A DNA stretch of 64,000 nt from Octopus sinensis. Its lineage: Eukaryota. Positions 1 through 64,000 of this stretch are shown here, piece by piece. The stretch spans positions 41,354,001-41,418,000 of the forward strand of contig NC_043010.1 of the NCBI RefSeq assembly GCF_006345805.1, in the 5' to 3' direction. The first letter of the stretch is position 1. Each line of letters starts with the position of its first letter. The translations under genes were made by a program, and so were the position numbers. The notes under the pieces are model-generated. The model searched no databases and was not told where the DNA came from. It saw only the letters and a program-made list of their open reading frames with translations.

Positions 1-48
1 ACAAACTGCCGTTTATATATAGAGATATATATATATATATAATATATA

Positions 49-84
<36 letters not shown>

Positions 85-170
85 TGTATGTATGTATGTA
101 TGTATGTATGTATGTATGCATGTATGTATGTGCGTGTGTGTATGTATACATATATATATGAATATGTATG
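1..170. repeat. (TA)n/(TATG)n compound microsatellite
   Basis: Direct reading. Confidence 0.95.
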
Positions 171-380
171 TATGCATATATGCACATATCCTTTTATCTT
201 ATTTCGTTTAATGTATATACATATTTTTAAATAATATTCTTCTCTTATATTCAAGATTTATACATTTGAATTATTTCTGTATCTTTATTATACTTATTAC
301 TCTTTCGCACCAGTTTCTCAATAATAAAAAAGCTTTTTTATTCACATCCATTTAGATCACTACTTTATATTTTAGAAAAT

Positions 381-416
<36 letters not shown>

Positions 417-812
417 ATCAATTTTCTAACATATAACGTAGTGATGTAAGTTGATGTGAATAAAAAAGCTTTTTTTGTTATTGAGTGATTGGTACGAAAA
501 AGTAATAAGTATAATACGCTGCTTTCTTCCAAGGAATGTAATACTTTTAGCTTATTTTTTCCTCGGGTTGGCCAGATTGGAGCAATCTCGAGTATAACCA
601 GCCGAAATTGCAAAAATAACTGGAACTCGACTGAGGACAGATACTCCGAATGATGCATCCTTGTTTTTCGTGTATCGTCTGTATATTTTTTGTGCCTTTT
701 TTGTTTCATCTAACTATCTGGATGTTTTGCGTTCTTGTCCCATTTTTGTATTTTTTAGATATAAAATATAGCGGCGTACGTACACTTTGGTCTCTCTCTC
801 TCTTTCTCTCTG

Positions 813-846
<34 letters not shown>

Positions 847-1934
847 ATATATATGCGCCGTTGTTAGTGTCGTTCTTGGCACTAAGGCAGTTGCACGCTA
901 TTTTGTAGCTGCGAATTAATAACTAAAAGAGCTCAACTGTAAGGTAAGGTTTTTGTTTTTTGGGTCCAGTGGGGGTTTGTTGTTTGGTGTGTAATATTTT
1001 TTCCCAGGCAAGAAGTCTTCACTGGATTCTAGACATTTGTCGGCTTGCAGTTGAGCAATATTGTTTACTTAAGGGGAATTGTTTGGCGGGCGTATCTCGC
1101 CGCCAAAAGTTTGAACTGGTTGAACTGCTGACGGACATTTTTGTGAACTGTCTTCGTGTTCTGAAATCTTCCTGTTTTTGGAGTATGAGTTAGGCCTAGG
1201 AGTACTCAAGTGGGCGAAGATTATGTGTCTGTTCATCTTTTTTTTTTTATTTATTTCTTCCTTGTCTATTTTTTTTTGTTTTTCTTCTTTCCTCTTCTAT
1301 TACATATTTTCCTTCTTTCTCTTTTTATTTTTTCCCTTCATACCTTTGTTTTTTTTCCTTTCCTATCTATAATTTTTTCCCCTTTTATTTGAATTTTCTG
1401 GACTTTTTTTATGAACATGGCTGAGTGTTGTTCTTAGCTGCAAATTATCGACGAAAATAGCTCAACTGTAGGATAAGACTGATATTACTTTGCTTTGAAA
1501 TAATTAAGGTCGCCGATAGGAATTGCATCCAGCCGTGCAAAATCGGCCTTAGCGAATTACGCCCGACCTATATAACCATAGAAAGAGGGACGTAAAACGA
1601 TGATGATGAAGATGATTTCACACACACACACAAACACACACGCACATGTATGTATTTATGTATGTATTTAGGTCGTTGTCTATGTATATGCATCTCATTC
1701 AATTTTAGTTATCATAATTTTGCGTGTATTCTACGGACGATTTGTTATAATCGTCATGCTTCTTAAGATAGACAGAAGAGCGCAGTTTAAACGGGAAGGG
1801 TAAATTGACATAGTATTTCACTGGTATATTACTTTATCAAGCCCAGAATGGCAAGGTTTCACTCGAAACATTAGTCAAAGAGCTTTTATTCTCACACTTT
1901 ATTCCGGCACTCTACTATGTTTACCATCCACACT

Positions 1935-2060
1935 TCCAAACACTACCTCCACCACCACCACCACCACCACCGCCACCGTCACCACCGCCACCATCAGTAC
2001 CACCACGACCACCACCAACACCACCACCACCGCCACCATCAACAACAACAACAATAACAA
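1935..2060. repeat. (CCA)n/(ACA)n trinucleotide repeat
   Basis: Direct reading. Confidence 0.9.
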
Positions 2061-2185
2061 TAGTAACATTTATAATGTCATTAGCATCGTAACAGATTGA
2101 ATAAGTATGTTCACATGTCTGTATAAAATACATGCACACACATATATACATAAATACATACACACACACATATATATACATACAT

Positions 2186-2357
2186 ACAGGCGTGGCTGTT
2201 AAATAACAAGCTTGTTTCTCAACCACATGGTTCCGGGTTCAGTCCCACAGCGTGGCTCCTTGGGTGAGTGTCTTCTACTATAGCCTCGGGTTGACCATAG
2301 CCTTGTGAGTGAATTTGGTAGACGGAAGCTGAAAGAAGCCGATCATATGTATGTATG

Positions 2358-2391
<34 letters not shown>

Positions 2392-2535
2392 TGTATGTAT
2401 GTAGTATGTGTGTATGTATGTATGTGTGTATGTATGTATGTATGTATGTGTGTATGTATGTATGCATGTGTGTATGTATGTATGTATGTGTGTGTTGTGT
2501 GTGTGTGTGTGTGTGTGTGTGTTTGTGTATGTATG
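2186..2535 (+). mobile_element. tRNA-derived SINE with microsatellite tail (family 2)
   Basis: Box-B-like GGTTCAGTCCC, body GTGTCTTCTACTATAGCCTCGGG...GGTAGACGGAAGCTGAAAGAAGCC, then (TATG)n/(TG)n. The related sequence occurs reversed at 9295-9580. Confidence 0.75.
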
Positions 2536-3426
2536 TTGCAAAAGAACACCATGTGTCAGAAGGAATAATCCAAAATGTTGTCCACAAAGACATCAGATGC
2601 AAATCGTATGCAATGAGAAAAGGTCAGAAACAGTGAAGGAAAATCGCTTAATCAGATCTAAAAAAGACTCCTGAACAAACTTAAAAACCCACCAGAGAAA
2701 GATGTCATTTGTTTCTTCTCAGACGAGAAAAACTTTGGTCAAGATGAGAAAGTAAACAGAAGAAATGACAGATGGTTATGTACAGATCCTTCGGAAGTTC
2801 CAAGAGTAATGCATACAAAATTTCCTGCAACTGTCATGGTTTTGGGGGTTGTTAGCAATGAAGGACATGTGATGCCTCCTCATTTCTTTCCACAAGGTCT
2901 TCGAGTAAACTCTGCTGCCTACATAGATGTTCTGAATACAATGGTTAAGCCACGAATCGATAATGTACGAAACAGAAGATTTTATGTGTTTCAACAAGAC
3001 TAGGCACCATCACACAAGGCTACAGCAATGCAGGAATGGATGGCGGAAAATTTTCCTGATCACACAACTCCCAAAAATTGGGCCTCCTAGCTCCCCAGAT
3101 CTCAATCCATTGGACTACTATGTATGGAACGTAGTTGAGAAAGAGGTTAATGAGCACTCTCATAACACCAAAGAATCTCTAAAAACCTCCATAGTCAGAG
3201 TAATGTCCAATATGAACACAGACCACCTGATCCTAGCATGTAGGCGATTCAGACCTCGCACAGAAGCCATTATTGAGGCTGAAGGAGATTTTATTGAATA
3301 AAATGACGAAACAATATGTTTATTCTTAGCCTCAAAACCTTTTTCAGTAAAAAAGCATTATTGTCTATTTTTAAGCCATTTTTGTGTAAGTATATAACTG
3401 TCCTCAAATACGTTATACACCCTGTA
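2533..3426 (+). mobile_element. Tc1/mariner maT-type (DD37D) transposon, 5'-truncated, inactive
   Basis: FSDEKNF...VFQQD*APSH...WPPSSPDLNPLDYYVW. There are 37 residues between the second and third Asp after correcting one frameshift, plus an in-frame stop. The right end reads ...CGTTATACACCCTG|TA at 3424-3426. Confidence 0.88.
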
Positions 3427-3641
3427 TATGTGAATGCGTATACAAATATTTATGCATATATGTTTCTTTATATTAATAATCGATAAAAGTTATAGAGTAA
3501 CACAAGGGCCAACGCACGAAACTAACTTTGTAACTTCTACTGATTATTAATAAAAAGCGTATATATACTCATGGTTTGAGTTCTATGTTTTTGTTTGTAT
3601 TACCAAACCTATGCACGTATGTATATTTTTCTGTAGGAATG

Positions 3642-3647
3642 TTTATT
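3642..3647 (-). terminator. Candidate polyadenylation signal AATAAA of the zinc-finger gene
   Basis: AATAAA on the minus strand about 50 nt after the stop codon. Weak evidence in AT-rich DNA. Confidence 0.25.
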
Positions 3648-3698
3648 TGTTTATATGTAAGTATGTTAGTCTATCCATACCAAAGGCTATATGTTTAT

Positions 3699-5388
3699 TC
3701 AGCCTATAACTGGGTCAAGGTGCCACACTAAATGTGCCGTAAACTCAAGGCGATTTCCCATTTTTTTCATACATTTTTTGCATGTGAATGGATCAGCATC
3801 ATCAGCTGAATGTAAACTGTTATGTAACATGAACATGGCAGAATCTTCAAACCAAATATGGCAATGTTCACATCGGGTGCCCGATGACATGTCTGATAAT
3901 TGTTGCTGCTTGGTAGTGATGTTGATGTCGCTCTTGTTGGAAGTGTTGCTGTGGTACATGAGATCAAGGTAAGCAGTGGAGATAGGATAAGGTGAGAACT
4001 GCAGTCGTGGATCTAAATGTGATGTCATGTAGAATGGCCGGGTAAATGAAGATGGAACACCGAGGAGGTTACGTGTGTAAGTCATGTTGTGAAGTCCTAG
4101 CCCTTTTGACTCCCGTTTGATCAATGCCTTCAGGCTGTCTGAACTTCTTTTAAAAGGAGGTGGGCATGGTATGTTACTTCCGGTCACTGCTGGTTGGTAA
4201 TTGTCGTCACAGGAGACGCTTGGTAGTAAGGACATGTTAAAGTAGTCTGATACATGTAACCTATTCTTGCGACTGCCCTTGGATAAGCTGGTCATCATCG
4301 CTGGGTCAGGCTGGTGGGACAGGGATGATACTTCCATCTTTGGACGATTGTTACAATCTAGTTTCTTATTTTCAATTTTGCCAGTATCTCCACGCTCTTT
4401 ACTTAAATCTTCAGCAATTATTTCTACTTCAAAGGATCTACTATCATCATTTACATTAATCTGTTGCTCTTGGTCATGGCCAGGTGACAGTTTCATCTCC
4501 ACTCTCCGACTTGGTTTGTCATTGCTGTCGTGGTCGTCCCTGTCGTTATCGTTCAAACTTTTACTACCAAAAATTGACTTCAAAGCTTCTATTTCTGTAC
4601 TATCATTGTTTTTACTGTTGTTGTTGTCATTGCTAGTAAGGTTGTCATCGTTATCGTCCTTGCTGCTGTTATTGTTATTACTACTCTCTGGTGGTATCTG
4701 AGACAGGCAGAACCTTGCACAACCTATCCACTTGCTTCCATGCAAGTTTGGCTTCTCATTTAAAGTTACTTGTTCTGAATGCAAGCTGCTTCCACTCTTT
4801 GGATTTACTATGTCAAGTCTCGGGTCAGCGCTCATGGGATGGAGAGTGCCTCTGCGTCCTCGTGTCGCCCGGATATTACCTTTAACGTCATGAAGTCTTT
4901 TGTGTCGATCCAATTCATCTGAAGTGGGAAAACCTTCTCCACAACATCTGCAAAGATGAATCTGATGGATCTCATGTGTGCGCAAGTGAGTGGCCAACAA
5001 ATGGCAACTAGTAAATCGGGCGTTGCATAAACGGCACATATTTTTCTGTCGGTTGGGAGAGTGAACCTTCATGTGTTGTTTGAGGTGGTCAGAACGTGTG
5101 AACCGTCGTCCACACAGGTTGCAAATGTATGGTCTCTCACCGCTGTGCACTCTAACATGTCGTTGTAATTTGGAAGGTGTACGATATGATTTGTTGCAGA
5201 TTGCACAGTTCAAAGGTGCATTGCCTCGACTGTGTTGTAGAACATGGAGCTGCATGTCTCTCACTGAGGTGAACTGTTTAGCACAATAACGACACATGTA
5301 ACTGGTAGCCATAGCCATCTGCTGTACAGGGTAACGACTGCTTGCACTTATTGACGGTACTCGTACACTCATCTCTTGACTCAGGTGC
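3699..5388 (-). CDS. C2H2 zinc-finger transcription factor, main coding exon: 5 N-terminal fingers plus a C-terminal Ikaros/Hunchback-like dimerisation finger pair
   Basis: Long stop-free ORF. Fingers YMCRYC..H..H, LNCAIC..HVRVH, SGERP linker, YICNLC..RSDHLKQHMKVH, MCRLC..HLRTH and HLCRCC..HKRLH (about 4890-5300). C-terminal CEHCHIWFEDSAMFMLHNSLH-SADDADPFTCKKC..RLEFTAHLVWH (3720-3878). The track start at 5525 runs through a (TATT)n intronic tract. An acceptor TTTCTGTATTTTGTAG|G puts the exon start at 5388, and the first in-exon ATG is at 5372. Confidence 0.92.
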
Positions 5389-5404
5389 CTACAAAATACA
5401 GAAA

Positions 5405-5435
<31 letters not shown>

Positions 5436-5732
5436 ATATATATATGTATAAATATTTACATATACGCAAACACATGTATAAACATTACGCATATGTCTAG
5501 GGGAAATAACTGAAATTTCAATCAATTAAAAATTAATTGAGTGGATATGAAGAGCTGTGAGTTTGATCAAATGTGGATATTTTGTGGGATGTTAGTCTGG
5601 TGAAATATGCATATCAGATGATGAGTTAGTCTGTTCTACTGTGGGTATTAGATAGTGGGATAGCCTGATATAACGTAGGCATCAGATGGGTATCAGTCTT
5701 ATCTAGTTAATATAAGTATCAGGCTGATATCT

Positions 5733-5990
5733 GGACGTTCTGAGTTCAAATTCCGTCGAGGTCGAATTTGCTTTTCATCCTTTCGCAGCCGATGAAATAA
5801 GTACCTGTTGAACACTCGATGTAATCAATTTATCTCCTCCTCTGAATTTGCTGGCCTTGTGCAAAATTTTAAAAACGCTAAGAGCTGGCAGAATTGTTAG
5901 CACGTCGGGAAAAATGCTTAGCGGCATTTCGTCCGTCTTTATGAGATCAAATTCCGCTGAGGTTGACTTTGCCTTTCATCCTTTCTGCCA
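5733..5990 (+). mobile_element. Two adjacent partial SINE copies (family 1)
   Basis: GTTCTGAGTTCAAATTCCG..GAGGTCGA..TTGC.TTTCATCCTTTC core in both copies. The second has the head GAGCTGGCAGAA..GTTAGCACG and is cut by the LINE at about 5990. Confidence 0.8.
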
Positions 5991-7372
5991 TGCTCAGAAG
6001 GAGGCTGTGGCCTGATACAGGAAAATAACTACTATAAAATAACAACAGTTGGGCTAGGAAAGTACTTAGAAACAAAGAGTGGAAGACTGCTGCATGTAGT
6101 AAAGCAACCCGAGAAAAAAGGGAGCCCTTTTCTCTATATTCAAAGAGGCGACAAAATACGAAACAGAAACAAACTACACTGACACACTGATCTTAGATAA
6201 CAACATAACAGAAATGGTTAAAGAGACAAAAAACAACCTGAAAACAGAATTACAAAAGGTACTGAAGAAGAAATGGAAGAAAAAAAATCACTTCATGGCC
6301 AGTACTCTGGAAGGCTTGACAGAGAAGAAGTAAGCCTAACAATGGCTCAAAACCTCTGGACTAAAAGCTGAAACGGAAGGACTATTTCTCGCTGCACAAG
6401 ACCAATACCTGAATACAAACAATTATAAAAACAAGATAATGAAAATACCAATACCAAATGCCCTATACCAAATGCAGAAAGTGCAAGCAGCACAATGAGA
6501 CAGTTGGCCACATCGTCTCGGGATGCCCAGTTCTTGCCAAGTCTGAATATATATACAGACACGACAAAATAAGCAGTTATATCCGCTGGACAATATGTCA
6601 ATATTACAATATTAAGGATGACAATAGGTGGTATAAGCATATGCGAAATAAGGTACAAGACAACGACCAGGCCACAATCATCTGGGATAGGCCGCTTCAA
6701 ACCGACAAAGAAATAAAAGTTAATCGTCCAGACATAATAGTCAAGGATTGGGAAAAAAAAACACCTGCTTACTGATAGACATTGCAGTCCCTTCTGATCA
6801 AAATATTGTCCAAAAAGAAGTGGAGAAATTGTCAAAGTGCAAAGGCCTCAAAATTGAAGTATTTAAGATGTGGGACATGAAGGCAAAAACAATACCAATA
6901 ATAATTGGGGCATTGGGCATGATAAAAACATATGAACAAAAACGTAGAAGCTATACGTGAATCCTCAACACTACACACTATCTCCAAAATAGTCCTGCTA
7001 GGAACAGTCCACATCCTACGCAAGACTCTCAATTCAATAATACAACCTAAACAAAACAACCAACAAGCACAAGACGCACTCTATATAGCATCTACCCAGT
7101 GAAATAAACTCCCACCAGCAAACCAAATAACCAATGCATTACACACTCAACACAACACAAGCTGTAACACAACAAAATACTGCACCACACCTCAAGAGAA
7201 AAACAAAAACTAACACAATACAATACCGGGAAGAATTTGCACACTCACAACAGCAGAAAAGAACACACAATGCTGCACACACCTTTGCAACACGAAGGGG
7301 TGGCAGGTGATGTAGTAGAAATTTGCCTCAGACTACCAAATGTTAAACAACTATATAAAAATAATAATAATA
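5990..7372 (+). mobile_element. R4/Dong-like non-LTR retrotransposon 3' fragment (CCHC + restriction-like endonuclease) ending in (TAA)n
   Basis: WLKTSGLKAETEGLFLAAQDQ, CRKC..HNETVGHIVSGC, RPDIIVKD..CLLIDIAVP, IPIIIGALG. The 3' UTR is followed by TAA repeats at about 7360-7372. Frameshifted. Confidence 0.88.
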
Positions 7373-7770
7373 ATCCTTTCTACTATAGGCACAAGGCCTG
7401 GATTTTTGTGGGGAGGGAGACAATCGATCACATCCACCCAGTACTGGACTGGTACTTAATTTATCCACCCTGAAAGGGTGAAAGACAATGTCGACTCCGG
7501 CGGAATTTGAACTCAGAACGTAGCGGCAGACGAAATACCTATTTCTTTACTACTCACAAGGGGCTAAACACAGAGGGGACAAACGAGGACAGACAAACGG
7601 ATTAAGTCGATTACATCGACCCCAGAGCGTAACTGGTACTTATTTAATCGACCCCGAAAGGATGAAAGGCAAAGTCGACCTCGGCGGAATTTGAACACAG
7701 AACGTAGCGGCAGACGAAATACCTATTTCTTTACTATATATAGTATATATACCTATTTCTTTACTATATA
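7373..7770 (-). mobile_element. Tandem family-1 SINE copies
   Basis: Two copies of TCGACC.CGGCGGAATTTGAAC.CAGAACGTAGCGGCAGACGAAATACC plus the start of a third. Confidence 0.85.
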
Positions 7771-8765
7771 TAATTTCATTATACATCCATATTTATACAA
7801 GACCTCTATGTATATGCACATTGCTGGTTCTTCGCGGTCTCTCGCTGATACATCAATAAAAGTACTATAATTGGCCTTATGTCCGTCCGTCTGTCCGTGA
7901 CCTTTTCACTGCCAAACGACTAGTCACACTTGCACGAAATTGGCAGTCTTACTAAGGACGTCTTGAGAATGGTTTATATCATGTTTAAAAAATAGTAAAA
8001 TAGTAAAATCGACCTTAGCGAAAGTCGAACTCAGATCGTAAAACCAGAAGAAATGTCACTAAGTCTTCCTCACATCCATTCTGCTGTCTTAATAAAAAGA
8101 GCATGTTAGATAACATTGTCTTCGACACATTTTCTTTGACTGAAAAGGGTGTTCGCATCTAAAACGCCTGCCCCAGCAAGGACGACACAGGGTTAAACAA
8201 GGAAGAACACATTGAATAGTATTGTGCTATGTACAATGTATGAATATAAAAGACGGAATGGTCATGGTTGGAAAGAAACTTGACCATACTGCTGTCTATT
8301 CAGGTCTGATCTGGGGATTAGCAGGGAACAAACATGAACGAAAAATAACAAAAAACAAATTAGCGGGAAAAAAAAGAAGCAACAAAAATTACTGACTTGG
8401 TCTTTAAGATCTGGTCATCGGTTAGAGAAAACTGAGAAAACATGTTTAAGTCGTATACTTGTAATGGAGACTACAGATCGGTGCTTCTTTCTTCAACACA
8501 GGAGAGTTAAGAATGATCTCTGATCAAAGGTGGTGAAGAGTTTTGTCTTCATTTTATATATGGGTGTATATGTTGATTGTAAGGATATTGGTGTGGTGTT
8601 GCTGTGAGTATATATTAATGTAGGAGTTTGTCGATATGTATGTGCGTGTGTTGGCATGTTCGTGAAAGAAAGAAGGCTGAGGAATACATGTGTGAATGGA
8701 TACGCACGTATCCATCCATCCATCCATCCATCCATCCATCTAGACATACACATTTACACCCAACC

Positions 8766-8796
<31 letters not shown>

Positions 8797-8994
8797 CATA
8801 CATACATACATACATACATCATACATACATACATACATACATACGTACGTACGTACGTACATGCATGCATAAAGTTATAAACACGAGTGTAGGGATGGTG
8901 ATGACGATCAGTGCGTTCTTAAGGAACAAATAGAAGGTGGGGAAAAAGAATGAAGCCAAGAGTAAAGACTAAAGTTCAAGCAATGTATGAAAGA

Positions 8995-9085
8995 TAATGA
9001 TGATGATGCTGATGATGATGATGATAATGATGATGATGATGATGACGACGATGGTGGTGACGATAATGTCGACGATGATGACGAT
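8995..9085. repeat. (GAT)n/(GAC)n repeat
   Basis: Direct reading. Confidence 0.9.
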
Positions 9086-9294
9086 AAATATCTGTCTCTC
9101 TTCTAACTTAGCATCGAAGATCAAGGAGTAGGTGTTTTGTCCATCGGGTAGACTGAGTTCAATTATATGTTCATTGATTACAATGACATTGATACTTCTA
9201 AAGTTTTACTAAGCGGACATGTTAAACGATGGGTTGGTGTGGTGGATAAATTTTGCATGTGTTGTCATAGTTACTGAGATGTGTTGTTTTATAT

Positions 9295-9580
9295 ATACTC
9301 TTTTACTCTTTTCTTTTTTACTTGTTTCAGTCATTTGACTGCGGCCATGCTGGAGCACCGCCTTTAATCGAGCAACTCGACCCCGGGACTTATTCTTTTG
9401 TAAGCCCAGTGCTTATTCTATCGGTCTATTTTGCCGAACCGCTAAGTAACGGGGTCATAAACACACCTGCATCGGTTGTCAAGCAATGCTAGGGGGACAA
9501 ACACAGACACACAAACACACACACGCATATATATATATACATATATACGACGGGCTTCTTTCAGTTTCCGTCTACCAAAT
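9295..9580 (-). mobile_element. Family-2 SINE, head-truncated
   Basis: ACTTGTTTCAGTCATTTGACTGCGGCCATGCTGGAGCACCGCC tail and GGGCTTCTTTCAGTTTCCGTCTACCAAAT, which is the reverse of the 2186 copy. Confidence 0.8.
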
Positions 9581-9772
9581 CGTCATTGATTGGTTGAAAT
9601 TGCCGAAATTGAAGAAAATATCTTACAAATATCTTACAAACTACAGAATTTTCTCAAGAAAGCCAAGAGAAAAAGATGTTTTATAAACACATTCTACCAG
9701 TATACAAAGTTTAAAATTTTTTAGTTACATGGAAATTATTTAAAAAATCTGCCGGTCAAAGCGAAAAGATCC
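9581..9772 (+). mobile_element. Right half of the GGATC-terminal MITE family
   Basis: Matches about 37190-37378 and ends in ..AAAGCGAAAAGATCC. Confidence 0.8.
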
Positions 9773-10265
9773 AGATTTATTAAGTGTTAAGGGACATAAA
9801 GTAATCGTTATTAGCTGTTATTGATATTGGAGACAAATTGAGAGATGAAATGGCGGTAGAGATAAAAGTTGGTCATTGCTTCTACACTTCCAGGTCCAAC
9901 ACCACTAAGTGTCGTCACAATTACATTACTAATTACCGCCACCAACATACTTATTTCAACGGGAAGCAGCAGCAGCAACAGCCCCATCCCCAACAACAAT
10001 AACAATAACAACACAAGCCACTCGGTCAAAGGGCAAAGTGATATTTTATATATTCTGTATTGAATAAATGAGGAGGAAAGAGGTAGAAGAAAAGGTTGAG
10101 AAGGTGAAAGAGTTGGGCAGGTGAATGTCGATTCTATTGTGTTGAAACTAGATGAGATAGAACAAGCAGCCTTCATATTTACTCACTGTCCTCACCAAGT
10201 GGACTGTTCATTAAACCCACAAATGGACATACACCATGTCCTAGTTTTAGCCCTTGAAATATATT

Positions 10266-10481
10266 GATTTCAAATTTTGGCACAACGCCAGTAATTTCGG
10301 TGAGAGGGAATAAGTCGATTACATCGATCCCAGTGCTCAACTGGTTCTTATTTTATCGACCCCGAAAGGATGAAAGGCAAATGCGACTTCGGCGGAATTT
10401 GTACTCAGAACATAAAGACTGACGAAATGCCGCTAAGTATCTTGCCCAGCGTGCTAACGTTTCTGCCAGTTCGCCGCCTTC
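10266..10481 (-). mobile_element. Full-length family-1 SINE with about 19-bp target-site duplication
   Basis: Head GGCGGCGAACTGGCAGAAACGTTAGCACG. TSD TTAGCCCTT(G/T)AAATATATT at 10247-10265 and 10482-10500. Confidence 0.88.
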
Positions 10482-11049
10482 TTAGCCCTTTAAATATATT
10501 AATACCTAGTTGTGGTTGTTCTTCTTTTAGAAAAAAATATTAAGATTATCATTGTTATCAGTTAAGCAGGGGTGGGTGGGCAACAAGAACAATTTTCGAC
10601 TTATAATTTTGTTAAACGTAGTTTAAAATTTTGGTTAATGTGTTCGCGAAGAGGTGATAAGGAAAGTGGAAAGTGCAGACCGGTGCGATTCCCGGCAGAT
10701 TCATCTTCATGCGTGTGGCGCTTGGATCAGTCATAAGCTATCGATAAAGTCCATTATCAGTACTTGACAGCTATCCGCACTGCAGTCGTTTTCCGGACCC
10801 ATTTTCAGAGATCGCATGTTTTGCTGTCAGACTTAATTAGTCATCTATTGATGCAATTTGGAATTTCTACTCGATCCATGAAACGTTTCCTTTTTCAGCG
10901 CTCCTGCATGATATTGTTCTTGAACTAATACTGTAGAAGCGTGAGATGCTGAGGGGTATTCCATGCGAACCGTATCGGTATATCACTATGATGGTGTCGA
11001 ATAAATCGGAAATCGAGGTGGTTGATACCACATTAAAAAAATAAAAGGT

Positions 11050-11505
11050 GATCATCATCATTCATCATTGTCCGACCGTGGTCGAGACAATGGAACTTAC
11101 TTTGTTACGCCAGACATCGGACCTGACCTAACACCATCCAACCAAAGTACAAATATATGGGAAGTTACCACTTGTATCATCTCTTGTGAAAGGTAGAAGA
11201 GTCCAGTTTTGCTGGACATTGTTGTAGAGCTGAAAACGAGGTAATTTCTACTCTTCTCCTTTGGAAGCCACCTGCTCGCGATATCAGAGGGCGCACATTC
11301 TCCTACCCTAATGTAATCTCCAGGGATACAGGCATCCAGCAACCGGATCTCCTGCTACTGGTAAACTGTATATATATGTACTTTGGTTGGATGGTGTCAG
11401 GTCAAGTCCGATGTATGCAGCATCGGATCTTGCTACTGGTAAACTGTAAACCAGTACAACCTGTGTCAGTGGGGTAGAAAGGGCTCCTTAGCCGTAGTGA
11501 AGAAG
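11050..11505. mobile_element. Rearranged RTE-X-like LINE 3' fragment
   Basis: The plus strand gives HPTKVQIYGKLPLVSSLVKGRRV.FAGHCCRAENEVISTLLLWKP..RGRTFSYPNVISRDTG. The C-terminal SIVSTTVGQ* and TGA-repeat tail are on the minus strand at about 11050-11100. Confidence 0.65.
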
Positions 11506-12718
11506 GTGATAACTGGAGAATGAATCAACCAGGACAAACTAGTGTGTGTATGTGTAATTGTACGGGGGACTTGCAACACACCACTAGGAGAAGTAAGTCC
11601 ACGCTGAACTGAGGATCCTGTTAAGATACTTGTAATCTGGCTGGTGATACAAGAAAAATAACTTGTCGAAAGTATACCTAATTCCGCAATTAGTGTAATA
11701 TTCACCATATTTGCTTTGCATGGGATAATCATGTTTTTCAATTCCATTTCTATTTTGCACTCAATTGTGATAGTTAAATATTTCATGGAACATTTAACAA
11801 TAGATTTGCTTTTACTTTTTACGATTCTTAAATCGTATCTTGAATGAAATATACTTGTGTAGCAGTTTTTCCCTTCATTCGAACCACCTCGCTCAAATTT
11901 CTTGTTTAGAACCACATCCCAATTACATTGCCGTAAAAGCATAATTCCTTGAACTTAATTATATTGTCAAAGTTTTTATAAGCGAATACCAAATTCTACT
12001 GCATTAGCAGTGCAATTTACATTATTTTGTTAGAGTTATTACTACGGATATTCTATAGAAATTATAGCCAGTCCTGATTTTTTGCCACGTTTCGTATACG
12101 AAACGTCAGATGAAAAGTGGGTAATGGGCATATATTTCGTGGGGTTTTGCTCCTTCATCAGCATCCATCTAACCCATTAATCATCTTCGAACACCTTGCT
12201 TAAATTGCCACCACACATAGCGAGTATATGAAGGTAAAAGGAAATCACCTCAGTGATAGTATCTCTAAGTTGTCGTCCGCGTGATATTTTTTTAACAGTT
12301 CGCTAACTGATAAAAATTTCCTTTTATGAACTGGTATACATTCAGATAAAGTGTTTTCAGGCAGTTATGAACATTGACAATGAATAATTTAAAATGTAAT
12401 AGAGAGGTTTCTTATATATATTTGGAAATTCACTTGACCGGTTTCAAATTTTTAAAGATTGTCAAAAGTAAAATGTAAAGCTTTGTATAAGCTTGTTGTG
12501 TCAAGTACTGTTTGTCACAAAAGTATTAAAATGCATATATACATCTTTTGATAATAAGAAAATGTTAAAAACAGTTTACAAGAAAGTATTTAAGAAAGTA
12601 TTCAACAAAACTATTAGGAGTTCAATAAAAATCATGTTTGTTTGGTAGTATATATATACACAAAAGGAGGTATATTAAAGAATTTACAAAAAGACTGGTC
12701 GGTTCCATTCCTTCCGTG

Positions 12719-12750
<32 letters not shown>

Positions 12751-12899
12751 TATACTACCAAACAAACATGATTTTTATTGAACTCCTAAGAGTTTTTGTT
12801 GAATACTTTCTTGTAAACTATTTTTAACATTTTCTTATTGGAGAGGAATGTTTGCTATTTTAAGGGGCAGGTTGGGGAACTAAATGGAATTTTTTGTTT

Positions 12900-13522
12900 C
12901 TGGGATACTCTGTCATGGTTCAGTGGTTTGGGGAATAGGTCTTAGAGGTCTGGGCCGTTTTTGATTTGTTCCAGAGTTTATTGTGACGTGTGTATATGGG
13001 TCTGTGTGTGTGTTTATATTTGGTAGGATAGTGTGTGTATATATGTGTACGTTTGTGTTTGTGTGTATGTGTGTGATTAATATTTGTTAGTGCGTTGTGT
13101 GTGCGCATGTATGTGTATGTATTTGTTCACGTGTGTGTATGTGTGCGTCTGTGGGTGCGTGTGTATGTTTATGTGTTTTGTGATGGTGGCGATGTTATGT
13201 GTGTGTACGTGAGTGTGTGTGTGCCTCTGTCTTAGTATGTTTGTGCTGTTATAATTGTCCTGGTGGTGGTGTGTGTGTATGAGTGTGATTGGTATTTGTC
13301 AGGGTGTTGTGTGTGCGCATGCGTGTGTATGTGTTTGTTCCCGTGTGTGTATGTGTGTGTGTGTGTGTGTGTTTGTGTATTTTATGTTGGTGGGATGTTA
13401 CGTGTGTGTGTACGTTCACTGAAAGAGAATAACAAGCTACATAATGCAAAATTTTTACTTTTCAAAAATTCCAATTCGAAAGGGTCGAAATAAACCCGAG
13501 CAACGCCGGGCGATACTGCTAG
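12900..13522 (+). mobile_element. Non-autonomous Helitron (3' end defined, 5' end uncertain)
   Basis: Hairpin CCCG-AGCAACGC-CGGG (13495-13510), then CTAG|T at 13519-13523. Internal degenerate repeats of about 210 bp, rich in TG. Confidence 0.65.
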
Positions 13523-13716
13523 TTATATATAAAACATATAACTGTAAATCAATTTATGATATCAAGCAATAATACATTAAATAAGATATAAGCATATAAA
13601 TTCAAGGGAAACAACTCGTGTCAAATTGAAAATAACGAAAATAAATACCGAAGGGAAGTAACTCTTATATTTATATTACGTGCAAATATACATACATACG
13701 CATATACATACGCATA

Positions 13717-13752
<36 letters not shown>

Positions 13753-13854
13753 TATACACACAAAGATTTTGAACTGAACCGTAACTAATCTCCATATTTT
13801 CTGATAACTATGCATATAAGTCTATGAGTATATGTACGCATATCGGCGTTTGTA

Positions 13855-13908
13855 TATTATATATTATTATATATATTATATATATTATATATATTATATA
13901 TGTATATG

Positions 13909-13957
<49 letters not shown>

Positions 13958-13987
13958 CACACACATATATATATATATAATATATAT

Positions 13988-14026
<39 letters not shown>

Positions 14027-14042
14027 CATATATATATATATG
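13855..14042. repeat. (TA)n/(TAA) microsatellite
   Basis: Direct reading. Confidence 0.95.
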
Positions 14043-14370
14043 TCTACGCTTATGTAGGGGCCTCATCGTCATGATTGGCTTTACGAATCTCAACCATTAC
14101 GCAACTTTTCGAGACATGAATAAACGCCAGACCACGGGACTCAGCAAGCTAATATGGCGATTGAAGAATACGAACTCAAGCTACAGGCTGGAATGGTCAA
14201 TTTTGTCGGTGGCCCTCCCATTTGATAGGGGCAGAAGGAAGTGCAACCTTTGTGTCTCCGAACTCTTCCATATATTGTTCGCCAGAGACCGGATGGTAAA
14301 CGGACTTTTACAGTCGGCTTTTCGATGCCCCCATTGGCGGCGTTATACTTATCTTGCTTATAAATAACGC
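14043..14370 (+). mobile_element. Penelope-like (Naiad-type) GIY-YIG endonuclease C-terminal fragment
   Basis: YAYVGA..., NHYATFR..KRQTTGLSKLIWRLK...LEWSIL...KCNLC, and a terminal CPH. These follow the NH..SF / KW.IL / C.LC / C.H pattern of Naiad/Chlamys endonucleases. Confidence 0.7.
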
Positions 14371-14883
14371 TTATAAATAATACCTGCACCCGGTTACACT
14401 ACTTATATGAAAATAGCCCTTGGTAATAAATTCTGAAAAAGCCTTTAGAGAAATATGATTAACCACTGCAAGGGGAATTACTCCTGTGAGATGAATGGGG
14501 CTTTGTTTTTGACGACGGGGGGTTTCTTTGACAAGGCATGATTAGACGAACACACGCACACATAAAACATAAAATATTTTTCTGCCGCCCGACGGTTTTT
14601 ACTGCAGTGACCATTGTGTAGAGCTGTTTAACAACTGACAGCCGCGCGATCAAACGCACACACGTACACAAAAAATGTTTTCTACCCCTTGACGGAGTTC
14701 TCAGCAGTGACCAGAAAATAGCACTTCTTACCAACTTGCGCCAGCACACATATATAGAACAGTAAACACACACATGTCTCTTAGTAGATTTTTTCTTGCC
14801 CCATATAATACATCCAATATTCTTTAAATAGTCAGAACTTTACTCTCGGTCACAAAGAACATCTACACACCCCGTGCCCTCAC

Positions 14884-14948
14884 CCACAGGAATGACCGCT
14901 GCCTGACCCGTTAAAATCTTCAACGCACCCACCACCCGTTCTCAACAT
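14884..14948 (-). CDS. Candidate upstream coding exon of the zinc-finger gene (MLRTGGGCVEDFNGSGSGHSCG)
   Basis: Non-repetitive sequence with ATG at 14948. The donor TGTGG|GTGAGG at 14883 is phase 2, matching the phase-2 acceptor at 5388. Splicing would give a 584-aa protein. No transcript evidence. Confidence 0.4.
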
Positions 14949-15185
14949 ACACTGATAAACAGTTTGGCCATGGGCTCTTAGGAGCCTAGTTCGATTTGTT
15001 TTGCTCCGCCTCTGTTCTGTTTTTGTTTTTTCCAACGGATTTCCTATTTCTTCCTGAAGAGAAAGACACAATATGGTCTCATTATTCAATCGGATTTTGG
15101 TAAATTGTGCCTTTCGAAACACGTGTAGAATGAAATAAAACGATTTCTGTTCAATCTTCGTTCAGCTCCATTTCTTCAATTCACT

Positions 15186-15220
<35 letters not shown>

Positions 15221-15384
15221 TATATATATTATATATATATATTTTATATATATTATATATACAGGATGCGTGGTGTTCAAACATATAATAATATAAATAA
15301 TATATATATATGCATATATACATACGTATATGTGCATACATCTATACGTATATATATATATATAAACATATCTGAGTTTATCTG

Positions 15385-15440
<56 letters not shown>

Positions 15441-15443
15441 TAC

Positions 15444-15699
15444 GTGGGCACAGGACGTTACGAAATGTGTACAACTAAAAAGTACGAAGCACGAATACAT
15501 GGAACATGAACTATTCTTTCGAAAAACGAAAGACACAAATGGAAAACAAAACAAACAACATAAACAACGGCCCTTCGTCAGTTGTTGGCTGTTTTGTTTT
15601 CCAGTTGTGTCTTTCGTTGTTCGAAAGAATAGTTCATGTTCCATGTACTCGCGCTTCGTACTTTTTTGCTGTACACGTTTCGTGACGTCCTGTGCCCAC
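15444..15699. repeat. Fold-back inverted repeat (109-bp arms, 38-bp spacer)
   Basis: Arms 15444-15552 and 15591-15699, with 8 mismatches by my alignment. Confidence 0.92.
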
Positions 15700-15739
15700 A
15701 TAATATAATAATGAGTGTAGTGTTTTTATATATTTGTAT

Positions 15740-17111
15740 ATATACATATTTGTCCAAAATCACGCAGTAGGAGAGAGTAGGAGAAAGAGTAGTATAAGGG
15801 AAGGGAGGAGAGAGAAAATAGTAATTCGGTGAAGGATAAGTAGCGAGGGTAATAGCCATGACTGAGAGGGAGTGAGAATAGCAATGAGAGAGAGGAAGTA
15901 GCAAAGAGATCGTCGTGTATCTTCTACTACAATGACACTCTTGTGTTTTTCTCCGTCACAACATATGAATGTGAAAGAAGGGGTAATAGATGAATAAGGA
16001 AGGGGTAAAAAAATCAAACAATGTTTCAACTCAGTGTGAGTATATGTGTGTGTATGTAAAAAGGAGGGATGTGAATGTTTGTTTGCGTGTGTATGTGTAT
16101 GTGTGTGTGCAATGGAATTGGGATGGTGAACATTCAACGTTGAAAAGAAAAATCAAACAGTGTTTCAACTCTGTGTAAGTATATGTGTGTGCGTGTACAA
16201 GGGAAGTATGTGAAAGTTTGTGTGTGTGAACCAGCGTTCTTTCGGTAACAAACCATGATCGATGTAACATCACGAAAGACAGCCACAAGATAACATTGAC
16301 AAGTGTATTAATTTGATTTACCATCCATATTCTGTTATGTTAAAAGTAATTATTACAATCGCACACACCTATACAAACTCATTAGAGAAAATAATTATGT
16401 GTATTTATATTAAGAAATTTTTACTTAGTGTTCTGTCAGTAACTACACATAAACAAACCAGCGATATCACATCTCAAAATACAACCACTAGATAACATTG
16501 AGAAGTGTATTAATTTGATTTATCATCCGTATTCTACCTGTTGTGTTACAAATAATTATTACAATCACACACATCTACACAATCATATACATATACAAAC
16601 TCATTAGAGAAAATAATTATTGCTTGAGTGTATCAAGAATATAAAACGACTGCATTTGAAAAGTTTATTATAAACACACATTTAGCAGTTCATACATGTG
16701 TCTAATTTATTTATATTAAGAAATGTATGTAATAAATTTTGAATAGGGAGTTTTTATAACATCAGCTATAAGTCACGGACTGCTTTTTGTGGCTTTAAGT
16801 CGTATAAGTTTAGGTTGGTTTCAGTAATGGAAAGCGCAATTGAAAGGAAACGTCGCTGCGAAAAAGTTGGTATTTACTTGCCAGTTCCCATATTTAGTAA
16901 CAGCCAGCTTTATGTGGCCTTAAGTCGTATAAGAAGGAAGGAATACTTAAAAAATATTATATATAAAACAGTCAAGAGATTGCGGACAGATTTTCCACAA
17001 AAAAAAATTTGGAAATAAAAGAATTATTAAACTAAAAACTTGGTTTTGTACCTTATTTATATATAAAATATTACAATTAGCCGCCATTTTTGATGGCACG
17101 GGGTCAGCTAG
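15740..17111 (+). mobile_element. Non-autonomous Helitron with helicase C-terminal remnant and internal tandem repeats
   Basis: KVGIYLPVPIFSNSQLYVALSRI (about 16860-16935) matches the Helitron motif VGIYL..PVFSHGQLYVALSRV. The 3' hairpin CCGCCAT..ATGGCACGGG is followed by CTAG|T at 17108-17112. There is a tandem repeat of about 200 bp at 16288-16622. The 5' boundary is a guess. Confidence 0.75.
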
Positions 17112-17777
17112 TTTTTTTTTTCTATAATACCCACTTCTTGCATATTTCAATAAATCCAAATAATATATTATAAAATACGCACGCTTGGACTGAATAGAAG
17201 AAATATTTATAAAAAGTAGCCTACAAATTTAACCTACCCGAGTACAAAGATTAACATTTCTGAAAAGCAACCAAATAATTAATAGAACAATGGTTCCCTA
17301 GAGACAAATATGCTGATCAACAACATTTACACCTACTTAGATCCTCTTGTGAACATTAAAACTTTAGATTAACAAATTTTCAATACTAATAACACTATGA
17401 CATCCAAATATAAACAAGTGAAAAACCCTAAATAATACTAGCCGGCCAAAAAAGTAAAACTTACCATCGTCTTACATTCTTCAGTGAAACTTTAAATACT
17501 CATTACCTAAAAGCTGACATACCTAGTGAACACACCTAGTTACAGAGGTTTAAATATAGGCCTGAGCTCTGGAATTTAACCTTCATATTCTCAAAACAAA
17601 GGATTAAATATCCCATTGATATCCAAACGAGAGCTAAACAGAGTGGCAAATCTGCTGACCAACAACTTATATTCTTTTGTGAACCCCTATGAGCTGAAAG
17701 TACAAAGTTCTACATGCATGAAGAAATTCTAAACAAATAACATGTGCCCATATTTAATCAATAAAAATCCCACATAA

Positions 17778-18010
17778 TACCTATTTCTTTACTAACCACA
17801 AGCGGCTAAACACAGAGGGGACAAACAAGGACAGACGAACGGATTAAGTCGATTATATCGACCCCAATGTGTAACTGGTACTTAATTTATCGACCCCGAA
17901 AGGATGAAAGGCAAAGTCGACCTCGGTGGAATTTGAACTCAGAACGCACCGGCGGACGAAATACCACAAAGCATTTCGCCCGGTAAGCTAGCGTTTCTGC
18001 CAGCTCGCAT
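17778..18010 (-). mobile_element. Family-1 SINE
   Basis: Near-identical to the 48720 and 60770 copies. Confidence 0.88.
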
Positions 18011-18129
18011 AATACCTTACCATCATAACCTACTATACAACCTAATTACCAGCCAACAAAATTCAGCTTTGCCTGGAAAAGTTTTAACTGAACAGAGGCT
18101 GTATAAAAAAAGATTAGCTCAAATGCATT

Positions 18130-18174
18130 ACAGTCCGATGAGGACTTAGTTGGCCGAAACTTCGAAGTCACTGT
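18130..18174 (+). ncRNA. Type I hammerhead ribozyme motif (minimal, palindromic stem III)
   Basis: ACAGT-CCGATGA-GGACTTAGTTGGCC-GAAAC-TTCGAA-GTC-ACTGT. Stem I is ACAGT/ACTGT. U4 is C and stem II has one mismatch. Confidence 0.7.
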
Positions 18175-18451
18175 CGATACTATTCTTCTTAAAGTTTAAT
18201 AAATTTGTACTCTACCCAATGGATTGAAAAATCTTTCAAACTTGTTTGATAACGAACAAGACTGCTTGGCTCTTTTCTCTTCCCCACCCTTAACAATCTC
18301 ACTAACCCTGAAGCAATAAATCTTTTGAACGCCCTACCCGCTAACTAACCTCTTAATGTCTTCCCCGTTTTCCAGACCAGCTTTGGCTGGAATCAGGTTC
18401 GGCTCGCCACTGCGGTAAAGTGTTATTATTATATTGTTTGAAATGTATGTA

Positions 18452-18538
18452 TCATCTGAAGAAAGTGGTTTTTTTTTGTTATGATGTAATGTACTCATGA
18501 ATCTATGAAAAGAAATCCGTTGGAAACAGCTGTAGTGA
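18452..18538 (+). ncRNA. Type I hammerhead motif with extended, eroded stem II
   Basis: TCAT-CTGAAGA-(60 nt)-GAAAC-AGCT-GTA-GTGA. Confidence 0.5.
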
Positions 18539-18859
18539 AGTGACGCGTATCCATCGTTTGTTATCTATTCGAATTGTTCATAATACTCCTCACTGGAATC
18601 CCGATCCGTCAGATATTCTGGAGCATACTAAACACCGTACGACCAATATAACGTACACTTTTGGATTAGCCCTTAGGCCATTAAAATACCCATTTCCTGT
18701 ATACATAACATGAATATTTCACTGGGCGTACTTTGGTACCTATGATATTTATTTGATTAAAGTTGCTGTATACTATTTAATTCGACCCAACCTGATGCCT
18801 ATCATTTTAGTACTTGATTCATCCGAATCCTTAATATTGCCCATACATACATACAACGC

Positions 18860-19015
18860 GAGGACGTGGAACAAATATAGTATTATTGGACGCTCAGGAA
18901 AGAAGGAAAGAAGGAGGGTTTAACGTTTCGAGCGGAGCTCTTCGTCGGAAACATAGGAGAAGGAAAGATCCAGAGAAGGGAAGACAGAGGAAAAAAATCG
19001 CCAACGGTACACACA
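18860..19015 (-). mobile_element. PLE pLTR-like repeat (second copy at about 39888-40052)
   Basis: Two near-identical copies of about 150 bp in the window, both carrying a hammerhead motif. Confidence 0.7.
18918..18952 (-). ncRNA. Minimal type I hammerhead motif
   Basis: Minus strand GTTT-CCGACGAA-GAGC-TCC-GCTC-GAAAC-GT-T-AAAC. Stems I and II pair perfectly and stem III is the palindrome AACGTT. Confidence 0.6.
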
Positions 19016-19114
19016 TATATGCATGCATGCATATATACATGCATACATACATACAAACATACATACATACATACATACATACATACTTACATACATACAT
19101 ACTTACATACATAA

Positions 19115-19145
<31 letters not shown>

Positions 19146-19589
19146 CATACATGCGTAAAGTATATACATACGAATAACATATATTTAAATATAACATGCA
19201 TACACACAAACACGCAGACAGGCACGACCACATACTTCATAATTATCCAGTCAGACAATCTAATTAAAACAATTACCACCATCACCACCACCACCACACC
19301 AACATTCGACCAAACAATGCATTATAGATAAAAATGAGAGATGCCAAATGCATGATTTTCTTCATTTCTTTGTTTCCAATAAACAGTTCAATAGTGAGCA
19401 TACGTTTCAATTGTCTGCAAAACTGGCAACATAAGAAAATATAATGTATCAACGTGAGTGTGTAAACAAATCTAAAAAGTTTTCCGGAACAACAATATAT
19501 TACTGAGGAAATGCCAAGTATTGCAACGTCTCTAACTTCTATACAATACGTATATTGATACCTACGTATATAAACACATAAATCTACAC

Positions 19590-19778
19590 ATGCATAAACA
19601 CACAACTATTTATATACACATATCTGAGCGCGCGTTTGTGTGTGTGTGTGTGCTAATGTCTCGCTAACTTAACATCGATTGATGCTTGTAAACGAATGTC
19701 ATCAATAAACAAGCGGTGTCGATCATTTCCATGCATAAACACACAACTATTTATATATATATATCTGAGCGCGCGTCT

Positions 19779-19830
<52 letters not shown>

Positions 19831-20050
19831 TGCTAATGTCTCGCTAACTTAACATCGAATGATGCTTGTAAACGAATATCATTTATAAACAAGCGGTGTC
19901 GATCATTTCCATTTTTCTACGGGACAATATTATCTTACTTAGAATCAGGCGAACTTGGCGAATGAAAGAGCATCCGGTCGAAGAAAATCTGCCACAACGA
20001 ATTCCACCTGCCCTGTGCAAGCAAGGAAAAAGGACACTAAAACGAAGCCA
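19590..20050 (+). mobile_element. SINE 3' region with an internal tandem duplication of about 140-180 bp
   Basis: The unit CATGCATAAACACAC...CAAGCGGTGTCGATCATTTC occurs twice with different (TG)n lengths, followed by a GCATCCGG..GAAAATCTGCC...AAAACG tail like 1510-1615 and 44935-45125. Confidence 0.6.
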
Positions 20051-20649
20051 GCATAGATATGTATAAAGAAGTGTATATCCAGATTAAGATAAATGGTAAT
20101 TAGATCTAATAGTAAAAATAAATATATACAAATACGTACAGACACACTCAAACACAGACAGACACACACATACACAGAGGGTAAGTGAGGGTTATGTTTG
20201 TCGTATTCGAGGCTTCAGTGAAGCTATAAAGTCTTACTCAGGTACTGCTGCATCCTGCAGCAGAAATAGCTGTAAGCCAATGAAGCTCATAAGACAATCG
20301 TTTATTCCACACACACACACACACCACACATCACAATCTGTTTATTTAAGCCAAAAAATCTTCACAAATTTTTACTCAGAGTTTCACGTTACCGTCCATC
20401 GGAGAGTTGTGATCATACTTAAATAAAAATTGTGAAGGTACATGTAATATGATATGATGTAATATAACGTAGTCATTACAATTTAATGAATAAGCCATTG
20501 AATTTGATTAGGTGACTGATTAAAAAAAATATTTGGTGTAGTTGGGCCTGCCGAGGGGGTAAAAGTCAACGGCAAAATAAATAAGTGATGATCAAATCGA
20601 AAAAAAAAAAAAAATCGTGAGTGAAAATGGACGGAATATATCCAGAAAA

Positions 20650-21339
20650 ATGAGAATTGATCTGTTCATCTCAATCACAGATTTTCTCATTAATTTTTTT
20701 TTAACTAAACACTTTGAAACGTTTTTGATAAAATTTCGTATTTTAGAAGTTATTTCGTGTTAAAGTTGTCATATTTGGGTAATTTTAACCAATCAATGAC
20801 GTGTATTTAGCTGAAGAAATAAATGTACTGCTGTTTGCGGAAGAGCAACACCCTCCGGGTCATCTCTATTAAATGCATTTGGATACTTTTTACTTACTGG
20901 CTGTGATTATTTTCACCACTGTTCTATTTTAGTTTTGCTTACTAGCCTGCATTAATTTCAGGATATATTTTCACCAAGTTTTGTTTATTTGCCTGCCTTA
21001 ATTTCGGGATTTATTTTTAGTTAGGGTTAGGGGTGGGGGGAAGGGTATATTTTTTCTTCAGAAATGTAAATAAACCCAATCTGTTTCTTAAACGAGGGAC
21101 ATATTCATACGGCACAGAATGTGTTTTTTTACCTCAATGGACGTCATTGATTGGTTGAAATTGCAGAAATTGAAGAAGAAAAAAAAACCAACAAATATCT
21201 TACAAACTATAGAATTTTCTCAATAAAGCCAAGAGAAAAAGATGTTTTATAAACACATTCTACCAGTATACGAAGTTTAAAAGTGTTTAGTTACGTGGAA
21301 ATTATTTTAAAAAACTGCAGTTCAAACCGAAAAGATCCT
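20650..21339. mobile_element. GGATC-terminal MITE family member with a divergent left arm
   Basis: 21015-21339 matches 37060-37378. 20650-20805 is a diverged reverse complement of the right arm. Confidence 0.7.
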
Positions 21340-21694
21340 AGCGAGGAAATAACCTATACACCTACTACCAATCCAATAATAAAGAAATGTAAACATAGGA
21401 ATAGGAAAACTATCTGGCATTTTTGACGTCACGGGTATACTAGTATACTATAAGTTATTTGAAATACTCTGCTGCTAAACACTTTATATTTCTCTTTCTT
21501 TCGTCTTTTTCTGTCTACCTCTTACTTCAACTATTTAAGCATGTCATTCTCCTCTTCAATTCATTATCAATTCTCTCTTTTCTCTTTCATTTCACCTCTC
21601 ACTTCCACTAACCACGTCACCATGGAATGCATCGGCTGTTAATAACGTCACTACTCTCCTCTCTCTTTATTTCTATGCCTCTCACTCTCATTAT

Positions 21695-21696
21695 TT

Positions 21697-21768
<72 letters not shown>

Positions 21769-21866
21769 TCATTCTTTCTCTTTCTTCTTTCTTTCTTTCT
21801 TTCTTTCTTTCTTACTTTCTGTCTTTCTTTCTTTCTTTCTTTTTTCTTTCTTTCTTTTATTCTTTC

Positions 21867-21908
<42 letters not shown>

Positions 21909-21911
21909 TTT

Positions 21912-21957
<46 letters not shown>

Positions 21958-21975
21958 TTTCTTTCTTTCTTTCTT
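21695..21975. repeat. (TTTC)n microsatellite
   Basis: Direct reading. It lies within a possible minus-strand Helitron-like element that begins TCTATATATTAA at about 22190. Confidence 0.95.
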
Positions 21976-22240
21976 TCACCTCACCACCAGAACATCGCCG
22001 CTCTGCTAAACACTATTTCTAACGCTCTTTCTCTGCATTACTTTTCTTCCACTAACTTTTTCATTACGTAATAAATATTACCTTATCCCACCTCACGTCT
22101 TTTGAACTTCTCTCTCCCTCTTTCTCGCACTTCGCTTTTCCCTTCCGTTAAAATCGTGATAGCGTAAATCTTAGCGCATTAATATATAGACAACATATAT
22201 ATTTCTATGCACACACACACCCAGGTGCACACGCACGCGC

Positions 22241-22282
<42 letters not shown>

Positions 22283-22384
22283 AAGGGTCTAAAGTCGCGA
22301 AATGGTATGAAATTTTAATAAAATATTCTTTACTTATTTGTTTGAATGTGATTTTTCCCACCTAGCTTACATGTATTTCCCATA

Positions 22385-22603
22385 CATACATAAATACATA
22401 CATACATACATACATACATTCATACATCATACATACATACATACATACATACATACATACATACGTACGTACGTACGTACATACATACATAATACATACA
22501 TACATACATACATACATTCAATACATCATACATACATACATACGTACGTTACGTGACGTACATACATACATAATACAACATACATACATACATACATTCA
22601 ACA

Positions 22604-22634
<31 letters not shown>

Positions 22635-22870
22635 CATACATACATACATTTACATATATACATACAATACATTCATTCATACTACATACATACATACATA
22701 ACAAAATACATTACATACATACATACATTCATACATACATACATAACATACATACATACATACATCATACATACATACATACATACATTCATACATACAT
22801 ACATACATGCATACAAACTATTTACATACATATATATTATATATATATAATATATATATTATATATATAG
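22385..22870. repeat. (TACA)n degenerate microsatellite array
   Basis: Direct reading. Confidence 0.95.
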
Positions 22871-22978
22871 ATATTATAGATATATTAAATTAATTATGGG
22901 TAGGGACTTGATATTTATCAATTAAAACCAGTGGTCTAGCATATTAAAAGAATCTGAAGATTAAAATATTTATATATA

Positions 22979-23160
22979 CCAATAAGGACTGAACACGAAA
23001 AGTGGAACAGTCAGCATGCTAGATATAGACGTCAAATCGCCATTCTCACAAAAGCTGAGTTGAGTTTGATTTGAGAACATAATCTTTGTGGAGAATGGCG
23101 ATTTGACGTCTATATTCTAGCATGCTGACTGTCCACTTTTCGTGTTCAGTCCTTAATTGG
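22979..23160. mobile_element. 182-bp fold-back MITE embedded in (TA)n
   Basis: Arms 22979-23054 and 23084-23160 are near-perfect reverse complements, with TA runs on both sides. Confidence 0.85.
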
Positions 23161-23170
23161 TATATATATA

Positions 23171-23222
<52 letters not shown>

Positions 23223-23229
23223 TAATATA

Positions 23230-23342
<113 letters not shown>

Positions 23343-23835
23343 GGTCCCGGGTTGATTCGGGGTTAACCACAGTAAATAAGGTACTCAATACATAGCAGAG
23401 TAAAATTAATTTATTATATAGAAGGAGCTCTACAGGACTAGAACTGTTTCATTCAAGAGAAATCTTCAGGAGGCTAGTTAACAAGACTTGTATTGGCATT
23501 TATACAATTAGGCAGGTTAAAGGGGGGGTGGTGGGGGGAACTTTTTGGGGGTAGACAAGCGCAAAAAATCATACTTGGGGGAGTGGTCAAGGAGTCAGTG
23601 GTAAATTAGATAGAAGAATAAATAAAAGAATAAAAAAAGGAGAATAAAAAAATATATATAGAAGAATAGAGTTTTAGGTTAAATAAGGAAAATCTCACTT
23701 ATACCTATACACCATATGTTACATATATACACACACACACACATATACATACTCACATACATACACACACACCCATATATATATATATTATATATATCTA
23801 TATATACACACACATACACATACATACATATATCT

Positions 23836-23880
<45 letters not shown>

Positions 23881-24180
23881 AACACATATACATGCATATA
23901 CATATACACACACACATGTATATATACACACACACACACGACCACACATACACATATACACAAAAAAAATATATTCTTCTATCTAATTTACCACTGACTC
24001 CTTGACCACTCCCCCAAGTATGATTTTTTTGCGCTATGCCTACCCCCAAAAAGTCCCCCACCACCACCCCTTTAAACCTGCCTAAATGTATAAATGCCAA
24101 TACAATTCTTGTTAACTAGCCTCCTGAAGATTTCTCTTGAATGAAACAGTTTAGTCCTGTAGAAGCTCCTTCTATATATA
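23343..24180. mobile_element. Head-to-head inverted pair of PLE pLTR-like segments, each with a hammerhead-like motif
   Basis: About 23410-23625 is the reverse complement of about 23965-24180. The motif CTC-CTGAAGA-TTTCTCTTGAAT-GAAACAG..CTGTA-GA occurs at 23428-23472 (-) and 24121-24164 (+). Confidence 0.7.
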
Positions 24181-24181
24181 A

Positions 24182-24249
<68 letters not shown>

Positions 24250-24692
24250 TAAAAACGGTAAGATAACAAAAGAAAGAAGAAAGAGACCTCAATATTATGT
24301 AAATAGAGGAAATTTATCTGTAAAATAAAAAATATATATGATGAGAGGTATCGTAAATTCAAAATTCAAAAGAATTGAGACCTGCTTGACTTTTGGTCAC
24401 CCAAAGGATTGTCAGAAAAGAAAAATCGGTTGATAACCAGAGAAGGGGAGAGAGAGAGAGGGAGAGAAGGTGAATGGAAAGCAGGGAAGCAGACAGTGAG
24501 AGAGAAAGAGAGAGAAGTGGTGAGAGAGAGAAAGAGAGAGTAACAAATTGACAATTAAGTAACAAAGATGTATGGAGAACAAGTTGATGATGCAAGAAGA
24601 TGATATATGAGAAGATTGGAAGTCAAAGAGATTCTCGCTTGATCCTCCCCCATCATTTTATGCAGGAAGTGACTTATTACTATCAAGAGACC

Positions 24693-24694
<2 letters not shown>

Positions 24695-24727
<33 letters not shown>

Positions 24728-25420
24728 TGTATGTATGTATGTATGTATGTATGTATGTACTGTATGTATGTATGTATGTATGTAGTACGTATGTATGTAT
24801 GTAATGTATGTATGTATGTATGTATGTATGTATGTACGTGTATGTATGTATGTATGACGTATGTATGTATGTATGTATGTATGTATGTATGTATGGTATG
24901 TATGTATGTATGTACGTATGTATGTATGTTATGTATGTATGTATGTATGTACGTATGTATGTATGTATGTATGTATGTATGTATGTATGTATGTATGTAC
25001 GTAGTATGTATGTTATGTATGTATGTTATGTAGTATGTATGTATGTATGTATGTACGTATGTATGTATGTATGTATGTATGTATGTATGTATGTATGTAT
25101 GTATGTATGTATGTATGTATGTATGTATGTATGTATGTATGTATGTACGTATGTATGTATGTATGTATGTACGTATGTATGTATGTATATATCTATGCAT
25201 GTATGTATGCGTGTGTACATATATATACTACTATGTGTGTGTATACAAACACACATACATGCATACATACATACATACATTCATACATACATACATACAT
25301 ACATACATACATACATACACACACGCATACATACATACATACATACATACATACATACATACATACATACATACATACATACATACATACATGCATACAT
25401 GTATGCATACATGTATACAA
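24695..25420. repeat. (TATG)n array followed by the complementary (CATA)n array
   Basis: Direct reading. The switch is near 25200-25250. Confidence 0.95.
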
Positions 25421-26149
25421 AAATACCTATATTTGTATTTCGACACAGCATCTCGCTGTGGGTGCAACTATTCGCATTTTTAGAGACATAGAAACACACA
25501 CACACACACACACACATGCCTTCATAGCCACCCTCATTCTACCCTGCATAAAACTAGGTTACCAGACACAGCCGAGTAGCGAGCCGGAATACAGAGCATT
25601 CTCTTCGCTGATGTAATATTAGCAGCAGCAGTAGCTGTAATGGTAAGGTCGTGGGGGTTGTAGTGGTAGTAGCGATAGTGGTGTAGTTTAGTGCGAAGAT
25701 TACGGCGGAATTCTTGATTACGGAGTGTGTGGGTGCGTTGTTGGATGTGGGCCCGCGAGCTGTGACTAACAGTAGCAGTAGTGGCTGCTGCAGTAGCAAC
25801 AGCAATTGTAGTACTTGTAGTAGCAGTAGTGGTGGCAACAATGTAGGCTTGCAGTGGCAGCAATTTTGAGCCCTAGGCCAGCCAAGCCCGGGCAGCCCCT
25901 TAATTTTAGAAGTATCGTGTTTAAGTGTGTGGGACATGATTTGAAGGAGATTTGGCTGCTATCTCAGGTGACTATATAGAGGCCATGGAAGTTAAATTAT
26001 TTGAAAAAGAAATAATTACAATATTAGTCATTAAATTAATGTCTTTTCCTCACCACATGTGTTTTTTTCTAATTATTTAATATTCATTATGTTGACACTT
26101 GGCGGCTAAACTGAAATTTACGTCCAGCAGTAAGGAAATTGCACTTATA

Positions 26150-27452
26150 GTGCTGAGAACTTCATGACTACCATTTTATATCGACACTTATGCCCCTTTC
26201 ATATCACTCTTCAGGATAGAGAGTACTCGCGGCGAAGTGAGAAAAATATTGGCTTCAAAGCTGAATGCCAGAAACATAATTTCGGCAATAAACTCGCGCA
26301 CCGTCGCAGTAGTTCATTTATGGCGCTGGAATCCTGAAGTGGACAGAGGAGGAGCTAAAGGAGATAGACAGGAAGTCAATAAAGATCCTAACGATGTATA
26401 GAGCCCTTCATCCACGTGAAGACACTGATTGCCTATAGATGAAGAGAGCAAATGGAGGAAGGGGACTTATAAGTGTGGAAGACCGCGTGCATATTGAACT
26501 CGAGTGCTTAATGAGTTACCTAGCTCAAAGTAAGGAAACCTTGCTAGTGACAAAAAAAAGGGAAAAACAAAGGAAGAAGTACAAAAACGACATGAAGAAG
26601 AATTACGCAAGATGGGACTACATAATCAATTCCATGTAGCCACAAAAGAAGTTGCTGGAAAAATAGGTGGGATTGGCTGATGAAAGGAACCCTAAAAAAA
26701 GAGACTGAAAGCACTATATTGGCAGCGCAGGACCAAGCTCTGGCCACGAACTGGAGGGCCAATCTGAGGAATGAGCAAGTGTTTTCGCTGTGCCCCATCT
26801 GCAATACAGGGGATGAAACCATTGCCCACATCACGAACGAATGCCCTAGTCTTGTCCAAAACCACCACAGATTGTGGCGACACGACCAGGTAGCGAAAGT
26901 GCTACATTGGAAACTGTACGAAAAGAGGGGGTCAGAGTGGCAAGACGTGGTATGAACACAAACCACAGACTAGCAAAATTCTCTGGGATTTCTCAATCCA
27001 AAATGATCAAGTGTTAGAGCATAACAGGCTGGTCCTAGTGGTTGATAGACAAAGTGTACGGCATGTGCTATATAGTTGATGTTGCAATCCCATTTGACCC
27101 ACGAATAGTCAAGAAGGAAAGCGAAACGATAGATAAATACAACCCTCTTAAGTACGGAATAGCCCGACTATGGAAAATGAAGAAGATGAAGATGGTGCCA
27201 ATTGTTAGGTCTTTGGGAATAGTATCAGAAGGCATCAAAGAGAATGTAAAGGAAATTGGAATAGAATGCCCAGTAGAGCTGTTACAAAAGGTTTGCTTCC
27301 TTGGCACGGCCAGAATAATTAGGAAAGTATTAGATAGCTGAAAAAAACAATAGATACCGTAGGCTGTAGCTAGTAAGACCGCAACGCATGCAAGACTTCA
27401 GGTGTCACAACAAAACCTGTAATAAAGAGAAAATAATGATAATAATAATAAT
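26150..27452 (+). mobile_element. R4/Dong-like LINE 3' fragment ending in (TAA)n
   Basis: KLNARNIISAINSR, KGTLKKETESTILAAQDQAL, CPIC..GDETIAHITNEC, CYIVDVAIPFD, GTARIIRKVLDS*. Confidence 0.88.
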
Positions 27453-28195
27453 AAAGATCAGCTATTGATCAATAAAGCCATAACTGAAGACAGCAATAGG
27501 AAAAAGAAGGGTTTAAAGATTGCTTGGTTTAATTACCGAAATACTTTTCATAGTATTTACCATACATAGATCCTACAAAACACTAGCCATGCACAAGGTA
27601 GCACCAATAATCATAAAATATATAAAATATTTCATGAATAAGTAGCAAATAATGCTACAGCTCCAGACAAAAGAGGGACTCATAAAAACCAAAGGAATAT
27701 TCTAAGGAGACACGCTCTCTCCACTCCTTTTCTGCTTGGCACTCACACTTTTATCTGACATGCTAAACAGAACTGGATGTGGATACAACTATTACGGCAA
27801 AACAATCGGCCACCTCTTATATATGGATGACCTAAAACTGTACGCTATAAATGATAAACAACTAGAAACATTACTACAGACAGTTCGTGTATTTACCAAA
27901 GAAATAAACATGAAATTTGGCTTGGAATAATATTTCAAAGCAACATTGAAAAGAGGAAAACTATTTAAGAGTAGCAACATCATTCTAGATAAAGCAAATG
28001 AAATAAGAAAATTAGACCAAAGCCAGTCATACAAATACTTAGGAATCAATGTACTAGATACGATACAACACACAAATGAAAGAGAAAATAAAAAAAGAAT
28101 ACTATAGACGAGTTAGAGTAATACTGAAAACAGAGCTCAATGCAAAAAACAAGATAATATGTATTAACACGGTAGCTGTCCATAATAATAATAAT
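27453..28195 (+). mobile_element. R4/Dong-like LINE RT fragment, cut at a (TAA)n run
   Basis: DQLLINKAITED, HLLYMDDLKLYA, MKFGLE, YKYLGI, KEYYRRVRVILKTELN. Confidence 0.85.
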
Positions 28196-28409
28196 ATTTT
28201 ACTCAACTATTTTTTATTTTTCCTTTTTCCCCTGTCTTCCCCTTTTCTCTATCAGACGACTCTGTAAATTAACAATCTGGTGTGCTTGTTTTAATGGTCT
28301 ATGAATGTATACAGGACGTTTCTCAGCCCTAGCTGTCAGGAAGACACTCGGCAAGGAATGAAAACAGGATTGAAAGAAGATGCTAATGAAAATGATAATA
28401 ATAATAATG

Positions 28410-29952
28410 ACAACAACAACAGCAAGCGAAATTAAACGGACGGAATAATATTGAAGCTACCAATACCTGGGCGGTTTTACTCCTTGGATATGGAGAAGGG
28501 GTGATCACATGATTCTGAGGAAAGCAAAAGCTGGGTAAGTATTCAAAAGCTGCCAACAAAAAGTAAACCATTTGTTATTCATGGATGACCTCGAACTTTA
28601 TGGTAAAGGTGAAGCCCAAGTCAGTTCCCTCGTTGATACGGTGTATACTCTCAGTGCTAATATCAGAATAGAGTTCGGACTGAGAAAGTGTGGTGTGTTA
28701 GTCTTGAAGAGAGGCAAAATCAAATGCATGGACGGGCTAACGGTACCGTCGGGGGAAGTTATGAAGCAGATAGAAGAGACGGGCTATAAGTGCTAGGGAA
28801 TTTTGGAAATGGATAAATTGATGGAGAAAGAGGTGAGAGAAAAATTTAAGGTGGAGTACTTGCGTAAACTGAGACTGATCCTTAAGCCGAAATTAAACAG
28901 ACGGAATAAGATCGAAGCTATCAACACCTGGGCGGTTTCGCTCCTTAGATATGGAGCAGGAGTAATCGCATGGACAGTAGACGAAATAAACAGCTTAGAC
29001 AGAAAGACAAGGAAGTTGCTAACTAGATATGGGACACTCCACCCAAAAAGTGACACAGACAAACTGTATATACCAAAAACAAAAGAGGGTAAGAGGACTT
29101 ATTGGATGCGAACACAGCATTAGAGCAGAAGAAAACAACATAGCATGGTATGTAAAAAATTCCACAGCATTCTGTAGGATGAATGATGGCAAAAATAAAG
29201 CACTGTACAAGCAATTGAAAACGAATGAAACTGAGAATAGGTGGGTAAAGAAAAGAATGCATGGACAATTTCATAGGGATGTTGAAGACAGAGAAAAAAG
29301 ATTGCTGTGGATGACTAAAAGTGATTTAAAACCGGAAACGGAGACTCTAATCTGTGCTGCATCAGAAAGTGATAAGTGCAGAATCTGTGGACAAAATGGT
29401 GAAACCGTGTGGTATATTACCAGTCAATGTAGGTCACTAACCAAGAAGGAATATAAGAGACGTCGCGACAATGCAGCAAGGCTTGTCTATTTGACACTTT
29501 GCAACAAGTATGGACTTGACAGAGCAAAAACTTGGTACGACTACAAACCCGAAGGCGTCATCGAAAATGATAATGCAAAGACCCTGTGGGATTTTATGAT
29601 TCAGTGCGACTATGAGATAGAGAATAAGAAGCCAGACATAGTCTTAATTGATAAAGAAAGCAAGCTATGCTGGATCATAAATATAGCATGCCCAGCTGAC
29701 AACAAGGCATGCGATAAGGAAGAAAGAAAAGTCGATAGATACGGCAGGTTTGCTTGAGAGGTTAAGCAGTTGTTGAGAGGTACATGGAACAAATTGGGGC
29801 TGCAATAAGGGTGGAGTACTTATAGAAAACAGTACTGCTGAAACCGATCGAATACTCCAGATGGTGCTCGAAAAAGACGAGGTGTTACCTTAGTTCATTG
29901 GTAGCGAACAGCTGACACTGTAGTACACCTCCAGCGTTAGAAGCTGTGCAAA

Positions 29953-29955
<3 letters not shown>
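28410..29955 (+). mobile_element. R4/Dong-like LINE (RT end to RLE) ending in (TAA)n
   Basis: LLFMDDLELYG, NRRNKIEAINTWAVSLLRYGAG, CRICGQNGETV, KKPDIVLID..INIACPAD. The 3' UTR runs into the TAA array. Confidence 0.88.
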
Positions 29956-30013
<58 letters not shown>

Positions 30014-30025
30014 TTAATAATAAAA
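29956..30025. repeat. (TAA)n microsatellite
   Basis: Direct reading. Confidence 0.95.
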
Positions 30026-30470
30026 TAACATAGCATAAAATGTAAAAAATTCCACAGAACCACTATTATTGCAAGTAAGAACGATCAGTCTTGTGTAGGA
30101 TGGGAGATTACAAAAATAAAGCTCTGTACAAGCACTTGAGAATGAATGGAAGTGAAAATTGGTGGATAAAGAAAAGAATGTATGGACAATTTCTTAGGGA
30201 TGTTGAAGATAAGACAGACAGAGAAAAATGATGGCCATGGATTAGTAAAAGTGATTTAAAACCAGAAATGGACGCTCTAATCTGTGCTGTCCAAGAGCAA
30301 GCATTAAGAACCAATTACATCAAATACAGAACAGCAAGACATCAGAAAGTGCAGAGTTTGTGGATAAAATGAGGAAACCGTATGGTATATTACCAGTCAG
30401 TGTACGCCACTAGCTCAGAAGGAATATAAGAGACATGACAATATGGCAAGTATTGTCCATTGGGCACTAA
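30026..30470 (+). mobile_element. Further R4/Dong-like fragment, paralogous to about 29135-29500
   Basis: KSDLKPEMDALICAVQEQALRTNYIK. Nucleotide similarity to the preceding copy. Confidence 0.8.
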
Positions 30471-31055
30471 GGTTGGACATGTAGAGATTCCCATTTGGTG
30501 TACGCGGCAGAATGCACGGAACACAATTAAACAAAAGGTTTAATGGGAACATATTCGACCTCAGGCACAATAGCAGTAGTTCGATGGAACATGCCGAACA
30601 TTTCGTTTCAAACGGCTGCAATTTTGAGAAAGACTTGAAAATGCATATTCTCAGAAAATATTCTGAATCTACTTCACTTTCACTTCTCAGAATGCATGAG
30701 GAGAAATTCGTTTGCGGGTTATTAATATCACGCCCTGGAGGAATGACAGATGACAGGAGAATATCATCAAATATATACACAACTTTTTGAGTAAATATTC
30801 TTCTTTTTCTTTTTTTCTGTCTTTCTTCTGTCTTCATTTTATCTGTCTTTTTTTTTTGTCATTTTTTTCTTTGCGCCTGTTATAAGATTGAAACTTAATG
30901 ACTGATGATGTCATTCCATCAACGTATGGATGCTGGTTGCTCTCGTTCATACTTTACATTTAAATTTCTGTAATTTTTAATTTTTATCACTTCTTATTTT
31001 GAAATTGACCAAGACAGACTTACTGTTGAAATATCGTTCAACCAATAAATTCTAA
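30470..31055 (+). mobile_element. Penelope-like GIY-YIG C-terminal fragment plus 3' region
   Basis: TQLNKRFNG..DLR...HAEHFVSNG...LKMHIL...EEKFV..L...PGGM resembles the PLE endonuclease end (RF..H..DI..VA.HF...E..FI..L....G.N). Confidence 0.55.
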
Positions 31056-31059
31056 CTGA

Positions 31060-31225
31060 GCCCCATGTGCTGTTTATCTTGATATGAGATCACCATGTTG
31101 CGCACATATGGTTGTGATGCATGTGCCTGGTGTACCCTTATCAGACTGGTAGTCATGATGGGTATACTGGGCTTCGTATTTTTACCCCAGTGTCACTTTG
31201 ATGGCATGCACTGCTCTCACACTCA
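31060..31225 (-). mobile_element. Short interspersed repeat adjoining a (TAA/CAA)n tract
   Basis: The sequence GCAGTGCATGCCATCAAAGTGACACTGGG...GATCTCATATC looks like a common octopus repeat. I recognise it from memory only. Confidence 0.4.
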
Positions 31226-31289
31226 ATAATAATAACAACAACAATAATAACAACATGGATGTGCTACAGCGGAATAACATGGATGTGCT

Positions 31290-33700
31290 ACACCGGGCTT
31301 TTCATTCAAAAACAAATCTAATCTAATAACATTGGTGGAATGGGATAAAGAAACCTGTTGAAGATTTGAAGGTAACGGCCTGTTAACGAAAATAATCACA
31401 AAAACGAAATTTTACTGCCATACAAAGAACAGTTTCTCCTAAGCACGATATCTCAGTGAAAGATGAGCGAAACACACGTGAGAAATCAACATCCGAATGT
31501 TTACAAATTATAAAATTTAAATGGAAGAAACAGTAAGTACATAAATTGATTAATTACGCATACACTTGAATGTAAAAGACTACACATACACCCCAATGTT
31601 TACACAACTACATGAAATTTACAGGACATACATAAACGGATATGAAAATACGTATCATAAACGAAGCAAAAAAACAAAACAAAACAGGAACTCAAGCAAA
31701 TGGAAGTCTTTAGGAAAGGATAAAATTCCTAACTTCCTGTTGAATGCCTTCTCAGAGAGCCATGAACTACTAACTAAACCATACAACAATGTTTTGCAAC
31801 AACCTAGTATGATTCCCTCTTGGCTAGTTAATGGTGTAACATTTCTACTTCCAAAAAATGAAGAAACAAATGAACCAAAAACTTACAGGCCCATGACCTG
31901 CTTAATAACAAGGCATAACATCTGTGTTGACTGAATATACCTATAGTTTTAGGGTGTGGCTAACCACTAGAAGTTTAACACTTCTCATAGCTTGGGAGTA
32001 TTCTTTCGAAGAACCCTACGTTGAAAAGGACTTGGAGAACTGGATTAGGGCAGCCCACTTCGCCTTCGGTAGACTCAGCCAACGTGTATTCTTCAGTCAC
32101 GCACTGACCATCCGGACAAAGATCATGGTCTTCCGTGCTATTGTCCTTTCAACTCTTCTCTACGCTTATGAGACTTGGACGTTGTACCACCGTGACTTCA
32201 AGCGTCTTGAAAGCTTCCAGCAATTCAAGCCACGACATATTCTCAATATTCGATGGGCAGATCATATTACCAACAATGAGGTTCTTCGCTGCTCCTTAAT
32301 ACCAAGCGTCGAAGCCACCATTCTTCCCCATCGTCTCCGTTGGGTAGGTCACGTCCAGCGTATGGAGCCCTCTCGTCTCACGAGGATCATGCTCTACGGA
32401 GAACTTACAATCGGAATAAGACCCAGAGGAGGCTCGAAATTCCGTTTTAAAGACCATCTCAAAGGAAACCTAGCTCAAACTAACATCCAGCCATCCTCAT
32501 GGGAACAGATTGCCATGGAGGACTGCTATTCGCAATGGAGCCAGCTCCTTCGAGCAGAACAGACAACAGAATGAGGAAGTAAAATGCAGGAGAAGAAAGG
32601 AGCGTCTTCAACATCCTCGACCTGCACCGATCATCCTGTGCAAATTCTGCCCACGACTCTTTCACCACCGACTTGGATTCCAAAGTCACATTCGGCACAA
32701 ATATCTGCCGAGGAGACTGGATGGAGACTCACGAACCCAATGCTCCGATACGAGCTGGAGCCGACGTTAGTTTTTTTAATATAAGGTGGCATATTCCCTA
32801 AAGAACAAAAAGGATGTAAACGTGGGTCATATGATTGTAAAGATCAGCGACTCATCACTGGGATGATCTTGGAAGATTGTCACAAACGACACAGAAATTT
32901 GTCGATAGCCTGGATAGACTATATAAAAGCTTTTGATAGTCTACCACATAGCTGGATTAAGAAATGTCTGGGAATGTATAAAATCGCACCTATTCTGCGA
33001 AACTTCTTGTCTGTAAGTATGAGATTATCAGAACCACACTGACTTTGCACAGTGACAATGAATCTCTCAATGTTGGAGATGTAAGAATTTCATGTGGCAT
33101 TTTCCAGGGTGACTCTCTATCACTACTCCTCTTTTGTCTAACCTTAAAGCCTCTCTCAAAATTGCTCGATAATGTACAATATGGCTATAAAATGTTTGAT
33201 AAAAAATATAAATCATCTCATTTACATGGATGATTTAAAACTTTTAAAAAAATATGATCAACAAATACAGGGCTTACTAACAAATGTTAAACAGTTCAGT
33301 GATGACATCAAGATGCAAAAGCTACCATTATAAAAAAAAATCACAGAAACATCCAACGTTAATCTTGACCAGCAGAATATCATAAAGAAGTTACAGCCAG
33401 GGTAAAGCTACAAATACCTAGGAATATTTGAAGGGGATGGTATCAAACATTCAGTGATAAGAGAAAGGATCAGAAGAGAATGTTATCGAAGGGTAAGGGC
33501 AATACTCAAGACAGAACTGAATGCAAAAAACAGGATCGAAGCGATCAATACTTTAGCCATATCAGTCGTGACTTATAGTTTCAATATCATTAACTGGTCA
33601 ATCACTGAAATAATCTGAAAGTTTGGACTTGACAGAGCGAAAAATTGGTACGACCATAAACTTGAAGGTGTCATCGAAAATGATAATGCAAAGATCCTAT
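31290..33700 (+). mobile_element. R4/Dong-like LINE RT region, split by an RTE insertion
   Basis: SLGKDKIPNF...TFLLPK..TYRPMTCL (to about 31950) continues as [45 protein letters not shown] (from about 32775). Confidence 0.85.
31951..32774 (+). mobile_element. RTE (BovB-like) LINE 3' fragment with TAGTTTT duplication
   Basis: AFGRL..RVF....TKIMVFRAIVLSTLLYA.ETWT, LRWVGHVQRM, MLYGEL, and a terminal CKFC..HIRH finger. TAGTTTT is at 31944-31950 and 32768-32774. Confidence 0.88.
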
Positions 33701-33924
33701 GGGATTTTATGTGTGTGTGTCTCAAACACCCCATCAAACACACACACACACACTCTCTCTCTCTCTCACATACACACGCACGCACATCAAATCTTCCGAT
33801 CAAGGTCAAAAGATCAAAAGATCCCATTTTCCCCCAACCCCATATGTAAAGATATATATGTATACACATTATATATATATTTATATACACTCATATATAT
33901 ATAAACACAATATATCTGATTAAT

Positions 33925-34140
33925 AATATCTGTTATGATTGTGCGATGGTGGTAGGCGATAATATGTCACCGTTTTAAAAGACGGGAATATTTAAACTGT
34001 TGCTACTGTCACGCTCTCTCTGTATACATAGGGGTAGAAGTACAGTGAGAAAGGTGGTGGAGAAAGAGTGAAAGAGAGATGGCGAAGCTGTGAAACGTCG
34101 TTATAGAGAGAAAGTTATAGAGAAAGTGAAGACAGACGTA

Positions 34141-34176
<36 letters not shown>

Positions 34177-35135
34177 AGTGAAGGAAAGAGTGGTAGCGCT
34201 AGCGAATGCGGCGAGGGAAAGATAGTGGAAACTTCAAACGTCGTTATAGAGAGAATGTGAAGGGAGGGGAGGAAAGAGAGAGATGGAAGAAGAAAGGGTG
34301 ATAACCATTAGAGAGAAAAAACAAACACTTGTCAATTTTCACTCTCTTTGCCATAGCAACCACATCTTTATAGCTTGCAAATTTTAACCATCGCAGGTCG
34401 GATCATCACCACGCATTTAGTACCCTTGCCAATTTTCAGCTCGATCCTAGCACGTCTAGTGCCATTGAATCCTTACCAAAGCCAAAGTGTCAAGTTTTTT
34501 CCTCTTTTATATAGGTAGACAAGAAGAGAGACCACTTAGTGGATCCCTTATATGCTAAAAATAATATTAATTTCTACTCTTATCTTTTATCATGCTTTGC
34601 TACCTTTTATACTATCAGGTTTGGTGAAATTATTTTTAAAATTATTAATTGCTTTTTTTACTACTTTTTTAAAATTTCTTTATGTTCGATTCAATTAACA
34701 ACCAACTCACGCTCTCGTATGCACGCACATACACACACAAACACACACACATGCACACACGCATATACATACACTCACGCACACACGCACGCACGCATGC
34801 GCACACGCATGCACATGCACATATTATTTCGCAACAGATAAGTAATCTTGATATTTACGTACAGTCGTTATTTGTAAATGTAATCGTTGAAACCGCTGAG
34901 TTGTTCCCCTTACAACGTATCTATTTCTGAGTGCTGAAATATTTTTAAAAAATCACTATTTTTGCCATAGCAACCATATCTTTACAGCTTGCGAGTTTTA
35001 ACCATCTCTGGTCTCATTTTCACTACGCATTTAGTATCCCTGCCAATTTTCAGCTCGATCCTAGCCTCGATTTGGCGGCCATGAAACGTCAAATCAAAAC
35101 ATGCATACAATTTTCGTCCAAAGACTGTGATATAT
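33925..35135. mobile_element. Possible Helentron/HINE-like non-autonomous element
   Basis: An internal repeat of about 115 bp (TTTGCCATAGCAACCA...GCCAATTTTCAGCTCGATCCTAGC) at about 34345-34452 and 34960-35066, a purine-rich segment and a (CA)n-like tract. The family assignment is inference. Confidence 0.35.
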
Positions 35136-35139
35136 ATAT

Positions 35140-35290
35140 ATATATATATTCAGATTTTGCAAGGACTAGAGAGCCAGAGATGATGTGGTCAATTGTCTCA
35201 TTGTGCTGGTTGCACATTCTGTATTTGGTGTTAGGACCTGTTTTCATTACTTTGCTTTTTTAGTTGTTTGTGATCATGCATTGGTATTTA
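35140..35290 (-). mobile_element. R4/Dong-like CCHC fragment
   Basis: KYRMCNQHNETIDHIISG..VLAKSEYIY, paralogous to 6460-6560. Confidence 0.7.
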
Positions 35291-36274
35291 TAACCATATT
35301 TATATATATGAAATAAATAAATTTGTATAAGATTATTAGAGAATATACAGTAAATAGTAGTTATATAAATTATTTTAATTTATGGAGATTTTAGTATAAT
35401 TTATCGGAGTTAAATCTAAATTTTAGTTTTCTAGGGAAAGATATTATAGTGTATAGTGATTCTATACTCTATTAGTGACTTTATTCTCTTTATCTATTAA
35501 AACTAAAATATATTCGTAGTTTTCATTGAAAAAAATGTATATTTCCATCTGTTTGTTCCATTTCTGTAAACAACGTAATTCCACGAGTTTTTATAAACGC
35601 TTAATAAGAAATTTTTTAGTTAATGATACGCTTTTTGAGAGATATGTAAACTTTGATGATTTAAGAAATATTATTGTACTCTATATAACTATTGATTGTT
35701 AAATATGAATTTATAATTTTTTTTATCTGTTAATGATAATTTAGATATGTACATTTATTTAATTATTTGTAGTTTATAATTATTATATCTGAACGTAAAT
35801 TTTAAGATATTAGTCACATTGCAATCTAGATCTCTATTATACTTAACCTGAAGATTGACTATAATTTAAAATTGAATTCATTTCAATTAAATTTAAATTT
35901 AATTGTAATTCGAATTTAATTATAGCCATAAAACGTACGTAGTTTTTTTTTTTACTTATATATTGATTATTCACTTTTATACTTTTTGTGATCTAGTTAT
36001 ATGTTTTATAAAACTATATTTTATTTATTATTTATGTTTTGCTTTATGTCTCTCATTGTTTGAATTGCATAATAGTGGTTTTATCTCTAATTTATATTTT
36101 ATATATTTATATTGTGAAATTTGATTTAATACTAAATTGAATTTTTCCCTGCAAGTTTGAAGTTATACTCCCTAATATTATATATATATATATATATATA
36201 GGGAGAGAGACAGAGAGAGAGAGAGAGAGATTGTGTGCGTGCGTGTGTGTGTGTGTATGTATGTGTGTGTGCGT

Positions 36275-36305
<31 letters not shown>

Positions 36306-36679
36306 CACATATACACACATACTGAAAATATGTACGTATATGCATTTATGTACGCTTGTATATGAGTATATATGTGTTTATGTATGTATGCATGTATGCA
36401 TGGATGTATGTATATATGTAGATGTATGTATGAATGTATGTATATATGCATGTGCTTGTGTATACATGTATGTGCGTGCGTGCGTGAGCGACGTGTGTAT
36501 TAATAAATGTGCATTTCTATGCCTGTGTCTTAATTCATGGGCTCATACCCCAGGGATTTTTCCCTCACGACTTGCTCATATTTGTAAAATCAGAGTAACC
36601 ACGTTACTGTTTCTGTACTACTTTCGGCCAGCGAATCAAATTCGGATCACCCTCTAACACCTTTAGACTAGAAAAAAAA

Positions 36680-37740
36680 ATGCGGACTAAATTTATGATA
36701 ATGGAAGTAAAAGTACAGAGGGCAAATGAGCTGGATGTAAACTGGAGAAACAGGATGTCAAGCAGTGACATTAATAAACATATTTGAAATTCTTTTGTCT
36801 TTTATATATGTCTCGGCTGCAAAACATTCTTCATGTTTGTTTGGGATACAGTGGCACTGAACACCAATTTTTTTGTAAATCAGCTTCTTTTCATCTTGAA
36901 GAAATTCAAGTTCAGTATTATTCGTGTTGTTATTCCCTTATGTCCCAGCGGATCTTTTCGGTTTGAACGGCAGTTTTTTCTAGCGGTGTCATATGAAATT
37001 GTCACCCATAGTTTTGACCCTAGTATCGATCTATTGCATTTCAATCTGTTTTAGGGTTAGGGTTAGTTAGGGTTAGGGGTGGAGGGAAGGGTATCTTTTT
37101 TTCTTCACAAATGTAAATAAACCCAATCTGTTTCTTAAACGAGGGACATATTCATACGGCACAGAATGCTTTTTAGCTCAATAGACGTCACTAATTGGTT
37201 GAAATTGCAGAAATTGAAGAAAAAAACAACAACAAATATCTTGCAAACTATAAAATTTTCTCAATAAAGCCAAGAGAAAAAGATGTTTTATAAACACATT
37301 CTACCAGTATACGAAGTTTAAAATTTTTTAGTTACCTAGAAATTATGTTAAAAACTGCCGTTCAAACCGAAAAGATCCGTTCCAGCTATTAAGTCAACAG
37401 AAGAATATTAGTGGCACATTCCAGCTGAAATGCCTACCAAGTGCCAGCAATAACAAGCCTGATATAATTACTTGCGACAGAAAAGAAAAATCATGTATAC
37501 TCATATAGGTTAGCAGCCCTGCAGGCGTAAATATCTCTTCTAAAATCAGCGACGAAAATCTTTATGGACAAGTGCTTCGAAATCTACCACCTCTCTGCTT
37601 TGATTATAAATTCACATTTATGCCAATAACCATTGATGCACTTGTTAGTACATGTCTAAGGAACAATGTAGAAAAACTAGGATTTTCAAGCAAAGAAATC
37701 GGCTAACGCGCACTTTATAGATACAATCTACGAATGGAAA
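36680..37740 (+). mobile_element. Degenerate RLE-type LINE 3' fragment interrupted by the MITE
   Basis: NNKPDIITCDRKEKSCILI..SSPA..N.....ENLYGQVLRNL...YKFTFMPI. The same family occurs at about 47180-47460. Confidence 0.55.
36950..37378. mobile_element. Complete 429-bp MITE with about 29-bp TIRs, an 8-bp TSD and an internal TTAGGG tract
   Basis: GGATCTTTTCGGTTTGAACGGCAGTTTTT ... AAAAACTGCCGTTCAAACCGAAAAGATCC. The flanks are GTCCCAGC (36942-36949) and GTTCCAGC (37379-37386). Confidence 0.9.
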
Positions 37741-37859
37741 AGTAAAAAAATATAATTCAAAACTTCCCTAAATTCAATATGTAACAATTGTCGTTAACCA
37801 AATTTCAGCTCCTTTCTTCTCGAAAAATTCTAATAGATAAAAAAGTGAAGAAATTTGCA

Positions 37860-38003
37860 TCATCCATCCATCCATCCATCCATCCATCCATCCATCCATC
37901 CATCCATCCATCCATCCATCCATCCATCCATCCATCCATCCATCCATCCATCCTCCCATCCATCCATCCATCCATCCATCCATCCATCCATCCATCCATC
38001 CAT
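37860..38003. repeat. (CATC)n microsatellite
   Basis: Direct reading. Confidence 0.95.
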
Positions 38004-38394
38004 CTGCACGTGATTCTACCAGAGAATTAGCTTAAGGGAACAGATAGAAATAGTATGGCATTGTGTCTGAAAAGGATTTTCCATTTGGAGTACAATCCAT
38101 TTGATGGGATTCCATACAATTTCTTTTTACCCAGTTTCCCATTTCACTTACAGGTTCGAGATGATAGAGAATGACTCTTGCATAAGATGCTACGCCGTGG
38201 GAGGCAACCTAGGATATTATAGCCGCGAAGGGAACTTTTGTAACCATTTGGTTAATGCACACACTCACATTCATGCACACATACACACGCACAAGCACAC
38301 TAACACATATACATACAGAGACAAGTATTTGCGCATGTCTCGATTCTTTCTCTCTCTCTCTATGTGTCTGCGTGTGTGTGTATGTGTGAGTGAA

Positions 38395-38399
38395 TAAGT

Positions 38400-38434
<35 letters not shown>

Positions 38435-38442
38435 GAGAGAGA

Positions 38443-38473
<31 letters not shown>

Positions 38474-38497
38474 AAGAGAGAGAGAGAAAGTGTGTGT

Positions 38498-38581
<84 letters not shown>
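38395..38581. repeat. (GA)n microsatellite
   Basis: Direct reading. Confidence 0.95.
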
Positions 38582-38583
<2 letters not shown>

Positions 38584-38849
38584 AAACACGATCTTTTAAT
38601 TCCGAACATAAGATTCATAATGGAGTGGGAATTAACATCATCCATGTCATGAGACAAAAAGTTTTCGAAAACTAAAATTACACCTTTGCTAATGCAAATT
38701 ATTTATAACTGATTCTTGTTTAAAATGCATGGGAAATTACTGCGAAAATTTAATTTAAAGTCTTGCCTTACTCTTGTATCAACCATTAACCATCAACCAT
38801 CAGCTATTAGTTAATCATCAACTACCAACCGTCGTCCATCAACCAACAA

Positions 38850-39400
38850 CCAGCAACTAGCATCTAGCAGGATAAATTTCGTTTTGAAAAACAATCCATC
38901 TGTTGGCAAAGTCACAAGACAGAAGCAAACATCGGTAAACAAAATATAACTCCTACTCCGTCTTGGTATTTGTCAGAATCATGAAAAGGAATATTTAGAA
39001 ATAACTTTAACTTCATTAATATACGGAAATCTATGTTAACCTCATTGCTATACAATAACCGAGGGAGAATGTTAAATTCTCCTTCCACGTGTCCTAGGTT
39101 GCCTCCCAACGGGGTTCTCTCCAAAACAGTGTTTATCTCAGCATTTAGCGGCATTAATCGGATAATGAGAGACAGTTATGTACGATATGTCCCGAAACAA
39201 TGCCTGTCTACAGGTGGCAAACGTGCTCAAGATCTGAAGATCTGATACCTGTTACTTCTGACAACTAGGCGCATGGAGAGTTTAAGTAATACTTCTTAAG
39301 TCTTCTTCCATTACACTGCATCGCCACTCTTAGCCAAAACTTTAGAAAATAACATATGTAGCTGCTATTGAACTCGTAACCAAGAATAGTTGATGGTTAA
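38850..39400 (-). mobile_element. Highly degenerate PIF1/Helitron-type helicase remnant
   Basis: RTPLGGNLGHVEGEFNILP resembles PFGGK....GGDF.QILP. Upstream there are faint VVA.TGI-like readings. Confidence 0.35.
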
Positions 39401-39798
39401 ATCTTTTCTTTTATTTCATAACCCAAGGGTGTACATACATCTGTATACTAATGTACAAAGACACAATGGTGTTGTAGGAATGTAGTGTGGTGGGGTAGTG
39501 TAGCGTAGTGTGGGGTATAAATGAAGGTAGTGCCGGTGTAGTACAGATGGTGTTGGTGAGAATGCGGGTGATGTGGAGTGGTTGTCTGGTAGAGTAATGT
39601 AGTGTTTGTTGGTAGTTTATTGTGGTTATGTGCTGGTATTGACCGCGCTGAGAACACCAGGTCACGTGATTTCGACCTTCCCCTGTCTTGTCAGCGATGG
39701 ACACTCGACTGCTAGAGATAGCAGCAATTCACTTTTCAACCAACGGTATATAGAATAATAGTGCCAGAACAGGCGCTGTTTTTGCGGTTAGACAGTGG

Positions 39799-39842
<44 letters not shown>

Positions 39843-40111
39843 TATATATATATAGTTAATCCAACATGAAAGCACAAAAAAAAAACACAACAACGCGAGG
39901 ACGTGGAACAAATATAGTATTATTGGACACTCAGGAAGAAGGAAAGAAGGAGGGTTTAACGTTTCGTTTTGAGTGGAGCTCTTCGTCGGAAACAGGAGAA
40001 GGAAAGATCCAGAGAAGGGAAGACAGAGGAAAAAAATCGCCAACGGTACACACGCGGTGTCGCTAATATATATATAAATAAATATATATATATATATATA
40101 TCTATATATAT

Positions 40112-40165
<54 letters not shown>

Positions 40166-41044
40166 GTGTGTGTATATTAGCGACAGGAGCAGTAATAAAA
40201 CCGAGATGTAATATTTATTCCCACTTAAGCATAGATGTTCTGTTAGAACAAGTTATACTGCAGTAGATACTATGAGAGAAATTCTCATATAGGCTTTTGA
40301 TACAAAATGTATTCTTGTTTATATCACTAGAGGGGGGAGACAAACACCCTCCACCTCCAACGCTGAAACCACCGGATTTCGACTAAATCACGTAATTCAT
40401 CTCTTCGTCAGCGACATAAACAAAAGTGCATTTTGCACCAAAAACCATGGTATCTACCGCTGAATAATTTGTTCCAACAGAACATCCACGTTTAAGTGGT
40501 GATAAATGTCACCTCTCGGTATTCATACTTCTTCTACTGCTAATATATACTTTTTTAAAGTATATATTTAGTGCCTTATTATTTAACACACTCACCGGTA
40601 AAATTTCCACTCATTTACTTAATAATTTTTCTAAAATTTTCATTGCGTCTTGCGACCTTTTGAATAGTTGTTGACCCTGTCCGTTATTCAAGCTGCGTTC
40701 TTTTTGTTTGTGCGCAAGTGTGTGGGTCAGTGTGTGTGCGCATGTATATATGTATGTATGTGTGTAAATTTGTATGTATTCTGCATAGTCACGTGTTTGT
40801 GTGTTTGTGTGTTCATGTTTGTGTGTTTTTATGTGCGTGTGTGTGTTTGCATGTGTGTGTGTACCTCTGTGTCCTAGTGTGAAGTGTGTGTGTGCATATG
40901 TTCATGTGTTTCAGTCTTCATTTGCGTACGTGTGTGTACGTGTGCTTATATGTTCATATTACCTATGTACCTATCCGTCAGTGTGTCTATCTGTTTACTT
41001 TCATATCCATTTGCCTACATAGATGCGCATACACACACACACAC

Positions 41045-41083
<39 letters not shown>

Positions 41084-41149
41084 ACATCTACATAACAGCC
41101 GACACTAACTATCCTACCTGTATATAAATATAAACTGTAGATGTGGGAG

Positions 41150-42230
41150 TATGATTATCTGCTGCGTATATTTCCTATTTAGTACTGGAGATGTTTCATT
41201 TATGAGGACGCACTCCTGTATTTGTCTGAGTGTTGGGCCCTTCGGATAAAATGCAGATGTCAAGTTGTCCCAGGTTGCCTCCATGCTGGTCCTTGGCATG
41301 TTGGTAGAGTATGGAAGACTGTTTTTTTTTGTCGTCATATTGTCTCAAATGTTCAATTAGTCTTTCCGCAATGCTCCTAGATGTCTCCCAAGCAACTTTT
41401 ATGCATTTTAAGCTGTAGAGTACATTTCTAGTTCTACAGTTAATGCCAGTGCTAATCCTACATACCATGCAGTTATCATTGGTGCATATGGTATTCTCAA
41501 AGGGGTACGTCCTACATAGTTGTGACCTGATGGAGTTCCTTAGCTTTTCAACAATCTTAATGTTGAGCTTGGTCTCCTTCAGAGTTTTCCTAAATCTACG
41601 GGCAAGTTCTCCATGGGCTGTAGCCTCTACAAACATCACTCCTTGATATTTGTCTGTTTTATACTACGTGTTCACCCTGTTTGCTTTGTCACAAGCTCTT
41701 TGTATCCTATTCCAGTCTTTGCTTCTATATCTAGGCCAAGTAAATTTTTTTCATTACATATAATGTTATCTAACTTCTTTCTAGCACTCCTGTATACTCG
41801 AACCCTATCTTTCTGATCATATCCAGAGAATTGTATGCGGTGCATGAAGTCCTGTACATGTTTCTTCGTTTCATAAGCTTTACATAGTGGGAACACATTG
41901 CTCCTTATCCTAACTAAATCTGCTATCAGTATGTTAACTTTCATGTTGTATGACAAAGCTGAGTTCTTGTGAACAACATATTTCGAAGCTATGGTTTTCA
42001 TGTAATAGGAGTGGAGGATTTGCACTCTTGTTGTTCACAGTCTCTAACCAAAGTTCAGTATCAAGGACGGGAGTATATTTTTGAGGTGCCTAGTGGGGGT
42101 AATCTATTGTTACCGTGATACTTTGGTGGATGGAGTTAGCTACTTGCTGGATACTCTCCATTATGTTCCTCTCAGTTTCTACATTACCGTTACTAGAGTT
42201 ACTCTTAACTATGATATTAATGTCATCTAC
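41150..42230 (-). mobile_element. Penelope-like element fragment (RT thumb + GIY-YIG)
   Basis: VANSIHQSITVTIDYP, ILHSYYMK..SKYVVHKNSA..RIQFSGY, C..C....NCRTRNVLYSLKC...ETSRSIAERLIEH...LYQHAKDQH. Confidence 0.8.
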
Positions 42231-42250
42231 TGTACACACACACACACACG

Positions 42251-42330
<80 letters not shown>

Positions 42331-42339
42331 AGACAGACA

Positions 42340-42549
42340 TGACTAGGGTGTTAGGAAACACTTCATTAGTTAACCCTGCTCGGAAATTGCCAAAACTGAC
42401 GTCAGTATTAAAAATTCTCGATCGCCACTTTTTGGACGATTATTGTCCCTGCTATTGTATATGTTTTTATTCATGTACGTTAACTACAGCATTAGAAGTA
42501 TTTAGCTCTTATTTCTAGCAATGTAGGTGTTTCCTAAACACCCTAGTCA
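42340..42549. mobile_element. About 210-bp MITE-like element with 22-23-bp TIRs
   Basis: TGACTAGGGTGTTAGGAAACAC ... GTGTTTCCTAAACACCCTAGTCA. No TSD found. Confidence 0.6.
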
Positions 42550-42849
42550 CATTTAGTGACAATTAGAATTCTCCTTTTTGGTGAAACATTGTAAGCTGTT
42601 GTTTATATTAATTTTATATACATATATATGGATATATATACAATGAAATAAGTATAAAAATGTGCATTGTCCGTTTAATTAAAAAATTCTATATGTGGCT
42701 GAAGATTGCTCAACATTTTAAAACTGATGTAATACTTAGTGCTTAATAAAACGAAGTAGCATGAAACGATTGTACTACACTACCTTGGATATCCTTGTTG
42801 CTTATTTTGATTATATATATAAGTATATATATATATATATATGTCTGTG

Positions 42850-43127
42850 TGTGGACTCGCGGTCATAGGATCGTGGTTTCGTTTCCCAGACTGGGCGTTG
42901 TGAGTGTTTATTGAGCGAAAACACCTAAAAGATCCACGAGGCTCCGGCAGGGGTGGTGGCGGTCCCTGCTGTACCCTTTCGCCACAACCTTCTCTCACTC
43001 ATTCTTCTGCTGGCCTGCTCGCTTAGCCAGCGGGGTGGCGTCATTTGAAGGCTAAAACAATGCGAAGCGCATTGTGACCAGCGATGTGTAGCAACATCTG
43101 ATAGCCTGGGCGGTCACGGTGATCACG

Positions 43128-43132
<5 letters not shown>
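42850..43132 (+). mobile_element. tRNA-related SINE (family 4)
   Basis: Box-B-like GGTTTCGTTTCCC, a GC-rich body, and a CACGGTGAT tandem tail followed by (TA)n. Confidence 0.55.
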
Positions 43133-43187
<55 letters not shown>

Positions 43188-43191
<4 letters not shown>

Positions 43192-43407
43192 GTGACAATT
43201 ATTCGATAGCCATGATAAAACTCCGAGTTTCGGATGCCGAGGTGGAAATCCACGCTGCCATCTCTTCAGTTATTCGGCCATCGGAAAAATGCTATGAAAA
43301 ATGCATTTTTCCGATGACCGAATAACTGAAGAGATGGCGGCGTGGATTTCCACCTTGGCATCCGAAACTCGGAGTTTTATCATGGCTACCGAATAATTGT
43401 CATATAT
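43188..43407. mobile_element. 220-bp palindromic element (105-bp arms, 10-nt loop) with a hammerhead motif in each arm
   Basis: Arms 43188-43292 and 43303-43407 differ by 5 transitions. Confidence 0.85.
43322..43380 (+). ncRNA. Type I hammerhead motif (mirror copy at 43215-43273 on the minus strand)
   Basis: ATAA-CTGAAGA-GATG..GTGG-ATTT-CCAC..CATC-C-GAAAC-TC-G-GA-GT-T-TTAT. One extra C sits before GAAA. Confidence 0.6.
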
Positions 43408-43921
43408 TACATTTACAAATAAATTCCTCTATTTACATAATATCGAGGTCTCTTTCTTTCTTTTGTTGTCTCACCGTTTTGAAAATATAGTAAACTAGCT
43501 TACGAGTCGAGTGATTATTCATACAAGAGTGGATGATGAAATGTTGAACCTGAGCTAAATTACATTAGGAAGTGCTGTAAATATATATTCTTGAATTTAT
43601 TTTCCTTGATGATACAGTTATAACGGCTCATTTCCTGGACGATCCAGATAATTGCGCGTCATTTTGAATGTGTGACCACAGCATTTGACCTTTAAATCAG
43701 AAAAATGAAGTCATGAATCAGCTCGTACCTTTTGCCAGAACGAGGACCTATAATGGTTTTGATGTCCTTTAAGTGTCGTGAAAGAGTTAACGTATTTGGG
43801 TAGAAAAAATTCTAATGACAACATCTCAAAGGGGCTTACTAAACCTAGTCAGCTTCGGCATCATTTGGAAAGCTCAGTGAACACCCGTGGAAGCACGATG
43901 GTGTAGTGTGTGTGTGTGTGT

Positions 43922-43962
<41 letters not shown>

Positions 43963-44039
43963 CATAATAAAAAGGGCACAATATATAAATGTAGACCTAT
44001 TTATAAGTAATTCGTTAGAATTTAAGCTTTCTTATTATA

Positions 44040-44215
44040 GTGATTTCAAATTTTGGCACAAGGACAGAAATTTCAAGGAGTGGGTAAATCGATTACACCA
44101 ACCCCGGTGCTCAACTGAAAGGCAAAGTTGACTTCGGCGGAACTTTGAATTCAGAACGTAAAGACAAACGAAATGCCGCTAAGCATTATGCCCGGCATGC
44201 TAACGAACCTGTCGC
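44040..44215 (-). mobile_element. Family-1 SINE with internal deletion
   Basis: GATTTCAAATTTTGGCACAAG tail and GAAATGCCGCTAAGCAT head as in the 10266 copy. The core is partly missing. Confidence 0.75.
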
Positions 44216-44349
44216 CTCAAGCTTTCTTGTACATACATATCCCACAATCGTTTGGGTTATTCTACTTTCATAGATATTCGGTGGGCTTGGGAAAGGCAGT
44301 TATTTTATGGAAAATTATAAAAAGTTCATAACTATCGTTATGAATGGGA

Positions 44350-44411
<62 letters not shown>

Positions 44412-44915
44412 CCTTCTGTCTGTCTGACTGCCTGCCTGTCTGTCTGTCTGCCTGACTGCCTGTCTGTCTGCCTGCTTACCTGCCTGCCTGTCTGTCTGTA
44501 TGTGTACGTACACACGCACTAATTTGATCACTTTTATTGGTTTGTTTTCGTATCTGCGTGATAGACTCTTGTAGTTCGTGTCCAAATAAGCTACAAGGGT
44601 CTGGAGTCTGGATACGTAGATCCCCAAAACAACACAAAACAAAACCTTAATGAAAATAAATGAAAATAGAAGAAAATTGAAAATAGTCGTGTTTTTAATA
44701 TCATATTTGCGAGCATGTGCACACACATACTTGCATATACATATCCCACATTCACACCTACATATAAAACAAAATTCATGCTTTTCATTTCGATTGCTCC
44801 CCCCTCTCCCAAAATTTCGGGCCCTGTGCCTAGAGTAGAAAAGGATATTATGAGTGAAACTCCTGAATTAGAGTGAAAGCATATAACTATTATTCTGTGG
44901 CACAACAGCTGAAGA

Positions 44916-44934
<19 letters not shown>

Positions 44935-44948
<14 letters not shown>

Positions 44949-45125
44949 TATCACCGTTTAACGTCCGTTCTCCATGCTAGCATGGGTTGGACGGGTCGAC
45001 CGGGATCTGGGAAGCCAGAAGGCTGCACCAGGCTCCAGTCTTATCTGGCAGTGTTTCTACAGCTGGATGCCCTTCCTAACGCCAACCACTCCGAGAGTGT
45101 AGTGGGTGCTTTTTACGTGCCACAG
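44935..45125 (-). mobile_element. SINE 3' region (family 3) with (TGA)n tail
   Basis: The minus strand reads GGAAGGGCATCCAGCTGTAGAAAC...CCCATGCTAGCATGGAGAACGGACGTTAAAC, then TGA repeats. Confidence 0.7.
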
Positions 45126-45176
45126 GCACATACATACATACATACATACATACATACATACATACATACATACAAC

Positions 45177-45207
<31 letters not shown>

Positions 45208-47179
45208 CATACATACATACATACATACATACATACATACATGTATACATACATACATGCATATGCACATACATATATTTATATGTATATGCACACATAC
45301 AGATGCGCGCACACAGACTTATGTGTATGTGTGCCTCTAGGATTATCAAGTCTTGCTGGCAGTGTTTGATCTTCGACTATAGCATCTCTATTATCTACTT
45401 TTAAGGCATTAAACATTTTTATCTCTTTTGCTGGAAGGTTACTGAAAACCGACTGAAATTTGTAATGAATGAAAGGACGAGTGTTCATATGTATTGCATC
45501 AGAAATGTCTGCTATACATTAATGCTACAACTACAACAGGCTTGCAGCATAGTTGACTCAAAGGAACAACCTTTGTACATTATCCAGGGACAATCTCTTT
45601 TCTAAGGCTCGTAGACGCTTCTCAGGTGTGCATTTATGTCTATCAAACTTAAAGTAATGGAAATTTAAGTCACAAAATATTACTATAATATCCTTCCTGT
45701 CTCACACAGAAACTCTCATACACTTATATAATGTTTCTTTTTGCAAAACATATATGACACAGCGATGCTACGAATTGGATGCATGCGATTATAAGACTTC
45801 TTTTTCTGCATTGCTGATTGTCTATGTAAGCGAGACATATAAACAAACATATTGATAGAGGTTGACAATGTGACTTTGACTCATATCTTTGTAGGAATGG
45901 CGCCGTTACAGAAGAAAGGCACAGCAATTGTTGTTGTTAGTGATGATATCATTATAGTTGCTATTATTGATCACCTGATCTACTACACTAAGAACTGCCA
46001 CCCGATCAATCATACAATTGATATGTATGATTGATCTTTGTAACAGATGGAATAATAAAAAGTAACCCACAAGTTGGAGAACAATCTGCACACTTTCAAA
46101 TTGTGGTTGCTACATCATCATCATTGTTCGACCGTGGTCGAGACTTTCATAGTCTTTTCAAATGGCTAATAATGTGTGCGCGCGCCACTACTACACACAT
46201 TGGAAAGCATTGTACAACCAAGCACTAAAGAAGATCTTTCCTCCTCCATGAAACAAAGCTGTTCCTGCTGGACGTCAACCCAGTATTTCTAAGCTACGGA
46301 CCCAGTGATTTATTGTAAGGTTATCTCCCTAGATAGATTGCCTTCACTACGGCTAAGGAGCCCTTTCTACCCCATTGCTACAATGGTGTGATGGTGAGGA
46401 TAAGTCTGGGTGGTAGGCTCATTGTGAGGTGATGTTGTGTGGTGGTGTGGTGCAATGGTAAGGACATTTTCCATGATTGTATGGGGTGATAGCGAAGTCA
46501 TGTTGCGTACTGGTATAGTGTGACAGCGAAGTTATATGGTGATGTGGTTGTGAGTATATGTTGTGTGATAGTGGTATAGTGAAGACATGATATGTGGAAG
46601 GGTAACGTAGTAGTCAGATAATAGTTTGTTGTGGAGTTTACCTCTGAGGATATATTGTGTAATGGTGGAATGTGGTAGTTTGGACATGCTGAGTGTATAG
46701 ATGTTCCATGCAAACCTAAGCTCGCTGGACGGACCTATCTGGACAGAGATTTGGAGGCGAACTACTCATTGTTCCAGCAGATGATGCATGAGTGCATATC
46801 CCACAAGCTAGATAACACCAGCAACATTGACAAAAGTAGTGGTCTTTCCTGGAGCTGCGTCAAAGAAGGCTCTGCCTTTACTCTCTAGGAACAGGAGATT
46901 GCAGCTAGGTACCCGATGAACAAGAGAATAGAAATGTCTCTAGACCTTCATGCTGTGATAGAAAACGTCGATTATGCTATACCAGTGTGAAGGATATCGC
47001 CCAAATTATTAGCAGTATAAAAAAATATCTGTAAGATATTACCTTCTCATGAGACATGATATTATCGCAAAGACAATGCTATATGGAAGGACTGCTCTGA
47101 CGGTCATAACAAAGGCATAACAGAATTGGAATGCATTTACACTTATATAAAGAAGAATAGTCATGGAACAGCCCAATAA

Positions 47180-47460
47180 GAACAACAATCTGGTGTATTC
47201 GCAATGGGCCAGATATTGTTCTACAGGACAGAAAGCATATGATATGCTCTGTAGTTGAGTTTAGTTGCCAAGTTGATCTGAATGTTATATCAAGAACTTT
47301 AGGAAAAGAAAACGTTTATGGAGAAGTAATAAGAAGCTTGCAGAACTTATACCTAGACATTCTCATTCTTACACATTATCATAGGCGTTCTGGGCTGTAT
47401 AACGGATTTGCATCAACATTTAGTAAAACTGGGGCTCTACAAAAAAAGAACAAGCCAAAT
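47180..47460 (+). mobile_element. RLE-type LINE endonuclease fragment
   Basis: PDIVLQDRKHMICSVVEFSC..DLNV...KENVYGEVIRSLQNLY...IIGVLG. Confidence 0.65.
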
Positions 47461-47889
47461 TAGTCTGTTCTCCAAATCCGATCAATCTGGTAGATTTAAA
47501 ATTTACAAAACGTTCCAGCGATTCGTCATGTGAATTTTCCATGCTAAACAAATGGAAAATATGTGAAACGCTTCAGGGACTCCATGTGAATTTCCTGGGC
47601 CAGACATACGCACATATCTTCACATACATATGAAATGTATGATCCACACATATAAGAATGAAACAAAAATACTTGTATACTAAAGTCTAAAGAGTGTATA
47701 GCAGAGAGATTTGTATACTGAAGTGAAACACATATCTACCACACATATTCACCCATGAGCACAAACATGTATATATACATGTATCAACCGATTCAAACAA
47801 CTACAAACGTCCAGCATCCGTCTTACTTGAAAGAAAAGCCAGTTTGAATTCTCCATATAGAAAAAAATGAAATAAATTCTAAAGAACAT

Positions 47890-48405
47890 ATACATACATA
47901 TACATACATACATATACATACATACATACATACATACATACATACATACATACATGCATGCATGCATGCATACATGCATGCATGCATACATACATGCATG
48001 CATGCATACATACATACATACATACATACATACATACATACATACATACATACATACATACATGCATGCATACATATATACATACATACATGCATGCATA
48101 CATATATACATACACATTTGCATGCATACACACATACCTACATACGTACATACATACATACATACATGCATGCATGCATGCATACATACATACATACAAA
48201 TATACATACGTGCATACGTGCATACGTACATACGTACATACGTGCATACGTGCATACGTGCATACATACATACATACATACATACATACATACATACATA
48301 CATACATACATACATACATACATACATACATACATACATACATACATACATACATACATACATACATACATACATACATACATACATACATACATACATA
48401 CTACA

Positions 48406-48437
<32 letters not shown>

Positions 48438-48598
48438 CATACATACATACATACATAATACATACATACATACAACATACATACATACATACATACATAC
48501 ATACATACATACATACATACATACATACATACATACATACATACATACATACATACATACATACATACATACATACATACATACATAACATACATACA
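47890..48598. repeat. About 700-bp (TACA)n/(TGCA)n compound array
   Basis: Direct reading. Confidence 0.95.
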
Positions 48599-48719
48599 TC
48601 GAGGCAGACAGAAAGGTATACTATCTGAAGTAAGAAAATACTGTAGAAAACGTATGACTGTGTAGCTTGATTATACAAAAAAAAAAAAAAAAAAAGAAAG
48701 AGCACTTGACGCTACTACA

Positions 48720-48940
48720 TATTTCTTTACTACCCACAAGGGGCTAAACACAGAGGGGACAAACAAGGGGATTAAGTCGATTATATCGACCCCAGTGCGT
48801 AACTGGTGCTTAATTTATCGACCTCGAAAGGATGAAAGGCAAAGTCGACCTCAGCGGAATTTGAACTCAGAACGTACGGTAGACGAAATACCGCAAAGCA
48901 TTTCGCCCGGCGAGCTAACGTTTCTGCCAGCTCGCCGCCT
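48720..48940 (-). mobile_element. Full-length family-1 SINE
   Basis: Head, core and tail as in the 60770 copy. It is flanked by ACTTGACGCTA(C/A)TAC repeats. Confidence 0.88.
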
Positions 48941-49239
48941 TATACCTACTTGACGCTAATACCTACTTATGGCCACTGAGGTTCGTGCACTTGGTAAAAG
49001 TATCTGCTATCTTAGCTGCTGCCAACGAGAGCCCCACAAAAGACCTGGGCAACAATCCTCATTCTTATAACTGAGAGCGGAGCGATAGTCTGTGATGTTA
49101 TAAATATTTCGAAGGAAGTAGTCTTTCAGTAAATCTGTTTATTTTGGCATTAACTCCATTATCATTTATGCTATAAAAATCAAATGGTGGCTGCTAGAGT
49201 CTGCAACTACTAATGATGCCAAGGTAACCAAAAATTTCT

Positions 49240-50345
49240 GTGTAGATGACATGAGGATCTATGCTGATAGTATGGGCGTTATCACAAGAAGGGGCTGCCT
49301 TATCGAATATTTCCTTAAGTGAGGAGAGATTAGATACCCTATTGCTGATATTTGTAATAAGGTTTTTAAACACTGTGTGTGTGTGTGTGGTGTGTGTGTG
49401 TGTGTGTGTGTGCGCGCGAGAGAGCGTGTGTAACAAATCTGTTTGTGTATATACGTGAGATTTTCAGTAGATTCCTAGTAGGGCTTGTAAGAGAACAAGT
49501 TTAGGTCCTAGGAAGCATTTAAGAAATCGATTTTCAGTAATTTTGAAGCCTAATTGGCTAAAAGTAGAAATGAGATTTTTTTTCCTAAATTTATCAAGTG
49601 CATGCCAGTTGCAGCAGTGAGATATGTCTAATCCATCGTCATGGTATAGAACAATGTCATGAGTTGGGAACTTAGGTCTTAGTATAACTAATATAAAGAG
49701 ACCTACTATGTCTCAAATATCAACACTGTCATATGATCCCATCGATACACCAAACAAATCATCTGGTTCAGATGTTGTGACCCACGCTGAACGCCTACTG
49801 AAAAGGAGAGTTTTTTTGTGCATGAATGATAAAGTCAGGGTCTGTATGGTCCATAACGACATATTTTTTGAGAACTAAATTATCTTATCCTCAATATCAA
49901 ATTGTGTAAATCTACAACAGCTCGGTGCTTATCTTTTATATTCCCAAACCAGTCAATGCTATTTGCCCATTGTTGTAGGTTAGTAGTCTTCCTAATGTGA
50001 CTATTAATATTTCTTAGTATTCTGTGGCTACTAAACCCATTTCAGTCCTCACTGGCTTTATAAGTTTACAGGTGGGCTTATAACTAAAATTAGGTTTGTG
50101 ATCTTTTAAATTTATGAAAGCTTCCTTTTTAGACAAGCATTCTAATCTATCATCAATTTTATTTCGTTTAGCAAGCAACTTAGCCTTATCATTAATGTGT
50201 AGATGACATGAAGATCTATGATGATAGTCTAGTCTGGGCGTTACCACAAGAAGGGGCTGCCTTATCGAATATTTCCGTAAGTGAGGAGAGATTAGATACC
50301 CTATTGCTGATATTTGTAATAAGATTTTTAAACACTGTGTGTGTA
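49240..50345 (-). mobile_element. Naiad-type PLE RT remnant bounded by direct repeats of about 140 bp
   Basis: AFINLKDHKPNF..CKLIKP, eroded GSYD....DIVG, and KNLITNISNRVSNLSS..IFDKAAP. The last segment is present twice (about 49240-49380 and 50196-50342). Confidence 0.7.
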
Positions 50346-51254
50346 TGTGTTTTGTTAGCCTATACTTGTGTCATATCTATCTATGCTAACATAATTAGAA
50401 ATACACTACTATGTGGTAGAAGATACAATCTAGTGGCGTTAAAATATTGGCGGCCTATAGGGTTTTGGAATTGGTTGACGTTAGACTGGTCAGGTGCTGA
50501 CCGAGGCAACCGGTGTGGAGATGACAGATTCCATTCGGTGTGCGTGTCATACGTAACTGTGTGGTGTAATTTCAACTGGATACTGAAAGGCCACAAAACG
50601 GTTACATCGAAAGGAAGTAATCTCACTGTGGGAGATCAGTTTACTCTGCAATTGTTTGGATCTGCTAGAGTTAAGATTGTTTTTCTAGGATATCACCAGC
50701 TAATCTTTTGAAACTCACTGACAGGGTGTATATTTTGGTGACAACATCAGGATTGGTAAGTTTTCCTGATAATGGATACTGCAGGCTGCATTTTCTGTTG
50801 GAGGAAGAGTTAGAACTTCAGGTAAGTAAGGAGAGGCCATGGTAATGATGCTCCATGTTATATTGAGGAAGCCGTTTCTTTAATTTCGAAGTTTCTGGAT
50901 GAAGCAGGACAGAGAGGTAGAGTTTTGTTAGCTTATACAAACAAAAGAGGGCACATGATACATATATCACATCTTTTGAAAAGTAGCATCTTCTTCATTT
51001 ATTGTTGGCGGATTTCGGTACTTCCATTTAACATATCAATGTGTGTGTGTATGTATGTGTGCGTGTGTGTGTTTGCACGCGCGTATGTGTGTGTCATATT
51101 ATATAACGCGTGTTAAAGAGTTCTTTTCACTGGCGGTGCTCCAGCATGGCCACAGCCTAAGGACTGAAACGTGTAAAAGAAAAATAGTAGTTTTTGCCGT
51201 GGAGATGGTTCTGCTTTTGGGGATCAGGTTTGTCTCTGCCAGAGCTAACCAGTG

Positions 51255-51500
51255 TGGCATGCTATTATTCCAGAGCTTGTAGGTACAGGTTGATAAGATA
51301 TGGTCGGATGAAAGTTAACTTTTTGTGCCAGTGTCCAACAATCAAGTCTCTTCTAGGTGCTTTTCCATCCTGAAGTTTCTGGATTACAATCACAAGGATA
51401 TCACCATTAATGCTGTATATATTGACTATGATGCAGGGACAATAACTACCGATAATGACTACCGTTACTCTGGACCACCCAGCTCCCAGGAACAGCTGTT
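51255..51500 (-). mobile_element. R4/Dong-like RT N-terminal fragment
   Basis: IQKLQDGKAPRRDLIVGHWHKKL, paralogous to 52810-52930. Confidence 0.75.
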
Positions 51501-52102
51501 GGACACGTAAAACTCTACCCATCTAAATCCTGATATCAATTATATTCTGCAAGTCGCACTAACTTAGATCTATACGCATGTACATTTTTTCTATTAAATT
51601 TATTGAATATTCTGTGTAAATCGATTTGCCTAAATTGCTTGTCATTACATTTACTCATATATATGTGTGTGTGTGTGTGTGTGTGCGTGCGTATGTGTGT
51701 ACGTGTGTGTGCATGTGTGCGTTTCTGTGTGTGTGTGTGTATATATAATCTACATATATCAGTACACATATCAGTACATAAACATACGCTCACATGTACA
51801 TACACATATACACACACGCAGACACCTCTACACACTTACATACCTAAATACTCTCATACGTACATACATACATACATACATACATACATACATACATACA
51901 TACATACATACATACATACATACATACATACATGCGTATAGGCGTATACGCATGCATATGCATATACACATGCATACACACTACTTACAGGCACACATAC
52001 ACATACATACAAACATACATACACACATACATGCATACACACGCATACATATATACATACATTCGTATGTGCGTACATATATTACATACATACACACGCA
52101 CA

Positions 52103-52134
<32 letters not shown>

Positions 52135-52199
52135 AAAAATAACTTTGGCTTTGAAGGACTCACTCGAGGAGAGCGTATTCTCAATCAAAGTAAGTAAAA

Positions 52200-53125
52200 A
52201 AAAGAATCACCAGATACGGTATTAAAAGCTGTTAACGAAATTGGTGATGAGTAATTACAAGAGTGTGATGAACTCACAGATTAACGCCTGTCTATATGCT
52301 CTGGCAACTACTATAAAACAGTACATGAATAATATTCAAAAAGTAAACAAAACCGAAATAACAAAGTACTATCGTGGGTTTTGAAGACAGAGAAAAAAAT
52401 AACTAGTTTACGGAAGACCATCAGTCATGTAATGATGCTTATTGCATGCAAACAAGCAAATCATTATATGTCCCAGCAACAGAAAGTAAAGAAGAAGATA
52501 GAAATGATGTTTGGAGACAGCAAAAGGAGAACATTCACTTGCAAACTGGTTACCCTCAAGAGAATAACCGAAAAAAAAAACAATAAACAAAATAATATTT
52601 AACTGCAACCAGACAGCAGTATACAGAGACATGAGAGGAGGAACAGTAAACATCACTGAAGCTCCTTCACAAGAAGACATAGACTCCTTTTGGAGGAAAA
52701 TCTGGAATAAAGAGAAGGAATTTAACCAAGATGTTCTGTGGCTTGAAGAAATCAAAAAAAGTTGCTCCTGCATTACATCCAAGACATACAACAATCATGG
52801 GGAAACTCTTGCAACTGTGATTCAGAAACTCCAGAATGGAAAAGCACCTGGAAGAGACTTGATTGTTGGTTATTGGTACAAGAAGCTAACATTCTACCGA
52901 CCATATCTTATTAATCCGTACCAGCAAGCTTTTACTGGGAACAGTAGCATATCACACTGGTTAGCTCTGGCAGAGACAAAATTGATCCCCAAATACAGAA
53001 CCACCCACATGGCAAAAAACTACCGGTCAATTGCATGCCAGAACTTAATGTATAAAATATGTACAGCATGTTTAAACCTCTTCCTCTAGGACCTCTGTGA
53101 AACCAATAACATTATCACAGCAGAA
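52200..53125 (+). mobile_element. R4/Dong-like LINE fragment (pre-RT and RT start)
   Basis: IDSFWRKIW, KAPGRDLIVGYWYK, TKLIPK...NYRSIACQNLMYKI. Confidence 0.85.
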
Positions 53126-53199
53126 CAATAACCACCGGCTTAAGCTCAGACCTCATGAGTACTTCGAAGTGTCTGCTATATAGAGAACACCTGTTTGAA

Positions 53200-54345
53200 T
53201 AACTTTTGTCAATGTTATGATTTTTTCCTTTTGACATTTGATAGCCGTTACTTTTAGCTTACTATAGAAGCTAATTGCGCGTAATTTTGTTTACAGCTTT
53301 TAGTTCAATGTCAATTTTAACACGGAGTTCAAAAACAAACATTTTCGCCATATTTTACTTTTTTATTTCCATAAAGGCAAGAAAGCCGCTGAAGCTCACA
53401 AAGAGATATGTGAAGTTTATGGTGTTGATTGCTTAACAAAAAGCACATATCAGAAATGGTTTAAAAAATTCCGTTCTGGAGATTTTTCACTCAAAGATGG
53501 CCAATATTCTGACCGACCTACGGAAGTTTATGATGACTCAATCAAAGCCATAATTGAATCTGATTGTCATATAAGTGTGCGAGAGACTGCCGAGAGGTTA
53601 AATGTATCACACACAATAACTGAAAACCACTTAAAATGTCTTGGACTCATTAAGAAGCTAGATATTTGGGTTCCACAAATTGAAAGAAATTCACTTAACA
53701 CAGCGAACCAATATTTGTGATATGCATCTCAAACGCAATGAAATGGACACGTCTTTGAAATGAATCACAACTGGTGATGAAAAATGGATTGTCTACAATA
53801 ACATCAATCGAAAACGATCATGGTCGAAGCGTAATGAACCAGCACAGACCACATCGAAAGCTGAATTGCATAAAAAGGTCATATCAATTTAGTGGGATTA
53901 AAAAGGTGTTGTGTATTTTAAGCTACTTCCAAGGAACCAAACGATCAATTCAGATGTTTACTGTAATAACTAATGAAACTAGAGAAAGCATTCAAAGACA
54001 AACGGCCATATTTGGTAAATCGTAAAGGAATCGTGTTCCACCATGACAACGCTAGTCCACACACGTCTTTGCTAACTTGTAAAAAATTACTGAAGCTTGG
54101 TTGGGAAGTGATGTCACAGCCACCATATAGCCTTAACCTTGCACCACCAGATTACCATTTATTTCGAAGTTTGCACAATACTTTGAATGGTAAAACTTTC
54201 AATAATGATGATGACCTGAAATCGCACGTGCTTCAGTTTTTGGCTGATAATGACCAGAAGTTCTATAAACGCAGAATCATGAAGTTGCCAGAAAGATGGC
54301 AAAAGGTCATCGACCAAAATGGAAAATATATATAATTGATTTAAG
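53200..54345 (+). mobile_element. Mariner (DD34D) transposase pseudogene
   Basis: KHFRHILLFYFHKGKKAAEAH..ICEVYG, W.PQ.L, TGDEKWI.Y, HDNASPH-(34)-D, LPERWQKV. Multiple frameshifts and stops. No clear TIRs. Confidence 0.9.
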
Positions 54346-54349
54346 TTCA

Positions 54350-55060
54350 TTATTTGTATCTTATGGGGATATCCTTGATCAATTCTCTAAAGTGAGCGCA
54401 ATTTTTCACATACGATGTTGACTTACCTGCTAATGGACTAATAATATTCACAAGGAAGCGGTTCAGTGGATAACATGTCCGAACCTCTATAGCTCACGAT
54501 AGGTCATAATGGGATACCATCCTTATGAATCTTAGGAAGACCGTACATGTGCGGCAGCTTACTGTAGTGTTGGGTCAATTGTCTGTACTTCATTGGTATG
54601 AAGCGATCCTCGTTCTTGATTAAGATCTGTGACAACTACCTCAGTTTTCAAAGTTGGGTCTTTCTTTATTTTGCTGCAGTTACCATCACTTATGAGGCTT
54701 TTACAGAATATTCAGACTTGTGACTTTATATTCTTTTGCTATTCTAATCCACCTTTTCAGGGCGAACCACCATTTATTGTTGATGATTGCCCCCGTCAAC
54801 TCTCACTTATGTAGTTCACTAACCCAGCCTCTGAAATCTTTGCGCGCCAGCAACGCCGCTTCAGCTTCCAGTAACTGGATTCCTGTCTTTAGAGCCTATT
54901 TAATTCGATTGTAAAGATCACGAATTTGTGGTCTGCATAGTCGACTACATTAAGTTGTGGACAACTTATGCTATTCTTATGGGTATCTCTACAGAATACC
55001 CTGTCTAGATACGATCTGGATGACCCGATGCAGTTTGATCAGCTCCACACTGGCACATCA
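54350..55060 (-). mobile_element. Penelope-like RT N-terminal fragment
   Basis: PHMYGLPKIHKDGIPL.PIVS at about 54490-54550. Confidence 0.75.
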
Positions 55061-56045
55061 GGAAAAATCCAGTCAATATCTGTCAGACAGTTGAAATAGT
55101 CTGAGCAGATTTGTGAAGCTTTTGCACCCTCTTCTTCAGTCTGCTAAACCCACACACTCCCACAGTACATCTAAGACTCCATTCTGATCTCTCCCTAACG
55201 TTAAAGAGTGGGACGTTCCCAGAAAAGTTTCCAGATGCCTGAAGAAATCTGGTCGTCCTGACCCTGCCGGGCATAGAAGGCAACTAGCCGGAAAGTAAGT
55301 CCTTCGCTGCCGGTCACGTCCAGTACCACCAACTTACTTTCCAGATCCTGGAAGATCATTCGGATTGCTAGATCCACATTTTTCCGAACCATCATGACAA
55401 CCCCGCCTCCTGCATCCAGATTACTTGGAGATGCATACATTTCAGTCGCCGAAAATAGATTGGAAGTACGGTGAGTCGGAAATTCTGGTTTCACTAATGG
55501 CTACCACATCGATGTTCAGTGACCTGAAGTCGTTGAGCAGGTGACCCCCCTTCCAAGGTGACCCAGGCAACGTGCATTCACGCTGCCTATTCTGAGTACG
55601 ATCATGTTGGGAAAAGAATAAGAAAGAAAAAGAAAAATGAGTTTTGTTTGGAGGGGCAGTTTGTCCGTCCCTCCAGTTGGATTAGTGATGTTACCTCGGA
55701 AATTCCGATCTCTTTTGGGAATTTGGTTTTTTGGCGTGTCATGTGTCTTGAGTTGTTTGAATTATTGCTATGCATGTAGGTAGGGACGCCCAAGGCTTCC
55801 TCATGAGCGTCGCACTTTCCCGTCACTAATCATCTATTGAACGCTAAAGCGGACTTTCCATCTATCGTAGTGTCCGACTGACTGAGGGTTGTAAGCTCTT
55901 GTAGAAATTCCACTTTCCAAATGCCTTCTCTCGGTTTCTGTTTGACATCGGGATGCAGCTCCGTTAAGAAGCCCATCTTTGAAAACACGTGTCTGGCGAA
56001 CGGCGACCACACCTGTTCACCGTCAAGGAAGCGCTGGAGTTGCCA
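55060..56045 (-). mobile_element. L1/Tx1-like LINE fragment (ORF1 end + APE endonuclease)
   Basis: DFRSLNIDVVAISET, GGGVVMMVRKN...KLVVLDV....FRLVAFYA. Confidence 0.75.
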
Positions 56046-56049
56046 TAAC

Positions 56050-56364
56050 CTTAGTTGAGTTAGGCTTATTTATTGTTTCTAAAAGTGTGTAAATGTGTGG
56101 ATTTCACTTTCGGTGGCCCCTATATAAATATATTTATTGTATTGCGTTGTGATCGAGCATTGGTAGATTGTACTTTTTCTTTTACATGTATTTTCAAGAG
56201 CACAATTATTTTTATTTCTGAAGTTACACATGTTGTACATGTTATTGTGTGGGGTAGAGTTATTTATTTACTAGAGAAATGGTTATTATTAGTAGTACTG
56301 TTATAGTTTACAGAGTTATTAGAGTTGTTATTACTTGTATTATGTTTGGGTAGTTAGAGTAATT

Positions 56365-56438
<74 letters not shown>

Positions 56439-58045
56439 TATTATTATTATTATTATTATTTAAGTAAAATATATCTAGTTTTTTTTTAATTATTTGATGA
56501 GGCTATGATGTTAGCTACGTTATGGGTTAAACTATCTTAATTGTTTTACAGTTAATAATTTCAAAATATCTATTTTTTGTATTAAAATGCTTATTAATAA
56601 TCCTGAATACAGATTTGACTAGGTTTGTTTTAAGTTGTACAGCATAAGGGATTATAAGCCAATTATGATCGTTGGTTCTTTCAATGTTGTTATAATACGT
56701 CACGGGCGTGTTGCTGTGCGCATGATAAATGTTGTGTTTGTGTTCTTTACTAATTTCCATTTTTTTATCTCTATAATAGGTAATTATTGGTGATTCAGTG
56801 ATCTTTCAGTTTACAATAATCACTGCTATTGATATAGCGATTTATGTTATTAATATTATTATTTGTACATTGTTTATTTATGTTCCTTTCGTTAACATTG
56901 TTATTTGTTTTATTATTTTTATATTCATGTTAGTGTTGGGGACCATGGGTTTCTGCATTTTTTGTTTAATTTAGATTTATGTGTGTTATTACTATTATTA
57001 CCATTCCTATTATTACCATTACTAATCCCGTTATCGTTGTACGGTCTATAGTATTTTATTTTACTTTTATATCCCACGTTTTTTAAGGTAATGTTGTATT
57101 GGTCCTTGTGTTTATTAAATATGTCGTCATTAGAAGAAAGATAAGTTAATCTCTTACTAATATTTTTTATAAGAGCCTCTTTGATTGATCTAGGGTGATC
57201 ACTTTGAGAATGTATGTATTTTAGGTTGGAGTTAGGTTTCATGAAAGGTTCATGTAGCCCAGTAGCTTAGTTACAGTTGACGTCAAGATAGTTAATCGGG
57301 TTATTTTCATTCTCTAATTATAGAAAGGCCAAATGTTTTTAAGAATTTATTCAGGTGTTTCTTGAATAATTCTAGGCGTCGGTAAGAGGTATTTCTTTCT
57401 ATATAAAGAGTGTCATCCATGTATAGTCTCCACCCACAAATTCCAGGAATTCATTATTTAGGTTATCATGTTGATTCCTACAAGGTCGGTCACCTGTGCG
57501 GAGTCTTGCGTGTCCATTGTTATATCAGAATAATTAGGAGTATCCTTTCTAGCCCCCAATTTATTATCAAATTCAAGAATAGATTTACGAGTGGTGAGGA
57601 TTACGTTAATTTCCTTCATGCTAACCTTTGTATGGTTCCTAGCAAAAATACGGGCACTATTTCAAATCGTAGGATTAATGGAGGACTAATAATTTTCAAT
57701 GTGTATCTGTAAGAATTTGTGTTTGTCTTTCTGTTGTATTTTACAGAACCAGTTTATTGTGTTTTGTGTATTAGGCCATAATTCTAGCTTAATCTGGTTT
57801 CTAAGGGTAGGTATATACTTATCTAAAATTACTTTACTAAGTTTGCCTAAATCTGATTTACTGGGACAAATTAATTTAACCTTAGTGTTAGTTAGAAAAT
57901 TCTCTTTATGGTCTTTAATAGTAATATGTGATCTAATGGGTGTGAAAGGTTGTTTTATCATCAATGTAGTAATCAGCCATTAATTTTTTAGCGTTTAAGT
58001 TAATTAGTCTGAGAGTGCTTCTGTATATAGCCACTATTGAATTAA
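56050..58045 (-). mobile_element. Naiad-type Penelope-like element (RT, Asn-rich linker, GIY-YIG), degenerate
   Basis: ITIKDHKENF..KLICPSKSDLGK..W.NT...INWF, YIHSQSDHP..IKNISKRL..SS, W.IIPY....TN, then CNFRNKNNCAL..TC...IYQC...YIGATE. Confidence 0.82.
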
Positions 58046-58739
58046 TTAATTCAATAGTGGCTATATACACTCTTAGCCGCTAGTGTAATGCATGAACATT
58101 TAAATTACTTGATAATCAATATTTACTCCCCCACCTATACCTTTATCACTCTTAACTTTTTAATTCAAGGTTGATGCTTCTAAAATTCACCGACATAAGC
58201 AACTTTTAGGGCCCCTTCGATCATCTACACATTGTTTACATTCTTACTACAGTAAGTAACGGTTTCCTTATGACCTGCCTTTTGTTTTTGAAAATTAACT
58301 GACCAATTGTATCCCCCTACTGTCCGGTCCAGACCAGGAGTTGTTTCAGGTATACAACCTACTTATAATAATTAGTATAATGCATATGAAATCAATTATA
58401 GTAAATTATAGTCAACTGTTATTGTTTATTTCTTTAACTACCGGTATTTCTAAGTATTTTTCTTACTTTTTCACTTTATTTTTCGACTTTACTAAATTGC
58501 TCATTTTATATATCTATCTCACGCCTTCCCCACCCCCGTATATTGGAATGTACCATTTAATATTACAACTACCCCTTATTCTATTTCTAATTTCCGGTCG
58601 GTCGAAAGTTTCAAAGTGGGTCAGCATGTAGCACCAATAGATTATAACCGTTCTCACTTCCTCTTTCTTTTTCTTTTTACCTATATTTTATTTATTTTTC
58701 CACTCTGATGAAGTTTCGTGATTCAATTTGGTATAAATA

Positions 58740-60001
58740 TTGGGTTGTCAGGAAAATTCGTGTCGATTTATAGTAGCTTACCTTTTGATTTATTTTAGAA
58801 CAGGGTTGAGTTCATAAAATAGGATTTGACTACACCTCCATTTAGAGCACAGTTTAAGCTATCTTTTCGTAGAAGAAGGTTTATGTTCCTATAACCTGTG
58901 TTAATTCTGTAACCCTTTAAAATGGAAGATTAGAAAGTTCATTTTCGGCACTTGATGCTTTTCTTTTTCCGTAAAGGGGAAAATGCCTCACAGGCAACCA
59001 AAGAAATATGCGCAGTTTATGGTGATGTTTCTTTATCCGAAAGAACTGTACGGAAGTGGTTCGCAAGGTTCTGAGCGGGAGATTGTAGCCTTATTGATAA
59101 AGAGCGATCAGGCAGACCGTCAACTACAGATGATGACCAACTCAAGTCATTAACTGAGAATAGCCAACATTGTACAACCCGAGAATTGGCAGAAAGTCTC
59201 AACCTATCAAAATCCGTCGTTCATGAGCACCTGGTAAAGATTGGGTACACTAATCGCTACGATGCTTGGGTACCACATGAGTTGAGTGAGAAGAACCTTT
59301 TGAATCGCATTTCCATCTATAAACGGAATGAAAACGCGCCTTTTTTAAAGCAAATAGTGACAGGTGATGAGAAACGGATTATCAACCAAAATGTTCAGAG
59401 AAAGTGATCCTGGAGTAAGCGACATGAGCCACCCCCAACGCGGGTCTTCACCCTAAAAAAGTCTTGCTTTGTGTCTGGTGTGATTGGAAAGGAATTATGT
59501 ACTGTGATCTTCTCCTAAGTAACCAGACAATTAATTCTGAGAAATACTGCATACAACTGGACGAGTTAAAAGCATCAATTCAAGAGAAACGTCCAGAATT
59601 GGCCAACAGTAAGGGTGTTGTTTTCCAACATGATGATGCAAGACCGCACGTTTCTTTGGGAACCGGACAAAAATTGCTGCAGCTCATCTGGGATGTGTTA
59701 CGCCACCCTCCATATTCACCAGATATTCCTCCTTCGGATTTCCACGTATTCAGGTCTCTGCAGAACAGTCTTAATGGTAAAAATTTCAATTCCTTGGATG
59801 GCATAAAAAGATACCTTGAGGAATTCTTTGCTATGAAACCACCTCAGTTCTGGGAAGAGGGTATTTTCAAGTTAAAGGAAAGATGGAGACGCATTGTGCA
59901 GCAAAATGGTTCATATTTGGCTGATTAAAAATGTAATGGCAAGTATTTATTGACCCTTTTCTTTCCTTTAAAAATCGGCACGAACTTTCCGGACAACCCA
60001 A
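58740..60001 (+). mobile_element. Full-length (1262 bp) mariner DD34D element, inactive
   Basis: TA|TTGGGTTGTCAGGAAAATTCGTGTCGATTT ... AAATCGGCACGAACTTTCCGGACAACCCAA|TA. The transposase (about 58922-59928) has WVPHEL, TGDEK and HDDARPH-(34)-D, with stops and frameshifts. Confidence 0.93.
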
Positions 60002-60099
60002 TAATTACCTACAATGATAACTATCATTACTATTATTGTGGCAGCTAGAACTGAGAATCATGTTAACTGAAGCAGCTGTAAGTCGAGATTATGTCTTTT

Positions 60100-61675
60100 T
60101 AAAAACTAATTAATGCTATTTTTCTGTTTTGAGGAATTTTGATCTGGGATCTGTGCAGAGCCATCGTTTGACGTAGACTATTTTTGTTTGGCCTATGTAT
60201 TGCTCTTGACACCCAGTGCAGGTTAGTGCGCATATCAGGTTCTCCGAAGCACACGTGAAGCTGCTTTTCACTGTGAAACGTTGTCCCTGTTTGAAGGAGA
60301 ACTCTGATCCTTCAATTAAATTGACGCATATCCCAGTTGGGTCTTCCGCATTTGTTACTAACGGCTTCTGTGTTGTTGTTGAGCGTATTCGGGCTTGTGT
60401 TAGGAGACTTTTCATAGATTTGAGCTGTCTCTTGCTTTTTATGATGGTGTGTGTTTGGAGGATTAAGTTCATTTTGTGGTCCTTTTTTTAGCAGGGGAAT
60501 GTTTTGAAGGTTGGTGTCGAAGGCTTCATTGTTAAGAGGGATGTGTGTGATGTATAGTAGGGCTTTTGGTTGTAAATCTTTTATTTGGAATGTCTGAGTT
60601 CGTGGATGTTGAGTTGTAGGGCACATTGAAAGCGTATGTCAATTAGTGAAGGTGGGTAGTTCTTTGTGATGAGTGTATCCCTTAGTTCATGTACTCGTGT
60701 GTCTCTGGTGCTTGCATTAGAAACTATAGTACATACCCTTTTTTCTAGGTTGAAGGGAATATTCATTCTTATTTCTTTATTGCTCACAAGGAGCTAAACA
60801 TAGAGGGGACAAACAAGGACAGACAAACGGATTAAGTTGATTATATCGACCCCAGTGCGTAACTGCTATTTAATTCATCGACCCCGAAAGGATGAAAGGA
60901 AAAGTCGACCCCGGCGGAATTTGAACTCAGAACGTAGCGGCAGATGAAATTTCGTAAAGCATTTCGCCCGGCGTGCTAACGTTTCTGCCAGCTCACCGCC
61001 AGAATATTCATTCTGATGTGTCTGGGGTGGCATGAGTTGAACGGTAGATATTGCTTGGAGTCCGTAGGCTTATAGTTTATATCTGCTTCTATTACGTTGT
61101 TAGATCTCTTAATGAGGATGTCGAGGAAAGGAAGTTGTTGATGGCTATATTCCATCGTGAATTGAATGTTTACGTCAAGTCCATTTGTTAGTGCTTGGAA
61201 TTCTTTAAGTCTCTCTATACTTTCATGCCAAAGAATGAAACAGTCATCCAGGTATCTCTCCCAGTTATTTTCTATGTAGAGGGAGAATGGACTGCCGTAT
61301 TTTTCTAGAACCTTACGATAAAGACTAATCTCTAGATATCCCATGGCTAGGTTAGCAAAGGCTAGAGAATTACGCCAACGAACTCCCACATCGCATCAAA
61401 AAAGAATTCGTGATAGAAGGGCTAAAGTTCATCTTGGAGAATAACTACTTCGTCTTCAAAGACAACTTCTGTCGACAAAAATCGGGCACTGCGATGGCTA
61501 CGAGAATGCCCCACCTCCTTTGTTAACCTAGTCATAGGATATCTAGAAATTAGTCTTTATCGTAAGGTTCTAGAAAAATACGGTAGCCAATTCTCCCTCT
61601 ACATAGAAAATAGCTGGAAGAGATACCTGGATGACTGTTTCATTCTTTGGCATGAAAGTATAGAGAGACTTAACT
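60100..61675 (-). mobile_element. Penelope-like element (RT + GIY-YIG) with a 5' inverted segment
   Basis: FANLAMGYLE..WERYLDDCF..FTME...LPFLD..KPTDSKQYL.FNSCHP, and FTC.SENLI..LTC.GC.EQYIGQT. 61390-61675 is RT on the plus strand. Confidence 0.88.
60770..61001 (-). mobile_element. Full-length family-1 SINE with a 13-bp TSD, inserted in the PLE
   Basis: GAATATTCATTCT at 60757-60769 and 61002-61014. The PLE frame (..HIRMNI|PFNL..) resumes across it. Confidence 0.92.
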
Positions 61676-62230
61676 GACTGAAACAAGTAAATAAATAAGT
61701 GATAAAAGATATGTCTATTGCTGTCTTTGAGGGGTTTTCCCTTTGTCTTAATCAACTCTATTTGAGTAATAATTCTTTGGTATCAAACTTGTCAATGAAA
61801 CACCTGAACATGACATATTGATCTACTGTAGACTTTTCATGCATCAACATCATAATACACTGTGTGAGGACCAGTAAGTCAAAAAATAGATCCAACATTT
61901 CCTTTGTGGGTTGTAAGCGGTGGCAAAAACAGGCTGAGGTAAGATTTGCACTTCGGACCTCATAAAACCCTCACCAACAACGACTACTCAAACAGACTTA
62001 TGGGCTGGAGGGTTGTCACCTGAGTGATGCAAATATATTAACTGCCAGGAGTGGGGACTCACCAACAAATGGTGGATGCAGCAACATGCTGTTAAAGTGC
62101 ATGCCTCCATACCACAATTGCTAGTCTCATATGAGACTATGTTACAGAATCTTTTAGGCTTTGTATGTAAGGTGTAATATATCAGCGCAAATGTCCTGGA
62201 CTTAAACAGCAATAATTTCCCCAGCCAAGT

Positions 62231-62270
<40 letters not shown>

Positions 62271-62459
62271 ATGTATCTATCGATTTATCTATCTATATAT
62301 TGAGGGAAAAACAAGGAGAAAAATGGAGAATAAATGGATGTGACTACTGATTCATTTGCATGTTGTAGAAAGATGATGTTTTTAATAAAAAAAAATCACT
62401 ACAAATAAATTGGAAGTTGAAAGCTCAACACAGTTAAGAAAAAAAACGTAAGAAGAACC

Positions 62460-64000
62460 TACATATATGTTTCTGCCAAACCAATAAGTAGTTGAGAATT
62501 TCCAAAGGGAAGAAGTCCAAGGCGCTTTAAGTGTGGGCAAAAGGCCCATGTAAAAGCCACGTGCCCACAGGTCCTACAACTTGAAGCACCGCCGCCATCT
62601 ATCATCTCACCACAGTCTGGCGACCCGAAAAAAAGCAAAGGGGAACCACCGTGATTAAACAACCCATCAACCCACCTCAAACTGATGACCCAAAAAAAGA
62701 CAGATGGAAGTCACTCAGCACCACAATGGAACAACCCATCAACCCACCACAGACTAACAACCCGAAAGAAAAAAGAAGTTGACCAGCATCACGATGAAAC
62801 AACCTATTAACCCATCACAAAGTGACAACCCGAAAGAAAAAAAGAAGTCGACCAACACCACCAAAAGGTAGCCCACATCAAATGTTCCACAGAGGGAATC
62901 GGGGAACCCCAAGACGGGCACCTCAAAGGAACTACCAACAACCTTGTTCGAGGAGAGCGACGATGGATGGACGATGGTCAAAAAGAGACGAAAAATGAAA
63001 GGCATCCCCCTCGCACATCAAAAAAAAAATACCACCAAAGAACACCAAAAACCCGCATCAACAACATACACACACAAACCACAAGCATCCTACTCAATTA
63101 CCTCACACAAAGAACTCATCAAAAACAAAGACAACCAAAAACCACACCATACACACACAAAACACAAACATCCTATTCATTTTCCCACCAAACCACATAT
63201 AATCTATTCACATAAGATATATCACCGCCAGCAACACCGGAAAAACCCACCTTAGATAAACATGCATACAGAAATTCACGTGTTACCCCATATTTAGCCC
63301 CACCACACCCGAACACTAGCGAACTCAAAAGACAATGCAAAGTTCTTTTTCATCAATTCGTACACGTTATTTAATCCTATGTTAATTCAACCCATTTTGT
63401 CTGGTGGAGGGGGGTCGTAGTGCTTCTTAGAAAGAATCCAAAGAAGGGGGACTACATGGATAATTTCTGGTCCATCACTATGCTCAACGCAGAGCTGGAG
63501 ACTTTGGCTAAAGTGCTGGCGAAGAGGTTGGCGCGTGTCGTGGATAAACTGGTTGGGATGGCGCACACATGCGCCATTCCAAACAGAACAATACACGACA
63601 ATCACCACCTCATGCACTTCACTATAGAGAGAGTGGCTAGAATTCCTGGCACAGAAGGGACTCTGGTCTATTTAGAAAGACTAAGGCGTCCTATAGAGCT
63701 GAAAATCGGTATCTGGCGGCGGTTCTCGAGGCAGCTGGGTTTGGCCCGGACATTAGCGGCTGGGTCACCGCCTTTTACAGTAACATTCAATCAGTTGTTC
63801 GGGTGAACGAATTTCGATCAGAGCCATTCTGCACTGAGCGCTCGGTTCGCAAGGGTGCCTTCTCTCCTACCTCCTGTACGCTCTGGCCCTTAAGCCATTA
63901 CTGCAGAAAATGGAGTCGCTGAGAGGAATCCCGCGTGATCTGGGATGCGGGAGGACAGTGACAGCGTACGCAGACGACATCACCGTCATGGTATCCAGTG
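62460..64000 (+). mobile_element. L1/Tx1-like LINE: ORF1 knuckle region joined to RT (endonuclease missing), runs off the window
   Basis: PRRFKCGQKAHVKATCP (eroded CCHC knuckle), NFWSITMLNAELETLAKVLAKRL, SVRKGC.LS.LLY.LAL.PLL, AYADDITV. Confidence 0.85.

What the first reader, a model, noticed from the sequence alone, without database searches (positions are those of the whole stretch)
3699..5388. Zinc-finger protein combining an Ikaros/Hunchback-type C-terminal dimerisation finger pair with unrelated N-terminal DNA-binding fingers
Seen: the C-terminal CEHCHIWFEDSAMFMLHNSLH..DPFTCKKC..RLEFTAHL aligns residue for residue with the Ikaros-family pattern CEHC...F.D..M...H...H...DPF.C..C....R.EF..H. 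Known: this paired finger mediates dimerisation in Ikaros/Pegasus, Hunchback and TRPS1. The five N-terminal fingers (helices TPSKLQRH, RSDHLKQH) do not resemble Hunchback or Ikaros fingers as I recall them. Inference: this is a distinct dimerising factor that fused the module to a new DNA-binding array, and it is unlike the long tandem C2H2 arrays expanded in octopus.
Basis: partly seen in the sequence, partly recalled or inferred. Interest (0 to 1): 0.7.

Follow-up and report, generated by a model that had tools for sequence, protein, structure and literature searches.

The report
Mollusc zinc-finger factor with Ikaros-type tail
This octopus gene encodes an uncharacterised transcription factor with five DNA-binding zinc fingers and an Ikaros/Hunchback-type finger pair at its tail; it belongs to a family found so far only in molluscs, with at least five copies in octopods, so it is a new member of a known kind and not a one-off fusion.

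Summary
On the minus strand, one large exon (3699..5388) encodes five N-terminal C2H2 fingers, a long low-complexity linker and a C-terminal finger pair. It is 100% identical to an Octopus sinensis protein auto-named 'EVI1-A isoform X1'.

The C-terminal pair is Ikaros/Hunchback-type in HMM tests run both ways. An Ikaros/Pegasus/Hunchback profile scores it 39.8 bits. The protein's own N-terminal pairs score at most 12.6. Generic pairs have a median of 9.4 and a maximum of 29.8.

The N-terminal fingers are no closer to Ikaros or Hunchback fingers than ordinary fingers are.

The gene is not a singular fusion. The same 5+2 architecture occurs in cephalopods, bivalves, gastropods and a chiton. The tail pair is its most conserved part. 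Octopods carry at least five paralogues, two of them auto-named 'Eos-like' and 'ztf-16-like'. Other molluscan proteins and a hemichordate protein join the same tail pair to different finger arrays, as the C. elegans hunchback/Ikaros-like (HIL) genes are reported to do.

Best reading: a sequence-specific factor of the HIL superfamily whose tail mediates self- or paralogue association. Dimerisation and the fusion origin remain untested. Interest is moderate.

The parts
3699..5388 (-). Main coding exon. It holds residues 12-573 of the annotated 573-aa protein, all seven zinc fingers and the TGA stop at 3701-3699.
   Evidence: The ORF and sequence show the acceptor AG at 5390-5389. The translation is 100% identical to O. 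sinensis P0001. tblastn places P0001 residues 5-573 at 5408..3702.
27358..27389 (-). First coding exon of isoform X1 (MRCGLTSYSL plus CG of the split Arg codon), followed by a GT donor. The intron is about 22 kb.
   Evidence: An exact peptide match was found in the six-frame translation, and the flanking sequence was read directly.
5232..5294 (-). Finger 1 (CRYCAKQFTSVRDMQLHVLQH), followed by a non-canonical linker.
   Evidence: Regex and Pfam zf-C2H2 hits. Coordinates were computed from the exon phase and checked.
5145..5207 (-). Finger 2 (CAICNKSYRTPSKLQRHVRVH). The helix TPSKLQRH is nearly invariant across the family. The only canonical linker of the array (SGERPY) joins it to finger 3.
   Evidence: Family alignment and conservation line.
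5061..5123 (-). Finger 3 (CNLCGRRFTRSDHLKQHMKVH). The helix RSDH[LV]KQH is nearly invariant. Fingers 2 and 3 are the probable core DNA-reading pair.
   Evidence: Best Pfam zf-C2H2 stretch. Conservation data.
4974..5036 (-). Finger 4 (CRLCNARFTSCHLLATHLRTH). It is the only finger with above-background likeness to an Ikaros finger (Ikaros finger 3, 94th percentile).
4890..4952 (-). Finger 5 (CRCCGEGFPTSDELDRHKRLH).
4707..4733 (-). Conserved short motif KWIGCARFC about 50 residues after finger 5. The bivalve and gastropod form is GLAKF. Its function is unknown.
   Evidence: Regex across family members. Coordinates checked.
4110..4121 (-). IKRE, a match to the SUMO-acceptor consensus (hydrophobic-K-x-E) inside the conserved ALIKRE[SP] stretch of the linker.
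   Evidence: A motif of this form is present in the linker of 53 of 62 family members. The motif is short, so it is only a hint.
3720..3872 (-). C-terminal finger pair (fingers 6 and 7) of Ikaros/Hunchback type, joined by the 9-residue linker SADDADPFT. It is the most conserved part of the protein.
   Evidence: HMM tests in both directions. It is 100% identical to Argonauta, 82% to Mytilus and 60% to a chiton, against 91%, 55% and 52% for the five-finger array. The predicted fold is two beta-beta-alpha units with mean pLDDT 77.7.

Best explanation
The gene encodes a nuclear, sequence-specific transcription factor of the hunchback/Ikaros-like (HIL) superfamily. It belongs to an uncharacterised subfamily, so far seen only in molluscs, with a fixed 5+2 finger architecture.

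Proposed mechanism, all inferred:
- The N-terminal array binds DNA. Fingers 2 and 3 form the specificity core, because their helices are nearly invariant and they are joined by the only canonical linker in the array.
- The long low-complexity linker carries short conserved motifs that probably recruit cofactors or receive modification.
- The C-terminal pair does not read DNA. It serves as a protein-protein interface for self-association and probably for association with the four or more octopod paralogues, whose tail pairs are 69-74% identical to this one (three paralogue clades measured). This would parallel homo- and heterodimerisation among Ikaros-family proteins.

Shown here: the gene model, the architecture, the family and its taxonomic spread, the specific Ikaros-type signature of the tail pair, and the lack of a specific likeness of the N-terminal array to Ikaros or Hunchback.

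Inferred: DNA binding, dimerisation and paralogue heterodimers.
For: Gene model and identity.

Architecture: the 5+2 arrangement recurs in about 60 proteins. Every named one is molluscan: Octopus, Argonauta, Mytilus, scallops, Saccostrea, heterodont bivalves, Haliotis, Patella, Gigantopelta, Babylonia, Nucella and the chiton Liolophura.

Tail pair is Ikaros-type:
- The reverse profile gives 39.8 bits, against at most 12.6 for the protein's own N-terminal pairs and a generic median of 9.4 and maximum of 29.8.
- Read directly from the sequence, helix positions -1/3/6 are D/M/L in finger 6 and N/E/A in finger 7. The Ikaros-family pair inside P0241 has D/M/L and D/E/S. Hydrophobic residues at base-contact positions fit a protein interface better than DNA reading.

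Conservation: the tail pair is more conserved than the DNA-binding array.

Paralogues: the NJ tree groups three cephalopod clades with 96% bootstrap support. Other molluscs show one copy per species in this sample.

Family definition and the dimerisation role of the tail pair come from 10.1101/2022.06.20.496913 and 10.1101/2024.11.11.623063, which cite Large & Mathies 2010 and McCarty et al. 2003.
Against: No interaction or DNA-binding data exist for any member.

The last finger has H-x3-H spacing and the two tail fingers are joined by a 9-residue linker. My recollection for Ikaros and Hunchback is H-x5-H and a 7-residue linker, so the interface geometry could differ.

HBL-1 shows that a tail pair of this type need not homodimerise (10.1101/2024.11.11.623063).

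The monomer model is only moderately confident, and fold search found only generic two-finger DNA-binding units with E of at least 0.04. No solved structure of such a tail pair turned up for comparison.

The margin between Ikaros-type and the best generic pairs is about 10 bits. The generic background came from lists ranked by whole-protein score, so it is not an unbiased sample.
Confidence: 0.65

Rival explanations
1. Divergent orthologue, not a fusion. The whole protein descends from the ancestral hunchback/Ikaros-like gene, and the N-terminal array has diverged beyond recognition. No domain shuffling took place. Function is as in the best explanation, but the origin differs.
For: The layout is the same as in Ikaros: an N-terminal cluster with a two-finger core, a long linker and a terminal pair. 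Finger 4 resembles Ikaros finger 3 (C-LCN...L--HLRTH) at the 94th percentile of background. HIL members in C. elegans are described as having varied finger clusters (10.1101/2022.06.20.496913).
Against: The other four fingers score at or below the generic median against Ikaros, Pegasus and Hunchback fingers. The same tail type sits on 3-, 4-6- and 12-finger arrays that are unrelated to this one, which fits module mobility at least as well.
Confidence: 0.25
2. The C-terminal pair is not a dimerisation module. It is an extra nucleic-acid-binding unit or a docking site for a different, non-self partner.
For: Both fingers are canonical C-x2-C-x12-H-x3-H units, and their nearest structural matches are DNA-bound two-finger units. 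HBL-1's tail pair is reported to bind LIN-46 and not itself (10.1101/2024.11.11.623063).
Against: Base-contact positions are D/M/L and N/E/A, which are poor DNA readers, and they match the Ikaros-family pair. There is no TGEKP-type linker. Conservation is extreme and exceeds that of the DNA-binding array.
Confidence: 0.15
3. The gene is an ordinary member of the lineage-specific C2H2 expansion of octopus, or a decaying or mis-annotated copy, and the Ikaros-like pattern is chance.
For: Pfam sees only generic C2H2 models. NCBI's automatic name is an unrelated one (EVI1-A). Transposon remnants flank the exon.
Against: The frame is intact with proper splice signals. Orthologues exist across four molluscan classes with a fixed 5+2 layout. 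The profile tests lift the tail pair above generic pairs in both directions.
Confidence: 0.03

Closest known systems
Ikaros family (IKZF1-5, including Pegasus/IKZF5), vertebrates
   Same: An N-terminal cluster of DNA-binding C2H2 fingers with a two-finger core, a long linker, and a terminal finger pair. The pair shares the pattern C-x-H-C-x3-F-x-D-x2-M-x3-H-x3-H ... DPF-x-C-x2-C-x5-[DN]R-x-EF-x2-H. Residues at helix positions -1/3/6 are the same. The family consists of several paralogues with near-identical tails.
   Different: Five fingers instead of four (three in Pegasus). The finger sequences are not specifically related. The last finger is H-x3-H, not H-x5-H. The inter-finger linker in the tail is 9 residues, not 7. 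No orthology is visible: no IKZF protein is among the best 120 hits.
Hunchback (Drosophila Hb, C. elegans HBL-1, lophotrochozoan Hb)
   Same: A C-terminal finger pair of the same type. It is a protostome member of the same superfamily.
   Different: The middle fingers MF1-4 of Hunchback score in the lowest third of generic fingers against fingers 2-4 here. There are no N-terminal NF fingers or Hunchback boxes. The second tail finger resembles Ikaros ([DN]RxEF) more than Hunchback (GPVGLF).
C. elegans hunchback/Ikaros-like (HIL) genes ztf-16 and ehn-3 (Large & Mathies 2010)
   Same: The same concept: lineage-specific proteins that keep the terminal pair while the DNA-binding cluster varies in number and sequence. 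NCBI's pipeline named one octopus paralogue 'ztf-16-like'.
   Different: Orthology to ZTF-16 could not be tested because no ZTF-16 sequence was at hand. The 5+2 layout, the KW.GCARFC/GLAKF motif and the near-invariant TPSKLQRH and RSDH[LV]KQH helices define a separate subfamily, so far seen only in molluscs.
TRPS1
   Same: It is said to carry an Ikaros-type terminal finger pair (my own knowledge, McCarty et al. 2003).
   Different: TRPS1 has a GATA finger and many dispersed fingers. It was not compared here because no sequence was available.

Membership tests
Hunchback/Ikaros-like (HIL) superfamily | An N-terminal or central cluster of C2H2 fingers that acts as the DNA-binding domain | tested here: met
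   Five tandem C2H2 fingers at P0001 residues 43-177. DNA binding itself is inferred.
Hunchback/Ikaros-like (HIL) superfamily | A pair of C2H2 fingers at the extreme C-terminus, separated from the cluster by a long linker | tested here: met
   Fingers at residues 517-567 of 573, about 340 residues after finger 5.
Hunchback/Ikaros-like (HIL) superfamily | The terminal pair carries the specific sequence signature of the Ikaros/Hunchback pair and not that of generic C2H2 fingers | tested here: met
   The reverse profile gives 39.8 bits, against a generic median of 9.4 and maximum of 29.8. The forward profile gives 40.2 bits for an Ikaros-family pair, against at most 27.9 for generic pairs. The margin is about 10 bits and the background sample is not unbiased.
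Hunchback/Ikaros-like (HIL) superfamily | The terminal pair mediates homo- or heterodimerisation | not testable with these tools
   Only single-chain prediction was available, and no solved structure of such a pair turned up for comparison.
Ikaros family proper (IKZF orthologue) | DNA-binding fingers homologous to Ikaros F1-F4 | tested here: not met
No IKZF protein appears in the best 120 hits.
Hunchback orthologue | Middle fingers MF1-4 of Hunchback type | tested here: not met
   Fly Hunchback MF1-4 score at or below the 29th percentile of generic fingers against fingers 1-4 (at or below the 12th against fingers 2-3).
Hunchback orthologue | Hunchback-type second tail finger (GPVGLF, H-x5-H) | tested here: not met
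   Finger 7 reads GNRLEFTAHLVWH, with H-x3-H spacing. This is read directly from the sequence.
Expanded tandem C2H2 arrays of octopus | A long uninterrupted array of fingers with TGEKP-type linkers, restricted to one lineage | tested here: not met
   Seven fingers with only one canonical linker. Orthologues occur in four molluscan classes.

The most novel reading that the evidence does not exclude
Molluscs evolved their own HIL subfamily, which cephalopods expanded to at least five paralogues that kept near-identical tail pairs while their DNA-binding arrays diverged. Together these form a combinatorial homo- and heterodimer network, analogous to the vertebrate Ikaros family but independent of it. 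Because Hunchback, Ikaros and ZTF-16 act as temporal-identity factors elsewhere, this network could contribute to temporal or cell-type patterning in the large cephalopod nervous system.
Probability: 0.25. Interest if true: 0.6.

Novelty: new member of a known kind. Interest (0 to 1): 0.35.

Why it matters
If the tail pair dimerises as in Ikaros, cephalopods hold a small, independently expanded set of factors that could mix as homo- and heterodimers. That is a compact route to combinatorial gene control in a lineage known for its neural complexity.

The family also gives a clean natural experiment on how one protein-interaction finger pair is reused with different DNA-binding arrays. The arrays seen here have 3, 4-6, 5 and 12 fingers, in molluscs and a hemichordate.

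In practical terms, the automatic names of these genes (EVI1-A, PRDM10-like, myosin-G heavy chain-like, suppressor of hairy wing-like, ZNF148) are misleading. The genes could be re-annotated as one family.

Tried and rejected
- Searching the big protein database with the 63-residue tail alignment returned nothing, not even the family itself. The word index evidently fails on short queries, and one capped search was lost.
- PDB sequence search with the tail pair found only generic DNA-binding fingers and the N-terminal fingers of Ikaros and Helios. No solved tail pair turned up.
- The monomer structure of the tail pair and the fold search against PDB were uninformative beyond showing two beta-beta-alpha fingers.
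- I tried to name the taxon of the unnamed 750-970 aa clade (P0050 and relatives) through encoding contigs and a third protein search. I obtained only an ENA assembly id and a nearest likeness to heterodont bivalves.
- Literature searches for a described molluscan Ikaros-like gene found nothing relevant.
- I considered an Ikaros-type origin of the array from my hand alignment of fingers 2-5 to Ikaros F1-F4. The background test left only finger 4 against F3 mildly elevated.
- I checked for a second family copy in the window and for degenerate 3' copies of the last finger like those in relatives. There are none.

Full report
**1. What is at the coordinates**

The feature lies on the minus strand. 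A 608-codon open frame runs from 5525 to 3699, but its first 45 codons are intronic. They consist of a (TTTA)n run and a polypyrimidine tract that end in the AG acceptor at 5390-5389, so the exon begins at 5388 in codon phase 2. The stop is TGA at 3701-3699.

The translation is 100% identical to a 573-aa Octopus sinensis protein that NCBI names 'MDS1 and EVI1 complex locus protein EVI1-A isoform X1' (P0001). Its first eleven codons come from a small exon at 27389..27358, which is followed by GT. The intron is therefore about 22 kb, and all seven fingers sit in one exon.

**2. Anatomy**

- Pfam recognises only generic C2H2 models.
- A regex places five tandem fingers at P0001 residues 43-177 and two more at 517-567, six residues from the C-terminus.
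- Only fingers 2 and 3 are joined by a canonical linker (SGERPY). The other linkers are non-canonical.
- The roughly 340-residue linker between the array and the tail is low-complexity, rich in Asn, Asp and Ser.
- Two short conserved elements stand out in that linker. One is KWIGCARFC, about 50 residues after finger 5. The other is ALIKRES, whose IKRE fits the SUMO-acceptor consensus.

**3. The family**

The full-length search returned about 60 proteins with the same 5+2 layout and an almost invariant tail pair.

- Every member that carries a source name is molluscan. The list covers octopods (Octopus, Argonauta), a cuttlefish fragment, mussels, scallops, oysters, unionids, heterodont bivalves, vetigastropods, a limpet and caenogastropods. 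The chiton Liolophura was found by the exhaustive profile search.
- A clade of unnamed 750-970 aa proteins from ENA and Logan assemblies is closest to heterodont bivalves.
- A gastropod group that seemed to lack the tail has it in a downstream exon.
- No annelid, brachiopod, arthropod or vertebrate protein with this layout appeared. Beyond the family, the hits are generic poly-finger proteins.

**4. Paralogues**

Octopods carry at least five clades:
- this gene, with its Argonauta orthologue at 61% overall identity;
- a clade auto-named 'ztf-16-like';
- a clade auto-named 'Eos-like';
- two clades auto-named 'myosin-G heavy chain-like'.

A neighbour-joining tree on the array plus the tail groups three of these clades as a cephalopod-only cluster with 96% bootstrap support. 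Each sampled bivalve or gastropod species contributes one copy. The expansion therefore looks cephalopod-specific.

Some paralogues are linked. Three Argonauta copies lie on one 21.4-Mb contig. The window holds only one copy.

**5. Is the tail pair really Ikaros/Hunchback-type?**

I tested this in both directions.

Forward test:
- A profile of 19 molluscan tails was run exhaustively over 1.84 billion representative proteins. I then re-scored the returned proteins per domain.
- Family members score 111-136 bits and the chiton 95 bits.
- Three further molluscan families with a terminal pair but different arrays score 45-76 bits.
- An Ikaros-family tail pair held in the library scores 40.2 bits. 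It sits inside P0241, which turned out to be a synthetic NLS-tagged construct made of a Pegasus/Hunchback chimeric pair and an Ikaros-family pair.
- The best generic pair among the poly-finger proteins scores 27.9 bits.

Reverse test:
- A profile was built from the two P0241 pairs plus the three remembered tails.
- It scores this protein's tail 39.8 bits and its own N-terminal pairs at most 12.6 bits.
- Across 1,827 generic pairs the median is 9.4 and the maximum 29.8. The single exception, at 41.0 bits, is a Ptychodera flava protein that itself has 12 fingers plus a terminal pair of this type.

At residue level, helix positions -1/3/6 read D/M/L in finger 6 and N/E/A in finger 7. The Ikaros-family pair of P0241 has D/M/L and D/E/S.

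Two limits apply. The margin over the best generic pairs is only about 10 bits, and the generic set is not an unbiased sample.

Three differences from Ikaros and Hunchback remain:
- the last finger is H-x3-H, not H-x5-H;
- the linker within the pair has 9 residues, not 7;
- the second finger follows the Ikaros form ([DN]RxEF) and not the Hunchback form.

**6. Is the N-terminal array unrelated to Ikaros and Hunchback?**

I built one profile per finger from 40 family members.

- The reference fingers fall between the 0.4th and 73rd percentile of the background.
- The one exception is Ikaros finger 3 against finger 4 (shared C-LCN...L--HLRTH), at the 94th percentile.
- The arrays of the other molluscan families with this tail type are not specifically related to this one either.

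This does not prove a fusion, because fingers diverge fast and an ancestral array could have drifted.

**7. Conservation pattern and what it suggests**

| Compared with | Tail pair identity | Five-finger array identity |
|---|---|---|
| Argonauta | 100% | 91% |
| Mytilus | 82% | 55% |
| Chiton (Liolophura) | 60% | 52% |

Within the array, the helices of finger 2 (TPSKLQRH) and finger 3 (RSDH[LV]KQH) and the linker between them are nearly invariant. Fingers 1, 4 and 5 vary.

The simplest reading has three parts. Fingers 2 and 3 give a conserved DNA specificity. By the canonical recognition code I would guess a G-rich core, but that is my inference and is untested. Fingers 1, 4 and 5 modulate binding. 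The tail is a constrained protein-protein surface. Because the measured octopod paralogues keep tails 69-74% identical to this one, cross-association among them is plausible.

**8. What could not be shown**

- Dimerisation could not be tested. Only single chains can be predicted here.
- The monomer model shows two beta-beta-alpha fingers at mean pLDDT 77.7.
- Its nearest solved structures are generic DNA-bound two-finger units with E of at least 0.04.
- No solved Ikaros-type tail pair turned up in the searches.
- The literature warns that type does not equal behaviour. HBL-1 is reported not to homodimerise through its tail and to bind LIN-46 instead (10.1101/2024.11.11.623063).

**9. Comparison with what is known**

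[quoted passage not shown] C. elegans has several lineage-specific members: hbl-1, ehn-3, ztf-16 and others (10.1101/2022.06.20.496913; 10.1101/2024.11.11.623063).

This protein meets the architectural and sequence criteria of that superfamily. It fails the criteria for being an Ikaros or a Hunchback orthologue. It is best filed as a new, undescribed subfamily of a known kind.

I found no paper on a molluscan member. Orthology to nematode ZTF-16 remains untested.

**10. Verdict**

The gene is an intact member of a conserved 5+2 HIL-type family, so far seen only in molluscs, that expanded in cephalopods. It is not a unique fusion.

Interest is moderate. The idea of an independently expanded dimer network in cephalopods is attractive but rests on inference.

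Noticed in passing
window 2809-3301 (+), 6458-6775 (+), 59464-59928 (+): Transposon remnants. There is a weak DDE_3-type transposase fragment about 400 bp beyond the gene's stop codon (E 5.6e-4, below the Pfam cut-off). There is a weak reverse-transcriptase zinc-binding fragment (zf-RVT, E 4.7e-4) in the intron. There is a clear mariner Transposase_1 fragment (E 6.7e-14).
   Followed up: partly
window about 5402-5436 (minus strand): A (TTTA)n microsatellite sits directly upstream of the polypyrimidine tract and splice acceptor of the main exon. It is what extends the raw ORF to 608 codons.
   Followed up: no
L001 3921-4031; L002 4096-4632: In two relatives' loci the 3' flank holds degenerate partial copies of the coding segment for the last tail finger (for example ...NDPYTCRKCYK-MGNRLEFNAHLTWHLEP). 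The window gene has none.
   Followed up: partly
P0142, P0147, P0190, P0200 (gastropods, chiton); P0216, P0224, P0226, P0198 (the named ones are bivalves): These are further uncharacterised families, molluscan where a source name exists, that join an Ikaros-type terminal pair to different arrays of 3 or 4-6 fingers. The 3+2 family ends in a conserved VWHVKYPHTIPNY extension.
   Followed up: partly
P0160 (Ptychodera flava, 1049 aa): A hemichordate protein has 12 N-terminal fingers and an Ikaros-type pair at its very C-terminus. The module-plus-variable-array pattern is therefore not confined to molluscs and nematodes.
   Followed up: partly
P0241 (133 aa, MetaClust): This library entry is a synthetic construct: SV40-type NLS, a Pegasus/Hunchback chimeric tail pair, a GEKP linker and an Ikaros-family tail pair. 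It was useful as an independent check of the remembered reference sequences.
   Followed up: yes
P0008, P0011, P0023 (Argonauta hians); P0019, P0030 (Octopus vulgaris): Three Argonauta paralogues lie on the same 21,394,655-bp contig, and two O. vulgaris paralogues lie on the same 118,226,620-bp contig. This suggests the cephalopod expansion arose partly by local duplication.
   Followed up: no
P0019 (Octopus vulgaris, 563 aa): This paralogue's gene model ends in ...KKLDYSILNEFF and lacks the second tail finger. Its Argonauta orthologue P0011 is intact. It may be a mis-annotated last exon or a tail-less isoform like ZTF-16a.
   Followed up: no
window 4707-4733 and 4110-4121 (minus strand): Two conserved linker motifs of unknown role. 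One is KW.GCARFC in cephalopods, with GLAKF in bivalves and gastropods. The other is an IKxE[PS] match to the SUMO consensus, present in 53 of 62 members.
   Followed up: partly
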